64,000 nt of DNA, from NCBI GenBank assembly GCA_965238225.1, contig OZ250183.1:1152001-1216000 (forward strand), in the 5' to 3' direction. The DNA comes from Gammaproteobacteria bacterium (GTDB taxonomy: Bacteria; Pseudomonadota; Gammaproteobacteria; Eutrophobiales; Eutrophobiaceae). Of this stretch, positions 1 to 64,000 are shown one piece after another. How positions within the stretch are numbered: the first letter of the stretch is position 1; each line of letters starts with the position of its first letter. The position numbers and the translations under genes were made by a program. Under the pieces are notes generated by a model. That model did not search any database. It was not told where the DNA came from and was given only the letters and a program-made list of their open reading frames with translations.

Positions 1-422
1 GTTGCCCATTTTTTGACCGTTTGCAGATGAGATAAATCTGCTTTTGCGATAGAAGCAGAATTTTCAGCGTCATTCTCTAAGCGATGTAAACAAAGATAGT
101 TCGCTCTACCTTTAAGTAAGGCTGTCACCACCGGCAAATTTAATGCCTCACGTGCTATGGGCAAATCTTTGTAATACAACTGATCTTGCAAATGTTTTGT
201 GCCCGTTGAAATAATCACGCGTTTTTGAGTAATGAGTGCAGGGATAAGATAAGCAAAGGTCTTTCCTGTTCCAGTGCCTGCCTCACAAATGAGTGACTCA
301 TTATTGTTTAGAGCATCAAAAATTGTCTGTGCGAGCTTTTGTTGTTGAGGGCGAACAGTGAAGCCTTCGATACTGCTCGCTAATGAACCTGTTTTGGAAA
401 AAATATCCTGAACATCAAACAT
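1..422 (-). CDS. yoaA: ATP-dependent DNA helicase, DinG/YoaA family (N-terminal part; runs off the window)
   Basis: Manual translation from ATG at 422: MFDVQDIFSKTGSLASSIEGFTVRPQQ...CEAGTGTGKTFAYLIPAL...ISTGTKHLQDQL...LKGRANYLC (Q motif, Walker A, first Fe-S cysteine). Confidence 0.9.
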   Translation of the reverse strand, partial: MFDVQDIFSKTGSLASSIEGFTVRPQQQKLAQTIFDALNNNESLICEAGTGTGKTFAYLIPALITQKRVIISTGTKHLQDQLYYKDLPIAREALNLPVVTALLKGRANYLCLHRLENDAENSASIAKADLSHLQTVKKWA

Positions 423-431
423 TATTTATAT

Positions 432-1000
432 CTACTTGAAATGATCAACATATCTTTCAATTGCCCATACCGCATTCATTTCCACATCATAACCTGAACT
501 ATCTTTTTCTACATGTTTTATTGAGAACAAATATTTTTTGTAATTCTCGTTTTTAAGCATGTCCTTTAGGAATGGGATGAGGGAATCAGCTCGCCATAAG
601 AAGTCGAATAAATATCCTTCATCACCCTTGCCACCGCTGCCAGAAAAAGCAAGAGGTCCGATACCAATAGCATTGCCTACGGCATCACAATATTCTTGAA
701 TATTCTGTAAGAAACTTAAAAGCTCTTCTTCAGAAGTTACCCAAAAAAATTTCATTTTTGTTGTAGGTATCTCGATCAGTATGAGCGATTATCTTATCTC
801 TAACTAGCTTCAGTTTTTTGCAATATTCAAGTATTTCTTCCGAAATCTTATTTATTTCTTCATTGAATTGCTTATTTTCTTTTAGCTGCTTATTGATTAA
901 TTGAATCGAGATATTTTCACGCTTCCTCAGCGAGGCGCAGTGTTCTTCGAGCGCTTTAAAATCTTTAGCTAATTCGGAATCGCTCATCATCCATCCCTTA
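432..1000 (-). pseudogene. Probable HEPN (AbiU2-like) domain protein split by a frameshift in a T7 run
   Basis: ORF 730..1182 contains VRDKIIAHTD (Rx4H motif). Removing one base from the A7 run at 743-749 joins it in frame to ORF 432..755. Confidence 0.5.
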
Positions 1001-1442
1001 GCTACACCATCTTCAAATAAGGCGCGAGCATATTCTTTAGGAGACACTCCATTGATATTACTTTTACGCACTACAATTCCTAATTCCTCAGATTTTGCAT
1101 ATTCTTTAATTATGCGAGATTCTTCGCCTTTTATATTGTTGATATAAAATCCGCATTTGCTCTCTTTGTGTAACCAAAACACATACCCTAAGGTTTTTAA
1201 AATTATCAGTAAGTTTGTCTTCGCTCATTAATCCATCCCTAATCCATCCCTTATTTACACCATCTTTAAATAAGGCGCGAGCATATTCTTTAGGAGACAT
1301 TCCATTGAGATTGCTTTTACGCACTACAATTCCTAATTCCTCAGATTTTGCATATTCTTTAATTATGCGAGATTCTTCGCCTTTATATTGTTGATATAAA
1401 ATCCGCATTTGCTCTGTTTGTTTAGCCAAAACCCATACCCTC
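991..1442 (-). repeat. Tandem duplication (~253-bp period) of a small ~60-aa ORF; the second copy is frameshifted
   Basis: QMRILYQQYKGEESRIIKEYAKSEELGIVVRKSNxNGxSPKEYARALFxDGVxKGW is encoded twice (about 1244-1442 and 991-1192). Copy 2 has CCTTTTATA where copy 1 has CCTTTATA. Confidence 0.9.
1106..1429 (-). CDS. Small hypothetical protein (first copy of the duplicated unit, reading into copy 2)
   Basis: ORF track; GGAGGG upstream of the TTG start. Confidence 0.5.
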   Translation of the reverse strand: MAKQTEQMRILYQQYKGEESRIIKEYAKSEELGIVVRKSNLNGMSPKEYARALFKDGVNKGWIRDGLMSEDKLTDNFKNLRVCVLVTQREQMRILYQQYKRRRISHN

Positions 1443-1476
1443 CACTCTTAGATATTACATTTAAGATAATTACTCT

Positions 1477-2040
1477 TTAAGCCCTGCCAACGTATTCACC
1501 TGTTCGCGTATCAATTTTTATGAGTTCTTCATTTTCAATAAATAAAGGCACTTTGACAACAGCGCCTGTTTCCAGTGTCGCAGGCTTTGAGCCTCCTGAT
1601 GCCGTATCACCTCTGAGCCCTGGGTCTGTATCTGTGATTTGCAAAGTGACAAAATTCGGGACTGTGATTGATAAGGGCGATCCATTCCACAATGTTACTG
1701 TACATATCTCTTCGCCTTTTAACCATTGCGCAGCATCGTGAACGGCTATTTTATCTACCGAGCATTGTTCAAACGTTGTTTGATCCATGAAATACCAGGC
1801 ATCACCATCGTTATAAAGATATTGCATATCTATATCTACAACATCTGCAGTTTCCACAGATTCACCAGATTTATAGGTTCTTTCAAGAACACGACCATTT
1901 TTAAGATTACGTATTTTAATGCGATTAAAAGCCTGACCTTTGCCAGGCTTTACAAACTTGTTAGATATAATCGCAAACGGATAGTTATCAATAATAATTT
2001 TTAAACCCGTCTTGAACTCATTCGTACTGTATGTTGCCAT
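1477..2040 (-). CDS. efp: Elongation factor P
   Basis: KPGKGQAF loop, [24 protein letters not shown]-terminal YVGRA. Confidence 0.98.
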
Positions 2041-2138
2041 AAAATTTTTCTAGCCAAACATTTAAAAAATAACGCGATATAATACCGTGAATAAAAAAAT
2101 CGATGCAGCAAAACAATCAGAAAAATATATTATAGGAT

Positions 2139-6298
<4,160 letters not shown>

Positions 6299-6424
6299 TT
6301 ACCTTCGGTGTGTTTTAGATAAAAACATAGTGTTTCAAGTATAGCGCGAGAATACATCAGATATATAACAGAAACTACAGTGAATTGATATAGCCTAAGC
6401 TGCTTGACGGTTTCCGCAAATAAT

Positions 6425-7009
6425 TTAATCTAAATCTTCTAATAATAATTTTCGTACGCCATCTGATGCCACATCAACAACATGATGGTACTCGGAATGT
6501 ATAATTCCTGCAGAAATATTTGCACCATTTTTTACAGAATTTATCATTCCTTCATTCAATTCAAAACGAAGAAAATGAACTGCTGAAGTTTTATCATCAT
6601 TGCTTCTTTCCATGTCTTCATTTGCAAATGGTATGATTCTATCGTTACTCTCAACCTGCATCCATATTGATTCTTCTATATTTTTCATTTTTACTAAAGC
6701 AATTCTTCGTTGTGCTTCATCCGCAAACTCAATCATGAAGGTTGCTTTCCAATTACATCCATCCGGGATAAGGGGATTGTAGGTATTAAGCTCTTCTTCA
6801 ATTCCAGTTGCTTCAAAAATACGCTCAATCCTGAGCATTTCTTGGACTTGATACTGGATTGTCAAGTTATCTTCAAAGTAGAGAGTTGCATTAGGGCCGA
6901 TATGTAATTGACGATTCTGCTTATGAGCAAGCACTTTACTCCTGAACTCACTGCGTTTTTTGGCATATTCTTCAAGCGACCAGAGATCACTATGCTCAAG
7001 TTTTTTCAT
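6425..7009 (-). CDS. DUF3501 family protein
   Basis: YQVQEMLRIERI...ELNTYNPLIPDG...KATFMIE...KTSAVHFLRF; usual third gene of the aerobic-type rubrerythrin cluster. Confidence 0.85.
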   Translation of the reverse strand: MKKLEHSDLWSLEEYAKKRSEFRSKVLAHKQNRQLHIGPNATLYFEDNLTIQYQVQEMLRIERIFEATGIEEELNTYNPLIPDGCNWKATFMIEFADEAQRRIALVKMKNIEESIWMQVESNDRIIPFANEDMERSNDDKTSAVHFLRFELNEGMINSVKNGANISAGIIHSEYHHVVDVASDGVRKLLLEDLD

Positions 7010-7096
7010 AGTTCAGGTAATATCCTTCATATACTATGGGCGAGAAATATTATAAATCAAACATATGTATATTGAAAAACAGATATTTAAAAAAAA

Positions 7097-8446
7097 TTAA
7101 TCTAGTCCGTATGCCTGTTTTAATAAACCGAATGGACTTTCTGGCTTCATCTCACCTCCTAGCCCATTCTCTACTTGACGGCCTGCCATTGGGCAATCAC
7201 TAACATAATGATCGATTTCAATGTTTCTAATTTTGTCTGCTATCGGTTTACCTATCTTCATCGAAGCCTCATGGTATTCACTTTTAACGGCATAAGTACC
7301 ATTATGACCCGAACAACGCTCGATGACTTCAATTTCAGTATTAGGTACCAGTTGCATAATATCTTTAGTTTTCATGCCAATCTTTTGTACACGCTGATGA
7401 CAGGCAACGTGATAAGCGATTTTCCCAATTTCATTTTTAAATTGCGTATTAAATTTTCCAACCTTATGGCGTAACAATAAATATTCGAATGGATCAAAGA
7501 TATTTTCCTGTACTTTCTTGACATCAGAATCATCAGGAAACATAAGCGGTAATTCCTGTTTAAACATCAAAACACAAGACGGAATCGGGGCGATAATATC
7601 CCACCCTGCATCAATTAATCTGACTAATTCTGGAACATTAATCTGTTTTGCTTTTTCTACAAACTCAAGATCACCCAATTCTAATTTAGGCATACCACAA
7701 CATTTCTCTTTGTCTGTCAGGCAAACAGCAATGCCGTTATATTCAAAGATTGTAATCATGTCTTCGACCAGCTGCGGATCATTTTTGTTGCCATAACAAG
7801 TGACAAATACCGCGACTTTGCCACGCGTAGATTCTGTTTTTTCAATGCTAATTTCTTTCTTATCACGCCGACCAAATCGTTTATGTAAATTATCACTATA
7901 AAATTTTGGTAAAATGGACTGTGAATGAATACCAATGGCTTTATCCATGATTTTTCGTGCCACAGAATTATGATTGATTGCATTGATCGTTTGCGCAATA
8001 ATAGGGATACCTGCGAAACTACTGACCTTATCTGTTGAGGTAAGCACCTTATCTCTTAGTTTGGTTTTGCCTTTTTTGTAATTAATCGCCTTGGATTGCA
8101 ACATCAAATGAGGAAAATCAACATTCCATTCATGTGGTGGCACATAGGGGCACTTAGTCACATAACAAAGATCGCATAGATAACACTGATCAACAACTTT
8201 TGAATAATCATCTTTACTGACGCCATCTATTTCCATGGTGTCCGATTCATCAACAAGATCAAATAATACCGGGAATGCATTACATAGACTGACGCACCGG
8301 CGACAACCATGGCAAATATCAAATACGCGCGAAAGTTCTACATGCAAAGCATCCTCATTAAAATATTCAGGATTTTTCCAATCAATAGGGTGGCGCGTGG
8401 GTGCCTCAAGACCGCCTTCTCTAGGCTTTATTGATGTATTCGGCAT
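7097..8446 (-). CDS. Fe-S oxidoreductase (GlpC/HdrD-like, two CCG domains), rubrerythrin-associated
   Basis: CHGCRRCVSLC, CYLCDLCYVTKCPY, CCGMP, CSGHNG motifs. Confidence 0.9.
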   Translation of the reverse strand: MPNTSIKPREGGLEAPTRHPIDWKNPEYFNEDALHVELSRVFDICHGCRRCVSLCNAFPVLFDLVDESDTMEIDGVSKDDYSKVVDQCYLCDLCYVTKCPYVPPHEWNVDFPHLMLQSKAINYKKGKTKLRDKVLTSTDKVSSFAGIPIIAQTINAINHNSVARKIMDKAIGIHSQSILPKFYSDNLHKRFGRRDKKEISIEKTESTRGKVAVFVTCYGNKNDPQLVEDMITIFEYNGIAVCLTDKEKCCGMPKLELGDLEFVEKAKQINVPELVRLIDAGWDIIAPIPSCVLMFKQELPLMFPDDSDVKKVQENIFDPFEYLLLRHKVGKFNTQFKNEIGKIAYHVACHQRVQKIGMKTKDIMQLVPNTEIEVIERCSGHNGTYAVKSEYHEASMKIGKPIADKIRNIEIDHYVSDCPMAGRQVENGLGGEMKPESPFGLLKQAYGLD

Positions 8447-8478
8447 AAATGTTTATAGCGTAGTTCTTTAGGTTTTAT

Positions 8479-8510
8479 AACAAAAACCGGGCATCATGCC
8501 CGGTTTTGTT
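8479..8510 (-). terminator. Intrinsic terminator/attenuator hairpin after rubrerythrin
   Basis: AAAAACCGGGCATCATGCCCGGTTTT inverted repeat. Confidence 0.75.
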
Positions 8511-8538
8511 AACGCAAAATAATACATTGCGATAATGC

Positions 8539-8973
8539 TCAGTCGAGGCTATCCAATGCTTTCTGAAAACGATTCGCATGTGAACGTTCAGCTTTTGCCA
8601 ATGTTTCAAACCAATCGGCAATTTCATCAAAATTCTCTTCACGTGCAGCCTTAGCCATGCCAGGATACATATCTGTATATTCATGTGTTTCACCAGAGAT
8701 TGCCGCCTTGAGATTGTCAGAAGTGGCGCCAATAGGTTCGCCAGTGGCTGGATCGCCTACTTCTTCCAGATATTCAAGATGCCCATGCGCATGACCTGTC
8801 TCACCCTCAGCAGTTGAACGGAATACAGCAGAAACATCGTTATAACCTTCTACATCTGCTTTTTGTGCAAAATAAAGATAGCGTCTATTTGCCTGAGACT
8901 CGCCAGCAAATGCTGCTTTTAAATTTTCTTCTGTTTTTGACCCTTTCAAAGACATTTTAAGTGTTTCCTCCAT
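8539..8973 (-). CDS. Rubrerythrin (aerobic type, no rubredoxin domain); start possibly MSLKGSKT at 8955
   Basis: [36 protein letters not shown] di-iron motifs. Confidence 0.95.
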
Positions 8974-9026
8974 ATAGAATTCTGTCAGAATAGTTGTTAC
9001 GCCGAAGGACTAGTATACATAAATTT

Positions 9027-9043
9027 TTTAGATTGATTATAAA
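9027..9043. promoter_or_regulatory. Putative PerR/Fur/Irr-family box upstream of rubrerythrin
   Basis: Minus strand TTTATAATCAATCTAAA resembles the PerR consensus TTATAATnATTATAA. Confidence 0.45.
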
Positions 9044-9144
9044 TAATCGTATTCCAAACAAAGCTATTCAAAGCAAGCGTGTTATAAGCGAGACTTACAG
9101 TTACAATGACTCTAGAGCTTTAGAAAAACAGGAGGTACACAGAT

Positions 9145-9399
9145 TTGCCAAAAAAAAAGAAAAAATCATCGCATTTTGAGAAAGATTTGCAAGCGCTTGA
9201 AAAGCTTGTAAAAAAGATGGAAGGGGGGGATCTCAACCTTGAAGATTCTCTGGTTTATTTTGAGCGCGGCATTGCCTTAACGCGCGCCTGTCAGAAGGCT
9301 CTTACTGAGGCAGAACAAAAAATACAGATACTGTCGGCTGAAGATGGCACGCAAAAATTACAAGCATTTTCACCGGATGAAGTTGCGGACGACGAATGA
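9145..9399 (+). CDS. xseB: Exodeoxyribonuclease VII small subunit
   Basis: FEKDLQALEKLVKKMEGGDLNLEDSLVYFERGI...AEQKIQIL. Confidence 0.95.
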   Translation: MPKKKKKSSHFEKDLQALEKLVKKMEGGDLNLEDSLVYFERGIALTRACQKALTEAEQKIQILSAEDGTQKLQAFSPDEVADDE

Positions 9400-10289
9400 A
9401 ACAATTAAAAAAATTTCTACAAGAGCATCAATCTTATCTAGAGAAAACGCTCGATAAATGGCTACCATCACCTAATATACAACCTGAGCATTTGCATGAA
9501 GCCATGCGCTACACGACACTTAGTAAAGGCAAAAGAATGCGTCCTATACTTGTTTACGCGGCAGGTAAGGCCTTCGGTGTCAGGCGTAGTGCTTTAGATG
9601 CGCCAGCCTGTGCTGTTGAGATGATCCATTCGTATTCTCTGATTCATGATGATTTACCTGCTATGGATAATGATGACTTGCGTCGAGGGCTGCCCGCATG
9701 TCACAAGGCATACGATGAAGCAACGGCCATATTGACAGGTGATTCGCTATGCGCACTGGCTTTTCATATCCTTGCTCATGACAACAATATGATTATCACT
9801 GCTCAAAAACGTATCCAAATGATCGATATCCTTGCTCATGCCAGCGGCTCCAGAGGCATGGCAGGCGGGCAAGCTATGGATCTCGCTTCTGCTGGCAAAT
9901 CATTAAATATTGCCGAATTGGAAAATATGCATATTCATAAAACAGGCGCGCTTATCAAAGGCAGTGTAGAACTAGGAGCCTTGTCGCAACCAAGTCTTGA
10001 TTTAAAAGCATTTAACAATATTTCACATTATGCAAAGTGCATCGGCCTCGCCTTTCAGGTGCAAGATGATATCCTTGATATAGAAAGCGATACCAAGACT
10101 TTAGGTAAGCCTCAAGGGTCTGATGTGAAACAAAATAAACCAACCTACCCTAATTTGCTCGGCCTTGATGGTGCAAAAGATGTTGCTAATCAATTATATG
10201 AAGATGCTATTTCAAGTTTAGCTATGTTTGATGAAAAGGCAGACCCGCTACGATGGATTGCTGGCTACATTGTGCAAAGAGATAAATAA
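9396..10289 (+). CDS. ispA: Farnesyl diphosphate synthase
   Basis: GKRMRP, SLIHDDLPAMDNDDLRRG, FQVQDDILD. Confidence 0.95.
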   Translation: MKQLKKFLQEHQSYLEKTLDKWLPSPNIQPEHLHEAMRYTTLSKGKRMRPILVYAAGKAFGVRRSALDAPACAVEMIHSYSLIHDDLPAMDNDDLRRGLPACHKAYDEATAILTGDSLCALAFHILAHDNNMIITAQKRIQMIDILAHASGSRGMAGGQAMDLASAGKSLNIAELENMHIHKTGALIKGSVELGALSQPSLDLKAFNNISHYAKCIGLAFQVQDDILDIESDTKTLGKPQGSDVKQNKPTYPNLLGLDGAKDVANQLYEDAISSLAMFDEKADPLRWIAGYIVQRDK

Positions 10290-10399
10290 CAACAAAGATA
10301 AATAATGCCTTTAATCATTTTTAAAAAAAAATGGGTTTTATAAAAATTATTCAAAAAAGCTCAAGCAAACCAAGACGTAAATAAACAATCAACCAAAAA

Positions 10400-10550
10400 A
10401 AATGTCTTGGCATTACAACAGCAAATCAGGTACTTTTAGGTATCAAGCTTATCTGTTGTGCTTATATACTTGAATTCACAGAACAAAGTAGCGTAACCTT
10501 ATAAAGCAATAGGCTTATAAAACAATAAAAACAATTACTGGCAAAAGGCA
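10400..10550 (+). pseudogene. dxs: Heavily decayed remnant of the 5' end of dxs
   Basis: One frame from 10449 reads LSVVLIYLNSQNKVA*PYKAIG, versus Dxs LTVALHYVxNTPxDxL[IWDVGHQ]AYPHKILTG; lies at the usual dxs position in xseB-ispA-dxs-folE2. Confidence 0.4.
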
Positions 10551-10597
10551 ACGATATAGACAGTAATTTCTTAACTTATATTTCCTGAGCGAATGAA

Positions 10598-11404
10598 ATG
10601 ACACAAACAACAAAAATAACGCCTGATATTCAAGATACGCAGAGTGCTCAAGACACGCGCCACATTGCCATCGACCAAGTAGGCATTAAAGACATACGGT
10701 ATCCTATTGTTGTCAGTGATCGCTCTTGTGGAGAACAACACACTATTGCAAATTTCAATATGTATGTGCGTTTGCCTCATAATTTCAAAGGTACGCATAT
10801 GTCGCGGTTCGTTGAGATTCTAAACCAACATAAATATGACATTACGGTTGAGTCATTCAAAAGCATGATTACAGAGATGATCGAACATCTGAATGCGAGG
10901 GAAGGTCATATAGATATGAATTTTCCTTATTTCATCAACAAAAAAGCGCCTGTATCAGGCATTCAAAGCTTGATGGATTACCAAGTCTCATTTATTGGAG
11001 AATTTAAAGGGGAAGAATCTTCTGTACGGGTATCAGTTGTCGTGCCGGTGACCACGCTTTGCCCTTGTTCCAAAAGCATCTCTAACTATGGTGCGCATAA
11101 TCAACGTTCTCACATTACAGTATGCGTTAAAACAAAAGGTTTCATGTGGGTAGAAGAACTTATTGAGGTTATTGAAAAATGTGCGTCTTGTGAAATCTAC
11201 AGCCTGTTGAAGCGGTCTGATGAGAAATATGTGACGGAAAGAGCCTACGATAATCCAAAATTTGTCGAGGATATTGTTAGAGATATTGCAATGCAATTTA
11301 ACGAAAACGCAAGGATCTCATCCTATGTTATAGAATCTGAAAATTTTGAATCAATTCACAATCATTCTGCTTATGCCAAGATTGAGTGCGACAAAGAAGC
11401 GTAA
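10598..11404 (+). CDS. folE2: GTP cyclohydrolase FolE2 (type IB)
   Basis: [39 protein letters not shown]. Confidence 0.96.
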
Positions 11405-11460
11405 TTTATAATTAGAATAAACATTCTATATATAATATATCTTGTTGATTTAATCATATA

Positions 11461-12303
11461 TTAATTGTATATTTTTGCTTCATTCCAAAGTTTGTCCATG
11501 ACCTCAAGTGTTGCGTCTTGCAAATCAATTCCTTGGGTCTTGAGTGACTTTTCTATGTAAGCAAACCGTCTTTCAAACTTCGCATTGGTCTTACGTACTG
11601 CAGCTTCAGAGTCAATCTTAAAATGCCTAGCTAGGTTAACACAGGCAAATAAAACATCGCCGATTTCATCTTCTATTCTTTCTATGTCTTGTATTTTTGA
11701 ATTTATCTCTTCTTCTGCTTCGCATAATTCTTCCTTGATTTTATCCACAATAGCCTGGGTTTTGTTCCAATCAAAACCGACTGTTGCTGCACGATCCTGT
11801 AACTTTTGTGCGCGCGCCAATGACGGCATCGCATGATTAATTCCACTAAGTAAGCCGCACTCTTTTGCCGCCTTGTCTTTTTTTGCCGTGCCTTTCTTAT
11901 CCAGATTTTCCTGTTTTGTGATTGCATCCCATGCAGCTGATTGTGCATTTGGATCAGTAACTTCATAACCAGTAACCCCGGAATTAATGCCTTCGGTATT
12001 TCCAAAGACATGCGGGTGACGACGTATTAATTTTTCATTAAGTTTTTGTGTGACATCTTCGAAATTAAAAAATCCTTGCTCATAGGCAAGCTCTGAATGA
12101 TAAACAACCTGAAACAACAAGTCGCCCAATTCTAAACAAAGTTCATTCATGTCATTTTTAGCAATAGCATTAGCAACTTCATAAGCCTCTTCAATGGTGT
12201 ATGGTGCAATTGTTGAAAAATTTTGTTTGATATTCCACGGACAACCACTTTTCGAGTTGCGCAAAGATTTCATGATGCCTAATAATTGAGTTATTTGTTC
12301 CAT
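11461..12303 (-). CDS. mazG: Nucleoside triphosphate pyrophosphohydrolase MazG
   Basis: GCPW, EEAYEV, ELGDLLFQV, RRHPHVF, EIGDVLF. Confidence 0.95.
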   Translation of the reverse strand: MEQITQLLGIMKSLRNSKSGCPWNIKQNFSTIAPYTIEEAYEVANAIAKNDMNELCLELGDLLFQVVYHSELAYEQGFFNFEDVTQKLNEKLIRRHPHVFGNTEGINSGVTGYEVTDPNAQSAAWDAITKQENLDKKGTAKKDKAAKECGLLSGINHAMPSLARAQKLQDRAATVGFDWNKTQAIVDKIKEELCEAEEEINSKIQDIERIEDEIGDVLFACVNLARHFKIDSEAAVRKTNAKFERRFAYIEKSLKTQGIDLQDATLEVMDKLWNEAKIYN

Positions 12304-12439
12304 TCATATCACCTATTAGTTATCTCGCCTAATAACTTGATTCTATATCATTTTTAGCGCATAGTTACGCAATAATCTCAACTGGCAGATAAGGCAAACA
12401 CTGGCTGTATCGCTACCTAAGCTCAAGGGTTCTAAATTA

Positions 12440-13012
12440 ATGACACCGCTAATATTAAGGCTTGATACTGCAGGCTTACCTGTAAAATGGGTTCCATGGC
12501 AAGTCGCAACATGCCTTTATAGCCGCGATATGATCGCCTGGACTGCAGGCGAACGTACGTTCTCATTGAGAGGCGGAATCAACAGAGCAACCGGTGAACG
12601 TTCTTTAATTACAATCAATTCAATCGTTGCAGTCAAACGATCGATCATTAAAAAGAAAGTACGTCGTGACTTGCCGCCGCTCACTAATCGCGAACTCTTC
12701 TTAAGAGACGCACATTTATGCATGTATTGTGGTGAAAATTTTCATGAATCTAGCTTAACGCGAGATCATGTACATCCGCTTTCAAGAGGCGGTAAAGATA
12801 AATGGTCAAATGTTGTCACGGCATGTAAGAGCTGTAATTCTAGAAAAGGCAACCGTCACCCTGAAGAAGCAAGAATGTCGCTATTGGCAGTTCCTTTTAT
12901 CCCCAACTGGGCAGAATACTTAGCGCTTTCAAATCGAAAAATATTGGCAGATCAGATGGAATTCTTAAAATCTCAATTTAGCAACAGGCGCATGCCTTTC
13001 TATAAAAATTAA
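12440..13012 (+). CDS. HNH endonuclease family protein
   Basis: RDAHLCMYCG...TRDHVHPLSRGG...NVVTACKSCNSRKG. Confidence 0.9.
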   Translation: MTPLILRLDTAGLPVKWVPWQVATCLYSRDMIAWTAGERTFSLRGGINRATGERSLITINSIVAVKRSIIKKKVRRDLPPLTNRELFLRDAHLCMYCGENFHESSLTRDHVHPLSRGGKDKWSNVVTACKSCNSRKGNRHPEEARMSLLAVPFIPNWAEYLALSNRKILADQMEFLKSQFSNRRMPFYKN

Positions 13013-13109
13013 GCTGCTACAAACTTTAGCTGGCATACCTTGGAATACATCGCTTAATATATTGCGTGCAGGAGATGCCTCTAAAAGTCTAGCGCTGTAA
13101 AAATTTCAT

Positions 13110-13142
13110 GTTTTATTAAAGTTTTATTAAAGTTTTATTAAA
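13110..13142. repeat. 11-bp tandem repeat, three copies
   Basis: GTTTTATTAAA three times, just upstream of ORF 13161. Confidence 0.9.
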
Positions 13143-13160
13143 TTCAAGAGATTTTTAATA

Positions 13161-13556
13161 ATGAAATATGTATGCGGTATTTTACTTTTACTCGCCTTCG
13201 TGCCAACAGGGTCGCAGGCGGCTGACCGTAACGGTCATTTTGCGATATGGGGCAAAGGTAATAAATCATGCCACTCATACAATATTTCAAGAAATACACC
13301 TGAAAAACAACGGTTTAAAGACTATATTATGGGGTATTTGACTGCCTTTAATGTTCAAATGCCTGATACTTACAGGGTCGCGGGTCATATGAACCTTGAA
13401 GAGATCCTCGTCTGGCTTGATGATTTCTGCGAATTGAAGCCAATCTTGTCTTTCGAGCAATCATTGGCTGATTTTATTATTGAAAAATATGATAAAAGAA
13501 TGAAGAAATCGCCATCTAAGGGTAAGCCGTTAAAAAATAATAAAATACAGCGATAA
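13161..13556 (+). CDS. Secreted hypothetical protein with two mature-region Cys (HdeA/Rap1a-like pattern)
   Basis: Signal peptide ending SQA-AD; SC...YIMGYLTAFN...WLDDFCELKP. Confidence 0.7.
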   Translation: MKYVCGILLLLAFVPTGSQAADRNGHFAIWGKGNKSCHSYNISRNTPEKQRFKDYIMGYLTAFNVQMPDTYRVAGHMNLEEILVWLDDFCELKPILSFEQSLADFIIEKYDKRMKKSPSKGKPLKNNKIQR

Positions 13557-13689
13557 CGGTATCTGGAGACTACCTGTAATTTTTTTATAATAAAGCAATT
13601 GATAAAACATAAAAAATAAGTCATCATTCGCCTTTGAGTCGCTTATACATTAAGAAATCTAAGATGGTTTGAACGGGGGAAATAACCTT

Positions 13690-13959
13690 ATGGATAGTAA
13701 ACTTAGCAAATTTTTCGCACTTATATTAGTATTAGGTTTTGCTGGTGGCTGTGCTACCATCGCCGATACAGCAGCGGTTGAAAAAGCGCTGGCAAAAGCT
13801 AACGCAGCGCTTGCAGAAGCACAAAGAGCTTCTAATACAGCGTCCGAGGCAGCCTACGCGGCTTCCCAAGCTCAAGCAGATGCAAATGCCGCTTTAGAAT
13901 GCTGCAATGACAATACATCAAGACTAGACCGTATGTTTGAAAAAACAATGTCAAAATAA
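13690..13959 (+). CDS. Lpp/OprI-family alanine-zipper lipoprotein
   Basis: Lipobox FAGG-C, Ala-rich coiled coil, C-terminal RLDRMFEKTMSK ending in Lys. Confidence 0.85.
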   Translation: MDSKLSKFFALILVLGFAGGCATIADTAAVEKALAKANAALAEAQRASNTASEAAYAASQAQADANAALECCNDNTSRLDRMFEKTMSK

Positions 13960-13995
13960 TTCATCTCTTATCCAAAAAAGCATAACCAGAGAAAC

Positions 13996-14024
13996 AAAGG
14001 CCCCCGGATTTACCTGGGGCTTTT
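13996..14024 (+). terminator. Intrinsic terminator after the lipoprotein gene
   Basis: AAAGGCCCCCGG-ATTTA-CCTGGGGCTTTT. Confidence 0.7.
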
Positions 14025-14257
14025 ACTGCCCCTATCTCATTAAAAACCCGATATAAATAAACATAGAAGTAAATTAAGGGCAGGGGATATTATGCTGTTT
14101 GAATTAAGCTGGGTCAAATTAAGCAAGCAAGATTAATCCAAACTAGATAAGCTGAACCTAATGCGTAATTCCTTAAAAAATTCTACTTAATACACAATTT
14201 TTTTCTAAGCCCTCAATAGAAATATTTGGGCCAATATTTGGCTCCAAAGATAGCGTA

Positions 14258-15268
14258 TTATTTTCTATGGCATGGCTCGGCAGTTTCAATTTCTTGTGCT
14301 ACAGAGGTACCAATAACAATAGGTATCCCTTTGGCTTGATGCAAAACTATCTTTGCCATATCCCAATCAATAAGATATTCATCCTCCTTGGTCGATGTGA
14401 TTACCGCCTTCATAAACTGCATAAAATCTTTGTTCTCATAATCTCTGATCGCATTGATGACATTTCCATATTCATCTTTTTCAACAGCGCTTAATGGTTT
14501 GTGCGCCTCAAGGTATAACATGCCATCGGCTGCGCCTATTTTATAAGGATGATTAATGATATTTACAGATGTCCCTACCTGAACTTTGTTAAATAATTCT
14601 GCAATATCTTCAGGATATAATCTAATGCACCCGTGGCTCACACGCATACCAATCCCCCACGGCTTATTAGTTCCGTGAATGAGATACGCTGGCAACCCGA
14701 GTCTCAAGGCATAATCACCCAAGGGGTTATCAGACCCTGCTTTAACAATTGCAGGCAAAGGATCGCCTGCATCTTCATGTTCTTGACGTATCGATTTTGG
14801 TGGGTGCCAATCAGGATGTTTTTTCTTTCCTGTAATACGCGTTTTTTTATAAGGGGTTGCCCAACCCTCCTTGCCAACACCCAATGGATAGGTAAACACC
14901 TCAGTAGGCGCTCCTTCTTTAACAGCAGGAAAATAATACATGCGCATTTCAGGGATATTTAAAACAACCCCCTGCCTTGGCACATTAGGTAATATAAATC
15001 TAGAGGGTAATTGAACGACTTCGCCATCTTCTAGCATCCATGTATCAATGTCTGGATTCAATGATTTTAAATCATGATACCCAAAGCCATATTTTCTAGC
15101 AATATCAAGCAGTGTACTCTCTTTATTCACAACAATTGAATCGAGTTCGCCGATAATCTCGCCTGTGCTTTCTTTGAGTTCATAGTTTGTTGCATGCGCA
15201 TAGCTTGCTAAAAAACTATGTATGAATATAAATAAAAATATAGGCAAAATTGGAAATTGGAAATTCAT
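14258..15268 (-). CDS. L,D-transpeptidase (ErfK/YbiS/YcfS family) with LysM-like domain
   Basis: LIHGTNKPWGIGMRVSHGCIRL catalytic motif; convergent with the Lpp-like gene. Confidence 0.93.
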   Translation of the reverse strand: MNFQFPILPIFLFIFIHSFLASYAHATNYELKESTGEIIGELDSIVVNKESTLLDIARKYGFGYHDLKSLNPDIDTWMLEDGEVVQLPSRFILPNVPRQGVVLNIPEMRMYYFPAVKEGAPTEVFTYPLGVGKEGWATPYKKTRITGKKKHPDWHPPKSIRQEHEDAGDPLPAIVKAGSDNPLGDYALRLGLPAYLIHGTNKPWGIGMRVSHGCIRLYPEDIAELFNKVQVGTSVNIINHPYKIGAADGMLYLEAHKPLSAVEKDEYGNVINAIRDYENKDFMQFMKAVITSTKEDEYLIDWDMAKIVLHQAKGIPIVIGTSVAQEIETAEPCHRK

Positions 15269-15568
15269 TGCCTTAGTTTTAAATTTTTAAGTCTAATTAT
15301 CATCTATTATCTTCTTGTATACCTTTTTACTGCAACAATGGTTTGCCAAATCAATGCTGAAAGAACGACTAGAATCATCAAAATCATAAGAACATAGCGT
15401 CATTTTTTATAGCCTTTAATCGTGTGCCGAATACATTTAATGAAAAATGAACAGATGGGCAGATGTTTGTATATTCTGTTGTCTGTAATATTACAATGAA
15501 ATGTCTTTAAACCCGCAGTATTTACCCTTAGATAAATAAAATAATGTCTTATTTCTCAAACAGTCTGA

Positions 15569-16086
15569 CTATCTCTCAAATAATCTGGGCATTAATTCAA
15601 CTAGATTACAAGGTCTCGTACGGCAGTCTAGCTACTGGCTTATCAGATCGTCCCATGCAGTTTTACAGGCGTTTTTGAACCCGGGCAGGCCAAAAAGATA
15701 TACTGCCATTTAAAACACCTGCAATCGCACGAGACTATATCGTTGATGTGCCAATCTGTTTGTAGGAAACGGTGCGAAATGTTTCGCCAAAATCGTCAAT
15801 GACTTTATCTAACAAAACTGCAACTGCCTCTGGCGTGCCATCACGCCCAGTGATGCCGGTGCTTAATATCACTTGTATATCATCGTCAATACACCAATTT
15901 GAAATAACAGCTCTAATCTGAAATTTATCATCAGCAACGATTTGCTTATAGATAAGATGGTGTCCGGTGTCTTTTAGGCTTTTAACCAGCAATTTCCCGG
16001 ATGTGTCGCAAGCTTCAGTGCGCGTATCCGAAACAGTTAACCGCGATGCCTAGCGGCATAAAATCTCTTGTATTGTCTGCGGTCAT
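15569..16086 (-). pseudogene. moaB: Molybdenum cofactor biosynthesis protein MoaB, pseudogene
   Basis: MTADNTRDFMPLGIAV /frameshift/ LTVSDTRT...DTSG...; STG-ITGRDGTPEA has lost the GGTG motif; in-frame stop in GTSTI*SRA; more lesions before TRPCNLVELMPRL. Confidence 0.9.
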
Positions 16087-16173
16087 CTACAATTCTCTAC
16101 AAGACACAATAGGCGAAAATTATACCTAATTAAAGCAAAATAGAGAGCATATAAAAGAGGTATGCATGAATAT

Positions 16174-16785
16174 TCAAGAAATGGGTTTACCCCATGTGCC
16201 ATCAAAAAACTGTTCAGTAAGTGGATTTCTTTGCCGTTTAGAAGATTCTCGTTGCATCAATTCACCAGTAATTTCATTTTCTGGCAATTGATAGCCTACA
16301 GCCATCATCGCCATTACGGTGTATTGTTCTGGTATTTTAAATACTTGCGCTGCCTTTTCAGCATTAAACCCGCCCATTTGATGCACCATTAAGCCCAAAG
16401 CAGTTGCTTGCACGCACAGACTCATGCTTGCGGCGCCTGTGTCGTATTGCGCCCAACGATTGGCTTTTTCATTATGACTAAACAGCGTATTTGCCAAAGC
16501 AAGGATAAGCACAGGCACATTCACGACCCAAGACTGATTGCCTTCTGACAGGCAGGAAAGGGCATTGTCCCATGCAGCTTCATTCGTGGATTTATCACAA
16601 ACAATATATCGCCAAGGCTCGTCCCCAAAACAGGAAGGCGCCCATCTCGACGCTTCTAAAAGAGAAATAATATCTTTTTGTGTAACCTTTTTATTTACAT
16701 CATAAGCCCTGCCGCTCCAGCGGCTAGCGATTAATTTATCTACCTTTTCTTGTGTGTCTATTTTCTTATAAAACATATCTTGCAT
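16174..16785 (-). CDS. Nitroreductase family protein
   Basis: SRWSGRAY, WAPSCFGDEPWRY, YDTGAA, HQMGGF. Confidence 0.92.
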   Translation of the reverse strand: MQDMFYKKIDTQEKVDKLIASRWSGRAYDVNKKVTQKDIISLLEASRWAPSCFGDEPWRYIVCDKSTNEAAWDNALSCLSEGNQSWVVNVPVLILALANTLFSHNEKANRWAQYDTGAASMSLCVQATALGLMVHQMGGFNAEKAAQVFKIPEQYTVMAMMAVGYQLPENEITGELMQRESSKRQRNPLTEQFFDGTWGKPIS

Positions 16786-16795
16786 TCTTAAAAAT

Positions 16796-17713
16796 CTATT
16801 TCAACAAAAACTCTAAAATACCTTTCTCAAGCATTGACAGATTAAAAATATAGTCATTGTGATCAAAAGTCTCTCGGAGAGGATTTATAGTATCTTTCCA
16901 ACCCATACCGTCAGTAATCCAGAAAAATTTAAATTTTTGACTTAGATTATCTGATAAATTGCGATATTCTGCAGCTGTTGATTTTAATTTTGATCCTCCG
17001 CCACCATAAAAATTGACTTCTATAATAAAGAGTTCTTTTCCGTTATCAATCACAAAATCGTATTTGCGAGACGATTTATCAACTGGCACATTATATTTAA
17101 GCTCTTCTTTGATTTTTTTGGCATTAGCTTTCTCCAAATATCTAAAATTATTTTTCTTACAAACATCTTCAATGAATACTTTTACAATATCTTCCATTGC
17201 ACACCCGCTTCGATTTTTTCGCCCGTGGCTATCAAGTCCTGCTTCAATACCAATCATGTAATCAACTAAATTTTTGATTCTTTTGTCCGTAAACAATTTT
17301 TTTAGCCCTGTCTTGGTAACAAACTCCAAATATATTTCCATGTCATCATCAGAAATATCTTCTTTAGAAAAGTCATAATTTTCATAAACGAGAGATTTAT
17401 TCTGGTAATCAACGAGAATATTAAATTCTTTAGTATTCTTTCCATCCCTTACAGCCAAAGCTGGAATAATTTTTGCGATATTTGGGTTCTCTTTAAGCAA
17501 AAATTTAAACGCATCATTAAAATTATCTTTGCCGATTAGATAATTAAGATTATTTAAAGCAAGATCAATCTTATCTGTATTAGCAAAAACTTTTGTCCAA
17601 TTTACAAAATAAGACCACATTACATTGCTTGGTTTTAATCTTGAAATAAAAAAATCAAAAACTTGATCTTCTGTATCACAGTTTATTGTTTTATAAAAAC
17701 ATAATTTCTTCAT
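16796..17713 (-). CDS. Type II restriction endonuclease, DpnII/MboI family (probably GATC)
   Basis: GIEAGLDSHGRKNRSG, YDFVI...IEVNFYGGGGSKL, WITDGMGW. Confidence 0.88.
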   Translation of the reverse strand: MKKLCFYKTINCDTEDQVFDFFISRLKPSNVMWSYFVNWTKVFANTDKIDLALNNLNYLIGKDNFNDAFKFLLKENPNIAKIIPALAVRDGKNTKEFNILVDYQNKSLVYENYDFSKEDISDDDMEIYLEFVTKTGLKKLFTDKRIKNLVDYMIGIEAGLDSHGRKNRSGCAMEDIVKVFIEDVCKKNNFRYLEKANAKKIKEELKYNVPVDKSSRKYDFVIDNGKELFIIEVNFYGGGGSKLKSTAAEYRNLSDNLSQKFKFFWITDGMGWKDTINPLRETFDHNDYIFNLSMLEKGILEFLLK

Positions 17714-17716
17714 AAA

Positions 17717-18508
17717 TTATTTTTTATTTTTTAACTCCTCAAATCTTTTAATTGATAAATCAAGATATTTTTTATTAATATCAATACCTATAAATTTACG
17801 ATCATACATTTTTGCAGCAATGCCTGTTGTAGAACTGCCAGTAAAAGGATCAAGGATTAAATCTTTTTTATTTGTGGAAGCCAGAACTATACGGCGCAAA
17901 AGGTCTAAAGATTTTTGTGTTGGATGTTTGCCAAAAGTTTTTTCTTCACGCTTTGGTGTGTTAATTGACCAAACAGAACGCATCTGTTTATTAGATTTTT
18001 TCATTAAATCTTCAGGCCATTTGCTATTTTTCATGATGTCATAATTAAAAATATGTTTTTTCTTTTTATCTTTTCGTGCCCAAATAATAGTTTCATGGCT
18101 TGCTGTAAAATAACGACAGCTTAAGTTTGGAGAGGCATTGGGTTTAAACCATGCAATATCATTTAAAATATGAAAATTACTTGACTGTAAAGCAAAACCA
18201 CATTGGTAAATAGAATGATATGTTCCGCTAACCCAAATTGTCCCATGCGGTTTAAGCACACGATGACATTCTTCTATCCATGCAAGATGAAACTCAAAAT
18301 CTCTTTTAAGTCCCTTGCTTTTATCCCAACCACCCTTATTAACACTAACTCGCTTGCCTGCGTGAACGCTAAAGCCATCATTTGAAAGATTATACGGAGG
18401 GTCTGCAAAAATCATATCAATAGAATTTTCAGAAATTTCTTTAAGTAATTCTAATGAATCCCCCTGATACAGCTTAAAATTTCTTTTATTATAAAATAGT
18501 TTTCGCAT
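17717..18508 (-). CDS. Site-specific DNA N6-adenine methyltransferase, beta class (DpnA/M2.MboI-like)
   Basis: FADPPYNLS, HPTQK, LDPFTGSSTTG; the ORF track extends to 18544 but ATG 18508 is more likely. Confidence 0.92.
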   Translation of the reverse strand: MRKLFYNKRNFKLYQGDSLELLKEISENSIDMIFADPPYNLSNDGFSVHAGKRVSVNKGGWDKSKGLKRDFEFHLAWIEECHRVLKPHGTIWVSGTYHSIYQCGFALQSSNFHILNDIAWFKPNASPNLSCRYFTASHETIIWARKDKKKKHIFNYDIMKNSKWPEDLMKKSNKQMRSVWSINTPKREEKTFGKHPTQKSLDLLRRIVLASTNKKDLILDPFTGSSTTGIAAKMYDRKFIGIDINKKYLDLSIKRFEELKNKK

Positions 18509-18711
18509 ATATTTTTTATCAACTCGTCGAGTATTTTCAAGCACTTTGAATTTAAGCTACTAAAGAATTCCATCTTTATTTTTTTCTTTAGTGTGCGGCG
18601 CAATCATTTTCCGTCATTTTCAATGATCGCGCCATAAATTAATTTCATAGCTTTCTTAGGCTAGCATTATAAATCAATTCTGATTCAAATATTGATTTCT
18701 AAATTTACCGT

Positions 18712-19280
18712 TTATAAACTATCAATAAATTTATCTCGTGCGTCATTAGCTTCACTAAAAAGCGTGCGCCTACCGCTCATTGAAGCAGGCAATCTGCTAA
18801 TCAATAGGCAAATTGACATCAAAAGAGTTTGTCCGTTGGCTCCCTCAATCTGTGAATTTCCCCACGAAAAAATATTAAAAAAGAGGGGGCTGTGCCTGTA
18901 CAGCTCCAAACTGCCAGTATTACTCACTGCTGCTACCAATTTAACCCCGCTTTACTACTACACCAAGTCTCATGGGCGCATCCAGCGTGGGATGCCAGCC
19001 CCGATACAATTGCAAGATTTTGTCTTAAACATTGCCGCCTTTCCACTTCTAATTAAAGTTCCACTACAAATATAATATTGATATAATCTGCCTGCCATTG
19101 TACCTAGATCGGACGCTGGCGCTATGGAGATGGCTATGTGGAATTTATTAGGCACACGTACTTTGATGTTTTGATATGGGACTTTAACATGAGGCAGTTT
19201 TAAATCTGACTTAATGACAGATATCAATGCTAATTTTAAGTCCCAGAGCAATGTAATAATTGGAAGAATATCCTCCCCTA
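18712..19280 (-). pseudogene. dprA: Probable decayed dprA/smf remnant
   Basis: Frame-hopping translation gives QNLAIVSGLA...H (DprA IVSGLARGID..AH) followed by VAAVSNTG...Y; many stops and frameshifts. Confidence 0.4.
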
Positions 19281-19526
19281 GATCGTGCTCAAACTGTTTC
19301 AGTTGACCTAAAACAGTAAATTACACTTAAGGATCGTTATTTGCAGGAACAACTATTAATACGCCATCTATGCTGTACGTATAAAGTTATCCATGTATAT
19401 TAAATGGATACAAAATATAGATAGCCTTGGCAGGTTAATTGAATAATCAGAGATTAATTATCAAATTATTAACAGCATGACTGACTTAAACTTAATATAT
19501 AAATATCATTTTATTCTTTTTATTTA

Positions 19527-21179
19527 ATGAGCACTACATTTATGAATCAAAAAATAATTGACAAATCAATTGATAATTTAGTTACAACCAAAGATATGAA
19601 AAATATTCTCGTTGCAGATAAGATTGCAGACGAAGCAATAAATTACTTAAAAGAACAAAATAACTTTAACGTTGTATGTCAGGCAGGGTTAAGCGAAACT
19701 GAACTGTGTAAAGAAATACCTAAATACCATGGAATTATCATTCGTAGCGCTACAAAGCTGACTCGCGATATTCTCCAATATGCCAAGAATCTTGAGGTAA
19801 TTGGTCGCGCAGGAATTGGTGTTGATAATATCGATATTGATTCAGCAACAGAGTTCGGTATTGTCATCCTTAATACTCCTGATGCTAATGCAACAACCAC
19901 TGCTGAACTCGCTATTGCACATATTTTTTCACTTAGCCGCAACCTACCGCTTGCTGATCTTTCCGTAAAATCTGGCGAATGGAAACGTTCTGCATTTATC
20001 GGAACAGAATTAAGAGGAAAATTATTAGGAATAATCGGTTATGGTACTATTGGTCGTATCGTATCTGAACGCGCTATTGGTCTAAAAATGAAGGTATGTG
20101 TTTACGATCCTTTTGTCACTCAGGAAGTTTTCGAGGAAAATGCTGTAATTGCACTACCTTTGGATGAGTTAGTAGAGAAGGCAGACTATATTACATTGCA
20201 TTGCCCGATTAATGATAATACACGAAACGTAATCAGCGCTGAACGCATTGCTAACATGAAGCCAGGAACACATCTTATTAATTGTGCCAGAGGCGGACTT
20301 GTTGACGAAACCGCTTTATATGATGCGCTCAATACTGGAAGTCTTGCAGGTGCTGCATTAGATGTTTTTGAAAATGAGCCTCCAGTAAATTCACCATTGC
20401 TAAAATTAGCAAATGTCGTATTTACTCCTCATCTTGGTGCTTCAACCCATGAAGCGCAAATTGTTGCTGGTGTGGAGATTGCACAGCAAGTTAGCACTTA
20501 TCTGGAAACAAAAGAACCGGTTAATGCCATCAATCTTCCGTCTATTTCAACTGAAGATTTGAAAAAACTACAACCCTATAATACATTGGCCAATCGACTG
20601 GGTCGATTGATTGCCTCATTTGTGAATGAACCTATCTCTGAAGTAGAGGTAACACTCTCTGGCGAAAACTGTGATCTTGATGTAAGACCTGTAGCTATTG
20701 AAGTATTAGTAGGTCTTTTAAGTAAAAAGCTCTCTGGTTCTATTAATCGAGTCAACGCTGCCCAGATTGCTAAGAGGCAAGGTATTCATTTAATTGAATC
20801 TCGCTCGGGAGAGTCACCTAATTATCACAGCGTACTTTCTGTAAAAGTGAATCATGGTGACAGTCAATTATCTCTAGCAGGAACATTTTTTAGAGATCAT
20901 AACCCCAGACTCGTATTTATTAATGATTATGAAATTGAGACTGTATTAGATGGACACTTGTTATTCACTTATCATAAAGACAAGCCAGGCGTAGTCGCAA
21001 CACTAGGAACTATCTTAGCTAATGCTGATATTAATATTATTCGCATGCAGCTTGGTATAGCACCTAACACTGATATAGCCATCGCTGTTTTAGAGGTGTC
21101 AGAAACTATAAATGATAACATTTTGCAAAAGATCAATAACATTGAAGAAGTCTATAAAGCTCTGCAATTATCATTATGA
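19527..21179 (+). CDS. serA: D-3-phosphoglycerate dehydrogenase, long (type I) form with ASB and ACT domains; start possibly 19596
   Basis: GRAGIGVDNID, GIIGYGTIG, NCARGGLVDE, TPHLGAST, C-terminal HKDKPGVV ACT domain. Confidence 0.95.
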   Translation: MSTTFMNQKIIDKSIDNLVTTKDMKNILVADKIADEAINYLKEQNNFNVVCQAGLSETELCKEIPKYHGIIIRSATKLTRDILQYAKNLEVIGRAGIGVDNIDIDSATEFGIVILNTPDANATTTAELAIAHIFSLSRNLPLADLSVKSGEWKRSAFIGTELRGKLLGIIGYGTIGRIVSERAIGLKMKVCVYDPFVTQEVFEENAVIALPLDELVEKADYITLHCPINDNTRNVISAERIANMKPGTHLINCARGGLVDETALYDALNTGSLAGAALDVFENEPPVNSPLLKLANVVFTPHLGASTHEAQIVAGVEIAQQVSTYLETKEPVNAINLPSISTEDLKKLQPYNTLANRLGRLIASFVNEPISEVEVTLSGENCDLDVRPVAIEVLVGLLSKKLSGSINRVNAAQIAKRQGIHLIESRSGESPNYHSVLSVKVNHGDSQLSLAGTFFRDHNPRLVFINDYEIETVLDGHLLFTYHKDKPGVVATLGTILANADINIIRMQLGIAPNTDIAIAVLEVSETINDNILQKINNIEEVYKALQLSL

Positions 21180-21859
21180 ACATAATCTCTTCATACGATC
21201 TTATCTTATTTGACTGTGATAGCACTCTCACTATCATTGAGGGTATTGATGAGCTTGCAAAAAAAATGGGGTTAGCAAAAAAAATTACTGAATTAACAAA
21301 TGCTGCAATGAATGGTGACCTTCCATTACATGAAGTATATTCAAAACGGCTAAATCTTATAAAGCCAGATAGATTCTCAATTAAATGGTTAGGTCAACAC
21401 TATATTGACAACATTATTGAGGATGCTGCTTCTGTTATATCCATACTGCAAGCACATGGAAAAGAAATACATATTGTCAGCGGCGGTATCCTGCAAGCCA
21501 TTCAACAATTAGGAGAAAGCCTCAAAATTCCTCAAAAAAATATCCATGCCATTGATGTGTATTTTGATAATTTTGGAAATTATGATGGTTTCGATGAAGC
21601 ATCGCCTTTGTGTCAACAAAATGGTAAAGCATTAATCTGCCAAAAATTAATGTCTGTTAAAGGCTCAGCAATCATGATAGGTGATGGAGCAACCGACCTT
21701 GAAGTTTCCAAGGTAGGCGCTACTGTTATTGGTTTTGGAGGAATAATCCATAGAACACTCGTCGAACAAAATGCTGATTACTACATAAAAGAAAATAAAT
21801 TAACACCTGTGCTTGATCTGTGTCTAGCAAATGATAAAAGTCAAACGAAATGTAACTAA
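21176..21859 (+). CDS. serB: HAD-IB phosphoserine phosphatase
   Basis: FDCDSTL...EGIDELA, VSGG, GDGATDLE; ATGA overlap with serA. Confidence 0.88.
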   Translation: MNIISSYDLILFDCDSTLTIIEGIDELAKKMGLAKKITELTNAAMNGDLPLHEVYSKRLNLIKPDRFSIKWLGQHYIDNIIEDAASVISILQAHGKEIHIVSGGILQAIQQLGESLKIPQKNIHAIDVYFDNFGNYDGFDEASPLCQQNGKALICQKLMSVKGSAIMIGDGATDLEVSKVGATVIGFGGIIHRTLVEQNADYYIKENKLTPVLDLCLANDKSQTKCN

Positions 21860-21954
21860 CTAAATTTTTAAGATGTTAATAAATCTTAGCGGTGACACCC
21901 CTAAAAGATTTGGCTGTATGACGACGAATGTAGAATTAGAGGTTAATAAATAAT

Positions 21955-21982
21955 ATAAAGGGATCTACATAGATCCCTTTAT
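21955..21982. terminator. Bidirectional terminator between serB and the RTX gene
   Basis: ATAAAGGGATCT-ACAT-AGATCCCTTTAT perfect 12-bp inverted repeat. Confidence 0.8.
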
Positions 21983-22038
21983 TGTTATTGTCTTAAACTT
22001 AAACCTTTATTTCACTTAAATCTAGCGTGATTAAGCTA

Positions 22039-25000
22039 TTAGGCAGTTTGCCATGTTTCAGTCAATACTGTTTGCAAGCTATCAGCAACATCTTGTGCTA
22101 TGACATTACCTGCACCAAGTGGTACATCATAAGCTGCCATGGCATTGACTAATTTGTGGACATCATCTTGTAGTAACACTGATGAACCAACTTGGAAACT
22201 ATCTAGTTTGTAGTCATTAATCTCACTGTAATCAGGGGGCCACCGGATTTCAGTTTCTACAATTTTTCTACTTCTCGTTTCGTACCAACCGATCACTGTC
22301 GCTTGATCATCGGTTCCAGCGACGGTGATTAGTAAGTCTTTATCACTACGACTAAACCACAAGTCTTCTACTGATACATTGTCAAATTGTAATATATCAT
22401 TACTCGTTGAGTAGTCCGTATCATAATTATAAATGCTTGCATTACCGTCACCTAAAGAAAACAGATAAGTATCGTTACCGTCATCTCCGTACAGGGAATC
22501 GTCACCAGAGCCACCGCTTAGTACATCATCGCCGCTTTGTCCGTACAGGGAATCGTCACCAGAGCCACCGCTTAGTACATCATCGCCGTTTTGTCCGTAC
22601 AGGGTATCGTCACCGTCACCTCCAAACAAGTAATCCTTACCGTCACCTCCGCTTAAGACATCGTCACCATTGCTTCCATGCAAGGTATCGTTACCAGCAC
22701 CTCCGCGCAAATAATCGTCACCATTATCGCCATTTAAGTAATCGTTACCGTTACCGCCATTTAAGTTATCGTTACCGTTAAATCCGTATAGGGTATCTGT
22801 GCCGTTACCGCCATTTAAGTTATCGTTGCCGTTAACTCCGTATAGGGTATCGTTACCGTCACCGCCATTTAAGTAATCGTTGCCGTTACCGCCATTTAAG
22901 TTATCGTTACCGTCACCGCCGTATAGGGTATCGTTATTGTTTTGTCCATACAGGGTATCATTGCCGTTTTGTCCATACAGGGTATCGTAGCCGTCACCGC
23001 CGTATAGGGTATCGTCACCGTTATCGCCGTTTAAGTTATCGTTATCGTTACCACCGTCTAAGATATCGTTATGGTCACCGCCGTATAGGGTATCATCGCC
23101 GTTTTGTCCGTACAGGGTATCGTAACCTGCACCACCACTTAGTACATCATCGCCGTTTTGTCCATATAAGTAATCGGTATCGGCACCTCCGTACAAATAA
23201 TCGTCACCGTCACCGCCGTCTAAGGTATCGTTATGGTCACCGCCGTATAGGGTATCTGTACCGTTTTGTCCGTACAGGGTATCGTAACCTGCACCACCAC
23301 TTAGTACATCATCGCCGTTTTGTCCGTACAGGGTATCGTCACCGTTATCGCCGTTTAAGTTATCGTTATCGTTACCACCGTCTAAGATATCGTTATGGTC
23401 ACCGCCGTATAGGGTATCATCGCCGTTTTGTCCGTACAGCTTATCGTTACCACCAAGACCTTCTATTCGATCATTACCACTACCACCATTGAGAGTGTTG
23501 TCCGTATCATCGCCTATCAATAATCTAGCACCATCAGCAAACTCAATTTGGTCTAATCGGTTATCATCACTTAGGAAGTGATTATAAATCGTTATGGTTT
23601 CTGTTGTGTTATTAGTACCACTTACTTGTAATAGAAGATGATTATCTACGCGAGTTGTTTGAACATCCGTGGTAGCAATGCCTTGTCCAAGTTGCAAGGT
23701 ATCTGTGCTGTTGCTTGTATCAAGGTTGTAAATGGTTGTATCACCGTCACCCAAAGAAAACAGATAAGTATCGTTACCGCTACCTCCGTGCAGGGTATCG
23801 TCACCAGCACTTCCCCACAAGTAATCGTCACCACTACCTCCGTGCAGGGTATCGTTGCCGTCACCTCCGTGCAGGGTATCGTTACCGCTACCTCCCCACA
23901 AGATATCGTTACCAGCAAGACCTTCCAGCAGATCATTACCATCACCACCATTGAGAATGTCATCGTTCTCAGAACCTCTTAACAAGGTTGTTGGCAATGT
24001 CCATACAGTACCGTCAGCAAACTCAACTTGGTCTAATCGGTAATCATCCCTAAAGTGATCGTAAATCGTTATAGTTTCTGTTGTGTTATTAGTGCTACTT
24101 ACTTGTAATAGAAGATGATTATCTACACGAGTTGTTTGAACATCTGTGGTAGCAATGCCTTGTCCAAGTTGCAAGGTATCCGTGCTGTTGCTTGTATCAT
24201 AATTATAAATGGTTGTATTGCCATCACCTAGAGAAAATAGATAAGTATCGTCACCCTTATCTCCAACTAAGACATCCGTACCTGCACCGCCGCTTAAGAC
24301 ATCGTCACCGTCACCTCCAAACAAGGTATCCGTACCAGAACCTCCGTACAGGGTATCGTTACCATTATCGCCAGCTAAGGTATCGTTACCGTTTTGTCCG
24401 TACAGCTTATCGTTACCGTCTTGTCCATACAATCTATCGTTACCACCAAGACCTTCTAATCGATCATTACCATCGCCACCATTGAGAGTGTTGTCCGTAT
24501 CGTCGCCTATCAGTAATCTAGCACCATCAGCAAACTCAATTTGGTCTAATTGGTGAAAATCATTCCAGAAGTGATCGTAAATCCTTATAGTTTCTATCGT
24601 GTTATCAGCGCCACTTACTTGTAATAGAAGATGCTTACCTACGCGAGTTGCCCGAATATCCGCGGTGGTAATACCTGCTCCAAATTGCAAGGTATCTGTG
24701 CTTACGCTTGTATCGGCATTATGAATGGTTGTATTACCGTCGCCTTGAGAGAACAGATAAGTATCGTTGCCGGCACCTCCGTGCAGGGTATCGTAACCTG
24801 TACCACCGCTTAGTACATCATCGCCGCTTTGTCCGTACAGGGCATCGTTGCCGTCACCTCCGTACAGGGTATCGTTACCGTCACCTCCAATCAAATGATC
24901 ACGACCTTCATGTCCATACAAGGTATCGTTACCGTAATTTCCATTTAACTGATCATTACCACTACCGCCATTGAGAACGTTATCCGTATCGTCGCCTATC

Positions 25001-28000
25001 AATATTCTAGCACCATAAGCAAACTCAATTCGGTCTAATTGGTAATCATCCCTTAGGAAGTGATCGTAAATCTTTATAGTTTCTGTTGTGTTATTAGCGC
25101 CACTTACTTGTAATAGAAGATGATTATCTACGCGAGTTGTTTGAACATCTGTGGTAGCAATACCTACTCCAAATTGCAAGGTATCTGTGCCGTTGCTTGT
25201 ATCAAGGTTATAAATGATTGTATCGCCGTCGCCTTTGGCAAACAGATAAGTATCGTTACCGTTACCTCCAACTAGGGAATCTCCTATACCGGCACCCCCG
25301 CTTAAGATATCGTTACCAGCACCTCCATACAAGGTATCGTTGCCGTCACCTCCGTACAGTTTATCTATACCTGCACCGCCAACTAAGGTATCGTTGCCAG
25401 CATCTCCGTATAGATAATCACGACCTTCATTTCCATACAAGGTATCGTCGCCAGCACCTCCGTACAGCTTATCGTTACCGTCACCACCATTTAAGGTATC
25501 GTTGCCAGCACCTCCGTACAAGGTATCGTTACCAGCACCTCCGTACAAGGTATCGTTACCGTTGTCTCCGTTCAAATAATCACGACCTTCATTTCCATAC
25601 AAGGTGTCGTTGCCGTCATATCCATTCAAGGTATCGTCGCCAGCACCTCCGTACAGCTTATCGTTACCGTAATTTCCATTTAACCGATCATTATTACCAC
25701 TACCACCATTGAGAACGTTATCCGTATCGTCGCCTATCAATAATCTAGTACCGTCAGCAAACTCAACTTGGTCTAATTGGTAATCATCCCTTAGGAAGTG
25801 ATCGTAAATCCTTATAGTTTCTGTTGTGTTATTAGCGCCACTTACTTGTAATATAAGATGATTATCTACGCGAGCTGTTTGAACATCTGTGGTAGCAATA
25901 CCTGCTCCAAATTGCAGGGTATCTGTGCTGTTGCTTGTATCAAAGTTATAAATGGTTGTATCACCGTCGCCTTTGGAAAACAGATAAGTATCGTTACCGT
26001 TACCTCCAACTAGGGAATCTCCTATACCGGCACCCCCGCTTAAAGTATCGTTACCAGCACCTCCGTACAAGGTATCGTTGCCGTCACCTCCAAACAAGTA
26101 ATCGTCGCCAGCACCTCCATGCAAGGAGTCGTCACCACCAAGACCTTCTATTCGATCATTACCACTACCACCATTGAGAGTGTTGTCCGTATCATCGCCT
26201 ATCAATAATCTAGCACCATCAGCAAACTCAACTTGGTCTAATCGGTTATCATCACTTAGGAAGTGATCTAGAATCGTTATAGTTTCTGTTGTGTTATTAG
26301 CACCACTTACTTGTAATAGAAGATTATTATCTACACGAGTTGTTTGAACATCTGTGGTAGCAATGCCTTGTCCAAGTTGCAAAGTATCCGTGCTGTTGCT
26401 TGTGTCAAGGTTATAAATAGTTGTATCACCGTCACCTTTGGAAAACAGATAAGTATCGTTACCCTTACCTCCAATCAGCCAATCTCCTGCACCTGCATCG
26501 CCGCTTAAGGTATCGTTGCCGTCATTACCGTACAGGGTATCTCTACCGTCACCGCCGCTTAAGGTATCGTTGCCGTCTTGTCCATACAGGACATCATTAC
26601 CGTTATCTCCAGACAAGGTATCCGTACCGGAACCGCCTCTTAAGAAATCGTCACCGTCACCGCCATACAAGGTATCGTTACCGTTGCCTCCGTACAGCTT
26701 ATCGTCACCAGTAAGACCTTCTATTCGATCATTGCCATTACCACCATTGAGAGTGTTATTGTTCTCATCGCCTACAAATAATAAGGCAGCGTCTATCTGT
26801 GTTGCTGTCCATACAGTACCGTCAGCAAACTCAATTTGGTCTAATTGGTGAAAATCATTCCAGAAGTGATCGTAAATCCTTATGGTTTCTGTTGTGTTAT
26901 TAGCGCTACTTACTTGTAATAGAAGATGATTATCTACGCGAGTTGTTTGAACATCCGTGGTAGCAATGCCTTGTCCAAGTTGCAAAGTATCCGTGCTGTT
27001 GCTTGTATCAAGGTTGTAAATGGTTGTATCACCGTCACCCAAAGAAAACAGATAAGTATCGTTACCGCTACCTCCGTGCAGGGTATCGTCACCAGCACTT
27101 CCCCACAAGTAATCGTCACCACTACCTCCGTGCAGGGTATCGTTGCCGTCACCTCCGTACAGGGTATCGTTACCGCTACCTCCCCACAAGATATCGTTAC
27201 CAGCAAGACCTTCCAGCAGATCATTACCATCACCACCATTGAGAATGTCATCGTTCTCAGAACCTCTTAACGAGGTTGTTGGCAATGTCCATACAGTACC
27301 GTCAGCAAACTCAACTTGGTCTAATCGGTAATCATCCCTAAAGTGATCGTAAATCGTTATAGTTTCTGTTGTGTTATTAGTGCTACTTACTTGTAATAGA
27401 AGATGATTATCTGTGCGAGTTGTTTGAACATCTGTGGTAGCAATGCCTTGTCCAAGTTGCAAGGTATCCGTGCTGTTGCTTGTATCAAGGTTATGAATGG
27501 TTGTATTGCCATCACCCAAAGAAAACAGATAAGTATCGTTACCGCTACCTCCAGTCAGGTAATCTTCTGTACCTGTGCCGCCGCTTAAGACATCGTCACC
27601 GTCACCTCCAAACAAGGTATCCGTACCAGAACCTCCGTACAGGGTATCGTTACCATTATCGCCATTTAAGATATCGTTGCCGGTATCCCCGCTTAAGGTG
27701 TCGTTATCGGCACCTCCGTACAGGGTATCGTTATCAGCACCTCCGTACAGGGTATCGTTACCGTTTTGTCCATACAATCTATCGTTACCACCGAGACCTT
27801 CTAATCGATCATTACCATCGCCACCATTGAGAGTGTTGTCCGTATCGTCGCCTATCAGTAATCTAGCACCATCAGCAAACTCAATTTGGTCTAATCGGTA
27901 AGAATTACCTAGGAAGTGATCTTGAATCGTTATGGTTTCTGTTGTGTTATTAGCACCACTTACTTGTAATAGAAGATTATTATCTACACGAGTTGTTTGA

Positions 28001-30828
28001 ATATCTGTGGTAGCAATACCTTGTCCAAGTTGCAAGGTATCTGTGCTGTTGCTTGTATCGTAATTATGAATGCTTGTATCACCATCACCCAAAGAAAACA
28101 GATAAGTATCGTTACCGCTACCTCCAGACAGGGTATCATCACCAGCACTTCCCCATAAGGTATCGTTACCGCTACCGCCAGCCAGGGTATCGTTGCCGGC
28201 ACCTCCAAACAAGTAATCGTCACCAGCACCTCCCCACAAGATATCGTTACCAGCAAGACCTTCCAGCAGATCATTACCATTGCTACCATTGAGAATATCA
28301 TCGTTCTCAGAACCTCTTAACGAGTTTGTTGGCAATGTCCATACAGTACCGTCAGCAAACTCAACTTGGTCTAATTGGTAATCATCCCTTAGGAAGTGAT
28401 TATAAATCGTTATAGTTTCTGTTGTGTTATTAGGGCTATTTACTTGTAATATAAGATGATTATCTACACGAGCTGTTTGAACATCTGTGGTAGCAATGCC
28501 TTGTCCAAGTTGCAAAGTATCCGTGCTGTTGCTTGTATCAAGGTTATGAATGGTTGTATTGCCATCACCCAAAGAAAACAGATAAGTATCGTTACCGCTA
28601 CCTCCAGTCAGGTAATCTTCTGTACCTGTGCCGCCGCTTAAGACATCGTCACCGTCACCGCCGTATAGGGTATCGTTACCGCTACCGCCAGCCAAGGTAT
28701 CGTTACCGTTAAATCCGTATAGGGTATCGTTATCGGCACCTCCGTACAGGGTATCATTATCGGCACCTCCGTACAGGGTATCGTTGCCGTTTTGTCCGTA
28801 CAGCTTATCGTTACCGTCATTACCGTACAGGGTGTCGTTATCGTTACCACCGTATAGGGTATCTGTGCCACTACCGCCACTTAAGGTATCGTTGCCAGTC
28901 CAGCCGCCTAAGATATCGTTACCCGCACCGCCTTCAAGCACATCATCGCCGTTTTGTCCGTACAGCTTATCGTTGCCGTTACCGCCATTTAAGATATCGT
29001 TGCCGTTACCTCCATACAGTTTATCGTTACCGTCATTACCGTACAGGGTGTCGTTGCCGTTACCTCCATATCGTTGCCAGGCCGCCTAAGATATCGTTAC
29101 CCGCACCGCCTTCAAGCACATCATCGCCGTTTTGTCCGTACAGCTTATCGTTGCCGTTACCGGTATCGTTACCAGCAAGGCCTTTCAGTAGATCATTGCC
29201 ACTACCACCATTGAGAGTGTCATCGTTCTCAGTACCTTCTAACAAGTTTGTTGGCAATGCCCATACAGTACCGTCAGCAAACTCAATTTGGTCTAATCGG
29301 TAAGAATTACCTAGGAAGTGATCTTGAATCGTTATGGTTTCTGTTGTGTTATTAGCACCACTTACTTGTAATAGAAGATTATTATCTACACGAGTTGTTT
29401 GAATATCTGTGGTAGCAATACCTTGTCCAAGTTGCAAGGTATCTGTGCTGTTGCTTGTATCAAATTATGAATGGTTGTATCACCATCACCCAAAGAAAAC
29501 AGATAAGTATCGTTACCGCCACCTCCAGTCAGGTAATCTTCTGTACCTGTGCCGCCGCTTAAGACATCGTCACCGTCACCTCCAAACAAGGTATCCGTAC
29601 CAGAACCTCCGTACAGGGTATCGTTACCATTATCGCCATTTAAGATATCCCCACCTCCATACAGGGTATCGTTACCAGCAAGACCTTTCAGTAGATCATT
29701 GCCACTACCACCATTGAGAGTGTCATCGTTCTCAGTACCTTCTAACAAGTTTGTTGGCAATGTCCATACAGTACCGTCAGCAAACTCAATTTGGTCTAAT
29801 CGGTAATCATCCCTTAGGAAGTGATTATAAATCGTTATAGTTTCTGTTGTATTATTAGGGCTATTTACTTGTAATATAAGATGATTATCTACACGAGCTG
29901 TTTGAACATCTGTGGTAGCAATGCCTTGTCCAAGTTGCAAAGTATCCGTGCTGTTGCTTGTATCAAGGTTATGAATGGTTGTATTGCCATCACCCAAAGA
30001 AAACAGATAAGTATCGTTACCGTTACCGCCATACAAGGTATCCGTACCAGAACCACCGCTTAGTACATCATCACCGTTTTGTCCGTACAAGACATCGTCA
30101 CCGTTACCGCCATACAACCTATCGTTACCGTCTTGTCCATACAGGGTATCGTGACCGACACCGCCATACAACCTATCGTTACCCGTACCTCCCCATAAGA
30201 CATCGTTACCAGCACCTCCAAGCAAGGTATCGTCATCGTCATCGCCAACTAAGATGTCACGACCGTCACCTCCATTTAAGTAATCGTTACCGTTACCGCC
30301 GTATAGGGTATCGTTATTGTTACCGCCGTATAGGGTATCGTTATTGTTACCGCCATTTAAGGTATCGTTACCAGCACCTCCAAGCAAGGTATCCGTACCA
30401 GAACCACCGCTTAGTACATCATCACCGTTTTGTCCATACAGCTTATCGTTACCGTCATTACCGTACAGGGTGTCGTTATCGTTACCACCGTATAGGGTAT
30501 CTGTGCCATTACCGCCACTTAAGGTATCTGTGCCACTACCGCCGCTTAAGGTATCGTTGCCAGCAAGACCTTCCAGCAGATCATTACCATCACCACCATT
30601 TAAGATATCGTTGCCAGCACCTCCAAGCAAGTAATCGTCATCGTCACCGCCAACTAAGATGTCACGACCGTCACTTCCATGTAGGAAATCGTTACCGTTA
30701 CCGCCGTGCAGGGTATCGTTGCCGGCACCTCCAAACAAGTAATCGTCGCCAGCAAGACCTTTCAGTAGATCATTACCATCACCACCATTGATAGTGTTAT
30801 TGTTCTCATCGCCTATAAAATTAGCCAT
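22039..30828 (-). CDS. Giant RTX calcium-binding repeat protein (T1SS substrate), split by two frameshifts near 29070 and 29461
   Basis: GGAGG then ATG at 30828 ([11 protein letters not shown]). Long GGxGxDxLx arrays alternate with 12 near-identical ~85-aa modules (DTYLFSxGDG...EFADG) plus one divergent C-terminal module; RTX-type C-terminus ...LVNAMAAY...WQTA. Spans ORFs 29386..30852, 29060..29437 and 22039..28941. Confidence 0.88.
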
Positions 30829-31039
30829 ACAATAACCTCCACAGTCATTCATTAAATTTACAAAAATTTATTTATTTTTATAAAAATAAAGGTATTTGGT
30901 GTTTAGTATACAAGGTGTTTAGTATATTTGTAAGGACAACAACCTAGCTTAACCCTTCAGAAGCTTTATTCTCTGGCATCAGTCATATAAGAAAGAGCCC
31001 CTAATTCACCCATAGTCAGCAATTATCGTAAAATGCGTA

Positions 31040-31330
31040 CTACATTCAATATAGCCCGTATTATTCATCGCCTCAGTAGATTTGAGTGATGAAAACCCGA
31101 AAAGTTCTATATTATTTTTCCGGGTTATTTGCCCTGTATGACATAAGATCGACTCATAGGGTTATCGCATAAGCTTTATTGCTGGGGTTTTCCTGCTCAA
31201 AAATCCCAGTCAGTGGATTCCCATCGAATACTAATAAGCCGTATTTTATAAACTGTAATACTGGTCAAATTCCACTGGATGTGTAGCCATGCGCAGACGA
31301 CTGACCTCTTCAATAAAGAGGCATCAGGGA
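31040..31330 (+). ncRNA. Candidate structured non-coding element (back-to-back hairpins)
   Basis: Stems at 31064-31093, 31094-31126, 31131-31162, 31182-31209, 31211-31277 and 31301-31327; G-U pairs favour the + strand. Confidence 0.4.
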
Positions 31331-31462
31331 TAATTAATGATAATAGTTAGATGTTTTGTTAAAGAACAGCGTGCAATTTAACAGAGATATTATGTAAGAT
31401 TTTTGATATTCAGGAGGTTTATCCTAATAAGCAAAGAACCTGAGCAAAGAGGCAAGACTGGT

Positions 31463-31552
31463 TGGCGGAGAGAGAGGGATTCGAACCCTCGGTATCTCGA
31501 AAGATACAGCAGATTTCGAGTCTGCCCCGTTCGACCACTCCGGCATCTCTCC
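31463..31552 (-). tRNA. tRNA-Ser(CGA)
   Basis: Reverse complement GGAGAGATGCCGGAGTGGTCGAACGGG-GCAGA CT CGA AA TCTGC, long variable arm, GGTTCGAATCC, ...CTCTCCGCCA. Confidence 0.97.
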
Positions 31553-32242
31553 TTACCAAACATCATAATGTTAAATATCGACTGAGGCTATCTGTGCGCA
31601 GCACTTTCTATTGCAACCTTTGCAAATCCTTAAGTCCCTGATAAATCCTGTGTATGTGGACTACATTAGATTTGATTTATTTAACGTACCAAGTCTTTGG
31701 TTTTTCTTCTTCTTCTTTTGAGTTTTTTATTTCTCTACTAAGCAATCTGCATGTTGAGCCATTTTTAATATATTTCTAAGCGAAACAACATCACTTTATA
31801 TTAATAATTAAAAAATCTATTTTTATCTGCCTAATTTTATTAAGTTTTTTAATATTTATAATGATATCTACAGTTTTTTCACGCCATGTAGCGATGTAAA
31901 TACATGATATTGTGGTTTACACAGTGCTTGACTACAGTCTATTGTGGTGTTATACGTTTTCTGGAATAGATGAATTAACTGCCTGATTGGCTCTTCTGGT
32001 AGAGATATGGGGATGTAAATTGAAAAAAATAGTTCTTTGTTTAACTGCTTTTATTTCTAGCAGGCGTACGCACAAAAGCGAAATGCCTGCCCCCGTATCT
32101 TCCAATCAGCTTTACCTAACTCGTTTAACAGCGAGCAAGCCAAGAAGGAGCTTAGCTATTGCCTGGTATCTCCATCCTCTTTCGGATACTAGGCTTTCTT
32201 ATTCCAGAGTGAACTTCTCCTAAAAACTGAAGTTCTTTGTCA

Positions 32243-32277
32243 TACACCAAATCTGTAAAGGTTTGGTGTATTTTTTT
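32243..32277. terminator. Hairpin/terminator downstream of orf21
   Basis: TACACCAAA-TCTGTAAAGG-TTTGGTGTA followed by T7 on the + strand. Confidence 0.6.
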
Positions 32278-32285
32278 GTCACGCT

Positions 32286-32900
32286 TTAATAGGTGATGGC
32301 TTTCAAGTATTTTTCTGGCTCATCGTTTGTTTTAAGTACATACTGCAAGGTATCTATATCATTCTTATCAAGCCACCATATTCCCGACTTTGATTTTTTT
32401 AAGAATACCGGAAAGTCTTTATCTATCATTTCAGATTCAGACAGCGCTCTTGAATTCAGTTTATTTAAGCTTAAAGACTTAATCAGCAGCACATGTTTAG
32501 CATTTAGGCGGCCTGCCAACCAAAGCGCTAAGCTATCTGAAGTTAAATTCCAATTTTCAGATACATCCTCACACGTATTAATCATTTTGAAAGGTAACCA
32601 TACAGGCACTTGGTTTAGGCTGATGGCTTTTTTTATTCCTTCAATAGAATCTGCAAGAATAAGGCTCGGCGCGTAAGATTGTAGTAAATGTGCATATTGC
32701 TCCATCGCCAACAAAGCCATTTTATGAGCGGTTTTGTGATTAAATTTCCATTCTTGTTGTGCATCACGAATATGGTCTGAAAATATGCCTGCGCCGGAAA
32801 CGATAAGCAGTTTGCCTGCGCCAAACTCAGTAATCATTGAAAGCCATTCCTTCAAGCTTCCTGACGATAATAAACTCCCGCCAAGTTTAACTACCCACAT
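32286..32900 (-). CDS. Amino-acid-kinase family protein (Orf21/MfnE-like; methanofuran/methylofuran synthesis)
   Basis: MWVVKLGGSL, AHKMALLAMEQY, NWNLTSDSLALWLA; ATG 32900 overlaps the pabB end. Confidence 0.85.
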   Translation of the reverse strand: MWVVKLGGSLLSSGSLKEWLSMITEFGAGKLLIVSGAGIFSDHIRDAQQEWKFNHKTAHKMALLAMEQYAHLLQSYAPSLILADSIEGIKKAISLNQVPVWLPFKMINTCEDVSENWNLTSDSLALWLAGRLNAKHVLLIKSLSLNKLNSRALSESEMIDKDFPVFLKKSKSGIWWLDKNDIDTLQYVLKTNDEPEKYLKAITY

Positions 32901-34275
32901 GTTTGGATTTTTCAGATTCAAATAACGCAAACAGTGCGGCGGCTTTGTCAAAACATTCCTGATACTCAGCATCCAGCCGTGAATCTATTACAATCCCTCC
33001 GCCTGCCCAACAATACATTTTGTCTTTATGGTGCACCATTGTACGGATAATAATATTGCTATCCATATTGCCATCAAAACCAATATACGCCATTGAACCA
33101 CAGTAGATACTGCGCCTGTGCGGTTCGAGTGTTTCAATAATCTCCATGGCACGTAATTTTGGTGCACCCGTGATAGAGCCTCCGGGAAAACAACCACGCA
33201 ATAAATCCAGAGTATGATATTTATCTGCCAATTGTCCAATCACAGTGCTTACTAAATGATGTACCTTAGCAAAACTCTCTAATGCAAATAATTTGGGCGC
33301 AGAGATACTGCCATAGCGACATGATTTCCCGATATCATTACGCAGAAGATCGACAATCATCAAGTTCTCTGCGCGATCTTTTTCACTCTCAAGTAAATCT
33401 TCGCTCAGCGCTTGATCTTCGTAAATATCTGTTGAGCGTCTTCGCGTGCCTTTTATAGGTTTGCTTTCAACCAAACCATTATCGACTTTCAAAAACCGCT
33501 CTGGTGACGTACTTAATACTGCGCCTTCAGGTATCCTGAAAAACCCACTATAAGGAGCGGGATTTAATGTTCGCAATTTTAAATATGCAGCCCATGGATC
33601 ACCAGAAACATCAATTGAAAAACGCTGTGCCAGATTTACTTGATAGCAATCACCTTCTCTAATGTAATATTTAATTTTATTAAAGGCGCGTGCATAAAAT
33701 GCTTCATCCATATTCGGATGGAGCTCAGAGAGCACTTCAAATTTCTGTTTATTTGACTCTGTTTTTATCTGAAAAAGATTTTGTAGTTCATTCCATTCGT
33801 CAAATGTTTTTTCGTCTTTTCCATAAGCTGTCAACCATGTTCTACGTTGTTGATGATCCGTCACCAAGACCCAGTCGTAAATTCCAATGGCCATATCGGG
33901 CATAGCAATATCATATTCAGAAATATCAGGTATTTTTTCAATTCCGCGCCCAAGGTCATAAGCAAAATAACCCATGGCTCCCCCAGCAAAAGGGACGGTT
34001 GAAAGCCTAGATTCATTTTCTCCAAGAATTGATTTTACGATTGAGAATGGATCTTCATAAGAAGATTCACATTTGCCACTGGCATAAGATATTTCTGTTT
34101 CTCGCGCAAAGGTCTTTAAGGTAATATAAGGGCGTGCAGAGATAATATCATAGCGTCCAAGATCAATGTACGGGTAAGCACTATCTAAAAAAATACTCCA
34201 GGCTTCGCCTGCAATATGGGAAAATATCTCTGCAGAATTACGACAATAAGGCAATTCAGTTAATCTAAATGTCAA
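32887..34275 (-). CDS. pabB: Aminodeoxychorismate synthase component I
   Basis: YQVNLAQRF, SPERFL, KPIKGTR, AENLMIVDLLRND, FPGGSITGAPK; TTG 34275 couples to the orf9 stop. Confidence 0.93.
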   Translation of the reverse strand: MTFRLTELPYCRNSAEIFSHIAGEAWSIFLDSAYPYIDLGRYDIISARPYITLKTFARETEISYASGKCESSYEDPFSIVKSILGENESRLSTVPFAGGAMGYFAYDLGRGIEKIPDISEYDIAMPDMAIGIYDWVLVTDHQQRRTWLTAYGKDEKTFDEWNELQNLFQIKTESNKQKFEVLSELHPNMDEAFYARAFNKIKYYIREGDCYQVNLAQRFSIDVSGDPWAAYLKLRTLNPAPYSGFFRIPEGAVLSTSPERFLKVDNGLVESKPIKGTRRRSTDIYEDQALSEDLLESEKDRAENLMIVDLLRNDIGKSCRYGSISAPKLFALESFAKVHHLVSTVIGQLADKYHTLDLLRGCFPGGSITGAPKLRAMEIIETLEPHRRSIYCGSMAYIGFDGNMDSNIIIRTMVHHKDKMYCWAGGGIVIDSRLDAEYQECFDKAAALFALFESEKSKHVGS

Positions 34276-35309
34276 TGAAGCAATCTCGCTATTTGCGCGA
34301 CAGAAACAGCCGTAGCGCAACTTAGCGCTTTATATTTTTCCTGTTTTGGACAGGTCAATAACTCTGTAAAATCTACATATTCCAAATTATTGATTCGTGC
34401 TAATTTCTTAATCAAAAAAGAACCTGCTCCTGCGCCAACTAAACAATGACTTTTATGGCGTGATAATACCTTCAATAATGATTCGTTAATTATTTCCAGA
34501 TGTGAGGCGGCAATGTGTTTGGATATCTCTACAAAAGAATTAATGTTTTTTTCATCCTGAAGATCAAGACCAACCATTCTTGCCAATCTCCTTGCGCTAT
34601 CGCATGGTGTTTTACCTGCGCCATCCGCAGTCTCTAGTATATCATCTTGCTCATTGAGTTCGCTGCTCAATCGGTAGATATCTGCCATCGTAGAAAAATT
34701 CTCAGCAGCAATGCTTTGCCATTGCCCATCATAAAATATTTTATTAACAACGGCCATTACAGGCGTTCTGATAACACCAGTATAAATAAGTTCGTTATCA
34801 CGTAATCTTTCATGGTCAGTATAAGCGATATTAAACAACTGCTCTGATGCAAAAGGGATAATGTCTGTTGTCGTACTGCCAATATCAATCAATACACCCG
34901 CATCAATATTTTGCGCAACGAAACTGGCTGTTGCATGCCAATTGGCTGATGCAATATCAGTGATATAAGAATTTGCTTTATTAGACTCGATTAATCCACT
35001 ATTGCCTGCGTAAATCTGGAAGTTTTCCTTGTCAAAATAATGCTCAAGAAATCCGGTTAATTCTCTGACACCAGATTTCCTGCTCTTGAAGATATCTGCC
35101 AATTCCGCTGTCATTGTAATTGCGTGCATTAAAGATCCTTCAGTAATCTGATTGCACATTTCTGACATTGCATTTTCTAAATTGCCTAAACCTTTCCATA
35201 TAGGTGTCGCTAATTGCTTAACAAAATTTACAGCGCCAACATGGTCAATCGATGCCATTTTTAAATGTGCACCACCGATATCCCAACCAACATATGTCTT
35301 AGACGACAT
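34272..35309 (-). CDS. H4MPT-linked hydantoinase/oxoprolinase-family protein (Orf9/MfnF-like)
   Basis: GWDIGGAHLK, TMTAELAD, ASANWHA, DIGSTTTDIIP, YTGVIRTP. Confidence 0.88.
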   Translation of the reverse strand: MSSKTYVGWDIGGAHLKMASIDHVGAVNFVKQLATPIWKGLGNLENAMSEMCNQITEGSLMHAITMTAELADIFKSRKSGVRELTGFLEHYFDKENFQIYAGNSGLIESNKANSYITDIASANWHATASFVAQNIDAGVLIDIGSTTTDIIPFASEQLFNIAYTDHERLRDNELIYTGVIRTPVMAVVNKIFYDGQWQSIAAENFSTMADIYRLSSELNEQDDILETADGAGKTPCDSARRLARMVGLDLQDEKNINSFVEISKHIAASHLEIINESLLKVLSRHKSHCLVGAGAGSFLIKKLARINNLEYVDFTELLTCPKQEKYKALSCATAVSVAQIARLLH

Positions 35310-36309
35310 TTATTTTTTCTAACAGTAAATTTACAGGTAAAAAATCTTTTTTATTAATCTCAGGAACAGCTCCATTTTGCCAGACAGACAAAATTAATTT
35401 TGCAGGATTTAATGCTAAAGATTCTCTTAGCCCAACATAGGAAGTTGTTAATCTAGGATTAATTTCTACGACTATAGATTCAGTCTCAGTGACTATTAAG
35501 TCAACGCCAATATATCCTCGTAGACCTTCATCTGCTTTAGCAATATTCTGTGCGACTGAATTAAACACTGCCCATTGCTCCGGCAATCCATTGACGATAA
35601 TTTCTTTTAATTTTCCTTCTTTAACTTGGTTTTTTGAATTGAAAACAAATATCTGTTTATTACATGCGAGCAATAAAGCGCTTCCATGGTAACAAATCAT
35701 TGAAAGGCTTGCTGAAATACCAGATATATATTCCTGAACTACAAAATTTTCTATATAAATTAAGTCTTTTAATTTATTTATATCCTTTATATCAGTACAA
35801 AAATAACAATCTTCTGCGCCGACTCCATCATCAGGTTTAATCACCCAGCCATTTTGGTTTTCTAAAATAGTTTTGTCTTTTAATAGTGTTGTTTCTATGC
35901 AGGATATTTTGTTTTTAAATAATAGATTTTTTGTTTGTAATTTGCTGCTTGCAGTCTGCACAGATGTTGAAGGACTTCCTAAAATAGTACAGCCCGCCTG
36001 TTCTGCCATTAATGTTAAGTTAAATAAAATATTTTCACTCTCAGGCGCAATGATTAAGACGGTATCTGCAGAAGCCATGCAAGATTTCCAAGTACTGTAG
36101 ATATCTTTTTCTAGAACGATTTGTTTTACAGGGAGTGATAGGAGCCGAAGACGAGCATCGCGTGTCGTAATAATGTCTGTAATGCCCATTTCCAGAAAAT
36201 CTTTTAACACGGCTACAAGCATCATATCGCCTTCTATGGCCAAGCTATCAGGCAATTCTCTGTCTTGCATGCCGCCACCCGTGATAAACTCACAAACAAA
36301 TAAACTCAT
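35299..36309 (-). CDS. ATP-grasp protein (Orf1/MfnD-like tyramine-glutamate ligase)
   Basis: VCEFITGGG, EGDMML, IIAPE, IKPDDGVGA, EINPRLTTSYVGL. Confidence 0.85.
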   Translation of the reverse strand: MSLFVCEFITGGGMQDRELPDSLAIEGDMMLVAVLKDFLEMGITDIITTRDARLRLLSLPVKQIVLEKDIYSTWKSCMASADTVLIIAPESENILFNLTLMAEQAGCTILGSPSTSVQTASSKLQTKNLLFKNKISCIETTLLKDKTILENQNGWVIKPDDGVGAEDCYFCTDIKDINKLKDLIYIENFVVQEYISGISASLSMICYHGSALLLACNKQIFVFNSKNQVKEGKLKEIIVNGLPEQWAVFNSVAQNIAKADEGLRGYIGVDLIVTETESIVVEINPRLTTSYVGLRESLALNPAKLILSVWQNGAVPEINKKDFLPVNLLLEKINVV

Positions 36310-36322
36310 AAAATATCTTCTT

Positions 36323-37027
36323 ATGGACATTATTCCTGTTATTGATATTTGCCAAAATCAAGCTGTCCATGCTATCAAAGGACAGCGGGGAAATTATCGT
36401 TTACTACAGACACCTTTTTGCAATAGTCATGCTCCTTGTGACATTGTACAAGCCTTCATTGATAAATACCCATTTGAAACAATTTATATTGCTGACCTTG
36501 ATGCTATCCAAGGCATTAAAGATAACGAACAACTAATTGAACAATTACTAGATAAATTTCAGGAAGTATTATTCTGGACTGATCAAGGCATATCTTCAAC
36601 AACCGATCTGAAAATTCAGTCACGTAGGCAACATGTCATCGGTAGCGAAACAAACATATCTCCTGAGATGCTCGGCGAGATGATTACAATAGAACCGGAA
36701 ATCATTCTTTCTTTAGATTTCCAAATAAAAACTTTTCTTGGTCACCATGGTCTATTGCAAAAAATAGATCTGTGGCCGGATAGAATTATCATTATGAGCC
36801 TATCGCAAGTTGGCTCAAATAAAGGACCAGATTATAAATTGATTACCGATATACAAAAAATAGCAGGAAATAGAAAGATATTTGTCGCAGGCGGTGTGCG
36901 AAATGAGGATGATCTATATTCATTAAAAGATATGGGTATTGATGGTGCGCTAATAGCAACTGCATTACACACCCAACAGATAACACCTGACATTCTTAAT
37001 AAAATTTGCAAAAAAAATGCCCCATAA
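36323..37027 (+). CDS. HisA/HisF-related TIM-barrel protein (Orf17 of H4MPT clusters)
   Basis: MDIIPVIDI...VHAIKGQR..Y, YIADLDAI, AGGVR, ATALH; ATG 36323 matches the family N-terminus. Confidence 0.87.
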   Translation: MDIIPVIDICQNQAVHAIKGQRGNYRLLQTPFCNSHAPCDIVQAFIDKYPFETIYIADLDAIQGIKDNEQLIEQLLDKFQEVLFWTDQGISSTTDLKIQSRRQHVIGSETNISPEMLGEMITIEPEIILSLDFQIKTFLGHHGLLQKIDLWPDRIIIMSLSQVGSNKGPDYKLITDIQKIAGNRKIFVAGGVRNEDDLYSLKDMGIDGALIATALHTQQITPDILNKICKKNAP

Positions 37028-37036
37028 ACGGGGCAT
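37010..37036 (-). terminator. Intrinsic terminator after fae
   Basis: ATGCCCC-ATAAAC-GGGGCAT preceded by an A run (U tract on the - strand). Confidence 0.7.
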
Positions 37037-37099
37037 AAATAATAAAACTATACTGCAAGACAGCTTAAGATTATTTTTATATATATTTAACTACATACT

Positions 37100-37612
37100 T
37101 TAATCATGCGCGGCGAAAGGATGTCCTGCAGAACCGCGTTTACTCAATACTTCAGAAGCTTTTGGTTCGCGAGCCACAGCACGTTTGATTGAAAGCTTGG
37201 TAGCTTCATAGTTATAGTCCTGAATCTTAACATCATCATCAGCTTCCCAGTGAATGAATACACCAACACTAACAAAGATATCATCAGCTTCGTTGGCTGG
37301 AATAGTACCGTCTTCAACACAATCCATAACCGCCATAGCAACAGCACGCTGCGCAGGACCAAACATTTGAACAGCTTGCTTAGCACCTTTGATGGTTACT
37401 TTATTAAAAAGAATTGTATTAGGCTTGCAAACAAGGTTTGGGGCAACAACAGCCAATAGAGTGCTGAAACCATCTTTATTGTTTGTCAGCGCGTTACAAA
37501 AAGAGGTTTCTGCAGCACTTCCGCGAGGACCCATCATCAGATCAATATGGGCAACTTCGTTACCATCGCCAACCAATGCTTCACCAAGTAATACCTTGTC
37601 AATAACCGCCAT
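37100..37612 (-). CDS. fae: Formaldehyde-activating enzyme (alternative in-frame ATG at 37663)
   Basis: [43 protein letters not shown]; GGAGGAGG RBS before 37612. Confidence 0.97.
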
Positions 37613-37762
37613 TTTCTTACCTCCTCCAGCTAGAAAGCCAAACAGTTTTCCAAGTATCGACATGTCTGTTTTCCTGATTTTAAGTAGTTTAACAATATTG
37701 AGGATAGCTCCCCATACCCAAATAAACTGACGCACAGGCAAATGCCTGTAACACCAACAATC

Positions 37763-38620
37763 TTATAAATTTGCACTTTTCAAACGGTAAACCAGAAGGC
37801 TTGCAGCAGTTAAGTCTGCGTGGGTTCCTGGATTAATACCTTTTTGTTTTAGTGTCCTGTCAAATTCTACCAATAGCTCAGTCATCTCTTCCGGATGATT
37901 CCTAGTCTGCAATTCCCGAGCAATAGGCACTGCATTTATTCTTGTTTGTTCAGCAACCTCATCGCCATATTTGCGCCTGATATGAGAATCAGGAAACCGA
38001 GCCATAAATTCCATATAGCAGACTGCAGATGCCCATTGTACATTATCCCGCCGCAGTGAAAAGTCCTTTATACACTTAAATCCCGTGGAAAATATATCCG
38101 CGAAGTCTGTAACATACTGTTTTGCAATCAAGTCCCTGTTTTGTGCGGCTGTCATTGCCAATTTCAAGGTAATATTGCCCTTCAATTTTTTATTCACATC
38201 ATATTGCTCACACGCACCCAGCCCCCCAGGATTAGCATGGCTAATGGCTCTGAAGATACAGTCCGTATCCTTTGTGTCCAGTGCCTGCAACACCATTGCC
38301 AGATTCAAATGCAGTGATGAAACCCCAAGCTCTGCAGCTCGAACTAAGGGGGCAAATAATAGCAACATCCCCAGATTGGTATTGCATCCAACCTCGGATA
38401 TCGTCATTTTCACACTTTCTAATATACGCTCTCCCACTGACAATGATGTATTACACAATATTGGGCTGGTTAATTCTGCGCTTTTAAGAAAATCAGTCAC
38501 TGTCATGTCGTGACCTTCGGAATAAAAACTGACGTTCCCGGGTTTCAAAGCATGCACCTCTGAGATGAAACTATTCATCACTACATCCTGAAATCTAGAT
38601 GCTTGGCCAAGACGTGCCAT
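37763..38620 (-). CDS. CitG-like triphosphoribosyl-dephospho-CoA synthase family protein (Orf7)
   Basis: KPGNV, NTNLGMLLL, PDSHIRRKYG, INPGTHADL. Confidence 0.87.
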   Translation of the reverse strand: MARLGQASRFQDVVMNSFISEVHALKPGNVSFYSEGHDMTVTDFLKSAELTSPILCNTSLSVGERILESVKMTISEVGCNTNLGMLLLFAPLVRAAELGVSSLHLNLAMVLQALDTKDTDCIFRAISHANPGGLGACEQYDVNKKLKGNITLKLAMTAAQNRDLIAKQYVTDFADIFSTGFKCIKDFSLRRDNVQWASAVCYMEFMARFPDSHIRRKYGDEVAEQTRINAVPIARELQTRNHPEEMTELLVEFDRTLKQKGINPGTHADLTAASLLVYRLKSANL

Positions 38621-38625
38621 ACGCT

Positions 38626-39546
38626 TTAGGACAAAACGGTAAGCGAATTAGCACTGCCAAGGCGATTGACCATGGCATTAATTAAGCTTGATGCAATATT
38701 AAATTCCGTATGTTTTTGTAGTCCTTGCCATGCAGGAATACTATTTATTTCAATAACTTGAAGATTACATTTAACGTCAGATATTAAATCAATTCCGGCA
38801 TAATCTACACCAACAGCTGTTGCAGCTGCTTCTGACAGTAAGCGCAGGCTGGGATACAGTGTCAGTGCCTCACATTGTGCGCCTTGTGCACGATTAGTCA
38901 GCCAGTGTGTGTTGCGTCGTAACATTGCAGAAACTGCTTTATTATCAATTACTAACACTCTAATATCAAATGGATTATTATGACCACAATCAACATAAGA
39001 CTGCAAATAATAAACACCTGCAAATGTTTCTTCATGTCTTAGGCTCGTTTTTGAGTCAAGCAGTTGTACGCCAATGCCTTGTGAGCCAAAAAGTGGTTTT
39101 GAAACCAGTTTTCTCTGCTTTTTACATTCTTGCTGATAAATAAATTCAGCTTTTTCTTTTGATTCACATACCCATGTATTTGGTGTAGGAATGTGTGCTT
39201 TTTTAAGCAAAAGACTGGTCATGGCTTTATCGACTGTTCGCTCAATACTGCGCGGGTTGTTGTACACGACAATACCCATTTCAGATAAAGCATGTAAGAT
39301 ATTTAATCGGAATATTACCTGTTCAAGCGTACCGCCCGGTACACCTCTTACAAAGACAGCTAAAGGGTCTTGTTCAAACCCAGGGAGTTTAATTTTAGTG
39401 CCAAATTTACCAATATCTATATGGCAATCTGTAAGCGAAATATACTGACTGGTCAATCCATGCGTAGTCAATGCTTCTTTTAACTGACCTCCGTGCCAAG
39501 CAGGCTCATCTGTAACTATTGCAACTTTTGGTGTTATATCAGCCAC
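38626..39546 (-). CDS. RimK-family ATP-grasp glutamate ligase (Orf5)
   Basis: GGTLEQVIFRL, ERTVDK, KPLFGSQG, TNRAQGA, EINSIPAW. Confidence 0.9.
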   Translation of the reverse strand: MADITPKVAIVTDEPAWHGGQLKEALTTHGLTSQYISLTDCHIDIGKFGTKIKLPGFEQDPLAVFVRGVPGGTLEQVIFRLNILHALSEMGIVVYNNPRSIERTVDKAMTSLLLKKAHIPTPNTWVCESKEKAEFIYQQECKKQRKLVSKPLFGSQGIGVQLLDSKTSLRHEETFAGVYYLQSYVDCGHNNPFDIRVLVIDNKAVSAMLRRNTHWLTNRAQGAQCEALTLYPSLRLLSEAAATAVGVDYAGIDLISDVKCNLQVIEINSIPAWQGLQKHTEFNIASSLINAMVNRLGSANSLTVLS

Positions 39547-40531
39547 ATTTACTGCTGAATGATTTATCTAATAATGCCAAATCAATTTTTCCAGCATGGA
39601 AAGTATTGCCACTGTCCATTGCAGTCACAGCAACTCTGGCGGGGCCAAACAGCATAGGATCAATCTTATAAAAATCATATGCCATATCCTTAAGCGCCTC
39701 ACCAAAAAGTTTTCCACAATCATTTGATATATTACTTGGTAAATTATTTGCTAATTCTTCGGTCTCTTTATCGTTTGCCTGTACAAATAAATGAACTTGA
39801 CCAGCAAATAAAATGGCATCGTTAGTGCGGCTTATTGCTGTTAGAAAATCTTTCCCCGGCGGGCAAATAGGTGCACTGCCAGCGCCATCAACGACCTTAG
39901 ACAAATTAAAACCCAGCACATAAACTTTATGTAATGCGGTTTCCAGCACCCTAGAGACAATTTGAACACTGCCACACAAGCTTGATGTTGGCGTGATGAT
40001 TAAGGTCAATTTATCTGCAGAGATAGCACACATTTCGGCAATCTTATACGCGATTTCAACAGGGGGGATGCTGTCAGATTCTATGACCAAGCATGTTGAT
40101 TCAGTTTTATCCTTGTAGCCAAGTTCATCAAACAATTTTTCCTTACTCCCCACTGCACGGCCAGGCCCAGACCCCAACACATTATAAACACCCTCACCTT
40201 CGCCATGAGAAAGATTCCAGCCAGCATATTGGCTCGCCAAACATGAAATAACCGGATGCGATGTGTGAACATCTACATGCCAGAACCAATTTTTAAAATC
40301 GGTTGATGCACGAAGTTTGACGCTACCCAAGCCGCCTAAACAGATTTCTGAAATTAAACGTCCCGCCTCGAGCCCGCCTCTGACATTGATTCCGGCATCT
40401 ATAACTGTTGTACCGCTATCTAATTTTGAGATGCCTAAGCGCAGGGCATCGGCATTATCAACTAAAGATTGCACAATAGATGCGCTTAAAGTATTAACGC
40501 TAGGGAAATCGCTATTATTCAGTGTCGACAT
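39539..40531 (-). CDS. mch: Methenyl-H4MPT cyclohydrolase
   Basis: EICLGGLG, CLASQYAGW, GSGPGRA, SRVLETALHK, RTNDAIL, DFYKIDP. Confidence 0.96.
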   Translation of the reverse strand: MSTLNNSDFPSVNTLSASIVQSLVDNADALRLGISKLDSGTTVIDAGINVRGGLEAGRLISEICLGGLGSVKLRASTDFKNWFWHVDVHTSHPVISCLASQYAGWNLSHGEGEGVYNVLGSGPGRAVGSKEKLFDELGYKDKTESTCLVIESDSIPPVEIAYKIAEMCAISADKLTLIITPTSSLCGSVQIVSRVLETALHKVYVLGFNLSKVVDGAGSAPICPPGKDFLTAISRTNDAILFAGQVHLFVQANDKETEELANNLPSNISNDCGKLFGEALKDMAYDFYKIDPMLFGPARVAVTAMDSGNTFHAGKIDLALLDKSFSSKCG

Positions 40532-40764
40532 TAAGGGCTTATCTGCTTATCTTGATTGGGTGGTTTAAATATTTTTTATGATTGATTTATCATTTTAAGA
40601 AATTCTCATTAGAATTCTGATTCTCTAAAGTGTCCTCGTTATAAATAGCTAAATTGCCTAGAATATCTTATCCCTCACTTCCTTATCTTCAAGCCTTAGC
40701 TTTAAAGTCAATGACCACTCATCATCATTTTGACTGTAAATCTTACCAATTATTACGTCAAATA

Positions 40765-41931
40765 CTATACTGCTGTGAATGACAGCCCCAATAACGCGCT
40801 TTGTCTCGCAAATCTCTTCATTAACTGTGCTTTGGCATCCTTTTCATCAATGCCTTCTGCATGTACTGTACAAACAGGCTCGCCTTGTGCGATGCGCGTG
40901 CCTTGCTTTGGTCTATCAGTGACCCACTTAGGCCACGCTAGTTGCGGTATTACAATACTTCTCTTCGCATACAATACCCGAAGCGCACGCGATATATCTT
41001 GATTTAGCACAGGCGCTGTGACCGTTCCACTAAAGGCGGCCAGATGCTCGCTAAATAGGCCGTTTTCGTTTTCATATAGCTCAAACGTTGCCGTAGGGCG
41101 TGGATTTACTTCAAGAATAGAATATTGTCCTGATTTTTCAACAATAAAATCCAGACTGCACAGACCTTTTATTTTAAATAATACAACCAATCGTTGAATG
41201 GCATCAATCACATTTTGACGCAATTTATCCGCCAAGTTTATATTTGAAACCGCACCAGAAAATCTAAAATCACTGCCCTCCTTGCATACCCATGTTTCGT
41301 TAAAGCCGAGCACGCACGATGACATCCCATCGGCAAGAAATGTTACTGAGCAATTCTTTCCTCTTAACCAAGCTTGCAAATAATTGGCGGGTGTTAGTAG
41401 CTTATCATTTTTGTAAGGCTTAATATGACACCCGCCGATCCCACCTACTGCCTTAATTAGAAAGTTATCCTTAGTTGCATGATTCTGAACTACATCATCT
41501 GTACCAGCAAAATATACTGGGTAAGGTAATGCTAATTCTTGCAGTTTTTTGAAAAAAATATTGGGATTTCTTAGCTGCCTGACAACACTAGAATGATTGC
41601 CTATCACTATAAATCTTTGTTCTAATTGCATCAACACATCCGGACATTCCTCAAACCCGCTGCCAATAAACACACTGAGCTTAGGATTATTTTTTGTGTA
41701 TTTATTAACAAGCTTGATTAATGTATCAGAATTATTTCCACCGCTAAATCCAGAGACAGCATTGCTTGAGCATGTATCTTTTACAGTGTCTTCGTCTGCA
41801 AAAAGATCAATGACATGCGTATCAATCCTTGCACGTTTCGCTGATCCGGCTAAGGCGCGACCAGATTGTGAAATGATCAGGTATTGTTTATTTTTCTGTA
41901 TACCCCTGCGCAATCTTGAAGGCCTCTTCAT
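40765..41931 (-). CDS. ATP-grasp domain protein (OrfY of H4MPT clusters)
   Basis: SGRALA, IDLFADED, GSGFE, GGIGG, LEVNPRPTAT, GEPVCTV. Confidence 0.85.
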   Translation of the reverse strand: MKRPSRLRRGIQKNKQYLIISQSGRALAGSAKRARIDTHVIDLFADEDTVKDTCSSNAVSGFSGGNNSDTLIKLVNKYTKNNPKLSVFIGSGFEECPDVLMQLEQRFIVIGNHSSVVRQLRNPNIFFKKLQELALPYPVYFAGTDDVVQNHATKDNFLIKAVGGIGGCHIKPYKNDKLLTPANYLQAWLRGKNCSVTFLADGMSSCVLGFNETWVCKEGSDFRFSGAVSNINLADKLRQNVIDAIQRLVVLFKIKGLCSLDFIVEKSGQYSILEVNPRPTATFELYENENGLFSEHLAAFSGTVTAPVLNQDISRALRVLYAKRSIVIPQLAWPKWVTDRPKQGTRIAQGEPVCTVHAEGIDEKDAKAQLMKRFARQSALLGLSFTAV

Positions 41932-42793
41932 AGTCTAGATACAGTGGCTTATCTGTGTTTTTCATTAACTCAAACATACGACAATGTACCTTATACTTTA
42001 CATCACCTATCGCTAATGCACCTATACCTACGGCTTTCTGTGGTGTGAAATCGAGCACTTTACCCATATCATGGGTCTCAACACCTTCTATGCCCAGTGG
42101 AGGAACAGCATTTACATCTGCTGCTGCGAGCAGGCGCTTTGCCTTTAGTAATTGTGCTTTTGATAACACCTGTAAGCCAGCTTTGGCAGAGCCGATAACA
42201 ATATCCGCACTTCGAATAATTTCACTGAGCGCCGCATCACTGCTGCCATCCCCGCCTTTCATTTTTACACCAAATTTTTCATTATTTTTTTCGGCAAAAT
42301 CTTGCGCTACATCAAGCCCTCGACTGCTGAGTAAATGGACATCAACACCACAGTTTGCAGCAATAATGCCAGCACACACGCCGACGGGACCTGTCCCCCC
42401 AATAATGTACATATTCTTACCTTCCAGTGGGTTGCCTGTTTTATTTTTTATGCACTGTTCCACACAAGCTATTATGGCTGCTGCTGTGGTTATTGCGCCA
42501 CTTGGGTCGGCAAATACCGAAATTTCAAAAGGGGGTACCATTGCAGCCTTGGCTCGATGCAACATGTCCATGGCCAAATCAAATGAACGGCCGCCGATAA
42601 AGACACTCGTTCTTTTTAAACCTGCAGAACCTCTAGAGAAAATGGCATCTTGAGTAAGCGTATGAATATCATCCAGTGTCACATTAGTGTAAGGAATGAC
42701 ATCATCATACTCTGCCTCATAAGCCATATTGACATCAAATGGACTGACGTTTTTACTTGGGTTAAACATATGCAGCAAATAGGGACTTTTCAT
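41888..42793 (-). CDS. mtdB: NAD(P)-dependent methylene-H4MPT dehydrogenase
   Basis: LLHMFNPSKNVSPFDVNMAY (MtdB-type N-terminus), DPSGAITTAA, GGTGPVG, DVNAVPP. Confidence 0.93.
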   Translation of the reverse strand: MKSPYLLHMFNPSKNVSPFDVNMAYEAEYDDVIPYTNVTLDDIHTLTQDAIFSRGSAGLKRTSVFIGGRSFDLAMDMLHRAKAAMVPPFEISVFADPSGAITTAAAIIACVEQCIKNKTGNPLEGKNMYIIGGTGPVGVCAGIIAANCGVDVHLLSSRGLDVAQDFAEKNNEKFGVKMKGGDGSSDAALSEIIRSADIVIGSAKAGLQVLSKAQLLKAKRLLAAADVNAVPPLGIEGVETHDMGKVLDFTPQKAVGIGALAIGDVKYKVHCRMFELMKNTDKPLYLDYEEAFKIAQGYTEK

Positions 42794-42835
42794 TTATTAT
42801 TTACCTTTAAAGTCTCAATTGTTGCGCCTCGTTTA

Positions 42836-43858
42836 TTATGAGTTAGAATTGATACTTAAATGCCCTGAGTCATCTCCAGCGTTAAATATTATATCCGCCT
42901 TCCTGTTACGTGCTCGACATAACATAAAACTGATATCGCCTTCATCTTGCCAAATCTCATGCGCCTCACGCATACGCTGAGATGCCTGAGCTTCATCGGC
43001 AAACAGTGCAAACCCTGTTGGTCCCCATGAACTTTGTCCGCAGCCTGCTGATCCATGCTCGCTAAACCATGGTAATATCTTGCTCACTGTCACGCTACTG
43101 TATCGCCCGCCCTGCACATCTTGAAAATAATCGCCAACCATTTCTTGAATAGTTTGAATTGCAGCTCCAAATTGTTCGCAATCTTCCTCTATTAATGCAG
43201 GCAATGTTTGCATGAGCACAATTCGGCATATTGAAGCGGAAACCTGTTCATTCATTGCGGGCAATTGCGTAAACGCTTTGCGCTCAGCCAAACCATTCAT
43301 ACCTTGAGTGTTTTTATCAAAGATTAAAACAACACGCCATTCTGATGGGAACGGGATATGACTTACAATAGGCGGTATATCAGTATGCTTACCGCGACCA
43401 CCATCAACCAAAAAACCGCCCATAAAAAAGGTTCCGACGCCGATACCTGAACGTGATCCTCTTTCCAACACATTTGCTATTTCTCTTGTAGAGGTTGCAA
43501 TGTCAAATAATTGCGTAATCACTGTTGCCACTGCAAGTGAAAGTTGCGTACCAGAACCCAGACCTGCATGTTCCGGGATGGCTTCATGTATTGTAATGGC
43601 GATGCCGGATTCTATATTAAAGTGTGTGACGATTTTTTTGATATATTTTAGCACTCTTTGACTAGACTGTCCTTCTGCGCGTATTTCTTCTGACCTGCAG
43701 GCTGTTAAATGCGTGCTTATCTCAGCAAGACATAAACCCAAACTGCCAAAATAACGCCCCATACCACCATGCATATCCATAAACCCCAGATGTAGGCGCG
43801 CGGGTGCAATAACGCTGACTGACTCATGAGTATTAGATAAAAATTTTTTATTTTTCAT
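42836..43858 (-). CDS. mptG: Beta-ribofuranosylaminobenzene 5'-phosphate synthase
   Basis: PARLHLGF, HAGLGSGTQL, RSGIG, GGFLVDGG, GQSSWGPT. Confidence 0.93.
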   Translation of the reverse strand: MKNKKFLSNTHESVSVIAPARLHLGFMDMHGGMGRYFGSLGLCLAEISTHLTACRSEEIRAEGQSSQRVLKYIKKIVTHFNIESGIAITIHEAIPEHAGLGSGTQLSLAVATVITQLFDIATSTREIANVLERGSRSGIGVGTFFMGGFLVDGGRGKHTDIPPIVSHIPFPSEWRVVLIFDKNTQGMNGLAERKAFTQLPAMNEQVSASICRIVLMQTLPALIEEDCEQFGAAIQTIQEMVGDYFQDVQGGRYSSVTVSKILPWFSEHGSAGCGQSSWGPTGFALFADEAQASQRMREAHEIWQDEGDISFMLCRARNRKADIIFNAGDDSGHLSINSNS

Positions 43859-43931
43859 TTAGTTAAGGTTTATTTGAAATGTTTTATATTAATTCATGAA
43901 AAGGCTAATTTTGTATCATATGCAAGCAAAG

Positions 43932-43953
43932 ATGCGCTTAGTTTTAAGCGCAT
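43932..43953. promoter_or_regulatory. Palindrome in the divergent mptG/fhcB intergenic region
   Basis: ATGCGCTTA-GTTT-TAAGCGCAT. Confidence 0.45.
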
Positions 43954-44295
43954 TGATTCTTAAAAATAGCGACTCTAAAATAGAGTAACAGTACCAAACG
44001 ACCATCCAATTAAGTTTGGCAACCGTTGTACGCGCTTACGGACAACACATATTATATGGATATGATAATTATATGGATATAATAAAAACAAATTGTAGTA
44101 GAAATTCCACAGAAATGATTCCAAGAAGACAATCCCACAATATTAAACCATTATACTATAGCGGTTTGCGTACTATAATGCCTTAATGTTGTCCGAGTAA
44201 TATGTTGTCTAGGCTAAATTAAGGCGGAAGAATAAACCTATAATATTAAGTCTTTTACCTATTTCCTTATATTAAAAAGGAATGATTTTACTGAA

Positions 44296-45573
44296 ATGAG
44301 CATAAAACAATCTCTGGTGACAAAATATAAGGATGTACCCTGTCCGTTTTGCAGCATCCACTGTGATGATTTAATCATTCACAATCAGTCTGGAAAACTC
44401 AAAATTAAAAAAAATGCTTGTCCTATAGCGTTAGATCGTTTCGAGCGTATCTTACCTCAAAGCCATGCAACTGTCTGCAGCAAAATCACAACACTGGATA
44501 AAGCTATTAAACACAGTGTAAAAATCTTAAAAAGATCAAATAGGCCTTTAATTGCAGGCTTAGGCACAGATGTAGGGGGTATGCGTTCTGTGATGGAACT
44601 CGCGGATAAAACGGGTGCTATTATTGACCATATGTTTAACGATGGCTTAACGCGCAATTTTCTTGTGCTGCAAGAATCTGGTTGGGTCATGACAACCATG
44701 GGAGAAATCAAAAATCGCGCTGATCTGATTATTTTTGCTGGTACCGACGCAAGGAATTACCCTAGATTTTATGAGCGTATTGTCTGGAATAAAAAATCTC
44801 TTTTCATATCTCTCAGCAAAAAGCGCAACATTGTGTATCTTGGTGAAAATTTGGATACATCTCAAGGAATCTCCCCTGCAGGCAAGAGACCAACACACCT
44901 TAAATGTCCACAAAATAGTATAGGTGAGCTTGTCGCTGTCTTGCATGCGCTTATTAGAGGAAATAAAATACAACAGAAAAATAAAGTTGTTGGCATCAAA
45001 ATGGAGCGGCTAGAAAAGCTTGCTAAGCAGATGATGAATGCCAGCTATGGTGTCATCGTATGGGCGCCCGGTGAAATGGATTTTCCACATGCTGAATTAA
45101 GCATCCAGAATTTTTGTGAAATAGCCAAGTATTTGAACAGAAAAACACGATTCACAGGATTCTCTCTCGGGGGTAATGATGGCGGCATGAGTGCCAATAG
45201 TGTCAGCGCTTGGCAAAGCGGCTTCCCATTACGTGTTAATTTTAACAAAGGTTATCCAGAACATGATTTGCAAGAATATGCAACGGCAGATGTAATCAAA
45301 AACGAGGAAACAGATGCGCTTGTCTGGATATCAAGCTTTAATCCTAAAATAAAACCTCCACACACAAAAAAACCAACAATTATCCTAGCAACGCCTGATG
45401 CCAAACTTAATTTCAAACCGGAAGTTTTCATTCCAGTAAGTACGCCAGGTGTAGATCACAGCGGGCAAATTGTCCGAACAGACGGTGTTGTTTCGTTACC
45501 GTTAAAACAAATACGCAAGCAAGCGCACCCAAGTGTTAAAGAAGTTGTGCGCCGCATTGCTAAATTAATTTAG
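44296..45573 (+). CDS. fhcB: Formyltransferase/hydrolase complex subunit B
   Basis: CPFCSIHCDDL, TTMGEIKNRAD, WQSGFPLR, TPGVDH, RTDGVV. Confidence 0.92.
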   Translation: MSIKQSLVTKYKDVPCPFCSIHCDDLIIHNQSGKLKIKKNACPIALDRFERILPQSHATVCSKITTLDKAIKHSVKILKRSNRPLIAGLGTDVGGMRSVMELADKTGAIIDHMFNDGLTRNFLVLQESGWVMTTMGEIKNRADLIIFAGTDARNYPRFYERIVWNKKSLFISLSKKRNIVYLGENLDTSQGISPAGKRPTHLKCPQNSIGELVAVLHALIRGNKIQQKNKVVGIKMERLEKLAKQMMNASYGVIVWAPGEMDFPHAELSIQNFCEIAKYLNRKTRFTGFSLGGNDGGMSANSVSAWQSGFPLRVNFNKGYPEHDLQEYATADVIKNEETDALVWISSFNPKIKPPHTKKPTIILATPDAKLNFKPEVFIPVSTPGVDHSGQIVRTDGVVSLPLKQIRKQAHPSVKEVVRRIAKLI

Positions 45574-45588
45574 GTAGTATAAAGCATT

Positions 45589-47244
45589 GTGTTAATTAAA
45601 TTATCAGGTGGCACAGTTTATGACCCTATGCATGGCATAAAAGGTGAGAAGAAAGATATTTATATCCATGATGGGCGCATCATCAAAAAGCCAGTTGTAG
45701 CTTCCGATATTGATAAAACCTACGATCTTGCTGGTAAGATTATTATGGCTGGCGCTATTGATATACACACTCATATTGGCGGTGGCAAGGTTAATATTGC
45801 GCGCATAATGTTACCGGAAGATCACAGACAGGATATTATCAGCCATACACCACTAACACGTTCAGGATGTGGTTATGCCGTTCCTTCTACTTTGACTACA
45901 GGCTACCGCTATGTAGAAATGGGCTATACCACATGTTTTGAACCTGCGATGCTGCCTACCAATGCACGTCAGACGCATATGGAAATGGCGGACACTCCGA
46001 TTGTCGATAAAGGTGCTTATGCCATGCTTGGCAATGATGATTTTTTCCTGCGAATGCTGGCAACAAAAAAAGATCAAAAAGCCATCACTGATTATGTTGC
46101 CTGGACTATTAATGCCACTCAAGCGCTTGCAATCAAGGTTATTAATCCCGGTGGGATTAGTGCGTTTAAATTCAATCAACGTCAGCTGGATCTAGATGAG
46201 CATAATGAACATTATGGCGTGACGCCCAGAGATGTCATTAAGTCCCTTGCCAAAGCTGTCGGTGAATTAGGCATCCCCCATCCTTTACACGTCCATGGGT
46301 GCAATCTCGGAGTCCCTGGAAATATGCAAACAACATTAGATACAATCCGTAGTGTTGAAGGGATGCCTTTACATCTGACCCATATTCAATTCCACAGTTA
46401 TGGTACCGAGGGAAAACGGCAATTTTCTTCTGCTGCTGCCGAGATTGCAGAAGCAGTTAATTCCAACCCCAATATTTCTATTGATGTAGGTCAGATTTTA
46501 TTTGGACAAACGGTCACTATATCTGGCGATACTATGCATCAATATGCTGGACATCGGCATGCACACCCAAAAAAATGGGTGCTTATGGATATTGAATGTG
46601 ACGGTGGCTGTGGTGTCGTACCCTTTAAGTATAGAGATAAAAATTTTGTCAACGCGCTGCAATGGGCCATTGGCCTTGAACTGTTTTTACTGGTAAACGA
46701 TCCGTGGCGTATATTTCTCACGACAGATCATCCCAATGGCGCACCTTTTACCAGCTACCCACACTTGATTCGCTTATTGATGGATCGCAGTTTTCGAAAC
46801 GACATGTTGGCAACCATTAATAAAGACGCAGTAGCCGCAAGCATACTGGGCAGTATTAATCGGGAGTATTCGCTTTATGACATCGCAATCATGACCAGAG
46901 CAGCACCGGCTAAGAGTCTTGGGCTAAGAAATAAAGGGCATCTAGGTTCTGGAGCGATTGCAGATATCACTGTATATAACGATGTGAAAAACAAAGAAAA
47001 GATGTTTGAAAAACCGCTTTACGTATTCAAAGACGGCGAATTGGTCGCTAAAAATGGAAAGATTGTGAGAATTACTTCTGGCGGCACACATGTTTTACGA
47101 CCAGAATATGACAAAGGTATTGAGCGCTCTTTAAGCCGTTATTTCGATGCATACCAAACAGTTAAACTTGGTAATTTCAAGATTGATAATGATGAAATCA
47201 TCGATGATGGCCGGGGAAGCATTATCGTACAACCATGCGCATAA
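45589..47244 (+). CDS. fhcA: Formyltransferase/hydrolase complex subunit A
   Basis: IDIHTHIGGGK, HVHGCNLG, HIQFHSYG, TTDHPNG amidohydrolase motifs. Confidence 0.96.
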   Translation: MLIKLSGGTVYDPMHGIKGEKKDIYIHDGRIIKKPVVASDIDKTYDLAGKIIMAGAIDIHTHIGGGKVNIARIMLPEDHRQDIISHTPLTRSGCGYAVPSTLTTGYRYVEMGYTTCFEPAMLPTNARQTHMEMADTPIVDKGAYAMLGNDDFFLRMLATKKDQKAITDYVAWTINATQALAIKVINPGGISAFKFNQRQLDLDEHNEHYGVTPRDVIKSLAKAVGELGIPHPLHVHGCNLGVPGNMQTTLDTIRSVEGMPLHLTHIQFHSYGTEGKRQFSSAAAEIAEAVNSNPNISIDVGQILFGQTVTISGDTMHQYAGHRHAHPKKWVLMDIECDGGCGVVPFKYRDKNFVNALQWAIGLELFLLVNDPWRIFLTTDHPNGAPFTSYPHLIRLLMDRSFRNDMLATINKDAVAASILGSINREYSLYDIAIMTRAAPAKSLGLRNKGHLGSGAIADITVYNDVKNKEKMFEKPLYVFKDGELVAKNGKIVRITSGGTHVLRPEYDKGIERSLSRYFDAYQTVKLGNFKIDNDEIIDDGRGSIIVQPCA

Positions 47245-47253
47245 GAGTAAAAC

Positions 47254-48150
47254 GTGAAAATTAATGGCGTAACAATAGATGATACTTTTGCGGAAGCCTT
47301 TCCTATGAAGGTAGCGCGCATCATCATCACTGCAATGACGTTGAAGTGGGCGCATCATGCTGCAGACTCACTAAGAGGATTTGCCTCTTCTGTAATTGCC
47401 TGTGGCTGTGAAGCAGATATTGAACGTGAACTGAAGCCATCTGAAACACCAGATGGTCGCCCCGGTATCTCCTTGATGATATTCGCCATGTCGATGAAAG
47501 ATTTGGAAAAACAAATACCCATGCGCGTTGGGCAATCCATCATGACAAGCCCAACATCCGCTTGTTATTCTGGTATTGATAGCGGACAACAGGTGTCCAT
47601 GGGCAAGCACCTGCGCTATTTTGGTGATGGTCACCAAATATCAAAAAAGGTAAATGGTCGCCGTTTCTGGCGCATTCCTGTGATGCATGGCGAATTTATA
47701 GTCGAAGACACGGTTGGCACAAGCGAGGCTATAGGCGGTGGGAATTTTCTGGTGCTGGGAAAAACGTCTCGTCATGTCTTGAAGGCCTGTGAACAGGCCA
47801 TAAAGGAGATTAAAAAAATTCCAAATGTAATTACCCCTTTCCCTGGCGGAATCGTTGGATCCGGATCTAAGGTTGGCTCAAAATATGACTTTCTTTCAGC
47901 ATCTACAAACGAAGCTTATTGCCCGACATTAAAAGGTCAAGTTGAATCTTATCTGGAAGATAAAATCGGTTCGGTACTGGAGATTGTTATTAATGGTCTT
48001 GAGAAAGAATCAGTAAGTGAAGCTATGCGAGTTGGCGTGCTTGCTGCTTGCGCGCATGGTTCTAAAAAAGGTATCTATCGCATCAGTGCCGGTAATTATG
48101 GTGGCAATCTAGGGCCTCACCATTTTCATCTAAGAAAAATTCTCAAATGA
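47254..48150 (+). CDS. fhcD: Formyltransferase subunit D
   Basis: IDDTFAEAF, TPDGRPG, GGGNF, PFPGG, SAGNYGG. Confidence 0.96.
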   Translation: MKINGVTIDDTFAEAFPMKVARIIITAMTLKWAHHAADSLRGFASSVIACGCEADIERELKPSETPDGRPGISLMIFAMSMKDLEKQIPMRVGQSIMTSPTSACYSGIDSGQQVSMGKHLRYFGDGHQISKKVNGRRFWRIPVMHGEFIVEDTVGTSEAIGGGNFLVLGKTSRHVLKACEQAIKEIKKIPNVITPFPGGIVGSGSKVGSKYDFLSASTNEAYCPTLKGQVESYLEDKIGSVLEIVINGLEKESVSEAMRVGVLAACAHGSKKGIYRISAGNYGGNLGPHHFHLRKILK

Positions 48151-48980
48151 GTCCATTAATTTTCACATTAAAAACAAGGCTTGGATTTTCTCTGGATATT
48201 TCAGAACTTACGCCAGACAAACTTTCAAAAAAGAACAAATCTCAGATTAAAAATATAAAACTGAGTTATGGTAAAAAGAAAATACCCATAATGGAATTAT
48301 TCACTATCTCAGGAAATGATACTAACAATATTCAGATACATCGTAGTTGTAATAAGCTGATCTGTGTGGGTCACGGCTTAAGCTATGGTTCAATCCATAT
48401 AAAAGGAAATGTTGGTGACTTACTCGGCCAACATATGCGAGGTGGTTACATCAAAATAAATGGCAATGCCGATTCTTGGGTAGGCAATAAAATGGCAGGT
48501 GGGCGCATTGATATTACTGGCAGTGTAGGTCATTATATTGGCGCAGGGAAGCTTGGTGATGCCTTCGGCATGACAGAAGGGCTTATAAATATCAAAGGCT
48601 CTGCTGGTCACCGTGTTGGTGACAGAATGAGGCGTGGGATGATTATAATACATGGCAAAACAGGTGATTTTTGTGGCAGTCGCATGCATGCTGGCACCAT
48701 CTTAGTGCTAGGAAAAGCAGGTACAAATGTTGGTACTGGCATGAGGCGTGGAACGATTATTCTCTCCAAAAAACCCAAACATATCATCGCAACCTTCAAA
48801 AGCAATGGCAATTTAAAGATGCAATTTGTGCGTTTATTATTCACACAACTTATGAAAATGGGAAAGGAATTTCCAAAATTTAGAAAACTTGATCCTGAAG
48901 TACATCGTTTTTCTGGAGATCTTTCTAGAAATGGCAAAGGCGAAATTTTAATTTTACAAGCATTAAATTTAGAAAAATAA
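48147..48980 (+). CDS. fhcC: Formyltransferase/hydrolase complex subunit C
   Basis: GxGxM..G beta-helix repeats, GDRMRRG, GKGEIL. Confidence 0.95.
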   Translation: MSPLIFTLKTRLGFSLDISELTPDKLSKKNKSQIKNIKLSYGKKKIPIMELFTISGNDTNNIQIHRSCNKLICVGHGLSYGSIHIKGNVGDLLGQHMRGGYIKINGNADSWVGNKMAGGRIDITGSVGHYIGAGKLGDAFGMTEGLINIKGSAGHRVGDRMRRGMIIIHGKTGDFCGSRMHAGTILVLGKAGTNVGTGMRRGTIILSKKPKHIIATFKSNGNLKMQFVRLLFTQLMKMGKEFPKFRKLDPEVHRFSGDLSRNGKGEILILQALNLEK

Positions 48981-48984
48981 ATTT

Positions 48985-50450
48985 ATGAAACGAACACGCG
49001 GGCATAAAGGGCGTATCTATAGAGTACCACCCGCATAAGGCTGTTGCTGATATCTAAAAGCTACTTGGGAATGAATCTCGCAATCGAGATATGCTGATTG
49101 ACATCTGCATAAAATTCAAGATCGCTTTGGTCAGATTTCCAGTCGTCATATCTTGGCATTATCGATAGAGATGAGTTTGCCTATGGCTGAGGTCTATGAA
49201 ACAGCAACTTTCTACCATCACTTTGATGTCATGAAACCAAAAGAGGCTGCAATACCTCCTTTAACCATACGTGTTTGCGAATCTTTAAGTTGTGAGATGT
49301 TTGGTGCAAAAGAGCTGTTTGAAGATTATAAAATAAAATATAAGAGTGATATTCGTATTCAAAAAATCCCATGCGTTGGTCGCTGCGATAGAGCCCCTGT
49401 TGCCATTGCTGGTACAAACCCTATCGAATATGCCACTTATGAAAAAATAGAGAATGCAGTAGCCAGAAAAGATTTTGATATCGCTCTACCAGAGTACATT
49501 AATTATATTGCTTATAGAAATTCAGGTGGTTACCAAACACTGATTGATTGTGTTAACAATGACCATAAACGAGAAAAAATTGTCAAAATTATGGAAATTC
49601 AAAACTCCGAGGATTGGGAGGTGCGGGCTTTCCTATAGGACAAAAATAGCGCATTTTAAAGCAACAGACCAAGCCTAGGTTAGTCGACATTAACATTGAC
49701 GAAGGTGAGCCTAGAACATTCAAAGATCGTTATTATTTGGAACGAGATCCGCACAGATTTATTGAAGGAACACTCGATGCCGTAGAACACTAGAAAAAGA
49801 ACTGGACGCATCGAAACAAAACCCGCCTTGCAAGTTACCAAATATTTACCTGAGGCGAGGTGCAGGCGCCTATATTTGCGGCGAGGAATCGGCAATGATT
49901 GAATCTATTTGAAAGGCAAGAAAGGGATATCTCGGCTACGATCTCCCTATATTGCTCAGGTTTGCTTATTTGGAAGACCGACACTGGAGCAAAATATAGA
50001 ATCAATGCATTGGGTCAGAGATATCATTGAAAACGGTGCCAAATGGTTTTCATCTGAAGGTCGTCATGGCCGTACAGGGCTAAGATCATTCTCTATAAGC
50101 GGTCGTGTTAATAAGCCTAGCATGCATCTCGCATCTGCAGTATCACAATGCTCAAACTGATTGATGAATATTGTGGTGGCATGCTTGATGGTCATGAATT
50201 TTATGGCTACTTCCCGGGCGGCGCTTCTGGCGGTATCTTGCCCGCGTCACTGGGCAATGTGCCACTGGATTTTGACACGCTTCAAGAGTACGGTTGTTTC
50301 ATTGGTTCAGCTGCGATTGTCGTGCTGTCAAATAAAGACAGCGCTAAAGATATGGCGCTAAATGCCATGCGTTTTTTTGAAGATGAATCTTGCGAACAAT
50401 GCACGCCATGCCGCGTTGGCACAGCAAAGGCTTCCCGTTATAAAAGATAA
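48985..50450 (+). pseudogene. NAD-dependent formate dehydrogenase beta subunit (NuoE+NuoF fusion, Fdh1B-like), pseudogene
   Basis: Fragments in shifting frames: [78 protein letters not shown]. Confidence 0.9.
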
Positions 50451-50871
50451 TCATATTCAGTATGTTGATGGTCGTAATGGGCTGGAAAACTTGGGAAGAT
50501 TTATGTGTCAAAGGTCGTTATGGTTTTGACTATGTCCACCATTCAGATCGCTTAACAACTCCGCTTATTCGCAAGGAGGGCATGACAAAATCGACAGCCT
50601 TAATCGATCCTTCTGAAATCATAAATATTTTCGAGCAGCAAGCTGGGAGGAAGCCTATCTATTTCAGAAATTGATTAGAACTGGTTTTAAGACCAACAAT
50701 GTGGATCATTGTACCCGTCTATGCCATGCCTCGTCTGTAGTTGCCCTGCTTGAGACTATTGGTTCAGAAGCCGTCTCAAACCAAGTAGCTGATGGCGCTA
50801 ATGCTGAGGTGATTATTGTTATTGGCTCAAGACCAAGTGATAATCATCCTGTTGCAGCCACATTTCTTTAA
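50451..50871 (+). pseudogene. Formate dehydrogenase alpha subunit (Mo/W-bisPGD) fragment; most of the gene is deleted
   Basis: [46 protein letters not shown]; only ~420 bp remain. Confidence 0.88.
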
Positions 50872-50875
50872 TTAT

Positions 50876-51622
50876 TTAAGAACTGAACTCTACACTTTTT
50901 AAGGTCAGAACTTCCCTTACTAAAGGCACAGACGAACTTCCTAAGTCATTGATTACTGTTCTTATTTGGTACAATTTTCCCGGTATTTTATCCGATATAA
51001 TAAATTCATAACTTTTATCAGAAAATTCTCCCAACCTATCTTTATTTTTTATATTTGCATAAGGATATAAAACAATTTTTTCGCCCTCATACTGTTTTCC
51101 TTCCAGTTCAATAGATACATGCTCACTGGTATCACTGTTTGCTATCGCTAACTTTATTTGTCGATGAAAATATTTCCAATTGCCTCCAGTAAAACGATCC
51201 ATTTCGTAAACGTCGCCCTGTAAATATATGCCTAGCACCGGATTGCCAGTGATATGATTCACATTACTGGGTGAAACTTTTTGTTTTTGATCACCTGAAA
51301 AAAAATCAAGTATAGTATCTCTCGTGCCATCCTCATTTATCTTAACAATATCAAGATAAACATCGTCAATGAATCCATCCTCATATGATCCTGTCTTCTC
51401 AAACTCATAGTGCAATCTTGCTGTTTGCTTAATATTTAATAAATGTTTATCTATCCACAGTTTATTTTCGGCATTTGAAAAATTAAATTCATTAGGATCA
51501 ATCATTCCTGTATCATCTATTGAACCGATTTGCGGCTTTATTTCTTTTTTTGTGGTTTCTTCAGAAAAAACCTGAAATGGGCTTAAAAATATAATTAGCA
51601 GTAATGGTAAGTGTCTGATCAT
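50876..51622 (-). CDS. Exported hypothetical protein downstream of xoxJ
   Basis: Signal peptide; LHYEFEKTG, GNPVL, EMDRFTGG...YF; co-oriented with xoxF and xoxJ. Confidence 0.7.
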   Translation of the reverse strand: MIRHLPLLLIIFLSPFQVFSEETTKKEIKPQIGSIDDTGMIDPNEFNFSNAENKLWIDKHLLNIKQTARLHYEFEKTGSYEDGFIDDVYLDIVKINEDGTRDTILDFFSGDQKQKVSPSNVNHITGNPVLGIYLQGDVYEMDRFTGGNWKYFHRQIKLAIANSDTSEHVSIELEGKQYEGEKIVLYPYANIKNKDRLGEFSDKSYEFIISDKIPGKLYQIRTVINDLGSSSVPLVREVLTLKSVEFSS

Positions 51623-51658
51623 TGCAATTTACACTTAAATTTTAACACTGGATGATGA

Positions 51659-52567
51659 CTAGTCATCATCTGGTTCAGACTTTGGCTTCACAGCTACAAT
51701 AGGGATGCCATAGCTACTAATAATCGCGTTTATATCTTCTTGATATTTATCAATAAGCTCATTTAATTGAGCTTTCCATTCATTATCACCATGTCTGACA
51801 GCCATAGACATATTATAAACAAATTTCATTTCTGGCATTTTTGGGTCGTCACCTAAGGGCAGTATCGCCAACTCACCTCTATCTTTATTTTGCGCAGAAA
51901 AATATGCTGCTGTTGGCCCCCAAACGATAGTCGTATCTATTATTCCGTCATATAGATCGTTCAGAATAATTTCGGTGGGGTTTTTTCTGGAATCACCCAA
52001 CTGAAACTGATATGGAACCATCTCGTCCATCAGCTTATGCATGGAAACCCAAAATTGCGCCGGACCACTATCAAACAGACCAAACTTAAACTTATTGCCT
52101 TTAGCCTTTAGCCTTCCCAGCATCTCCGGTTTTGTGATACTGTCTAGTCCTCTGCCTTTCACATACACCAGAGCATAGGTTGATACGTAATAAGGTTTGG
52201 TTGTTGCTGCCAGTTCAAAATGCTCTGGTACGCTCAAAACTAAATCACATTTAAAAATGCCACGTTCTTCAGAACGAAGTGTATTACGAATGAATCCTAT
52301 GCGCTGTGGAAACCATTGGTATTTAAGTTCGGCTCCGAGAGCTTTGGCAAATAATTCAGCGATCTTGTTTTCCATGCCTTCTTGATTTTTATTGGAAAAT
52401 GGCATCAATTCAGGATCGGCGCATACTTTCAAAACAGGACGATTTTTGTATTTAGATTCTTCAGCAAAAGAAATATTACTGATAAAGCCGAGAATAAAAA
52501 TCAGAATCAGGGTAGAAAATCTTCGCGTTGATTGCTTGATAACTATAAAAAAATTTAACATTTTCAT
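51659..52567 (-). CDS. xoxJ: XoxJ/MxaJ-like periplasmic binding protein
   Basis: LKVCADPELMPFSN, GFIRNTL...CDLV, TKPYY.STY, VWGP.A.Y, SMAVRHGD..WK. Confidence 0.88.
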   Translation of the reverse strand: MKMLNFFIVIKQSTRRFSTLILIFILGFISNISFAEESKYKNRPVLKVCADPELMPFSNKNQEGMENKIAELFAKALGAELKYQWFPQRIGFIRNTLRSEERGIFKCDLVLSVPEHFELAATTKPYYVSTYALVYVKGRGLDSITKPEMLGRLKAKGNKFKFGLFDSGPAQFWVSMHKLMDEMVPYQFQLGDSRKNPTEIILNDLYDGIIDTTIVWGPTAAYFSAQNKDRGELAILPLGDDPKMPEMKFVYNMSMAVRHGDNEWKAQLNELIDKYQEDINAIISSYGIPIVAVKPKSEPDDD

Positions 52568-52587
52568 AAATTACATCATCAGGATGC

Positions 52588-53019
52588 TTATTTAGTAGCT
52601 GTCAGTTTCTTTTTCAGTTTAAAGATAACGCCCTTCTCTCTGCCTTTAGCATTAGCCTGAATTTGCTCCATATTATTGGCTTCGCCAACAATGATTGCTC
52701 CGATCATGCCATTAGCATAATGCGGATTACACTTATAGATATAAACACCTTCTGCATCTAATGTAATCGCAAATTCCTGACCAATATTTGACTTCCATGC
52801 TTTTACACCTTCAGGTATCAGGTCGTCCATAGACTGAGTATCATGAACAACCATATTGCTCCACTGAACAGTATCCCCTGGCTTTATAAATACATGTATA
52901 GGATTAAAATTAGTCGCGCCTGCCGCGACTATATGTTCTTCGGCGCCTGCATTAAAGGATACGAACAACACCAGCAAATAAGCTAACCTTGGAAAAGTTT
53001 TCATTATTTTCACCCTCAC
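52588..53019 (-). CDS. Pseudoazurin/plastocyanin-family blue copper protein
   Basis: Signal peptide; F.P..V.IKPGDTV.W, His in VHDTQS, YKCNPHYANGM (C-x2-H-x4-M type-1 Cu site); no CxxCH. Confidence 0.92.
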   Translation of the reverse strand: MRVKIMKTFPRLAYLLVLFVSFNAGAEEHIVAAGATNFNPIHVFIKPGDTVQWSNMVVHDTQSMDDLIPEGVKAWKSNIGQEFAITLDAEGVYIYKCNPHYANGMIGAIIVGEANNMEQIQANAKGREKGVIFKLKKKLTATK

Positions 53020-53131
53020 CCTATTGAGGTTTCGTATTGTTTTAAGACAATTAAATTGATATAGCGTTCAATAATATACCATCGGTGCGCACCTGCTACT
53101 AAAAACTACCTAAAGTGCAGACGCAATTAAC

Positions 53132-53162
53132 AAAAAAGCCCCGACCATAAGGTCAGGGCTTT
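53132..53162 (-). terminator. Intrinsic terminator directly after xoxF
   Basis: Minus strand AAAGCCCTGACC-TTAT-GGTCGGGGCTTTTTT. Confidence 0.8.
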
Positions 53163-53218
53163 CCATAACTACACACAAACCATAAGTTTAAAAAGTTTCA
53201 AACTTACTTAAGTGCTGT

Positions 53219-55120
53219 TTAAGGTAGTGCGAAAACCATCAAAGTACCGCCAGCACGTGAAGACTTCAACAGACCTCTGTAACCACCAACAGCGCCAAGT
53301 GCTGCTGTGTCAGGAGCTGCGGCTAAACCTGGGATAGCAGCAACTGCGCCAGCCCAACCACCAATACCTGATAAGACACCGACATATTGCTTGCCATTGT
53401 GCGTCCAAGTGTTGAAGTTACCGATAATGCCTGAAGGAGTTTTAAATTTCCAAAGAAGCTTACCACTCTTGGCATGTACAGCTTTAGCCCAACCTTCAAG
53501 ATTGCCGTAGAAAACTACGTTGCCTGCGGTTGCAAGCACGCCTGACCATACTGAATACTGCTCAGGAATAGACCATACGATCTTACCTTTGCTAGCATCC
53601 CATGCAATCATATTGCCCATGTTGTCTTTTGCTGCATTGTTGTTCGGACACTCCGGACATACTGCGCCAGCAGGATACATGGTTAAATTTGCATTCACGA
53701 AAGCCTGACCTGAAACATATTTATTACCGCCAGCAGCATAGCTAACTGGTTCGTAAGTCATACATACGTGGTTGGTAGGAACATAGAAAAGACCTGACTT
53801 TGGCGAATAAGCAGCAGGCTGCTCATCCTTAGTACCTAAAGCTGCAGGACAGATGTCTTTAGAAACAACGTCTTCGCCGTTACCGCCTGTGCTCTTGGAA
53901 GCAACACGTTGTGGCAAACCTGTTTTCAGATCAATACCTGTTGCCCAGTTCACTGATGGATCATATTTTTCAGCAACCAACAAAGCACCCGTTTTACGGT
54001 TCATAGTATAGGCAAAGCCATTACGGTCAAAGTGAACCAGTGCTGGTGTCATCTTGCCTTTAACTCTGAAGTCAACCAGAATCATTTCGTTAACGCCATC
54101 ATAGTCCCACTCATCATGAGGAGTCATCTGATAGACCCAATTTGCAACACCAGTGTCGATATCACGAGCGAAAATAGTCATAGACCATTTATTGTCGCCA
54201 GGACGCACAACCGGGTTCCATGTTCCAGGGTTACCACTGCCGTAATACACGAGGTTCGCGTCAAAATCAGCAGGCCACCAACCCCATGTGGAGCCGCCGC
54301 CTTGTTTCCATTGATCACCTTTCCATGAATTCAAGCTGGAATTTTTACCAACTTTCTTACCCAGTGAAGTCGTGTTTTTATCGAACAACATATCTGAATC
54401 AGGACCCATGCTGAAAGCACGCCATGCCAGACTACCGTCTTTTGCGTTGTACGCAGCTAACCAACAACGAACACCAAACTCAGCACCAGAACAACCAGTA
54501 ATAATTTTATCCTTGATTGGGTGCGGTGCATTGGTATTGGTCATACCTGATGTAGGACCGTAAGGACCACCCAAGCTAGCAGGAATATCCGCACCATTTT
54601 TGACTGACCATACGAGCTTACCTGTTTTGGCATTCAGGGCTACCAAAGTGGAGTCAGCTTGTTGCAGATAAATCTGACCCATTGAATAACCAAGACCACG
54701 GTTAACAGTATCGCAGCACATAACTGGTACAGTTACGTCGAAATCCTGTTGTGGTTCGTAATGCCAAATGATTCCCAGTGTATCCAAGTCGATCGCAAAC
54801 GTATTGTTTGGAAAAGCAGCATGAATATACAGGGTATCACCAGACAGACCAGTTGCAGAACTAGGCAGTACTAAAGGACCGCCTTCGTGACCACGCAGAA
54901 CACCTGTTGAAAATGTCCACGCAGCTGATAATTTACCGACATTCCTACTGTTGATTTGTTTCAACTCAGAATAACGATGATTGTTGTAATTACCGCCTGG
55001 AAATGCCCAATAGTTAGGATTCTGTGTCAGCTTACGAACTTCATCATTCGCAGACGCTGCCACAGGCACCATCAGAGCAATCGCAGCGATTACTAACGAT
55101 TTAAAAAATATTTTACTCAT
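53219..55120 (-). CDS. xoxF: Lanthanide-dependent PQQ methanol dehydrogenase XoxF
   Basis: Vicinal [34 protein letters not shown] (DxD lanthanide Asp; MxaF has DYAG), GTKDEQP; no mxaI nearby. Confidence 0.93.
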
Positions 55121-55550
55121 ACCTGCCCACCCCTCTTTGAAATGTTATGCTTAAATTATACGCGATCTCGTATGTACACAGAAAACCCTCCAACGTCCTG
55201 AGATCGGCAGACATCAGGAAGAGTTGTAAAAAATTCTATTTTGCTCAGGAATTAATCGAAGATATCCAAACCACACAGACTCTGCAGACGGTTTAAAAAA
55301 ATGTTGACTGCTATCATATATTTTTATCAGATATCCATTCAATGTTAATTATTTTGATTCGCTTTGAGCATCTACAAAAACTACGATAAAAAATCGCAAT
55401 AAATTCGTTTTTAGCGATCATTGCAATATTTGTATTTATTATTTCCTTAAAATTTGTACTTTATTAGGTATTACTACCAGTCGTACTTCATTCTCAGTGG
55501 ATGAGAGTTGCATTGTAGCAAGTAAATTTTATCCTAACAAACTTTATTAT

Positions 55551-55584
55551 TTAATCCTGAACTTTAATTAATCCTGAACTTTAA
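55551..55584. repeat. 17-bp perfect tandem duplication upstream of xoxF
   Basis: TTAATCCTGAACTTTAA twice. Confidence 0.85.
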
Positions 55585-56085
55585 ATCTTTAAAATTCTAA
55601 AATTTTATCCTTAAAAACATTGAAGAAAATATTACCAGTATCATACGTTACTTACCAAACAATTATCAGCAACAACTTTAAAGTACACATCCAATTAATG
55701 CAGTGCAGCAATTCTAGATGAGTATTTTTAAAGCGTACAAATATATTTCCACACATTTCAGTCCGTTTTATTTTGATGGTTTGCATTAAGAATATGTACG
55801 TGTACGATCGTATATCTTAGTCATCTATTATTTAATTACTTAATTAATAATTACTTAGATAATCTTTTTAAATAATAAGATTAACTCTTGATATGATTAG
55901 TTTGATATTATTTGGAGTTAATCTCATCCGTTCTTTCATGAAAATTTAGTGAAATTTGATGGTATTGAGCCCTCGCCGACAGGTAAACGTCGTGTTGCTA
56001 AAATTATAAAGACTCAAAAAAACATTGTTAAAGATTTACACCTGAAATGAATATTTAGTATTATTATCTGGCGGCATTAAGAAAA

Positions 56086-56951
56086 ATGACATTTGTATTC
56101 AAAACATTAATCCATGCAGCCTCGGCGATGGTCATATTTGCACTGGCCATACCAGTCATGGCCGGTATAGACCTTGATAATCTGAGAAACAGAAACCTAA
56201 ACGACCTGAAAAAGGCATCTGATAAGGTCTAGGGGGAAACCCTGCGCCCTAGGGCATTTCAAAATAGGACAATTAATGAAAAACAAGCCGATGCTGTCAT
56301 TGATGCAAAGGCTCCTTTTAGGTCAGAAGATGCGTCGATAGTACCAGTTTCTATTCACTACAAAGATTCCACAGACGATGGATCGCTACATTAAAAAATT
56401 ACATATCTACCTCGATAAGAATCCATTGCCGCTTGTTGGCATCTTTAAATTTACACCTGAAAGTGGTAAAGCAGATATTGCTATGCGTATCAGAGTTGAC
56501 GACAACACCTGTTTTCGCGTTATCACAGAAATGAATAATGGTGACTTATTGATGAGTAAATCATTTATCCGCTCACTCGGTGGTTGTTCAGAACCTTTGG
56601 GCGCAAGTTGTAGATGAATCACTTAGACGTATGGACAAAATGAAGATGAAGATCGTGGGAGATTTATCCTTTAGGATAAGAGACTATGATGCAACTTAAG
56701 ATAAGCCATCCAAATATCACGGGCTTGGTACCAGCCAAAAAACTGGCATCAAACCACCTCCTCATTTCTTAAAAGAATTTAAAGTAAGCTATGACGGTAA
56801 AACAATCATGAAGGCCAATATAACATTTGCCATCTCCCAAGATCCTATCTTTCGTTTCTTTTTCACGCCAAAAAAGGAAACGGATATAATCGTTCAAGCT
56901 ATCAATACGAAAAATAATGAATTGCAATCAACACATTCAGTGACCTTATAA
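56086..56951 (+). pseudogene. Quinoprotein dehydrogenase-associated SoxYZ-like carrier, frameshifted
   Basis: Signal peptide...APFRSEDASIVPV /frameshift/ DKNPLP...RIRVD...GGCSEP /lesions/ ISHPNITGL...AISQDPIFRF. Confidence 0.8.
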
Positions 56952-57133
56952 AATAAGTTAATGTACAGAAAACTGGATACATAGACTTCATAGTCACTAA
57001 GCCCTGCAAAGTTAATCGTGGTTAAAAGGAGCTCTTGTTCCTTCCTCTAATTTAATTTACAAAACAGTTTAATAAGTTCGTAAATTTCATTTTGTCTAAA
57101 CTTATCTGAATCCTTTATAATCTTGTTGCACCT

Positions 57134-57544
57134 TCATTTTATCTCTTGTATCTCATCGTATCTTTCGTCTCCCGTCAGATCTGTTGGTGCTACAATTTGC
57201 ACAATCTGTTTACATTGGCTTTTAGCTACCTCTTCAGCCATCGCTAATTTTTTTGAAAAGATTTTGCCAGATTTGTTATCCCTGAAGATTCCACCTTTTT
57301 CACCTGTCATTCCTTGATTTCGATTATAGGTCACTGCATAGCCATATGTTTCAAACAATATTTCTGATGCAACCGAGTCAAGCCGACATGAGCATGTGTG
57401 TAAATCGTCCATAGAATTTCTACCAAGCTCTTGAAGACAATTAAGCACATATTCAACCCTGTCGCGCGTTGGATAGTCATTCGCAATAACGATCGATGGC
57501 GCGCTAAATAACAGCACAATGGAAATAACCTTACTCACTTGCAT
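57134..57544 (-). CDS. Exported Cys-containing hypothetical protein
   Basis: Signal peptide then NDYPTRDRVEYVLNC...CSCRLD; a pattern I associate with PQQ-dehydrogenase neighbourhoods. Confidence 0.7.
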   Translation of the reverse strand: MQVSKVISIVLLFSAPSIVIANDYPTRDRVEYVLNCLQELGRNSMDDLHTCSCRLDSVASEILFETYGYAVTYNRNQGMTGEKGGIFRDNKSGKIFSKKLAMAEEVAKSQCKQIVQIVAPTDLTGDERYDEIQEIK

Positions 57545-57659
57545 TCTATGCACCTCAAAATTTAAACTAATAACAATTATAATATCTTGAACAACCAATA
57601 CATTTTTCAATTACATAAGAAAAAATAGCCCGAAGATAATAACTCAGAAAAATATTTTA

Positions 57660-58940
57660 TTAAATCAAACTCATTATTGACTCCATGATTTTTTTAACAT
57701 TGCCCCGATTTCTCAAGACAACATTTCGCCCACGCTCGCCCACGCTCGCCCTTAGGTTCGCGTCACTTAACAGATCGCTCACTATACTGGATAACTCATA
57801 TACATTCGCCACTCTCCATGCTGCACCTTCATCTATTAACAATTGACTAATTGCCTGAAAATTAAATACATGTGGTCCCATGATTACTGGCAATCCCAAG
57901 CAAGCTGGTTCCAGCATATTATGACCGCCTGCTTCGGTCAGGCTACCGCCAACAAATGCGACATCAGCGCTGGCATAATACATTGGCAATTCACCTAGAG
58001 TGTCAAGAATGAAAACCTTAATATTCTCATTAAATTCTTTGTTGTCACTTTTGGACAATACTTCAAGATTTCCTCTGCCGCATAATGCTCTAACGTTTTC
58101 TGAGCGTTCAGGGTGTCTTGGCGCAATAATAAGCAGGCATTTAGGGTGTTTTTCTAGGATTCTTTCAAAAGCATTTAAAATTATTTTTTCTTCACCTTCG
58201 TGCGTACTTGCGGCTATCCATATTGGTCTATTAATATCTGTTCCACTCATAGAAAAATATCTTCGTAAAGATTTTGCCTGTTCGTGGATACTGTGCGGAA
58301 AATGAATATCAAATTTTAAATTTCCGACAATACTGACTTTATCAGCATCAGCCCCGAGCCTTACAAATCGTTTTGCATCTCTTTTTTCCTGAGCCACAAT
58401 CAACGAAATATCCTGAAGTGTTGCCCGCGTTAATGATGGAAAATATCGATAGCCATTGACAGATTTCTCAGACATACGTGCATTGACGATAATTACAGGT
58501 ACATTTTTTTTGCGACAATAATAAAATAAATTTGGCCACAATTCTGTTTCCATAATAATTAATATTAATGGGTCAACATTAGAAATAAAATTCTTTATAG
58601 ATAAAGGTAAATCGTAAGGAAGATACAGATGTTTTACATCATCGCTAAAGTATTTCCTAACACAGTCAGCGCCTGTAGGTGTCATGGTTGTGAGCAATAT
58701 TTTGTAATCCGAGTATTCTGCCTGTAAACTTTCTACCAATGGTCTTGATGCCTGAACTTCTCCAACAGAAACAGCATGCAGCCAGATAATTTTATTATGT
58801 GATGTAATTTTACCCGGAAAACCAAACCGCTCTCTCCAACGAGCTCTGTAAGCTAAATTTCGAAAACCAAGAAAAAATAGCCTTAGTACAGCAAAAGGAA
58901 CAAGTAAATAAAGAATAAAAGAATAGATTATTCTCAACAA
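57660..58940 (-). CDS. waaA: Kdo transferase
   Basis: WLHAVSVGE, ETELWPN, GNLKFD, ASTHEGEE, PRHPER, GGHNMLEP. Confidence 0.96.
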   Translation of the reverse strand: MLRIIYSFILYLLVPFAVLRLFFLGFRNLAYRARWRERFGFPGKITSHNKIIWLHAVSVGEVQASRPLVESLQAEYSDYKILLTTMTPTGADCVRKYFSDDVKHLYLPYDLPLSIKNFISNVDPLILIIMETELWPNLFYYCRKKNVPVIIVNARMSEKSVNGYRYFPSLTRATLQDISLIVAQEKRDAKRFVRLGADADKVSIVGNLKFDIHFPHSIHEQAKSLRRYFSMSGTDINRPIWIAASTHEGEEKIILNAFERILEKHPKCLLIIAPRHPERSENVRALCGRGNLEVLSKSDNKEFNENIKVFILDTLGELPMYYASADVAFVGGSLTEAGGHNMLEPACLGLPVIMGPHVFNFQAISQLLIDEGAAWRVANVYELSSIVSDLLSDANLRASVGERGRNVVLRNRGNVKKIMESIMSLI

Positions 58941-58978
58941 TATAATCTCTCAGTAATTTTATTCTAAACAATATTTTT

Positions 58979-59938
58979 TTATTTATTCAAGGTGTAGAGA
59001 TATTGTTTTATACCGTCTTCAACAGACAGAAAATTATCTTTATAATTCATTTCCCTTAATAAATTTATATCTGCTCTTGTATAACTTTGATAACTACCTC
59101 GAAGATGGTCAGGAAATTTTATGTATTCTATTTCTCCTTTAGCATGCCAGCTAATAATCGCTTTTGCGACATCATTAAATGTTCGACTCGTTCCAGTGCC
59201 AACATTTACTATGCCACAAGGATTATTTTCCAACGCCCAAAGATTCACTTTAACGACATCGTCTATATAAACAAAATCACGACTTTGTTCACCATTTGCA
59301 TAACCTCCACTGCCTTCAAATAATTTGATCTTGCCGTTTGCTTGAATCTGCTGATTTAAATGCCAGAAAACGCTGGCCATCAACCCTTTATGCTGTTCTC
59401 TTGGCCCATACACATTAAAATAACGCAGACCCATTACCTGACTTTCTGGGGTCTGATTTTTGTTATTCAATACTGTTCGCCTGACATATTCATCAAATAA
59501 ATATTTCGAATATCCATAAATATTCACCGGCGTTTCATTTTTTTTTTCTTCCTCGAAATTCTCACTTATACCATAAACTGCAGCGCTTGATGCATAGATG
59601 AGGGGAATTTCAAGCTGCAAACAATAGTGCAATAATGATTTTGAGTAAGCGTAATTATTTTCCATCATATAACGACCATCCCATTCAGTGGTCGAAGAAC
59701 AAGCACCCTGATGAAGAATTGCTTCAATCTTTTCAGTAAAATTCTTCTTCTCGTTGATCATCTGTAGAAAATCATCTTTATCCAGATAATCAAGCACCTG
59801 ACAATCGACAAGGTTTCTAAACTTGATCCCACCTGTCATATCATCAACAACCAATATATCAGCATACCCTTTATCGTTTAAAGCCTTTACTAGATTACTA
59901 CCTATAAATCCTGCGCCGCCGGTTATAATAATCATCAA
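58979..59938 (-). CDS. hldD: ADP-L-glycero-D-manno-heptose 6-epimerase
   Basis: TGGAGFIGSN, HQGACSSTTEWDG, YGYSK, RYFNVYGPREQHKG. Confidence 0.96.
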   Translation of the reverse strand: MMIIITGGAGFIGSNLVKALNDKGYADILVVDDMTGGIKFRNLVDCQVLDYLDKDDFLQMINEKKNFTEKIEAILHQGACSSTTEWDGRYMMENNYAYSKSLLHYCLQLEIPLIYASSAAVYGISENFEEEKKNETPVNIYGYSKYLFDEYVRRTVLNNKNQTPESQVMGLRYFNVYGPREQHKGLMASVFWHLNQQIQANGKIKLFEGSGGYANGEQSRDFVYIDDVVKVNLWALENNPCGIVNVGTGTSRTFNDVAKAIISWHAKGEIEYIKFPDHLRGSYQSYTRADINLLREMNYKDNFLSVEDGIKQYLYTLNK

Positions 59939-61371
59939 TCTTTTTTCTCCATAGTTTTGATAACTTCAATAATACGACTGGTCGAATTTTCTTCAAGCAG
60001 TGGAAAAATCTTTACTTTGCCTTTATTTTTTATGACTGTATCAGCGCCTGCAATTTCATTAATCTTATAATCTCCACCTTTAACCAACACTTGCGGTAAA
60101 ACCTTAGCGATCAGATTTTCTGGCGTATCCTCAGAGAAAGGCACGACCCAATCTACTGCCTCAAGCGCATCTAAAACAGCCATGCGATTTGACAATTGAT
60201 TGACTGGGCGTCCATCCCCCTTCAAGCGAGAAACTGATGCATCATCATTGACGGCAATTAACAGATAGTCCCCTAACTGCCTAGCCTGTTGTAAATATTG
60301 CACATGTCCTGCATGCAATATATCGAAACAACCATTTGTCATCACCAGCGTTTCGCCTTGTTTTTTAATTTCACTAACCACATTCATTAGATGATCATCG
60401 CCCAATATACCTTTGTTTTTGATGTGGTGCTCCATTGCAGCATAATTAAGCTCTGCCACTGTGACATAGGCAGATCCCATCTTGCTAACGACGAGGCCTG
60501 CGGCTTGATTAGCTAAATTCGTTGCGTAAATAATGTCATAACCCGATGCAAGCGCAGCTGCTAATGTAGCAATAACCGTGTCCCCTGCGCCAGTCACATC
60601 AAATACATCCAGTGCCTGCGAAGAAAAATGTACTGCTGATTCGTCTAAACGAACTAGGGTCATCCCATCTTTGCCGCGCGTCACCAAAAGTGCATCCAAA
60701 TTAAGTGTTTGGCATAAAGATTTGCCTTTTGAAACAATTTCAGCAGCGTCACCACATTTGCCAACAACTGCTTCAAATTCTCTAAGATTCGGCGTTAAGA
60801 TGCTGGCACCTTGATATCGTGAAAAATCATTGCCCTTTGGATCAACTAATACAGTACATCCATTGTCCCTTGCTGTTTGAATCAAATTGTTTATGTCTAA
60901 CAAACTCCCTTTCGCATAATCAGACAAAATGATAACTTTTGTTTCTTGTATTTGTTTAATAAATAATTTACGTATTTTTTCTGTATCAACTTCAGTCAAT
61001 CTTGTTTCATAATCCAGTCGAATCAATTGCTGATGTTGGCTCAATACTCTTAATTTTATCACGGTAGGAAGCCCGTCTTGATAAATAAATTGGCATTCAA
61101 TATTTTCCGCAGACAAATACTTTTTAAGGAAAGAAGATGCATCATCGTTTCCGGTAATTCCAATCAAGCAAGACTGCACTCCTAATTTTGAAACATTCAA
61201 CGCAACATTCCCTGATCCGCCTGGTCGCTCTTCAGTTTCTTTTACATGAACCACAGGCACCGGTGCCTCCGGAGATATGCGTGTAGTGTCGCCATGGATA
61301 TATCTATCTAAAATGATATCTCCGACAATCAATATTTTTGCTTTGTTGTCTGGTGTAAAAATTCTCTTCAT
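59935..61371 (-). CDS. hldE: Bifunctional heptose-7-phosphate kinase / heptose-1-phosphate adenylyltransferase
   Basis: RISPEAPVPV, DVTGAGDTV, TNGCFDILHAGH, VKGGDY; ATG 61371 is the likely start. Confidence 0.96.
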   Translation of the reverse strand: MKRIFTPDNKAKILIVGDIILDRYIHGDTTRISPEAPVPVVHVKETEERPGGSGNVALNVSKLGVQSCLIGITGNDDASSFLKKYLSAENIECQFIYQDGLPTVIKLRVLSQHQQLIRLDYETRLTEVDTEKIRKLFIKQIQETKVIILSDYAKGSLLDINNLIQTARDNGCTVLVDPKGNDFSRYQGASILTPNLREFEAVVGKCGDAAEIVSKGKSLCQTLNLDALLVTRGKDGMTLVRLDESAVHFSSQALDVFDVTGAGDTVIATLAAALASGYDIIYATNLANQAAGLVVSKMGSAYVTVAELNYAAMEHHIKNKGILGDDHLMNVVSEIKKQGETLVMTNGCFDILHAGHVQYLQQARQLGDYLLIAVNDDASVSRLKGDGRPVNQLSNRMAVLDALEAVDWVVPFSEDTPENLIAKVLPQVLVKGGDYKINEIAGADTVIKNKGKVKIFPLLEENSTSRIIEVIKTMEKKD

Positions 61372-61483
61372 TATGCTATTGACACTCGCCCGTTTGTTAT
61401 TAGAGTTGTAATAAATTGAGTGTAATGTTACCACTGAATACTTGTTTTGGTACTCCAAATACAGATAATTGCCATTAATTGCC

Positions 61484-62201
61484 ATGAAAAAAGAATATCA
61501 AATATTTCTCATTATTTTACTAATTTTTACTTCGCCGTTACGTGCAGAAAAAAACTTACCGCCGCCATTTGAGGCATTATTTAAAGTATTCATAAAAGGC
61601 TTAACGGTAGCTGAAATACGTAATAGTCTAACTCAACTTGATAATGATAATTATGTATGCCACACAGAAATAAATTCAATAGGGCTAGCATCCATTTTTT
61701 ATCAACTACATATTACGGAAGAATCACGTTGGTATCAGAAGGATCAACAATTAAGACCTTTGATTTATAGTTATGACCGTATTAAGAAAAAAAGGCAACT
61801 CATAAAAGAGTCATGTTTGATTGGGAAAATTATCAGATAAATTATATCCACGATGGAAAAAAATTAAGCTTTGAATTACAAACAGGAATGACTGATAAAC
61901 TACTCTGCCAAATAAATCTCATGCGCGATCTAAAAATTGGCCATTACCCAACAAGCTACACTGTTGCAGGCAATGAAAAAATCGAGACCTACATCTTCCA
62001 ATACCTTGGGGAAGAATTAATAAAAACGCCTATTGGTAAATTTAATACTGTGAAATTTTTCTGTCAAAAAGACGGAGAAGAAAGAAGTGCAATCTTTAAT
62101 AGTCTGCTAAAGAACTACATTATCTTCCTGTCAAGGTTAAACTCACCGATGATGGCGTTAAAACAATCATAATTAGCCAGTTAAATGGATTGGATCTATG
62201 A
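61484..62201 (+). pseudogene. DUF3108-like exported protein, frameshifted
   Basis: Signal peptide, LPPPFEA.., LRPLIYSY, shift near the A7 run at ~61787, FDW...DKL...EELIKTPIGKFNTV, second shift near 62100. Confidence 0.65.
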
Positions 62202-62234
62202 TGGGAAGCCCCAAGTTTGTAGATCGGAATTCAT

Positions 62235-62957
62235 TCACCTCCCAAGGGCGCTTAATAGCTCATCTGGCGTTACATATCCAGCAATCATGTGTCCGCTTTC
62301 AAGGAAAAGCGCTGGTGTCCCTCGTACACCCATCGCTTTACCCAAGGCATGCTGATGAGTGACTGGATTTTTACAATCATTAGCCTTGGCTAACTTGCCA
62401 TTTTTTGCATCAGTTAGTGCCTGGGGACGGTCTTTAGCACACCAAACATTTACCATCTGCTGGTAAACAGGAGAACCCCTGTCACCCCTAGGATACGCTA
62501 AATATTTGACAGTGATATTATGTGCATTTAATTCAAGAACATCCCTGTGAAATTTACGACAATAAAAACAACTAACGTCTGTGAAAACATAAATAGTATC
62601 TTTACTTTTTTCTGGTGCAAACGCTATGTATTCATCTTCGGGAATTTTTTTTAGTGAATCAGATTTTTTTTGTAAACGCACATCTTCACTTAGATTACGC
62701 CTTTCTTGCATATCAATCATATCTCCCTTAAGGATAAATTTGGCATCACTTGTCATGTAAACTACATCGAAATCCATCACCACTTCATAGATATCCTCAA
62801 TTGGTGTTGCATTCACCTGCGAAATATCGACACTTGGAAATAGTCGTTGCAAATTTTGCATCAGGCGTTCTTCCAATTGCTCGTTGGCTTGTGTATTAAA
62901 TACAGATAAAAAAATTATACACAGTAAAATTTTTGCTATTTTTATTTTCATATTCAT
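62235..62957 (-). CDS. dsbC: Thiol:disulfide isomerase DsbC
   Basis: VFTDVSCFYCRKFH, YLAYPR, VWCA, GVRGTP. Confidence 0.93.
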   Translation of the reverse strand: MNMKIKIAKILLCIIFLSVFNTQANEQLEERLMQNLQRLFPSVDISQVNATPIEDIYEVVMDFDVVYMTSDAKFILKGDMIDMQERRNLSEDVRLQKKSDSLKKIPEDEYIAFAPEKSKDTIYVFTDVSCFYCRKFHRDVLELNAHNITVKYLAYPRGDRGSPVYQQMVNVWCAKDRPQALTDAKNGKLAKANDCKNPVTHQHALGKAMGVRGTPALFLESGHMIAGYVTPDELLSALGR

Positions 62958-62989
62958 ACATTAACTTTCATAATTCATACACTACTTTA

Positions 62990-63070
62990 ATGGGTGTTAA
63001 ATTTGACGGATACTTGGTAATGATATTTGGCAATCTTCTAAGGTGCTTCTCCAGAATAATGAAAACTGAT
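62990..63070 (-). pseudogene. Possible remnant of the xerD 3' end
   Basis: caa att ta[a]c acc cat reads QIYTH, preceded by an LR..Q..L-like trace, directly upstream of dsbC (usual order xerD-dsbC). Confidence 0.3.
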
Positions 63071-63330
63071 ATTAAAGTATACTCTAAAGCTGTTACTAGA
63101 TATAGTTTCATCACTCAATAATGGTTTATATTGTTTTTTAAGAAATTATCTATCAAATATAATTACAGCAGGCAGGCCAGCTTACACAGGCTGCCGTGAA
63201 AATTAAATTCTGATAAAAGGCTGCATCGCAGGCTTTACATTTGCACAGAAAACTATGTTAAAGTCACTACCGTACAATTCCAACTTGGAGAATCTACAAT
63301 GAACAAACATACAATAAAAGGAACAGGCTC

Positions 63331-64000
63331 ATGAAAAAGCTCCTCACTCTACTTGCTGTATTCGCCTTAAGCAGTTCTGGCATGGCTCGTGATAATGACA
63401 CTAATAATCAGACAATTTTGCGTGCAGTGCTTGCAGCACAACCCAAAAAAGTACAGGCGCGTTATGTTTACCGTCGCCCGCAACAAACCTTGGAATTTTT
63501 TGGCATCAAACCTAGCATGGTAGTTGGTGAAGCCTTGCCTGGTGGTGGCTGGTACAGCAAGATTTTGCTCGCCTTTCTAGGCGGAGAAGGCAAACTCATC
63601 GGTGCCGATTACGCCATCGATATGTATAAATTGTTTGGCTTTTTTAGCGCAAACCAGATTTCTAAAAAACAGCATTGGGCGCAATCGTGGGCTAAAGAAG
63701 CAATGGCTTGGTACGACGATGATAACGCCAATGTAAGCGCCTTTGTATTTGGCTCACTCCCAGACCAAATGAAAGGTAGCGCCGATGCTTTTTTGTTTAT
63801 TCGCGCTATGCATAACCTCTCGCGCTTTCAATATAAAGACAACTTCCTCGCTACTGCCTTACAAAACGCCTTTGATCTATTAAAGCCTGGCGGCATCGTC
63901 GGCATTGTGCAGCACCAAGCCCGCGAAGACATGCCTAATGATTGGGCCGCAGGACAAAATGGTTATCTTAAAAAATCGTTTGTGATAGCACAGATGGAAG
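63331..64000 (+). CDS. Exported class I SAM-dependent methyltransferase (partial)
   Basis: Manual translation MKKLLTLL...ARYVYRRPQQTLEFFGIKP...LPGGGWYSKIL...RAMHN...LKPGGIVGIVQH. Confidence 0.85.
   Translation, partial: MKKLLTLLAVFALSSSGMARDNDTNNQTILRAVLAAQPKKVQARYVYRRPQQTLEFFGIKPSMVVGEALPGGGWYSKILLAFLGGEGKLIGADYAIDMYKLFGFFSANQISKKQHWAQSWAKEAMAWYDDDNANVSAFVFGSLPDQMKGSADAFLFIRAMHNLSRFQYKDNFLATALQNAFDLLKPGGIVGIVQHQAREDMPNDWAAGQNGYLKKSFVIAQME

Follow-up and report, generated by a model that had tools for sequence, protein, structure and literature searches.

The gene for a lanthanide-type methanol dehydrogenase, xoxF, is followed by a gene for a pseudoazurin-type cupredoxin at the place where a cytochrome gene is found in related clusters. 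Gene context and sequence comparison suggest that copper replaced haem as the electron acceptor of a methanol dehydrogenase. We put the probability that the cupredoxin is the dedicated electron acceptor of XoxF, i.e., a pseudoazurin in the place of XoxG, at about one half. To our knowledge, every methanol dehydrogenase studied has a dedicated c-type cytochrome acceptor (MxaG or a XoxG type), and our literature search found no paper describing a cupredoxin in the operon slot of xoxG. The accessible parts of the accounts of Methylophilaceae and Methylococcaceae agree with cytochrome acceptors for methanol dehydrogenases (PMC5723320, PMC5874918). If the acceptor role is true, it would represent a new class of redox partner for lanthanide enzymology and would tie methanol oxidation in the ocean to the supply of copper, not of iron. 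Moreover, a metagenome bin with xoxF but without xoxG would then no longer have to indicate an incomplete pathway.

Gene cluster and encoded proteins

The locus was analysed within the whole available stretch of DNA (64 kb), which is called the window here. The bearer of the locus is a marine methanol-oxidising bacterium. The order on the minus strand was xoxF, a terminator-like hairpin, the cupredoxin gene, xoxJ and the gene of a 248-aa exported protein (P248). All four ORFs were present and co-oriented where the earlier note had placed them. The features are as follows.

49034..50868, plus strand: remnants of an NAD-linked formate dehydrogenase (tblastn with the intact proteins of a syntenic locus, L001)
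50876..51622, minus strand: P248, putative exported accessory protein, 248 aa, N-terminal hydrophobic leader
51659..52567, minus strand: xoxJ, periplasmic binding protein of the quinoprotein-dehydrogenase-associated type (TIGR03871, 6onp)
52588..53004, minus strand: exported cupredoxin of the pseudoazurin type, 138 aa with the ATG at 53004 as start (PF00127, fold model)
53133..53164, minus strand: intrinsic-terminator-like hairpin with a T-run, 55 nt past the xoxF stop
53219..55120, minus strand: xoxF, lanthanide-type PQQ methanol dehydrogenase, 633 aa, signal peptide (TIGR03075, 6dam)
56080..56948, plus strand: pseudogene of a SoxYZ-like carrier (quinoprotein-dehydrogenase-associated), divergent from xoxF (TIGR04557, tblastn)
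57134..57610, minus strand: 158-aa ORF, homologous to a small hypothetical gene of the xoxF cluster in Azoarcus (tblastn)

XoxF scored 653.6 bits against the methanol/ethanol PQQ dehydrogenase model TIGR03075 (cutoff 480.05). Its nearest solved relative was the XoxF 6dam (E 7e-239), and the XoxF 6oc5 matched at 4e-220. Chains that the PDB lists as large subunits of methanol dehydrogenase matched at about 1e-160, and 6zcv, the best-matching quinoprotein ethanol dehydrogenase, at 2e-90. Neither MxaF nor the ethanol dehydrogenases were as near to the protein in sequence as the solved XoxFs. The source methanotroph of 6dam is presumably a member of the Methylococcaceae, and we take the 6dam type to be the XoxF5 clade. 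An extra Asp two residues past the catalytic Asp (D-x-D) is a lanthanide ligand. The corresponding D-Y-D motif (HDEWDYDG) was present in the window XoxF and, like the vicinal pair C135-C136, invariant in the 13 cupredoxin-linked XoxFs aligned (13/13). Lanthanide-dependent methanol oxidation is the predicted activity of the enzyme. The XoxFs here also have an 8-residue insertion (residues 85-92), which is missing from all five solved methanol dehydrogenases compared, and the Pfam search of the window XoxF did not find a haem domain.

The cupredoxin ORF could start at the ATG at 53004 (138 aa) or at a GTG at 53019 (143 aa, 52588-53019). The ATG is the more likely start in view of a Shine-Dalgarno-like site, GAGGGTG, and of the 138-aa length of the database copy P0001. 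The protein scored 52.4 bits against PF00127 (cutoff 21.2) and 88.4 bits against TIGR02375, the NCBIfam pseudoazurin equivalog, which is below the cutoff of 109.85; cupredoxins of two relatives, L001 and L032, gave 91.0 and 89.4 bits with the latter model. By these sequence scores, the xoxF-linked cupredoxin is classed as a divergent pseudoazurin subfamily. Amicyanin identity was rejected (20.8 bits against TIGR02657, cutoff 110.2), as was membership of the XoxG/cytochrome cL family, the protein having a single Cys and no CxxCH. Solved pseudoazurins matched it at E about 4e-19. The AF2 model (pLDDT 90.1) predicted a beta-sandwich with a C-terminal two-helix extension (helices at 112-118 and 123-137), and the first 27 PDB matches listed for it were all pseudoazurins (TMt 0.73-0.82); its sequence identity to the pseudoazurins that Foldseek listed was 27-37%. 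The type-1 ligands (His/Cys-x2-His-x4-Met) were invariant in all 54 aligned family members and intact in each of the 18 xoxF-linked copies, so the intact copper site described previously was confirmed. The dN/dS of the cupredoxin was 0.09-0.15. XoxF and the cupredoxin are small and soluble, and their reaction would be visible as the bleaching of an absorption band.

XoxJ scored 246.2 bits against TIGR03871 (cutoff 212.15). Its nearest solved relative was the XoxJ 6onp (E 5e-37), and it shared 39% identity with the binding protein encoded in the xoxF cluster of Azoarcus. P248 had no Pfam or NCBIfam match, and 0 of 68 members of its family matched Pfam. The family is large (516 representative clusters at E<=1e-3), and P248 was 31% identical (E 6e-35) to the product of the gene following the binding protein gene in the Azoarcus cluster. 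Its AF2 model (pLDDT 89.7) weakly suggested a LolA/LprG-like fold, with LprG, LolA and RseB as top Foldseek matches at a TM of only 0.3-0.4. We infer that XoxJ and P248 are accessory proteins.

The hairpin after xoxF, together with its T-run, spans 53164-53133 and has a stem of 14 bp, 7 of them G-C; thus the terminator reported earlier is real as a motif. A GC-rich hairpin was found at the equivalent site in 8/8 relatives checked, and a T-run followed it in most of them. It could serve one of two inferred roles, transcription attenuation or mRNA stabilisation, and it probably leads to a high ratio of xoxF to accessory-gene transcript. Since this conserved terminator-like element separates xoxF from the cupredoxin gene, their co-transcription is not assured.

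Conservation of the gene order and cytochrome searches

Searching with the cupredoxin family yielded 40 loci, and the order xoxF–cupredoxin–xoxJ–P248 recurred in 14 of them, including L008, which starts at the cupredoxin. L032 and L033 each had two cupredoxins in tandem. Identity across the syntenic loci was 69-93% for XoxF and 41-77% for the cupredoxin, and the tree of the xoxF-linked cupredoxin copies was poorly resolved, with 4 label changes, and fits one origin as well as several. The cupredoxin family had more than 130 members in public data, a number that shows the module to be widespread in the environment.

Both flanks of the cluster were decayed, and its four genes were still intact. 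One fragment of the SoxYZ-like pseudogene matched TIGR04557, and the intact L001 protein aligned in three frames (56080-56364, 56360-56611 and 56610-56948); the carrier was intact in L001 (205 bits) and L034 (234 bits, cutoff 140). In the formate dehydrogenase remnant, the beta subunit was split over three frames, the alpha subunit was reduced to residues 255-430 of 926, and the NuoE, NuoF and Fdh-alpha matches were fragmentary. The same genes were intact in L001, L010, L032 and L034. The 158-aa ORF, which no family model matched, was hit by the Azoarcus 116-aa protein at E 7e-16 (tblastn), and this protein also matched the same upstream position in 11 syntenic loci (those named being L001, L003-L006, L009, L010 and L032-L034). 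All four genes, from xoxF to that of P248, remain intact, in a fixed order and under purifying selection.

The earlier note had stated that the cupredoxin lies where xoxG is expected. A cytochrome c gene was located between xoxF and the binding protein gene in all three annotated plasmid loci compared (S. meliloti pSymA, Azoarcus sp. KH32C pAZKH and a Roseomonas marmotae plasmid), which supports this statement. The Azoarcus cluster shares with the window homologues of the binding protein, P248, the 158-aa ORF and the SoxYZ-like carrier. Hence, the cupredoxin occupies the cytochrome slot of a homologous cluster. The more general premise, that xoxF clusters normally carry xoxG, has to be corrected for the Methylococcaceae, for which passages of published accounts give no cytochrome gene near xoxF and place xoxG4 elsewhere (PMC5723320, PMC5874918). 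The absence of a neighbouring cytochrome gene alone therefore does not mean a genome without the cytochrome.

No real ORF carried CxxCH in the 64-kb window (six-frame ORFs of at least 40 aa); the three occurrences of the motif lay in frames of 43, 82 and 89 aa overlapping larger opposite-strand genes. The claim that no c-type cytochrome is encoded in or near the cluster thus holds for the whole window. No credible CxxCH ORF was found within ±10 kb of each of the 14 syntenic loci, where the lone ORF of at least 50 aa with the motif was a 105-aa frame in L001 overlapping a longer opposite-strand ORF. Moreover, three XoxG-type cytochromes used as tblastn queries matched neither the window nor any of the 14 loci. 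XoxG-like cytochromes were found in L016, L022 and L030 (best model TIGR03874, below cutoff), where they adjoin paralogous pseudoazurins unlinked to xoxF; these three genomes had no xoxF-linked cupredoxin among the loci fetched. The XoxG-like matches (best 120 of 204 and best 120 of 146) included none from the five chromosome-scale contigs with the cupredoxin family (1,722,049, 2,125,472, 2,504,188, 2,264,529 and 1,442,423 bp), and the searches did recover the query cytochromes' own contigs. This negative result is weak because it covers the best 120 matches per search and depends on shared 5-residue words. Taken together, the cytochrome tests span the window, ±10 kb of 14 loci and the best-120 match lists, and an unlinked xoxG4-type gene would escape them. 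A separate pseudoazurin paralogue, apparently lipoprotein-tethered and in a housekeeping context, was also present in these genomes.

Proposed electron transfer and alternative explanations

The cupredoxin, though outside the XoxG family, may work like XoxG. The interpretation in the earlier note, a haem-free lanthanide-PQQ-to-copper module that may spare iron, was supported in part, by the position in the cytochrome slot and the conserved gene order. In the proposed mechanism, XoxF would oxidise methanol at its Ln-PQQ site, and electrons would move one at a time from the reduced PQQ to the type-1 copper site in the cupredoxin. The cupredoxin would dock on XoxF via a hydrophobic patch with the assistance of charge, the computed pI being about 4.6 for its acidic barrel and about 8.4 for the basic mature XoxF. 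A terminal oxidase would then receive the electrons from the reduced cupredoxin, either straight away or via a further carrier. The role of a dedicated acceptor is favoured by the synteny in 14 of 40 loci and the position in the cytochrome slot, by the lack of a nearby CxxCH gene, by the finding of XoxG-like cytochromes in three genomes for which no xoxF-linked cupredoxin was fetched and, among the matches listed, on none of the five cupredoxin-bearing contigs, and by the intact ligands, the low dN/dS (0.09-0.15) and the survival of four genes amid decayed flanks. The charge complementarity and the precedent of amicyanin point in the same direction. The sub-cutoff TIGR02375 score, the poorly resolved tree, the conserved hairpin between xoxF and the cupredoxin gene and the limited reach of the cytochrome searches count against it, and so do the XoxG-like cytochromes beside pseudoazurin paralogues in L016, L022 and L030, which suggest a cytochrome-to-pseudoazurin relay in the group. 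In a more specific version, which we advance tentatively and rate somewhat short of even odds, uncultured marine methylotrophs that form a gammaproteobacterial clade would have lost XoxG, leaving a specialised, acidic pseudoazurin, duplicated from the housekeeping one, as the sole direct oxidant in a haem-free module, with co-adapted, clade-specific insertions in XoxF.

The relay bears on an alternative in which XoxF reduces an unlinked c-type cytochrome (XoxG4-like or TIGR03874-like) and the cupredoxin then carries electrons to the oxidase, as cytochrome cH does; the place in the operon would then serve co-regulation only. The adjacency of XoxG-like cytochrome and pseudoazurin genes in L016, L022 and L030 would fit such a redox pair, the conserved hairpin sets the cupredoxin gene apart from xoxF, and xoxG4 of the Methylococcaceae is unlinked to xoxF in the available portions of PMC5723320 and PMC5874918. 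However, the apparently lipoprotein-tethered paralogue is already available as a possible general carrier, the xoxF-linked copy lies precisely where the primary acceptor is encoded in homologous clusters, and the matches listed included no XoxG-like one from the five cupredoxin-bearing chromosome-scale contigs, although the last point is weak. We consider this arrangement unlikely, yet the main competitor.

The similarity of both sequence and model to classical pseudoazurins could instead indicate a general or denitrification pseudoazurin, which would be the electron donor of nitrite reductase, nitrous-oxide reductase or an oxidase and would stand beside xoxF by local history only. What pseudoazurins are known to do is in line with this, a passage of PMC12423496 naming denitrification and sometimes aerobic respiration. 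Against it, the position between xoxF and xoxJ was kept in 14 loci despite cupredoxin identities of 41-77%, and general duty could fall to the separate paralogue. Furthermore, no nir or nos genes were found in the annotated parts of L001, L004, L010, L032 and L034 or among most of the larger window ORFs, and such a role appears improbable. The decay on both flanks might also indicate that the cupredoxin has no carrier role in methanol oxidation and is either involved in copper handling or sensing or, in a genome under erosion, itself in decay. The intact frame, the invariant ligands (54/54), the dN/dS of 0.09-0.15 and the confident fold model make this highly improbable.

Comparison with known systems

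The locus resembles the xoxF–xoxG–xoxJ clusters of alphaproteobacteria, betaproteobacteria and Methylophilaceae in that the gene of a XoxJ-type binding protein directly follows that of the (here candidate) acceptor, and XoxF-family identity to the window was 57-60%. It differs in that the gene between xoxF and xoxJ encodes a haem-free cupredoxin without CxxCH, and neither a zinc metallohydrolase nor a CXXCW protein was detected here. With the xoxFJ genes of Methylococcaceae, as given in the accessible part of PMC5723320, it shares a gammaproteobacterial XoxF of the 6dam type and no cytochrome gene beside xoxF; there, the gap between xoxF and xoxJ is empty and an unlinked cytochrome is the proposed acceptor, whereas a cupredoxin is inserted here.

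The cupredoxin has the two C-terminal helices and the C-x2-H-x4-M loop of the classical pseudoazurins (A. faecalis, A. cycloclastes, Paracoccus and S. meliloti). It differs from them in the acidic barrel, the sub-cutoff TIGR02375 score and the identity of 27-37%, and its genomic partner is xoxF, not nitrite reductase. In Pseudomonas putida HK5, a quinohaemoprotein alcohol dehydrogenase donates electrons to azurin. A PQQ alcohol dehydrogenase would likewise be paired with a blue copper protein here; the electrons leave the HK5 enzyme via a fused haem c domain, and the XoxF here is without a haem domain. Methylamine dehydrogenase passes its electrons directly to amicyanin, which is encoded within the mau operon. 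This dehydrogenase is another enzyme with another cofactor (TTQ), and the cupredoxin here is not an amicyanin. Nevertheless, both systems would combine a C1 quinoprotein dehydrogenase with a dedicated cupredoxin acceptor encoded in the same operon.

The xoxF cluster and its setting

The window was that of a methylotroph, with the H4MPT-linked C1 genes fae, mch and fhcBADC, cofactor biosynthesis genes and a G+C content of approximately 39%. The four ORFs reported in the earlier note were recovered, all in the same orientation on the minus strand, and this xox cluster was intact between two decayed flanks.

Features of the window
12440–13012, plus strand: 190-aa ORF weakly resembling the HNH part of IscB/Cas9d models (E approximately 3e-12, far under the cutoffs); judging from this match, probably a stand-alone HNH nuclease
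22039–28941 and 29386–30852, minus strand: RTX-type calcium-binding repeat proteins of 2300 and 488 aa (NCBIfam RTX and serralysin-repeat models); G+C approximately 44% versus approximately 38% around them
49034–50868, plus strand: remnants of an NAD-linked formate dehydrogenase downstream of the cluster, with beta and alpha subunits frameshifted or cut; intact in relatives
50876–51622, minus strand: P248, a 248-aa exported protein
51659–52567, minus strand: xoxJ
52588–53004, minus strand: cupredoxin gene
53219–55120, minus strand: xoxF
55145–56050: AT-rich spacer of approximately 0.9 kb separating xoxF from the divergent SoxYZ-like pseudogene; only short frames, no credible ORF
56080–56948, plus strand: pseudogene of a SoxYZ-like, quinoprotein-dehydrogenase-associated carrier of xox/ped-type clusters, upstream of xoxF, broken over three frames; intact in two relatives' loci (L001 and L034)

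The formate dehydrogenase remnants and the broken SoxYZ-like gene suggest an eroding genome. The H4MPT pathway upstream of the formate dehydrogenase remnants was intact.

The 633-aa XoxF scored 653.6 bits against the methanol/ethanol PQQ dehydrogenase model (cutoff 480), and its nearest solved relatives were the XoxF structures 6dam (E 7e-239) and 6oc5 (E 4e-220). PDB chains deposited under the name methanol dehydrogenase large subunit (MxaF-type) matched less well (approximately 1e-160), and among quinoprotein ethanol dehydrogenases 6zcv matched best (2e-90). Both the vicinal cysteine pair and the D-Y-D motif, a mark of lanthanide enzymes, were found. The xoxJ call of the earlier note held, with TIGR03871 above its cutoff and XoxJ 6onp as the best solved match. 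No Pfam, NCBIfam or atlas name was found for P248; its fold resemblance to LolA/LprG was weak (TM 0.3–0.4), and a function of that type was not adopted. The terminator noted after xoxF corresponded to a 14-bp GC-rich hairpin followed by a T-run, and a GC-rich hairpin occurred at the equivalent place in 8 of 8 relatives checked. The scan for promoter-like sites gave 18 sites against a shuffle mean of 17.9; hence, no promoter is claimed 5' of the cupredoxin gene. The Rfam search over the window returned one tRNA only and nothing in the spacer, which was similarly long in relatives (approximately 1.3 kb in L001).

A pseudoazurin-like cupredoxin linked to xoxF

The cupredoxin scored 52.4 bits against PF00127 and was closest by sequence to pseudoazurins (E approximately 4e-19). 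Its predicted structure (pLDDT 90.1) had two C-terminal helices, and the first 27 PDB fold matches listed were all pseudoazurins. The score against the NCBIfam pseudoazurin model was 88.4 bits, under the cutoff of 109.85, which places the protein in a divergent subfamily. The cupredoxin assignment of the earlier note stood; its length of 143 aa probably does not, the likely start being ATG 53004, giving 138 aa, rather than GTG 53019.

Database relatives numbered 137 at E<=1e-3, most of them sharing 65–79% identity, and the four copper ligands were invariant in an alignment of 54 family members. This alignment was used in one genome scan, which gave 40 loci (L001–L040, with ±10 kb flanks) centred on the cupredoxin rather than on xoxF. 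According to tblastn with the four proteins of the window, the order xoxF–cupredoxin–xoxJ–P248 recurred in 14 of the 40 (L001–L010, L032–L034 and L040; L008 was cut at the cupredoxin and L007 within xoxF). Across these loci, identity was 69–93% for XoxF and 41–77% for the cupredoxin. The copper ligands were kept in all 18 xoxF-linked copies, and pairwise dN/dS between the cupredoxin of the window and relatives' copies was 0.09–0.15, values that are rough because dS exceeded 1.

Tandem cupredoxin genes between xoxF and xoxJ
L032 9370–10423: two genes, copper ligands intact in both
L033 9384–10423: two genes, copper ligands intact in both

The lineage with the tandem genes has a 5.8-Mb chromosome.

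Clade-specific features of XoxF
Residues 85–92: 8-residue insertion (LPSSATGL), shared by all 13 cupredoxin-linked XoxFs; found in 0 of 5 solved methanol dehydrogenases shown
Residues 178–188: 11-residue insertion, full-length in 8 of 13; L034 has part of it
Residues 488–492: CP[DE]CP motif, in 9 of 13

The 8-residue insertion was considered as a docking adaptation and dropped, its place relative to the PQQ funnel not being measurable.

The remaining 26 loci held paralogues with 34–61% identity, several of which shared a genome with syntenic loci (e.g., L021 lies on the chromosome of L004). Longer proteins (approximately 210–260 aa), extended at the N-terminus, were frequent among the paralogues examined; a lipobox-like LAAC was present in the copy from L016, and most of those examined sat amid housekeeping genes (M20 peptidase, mnmG and spermidine synthase). 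Based on this length, N-terminus and setting, the lineage has a general pseudoazurin that is probably membrane-tethered, and the second, soluble copy is predicted to be dedicated to the xox cluster. In a tree of these short proteins, 10 xoxF-linked copies, that of the window included, formed a clade (SH-aLRT 99) adjoining housekeeping paralogues from their own genomes; the tree was compatible with one or several origins of the xoxF-linked copies.

The cytochrome search and the electron acceptor of XoxF

The earlier report that a CxxCH gene was absent was confirmed over the whole 64 kb, in which only three short CxxCH frames occurred, each overlapping a real gene on the opposite strand. In the ±10 kb flanks of the 14 syntenic loci, one CxxCH ORF of at least 50 aa was found, a 105-aa frame in L001, which was treated as spurious because it overlapped a longer opposite-strand ORF. 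Furthermore, tblastn with three XoxG-type cytochromes revealed no decayed xoxG in the window or the syntenic loci; among the window and all 40 loci, homologues occurred only in L016, L022 and L030, each adjoining paralogous pseudoazurin genes.

XoxG-like cytochromes adjoining pseudoazurin paralogues (one or two per locus) among housekeeping genes
L016 8233–8697 and 9695–10372
L022 4749–6954
L030 9424–11316

The best family of these cytochromes was TIGR03874 ("c-type cytochrome, methanol metabolism-related") at 34–87 bits, under the cutoff, as was also the case for the true cytochromes encoded next to xoxF in Azoarcus and Roseomonas. A lipoprotein-signal-like N-terminus was seen on the cytochromes of L022 and L030. 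The fetched loci of these three genomes, which are MAGs and perhaps incomplete, included no xoxF-linked cupredoxin. The database search also returned XoxG-like cytochrome fusions (P0326, P0303 and P0306). One, of 418 aa, may be a GJ-type fusion, since a source names it a quinoprotein-dehydrogenase-associated binding protein; others joined the cytochrome to an SRPBCC/polyketide-cyclase-like domain (e.g., a Thiothrix record).

The cupredoxin family was present on five chromosome-scale contigs of 1,722,049 (that of the window), 2,125,472, 2,504,188, 2,264,529 and 1,442,423 bp, two of which match L001 and L004. None of the five carried an XoxG-like cytochrome among the best 120 of 204 and the best 120 of 146 matches, in which chromosome-scale contigs of 1,563,065, 2,210,108 and 2,852,178 bp and the queries' own contigs did appear. 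This is a weak negative because candidates were chosen by shared words, the best 120 were listed and other cytochrome types would escape. The complementary occurrence of cytochrome and cupredoxin favours replacement.

The reading preferred here is that the cupredoxin would be the dedicated, direct electron acceptor of XoxF, with a probability of about one half. Electrons would move from the reduced PQQ of XoxF to the copper of the cupredoxin, and from there onward to an oxidase. The cupredoxin barrel had a pI of approximately 4.6 with a basic C-terminal helix, and mature XoxF had a pI of approximately 8.4, a contrast that could provide electrostatic steering. Complex prediction with mature XoxF and mature cupredoxin (alignments A2 and A1) gave a score of 0.00 in two runs without controls, an outcome that does not weigh on either side of the binding question. 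An iron-sparing function of the module is speculation.

Alternatively, XoxF may reduce an unlinked cytochrome that in turn reduces the cupredoxin. This relay has a precedent in the Methylococcaceae, whose xoxG4 is unlinked to xoxF, and the cytochrome and pseudoazurin adjoining each other in L016, L022 and L030 may be a redox pair; the relay is the main alternative, though clearly less probable than the preferred reading. Pseudoazurins are treated as respiratory or denitrification carriers in PMC12423496, and a general or denitrification carrier is unlikely for the copy encoded between xoxF and xoxJ. That a protein with invariant copper ligands has no redox role is very improbable.

Comparison with cytochrome-containing clusters

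In alphaproteobacterial methylotrophs and Methylophilaceae, xoxF lies together with cytochrome genes, according to passages of Yu et al. (2017; PMC5723320); by the same account, Methylococcaceae have xoxF without a nearby cytochrome gene, a separate xoxG4 being the likely acceptor. The chromosomal position of xoxG4 is independent according to passages of Zheng et al. (2018; PMC5874918). Hence, the premise of the earlier note that XoxF clusters normally carry xoxG is not universal. As a control, three annotated plasmid-borne xoxF loci were taken from 160 matching plasmid records, and all three had the order xoxF–cytochrome c–binding protein. In Azoarcus sp. KH32C, the genes that follow in the cluster encode two hypothetical proteins (242 and 116 aa), a zinc metallohydrolase and a SoxYZ-like carrier. 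P248 is homologous to the 242-aa protein (31% identity, E 6e-35) and the window ORF at 57134–57610 to that of 116 aa (E 7e-16), and the binding proteins are 39% identical. The acceptor-gene slot holds a cytochrome in Azoarcus, whereas it holds the cupredoxin in the window. Judging from these shared neighbours, the window cluster is homologous to the cytochrome-containing one, with the cupredoxin in the cytochrome's place. Of the arguments that the two proteins are functionally equivalent, this positional replacement is the strongest.

The literature searched, which covered few subscription journals, contained no report of a cupredoxin acceptor for XoxF or for another methanol dehydrogenase and none of this synteny, and passages and one supplement of a mussel-symbiont study (PMC10199937) made no mention of a cupredoxin beside methanol dehydrogenase. 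What would be new here, compared with the cytochrome-based clusters, is a Xox system whose acceptor belongs to another class.
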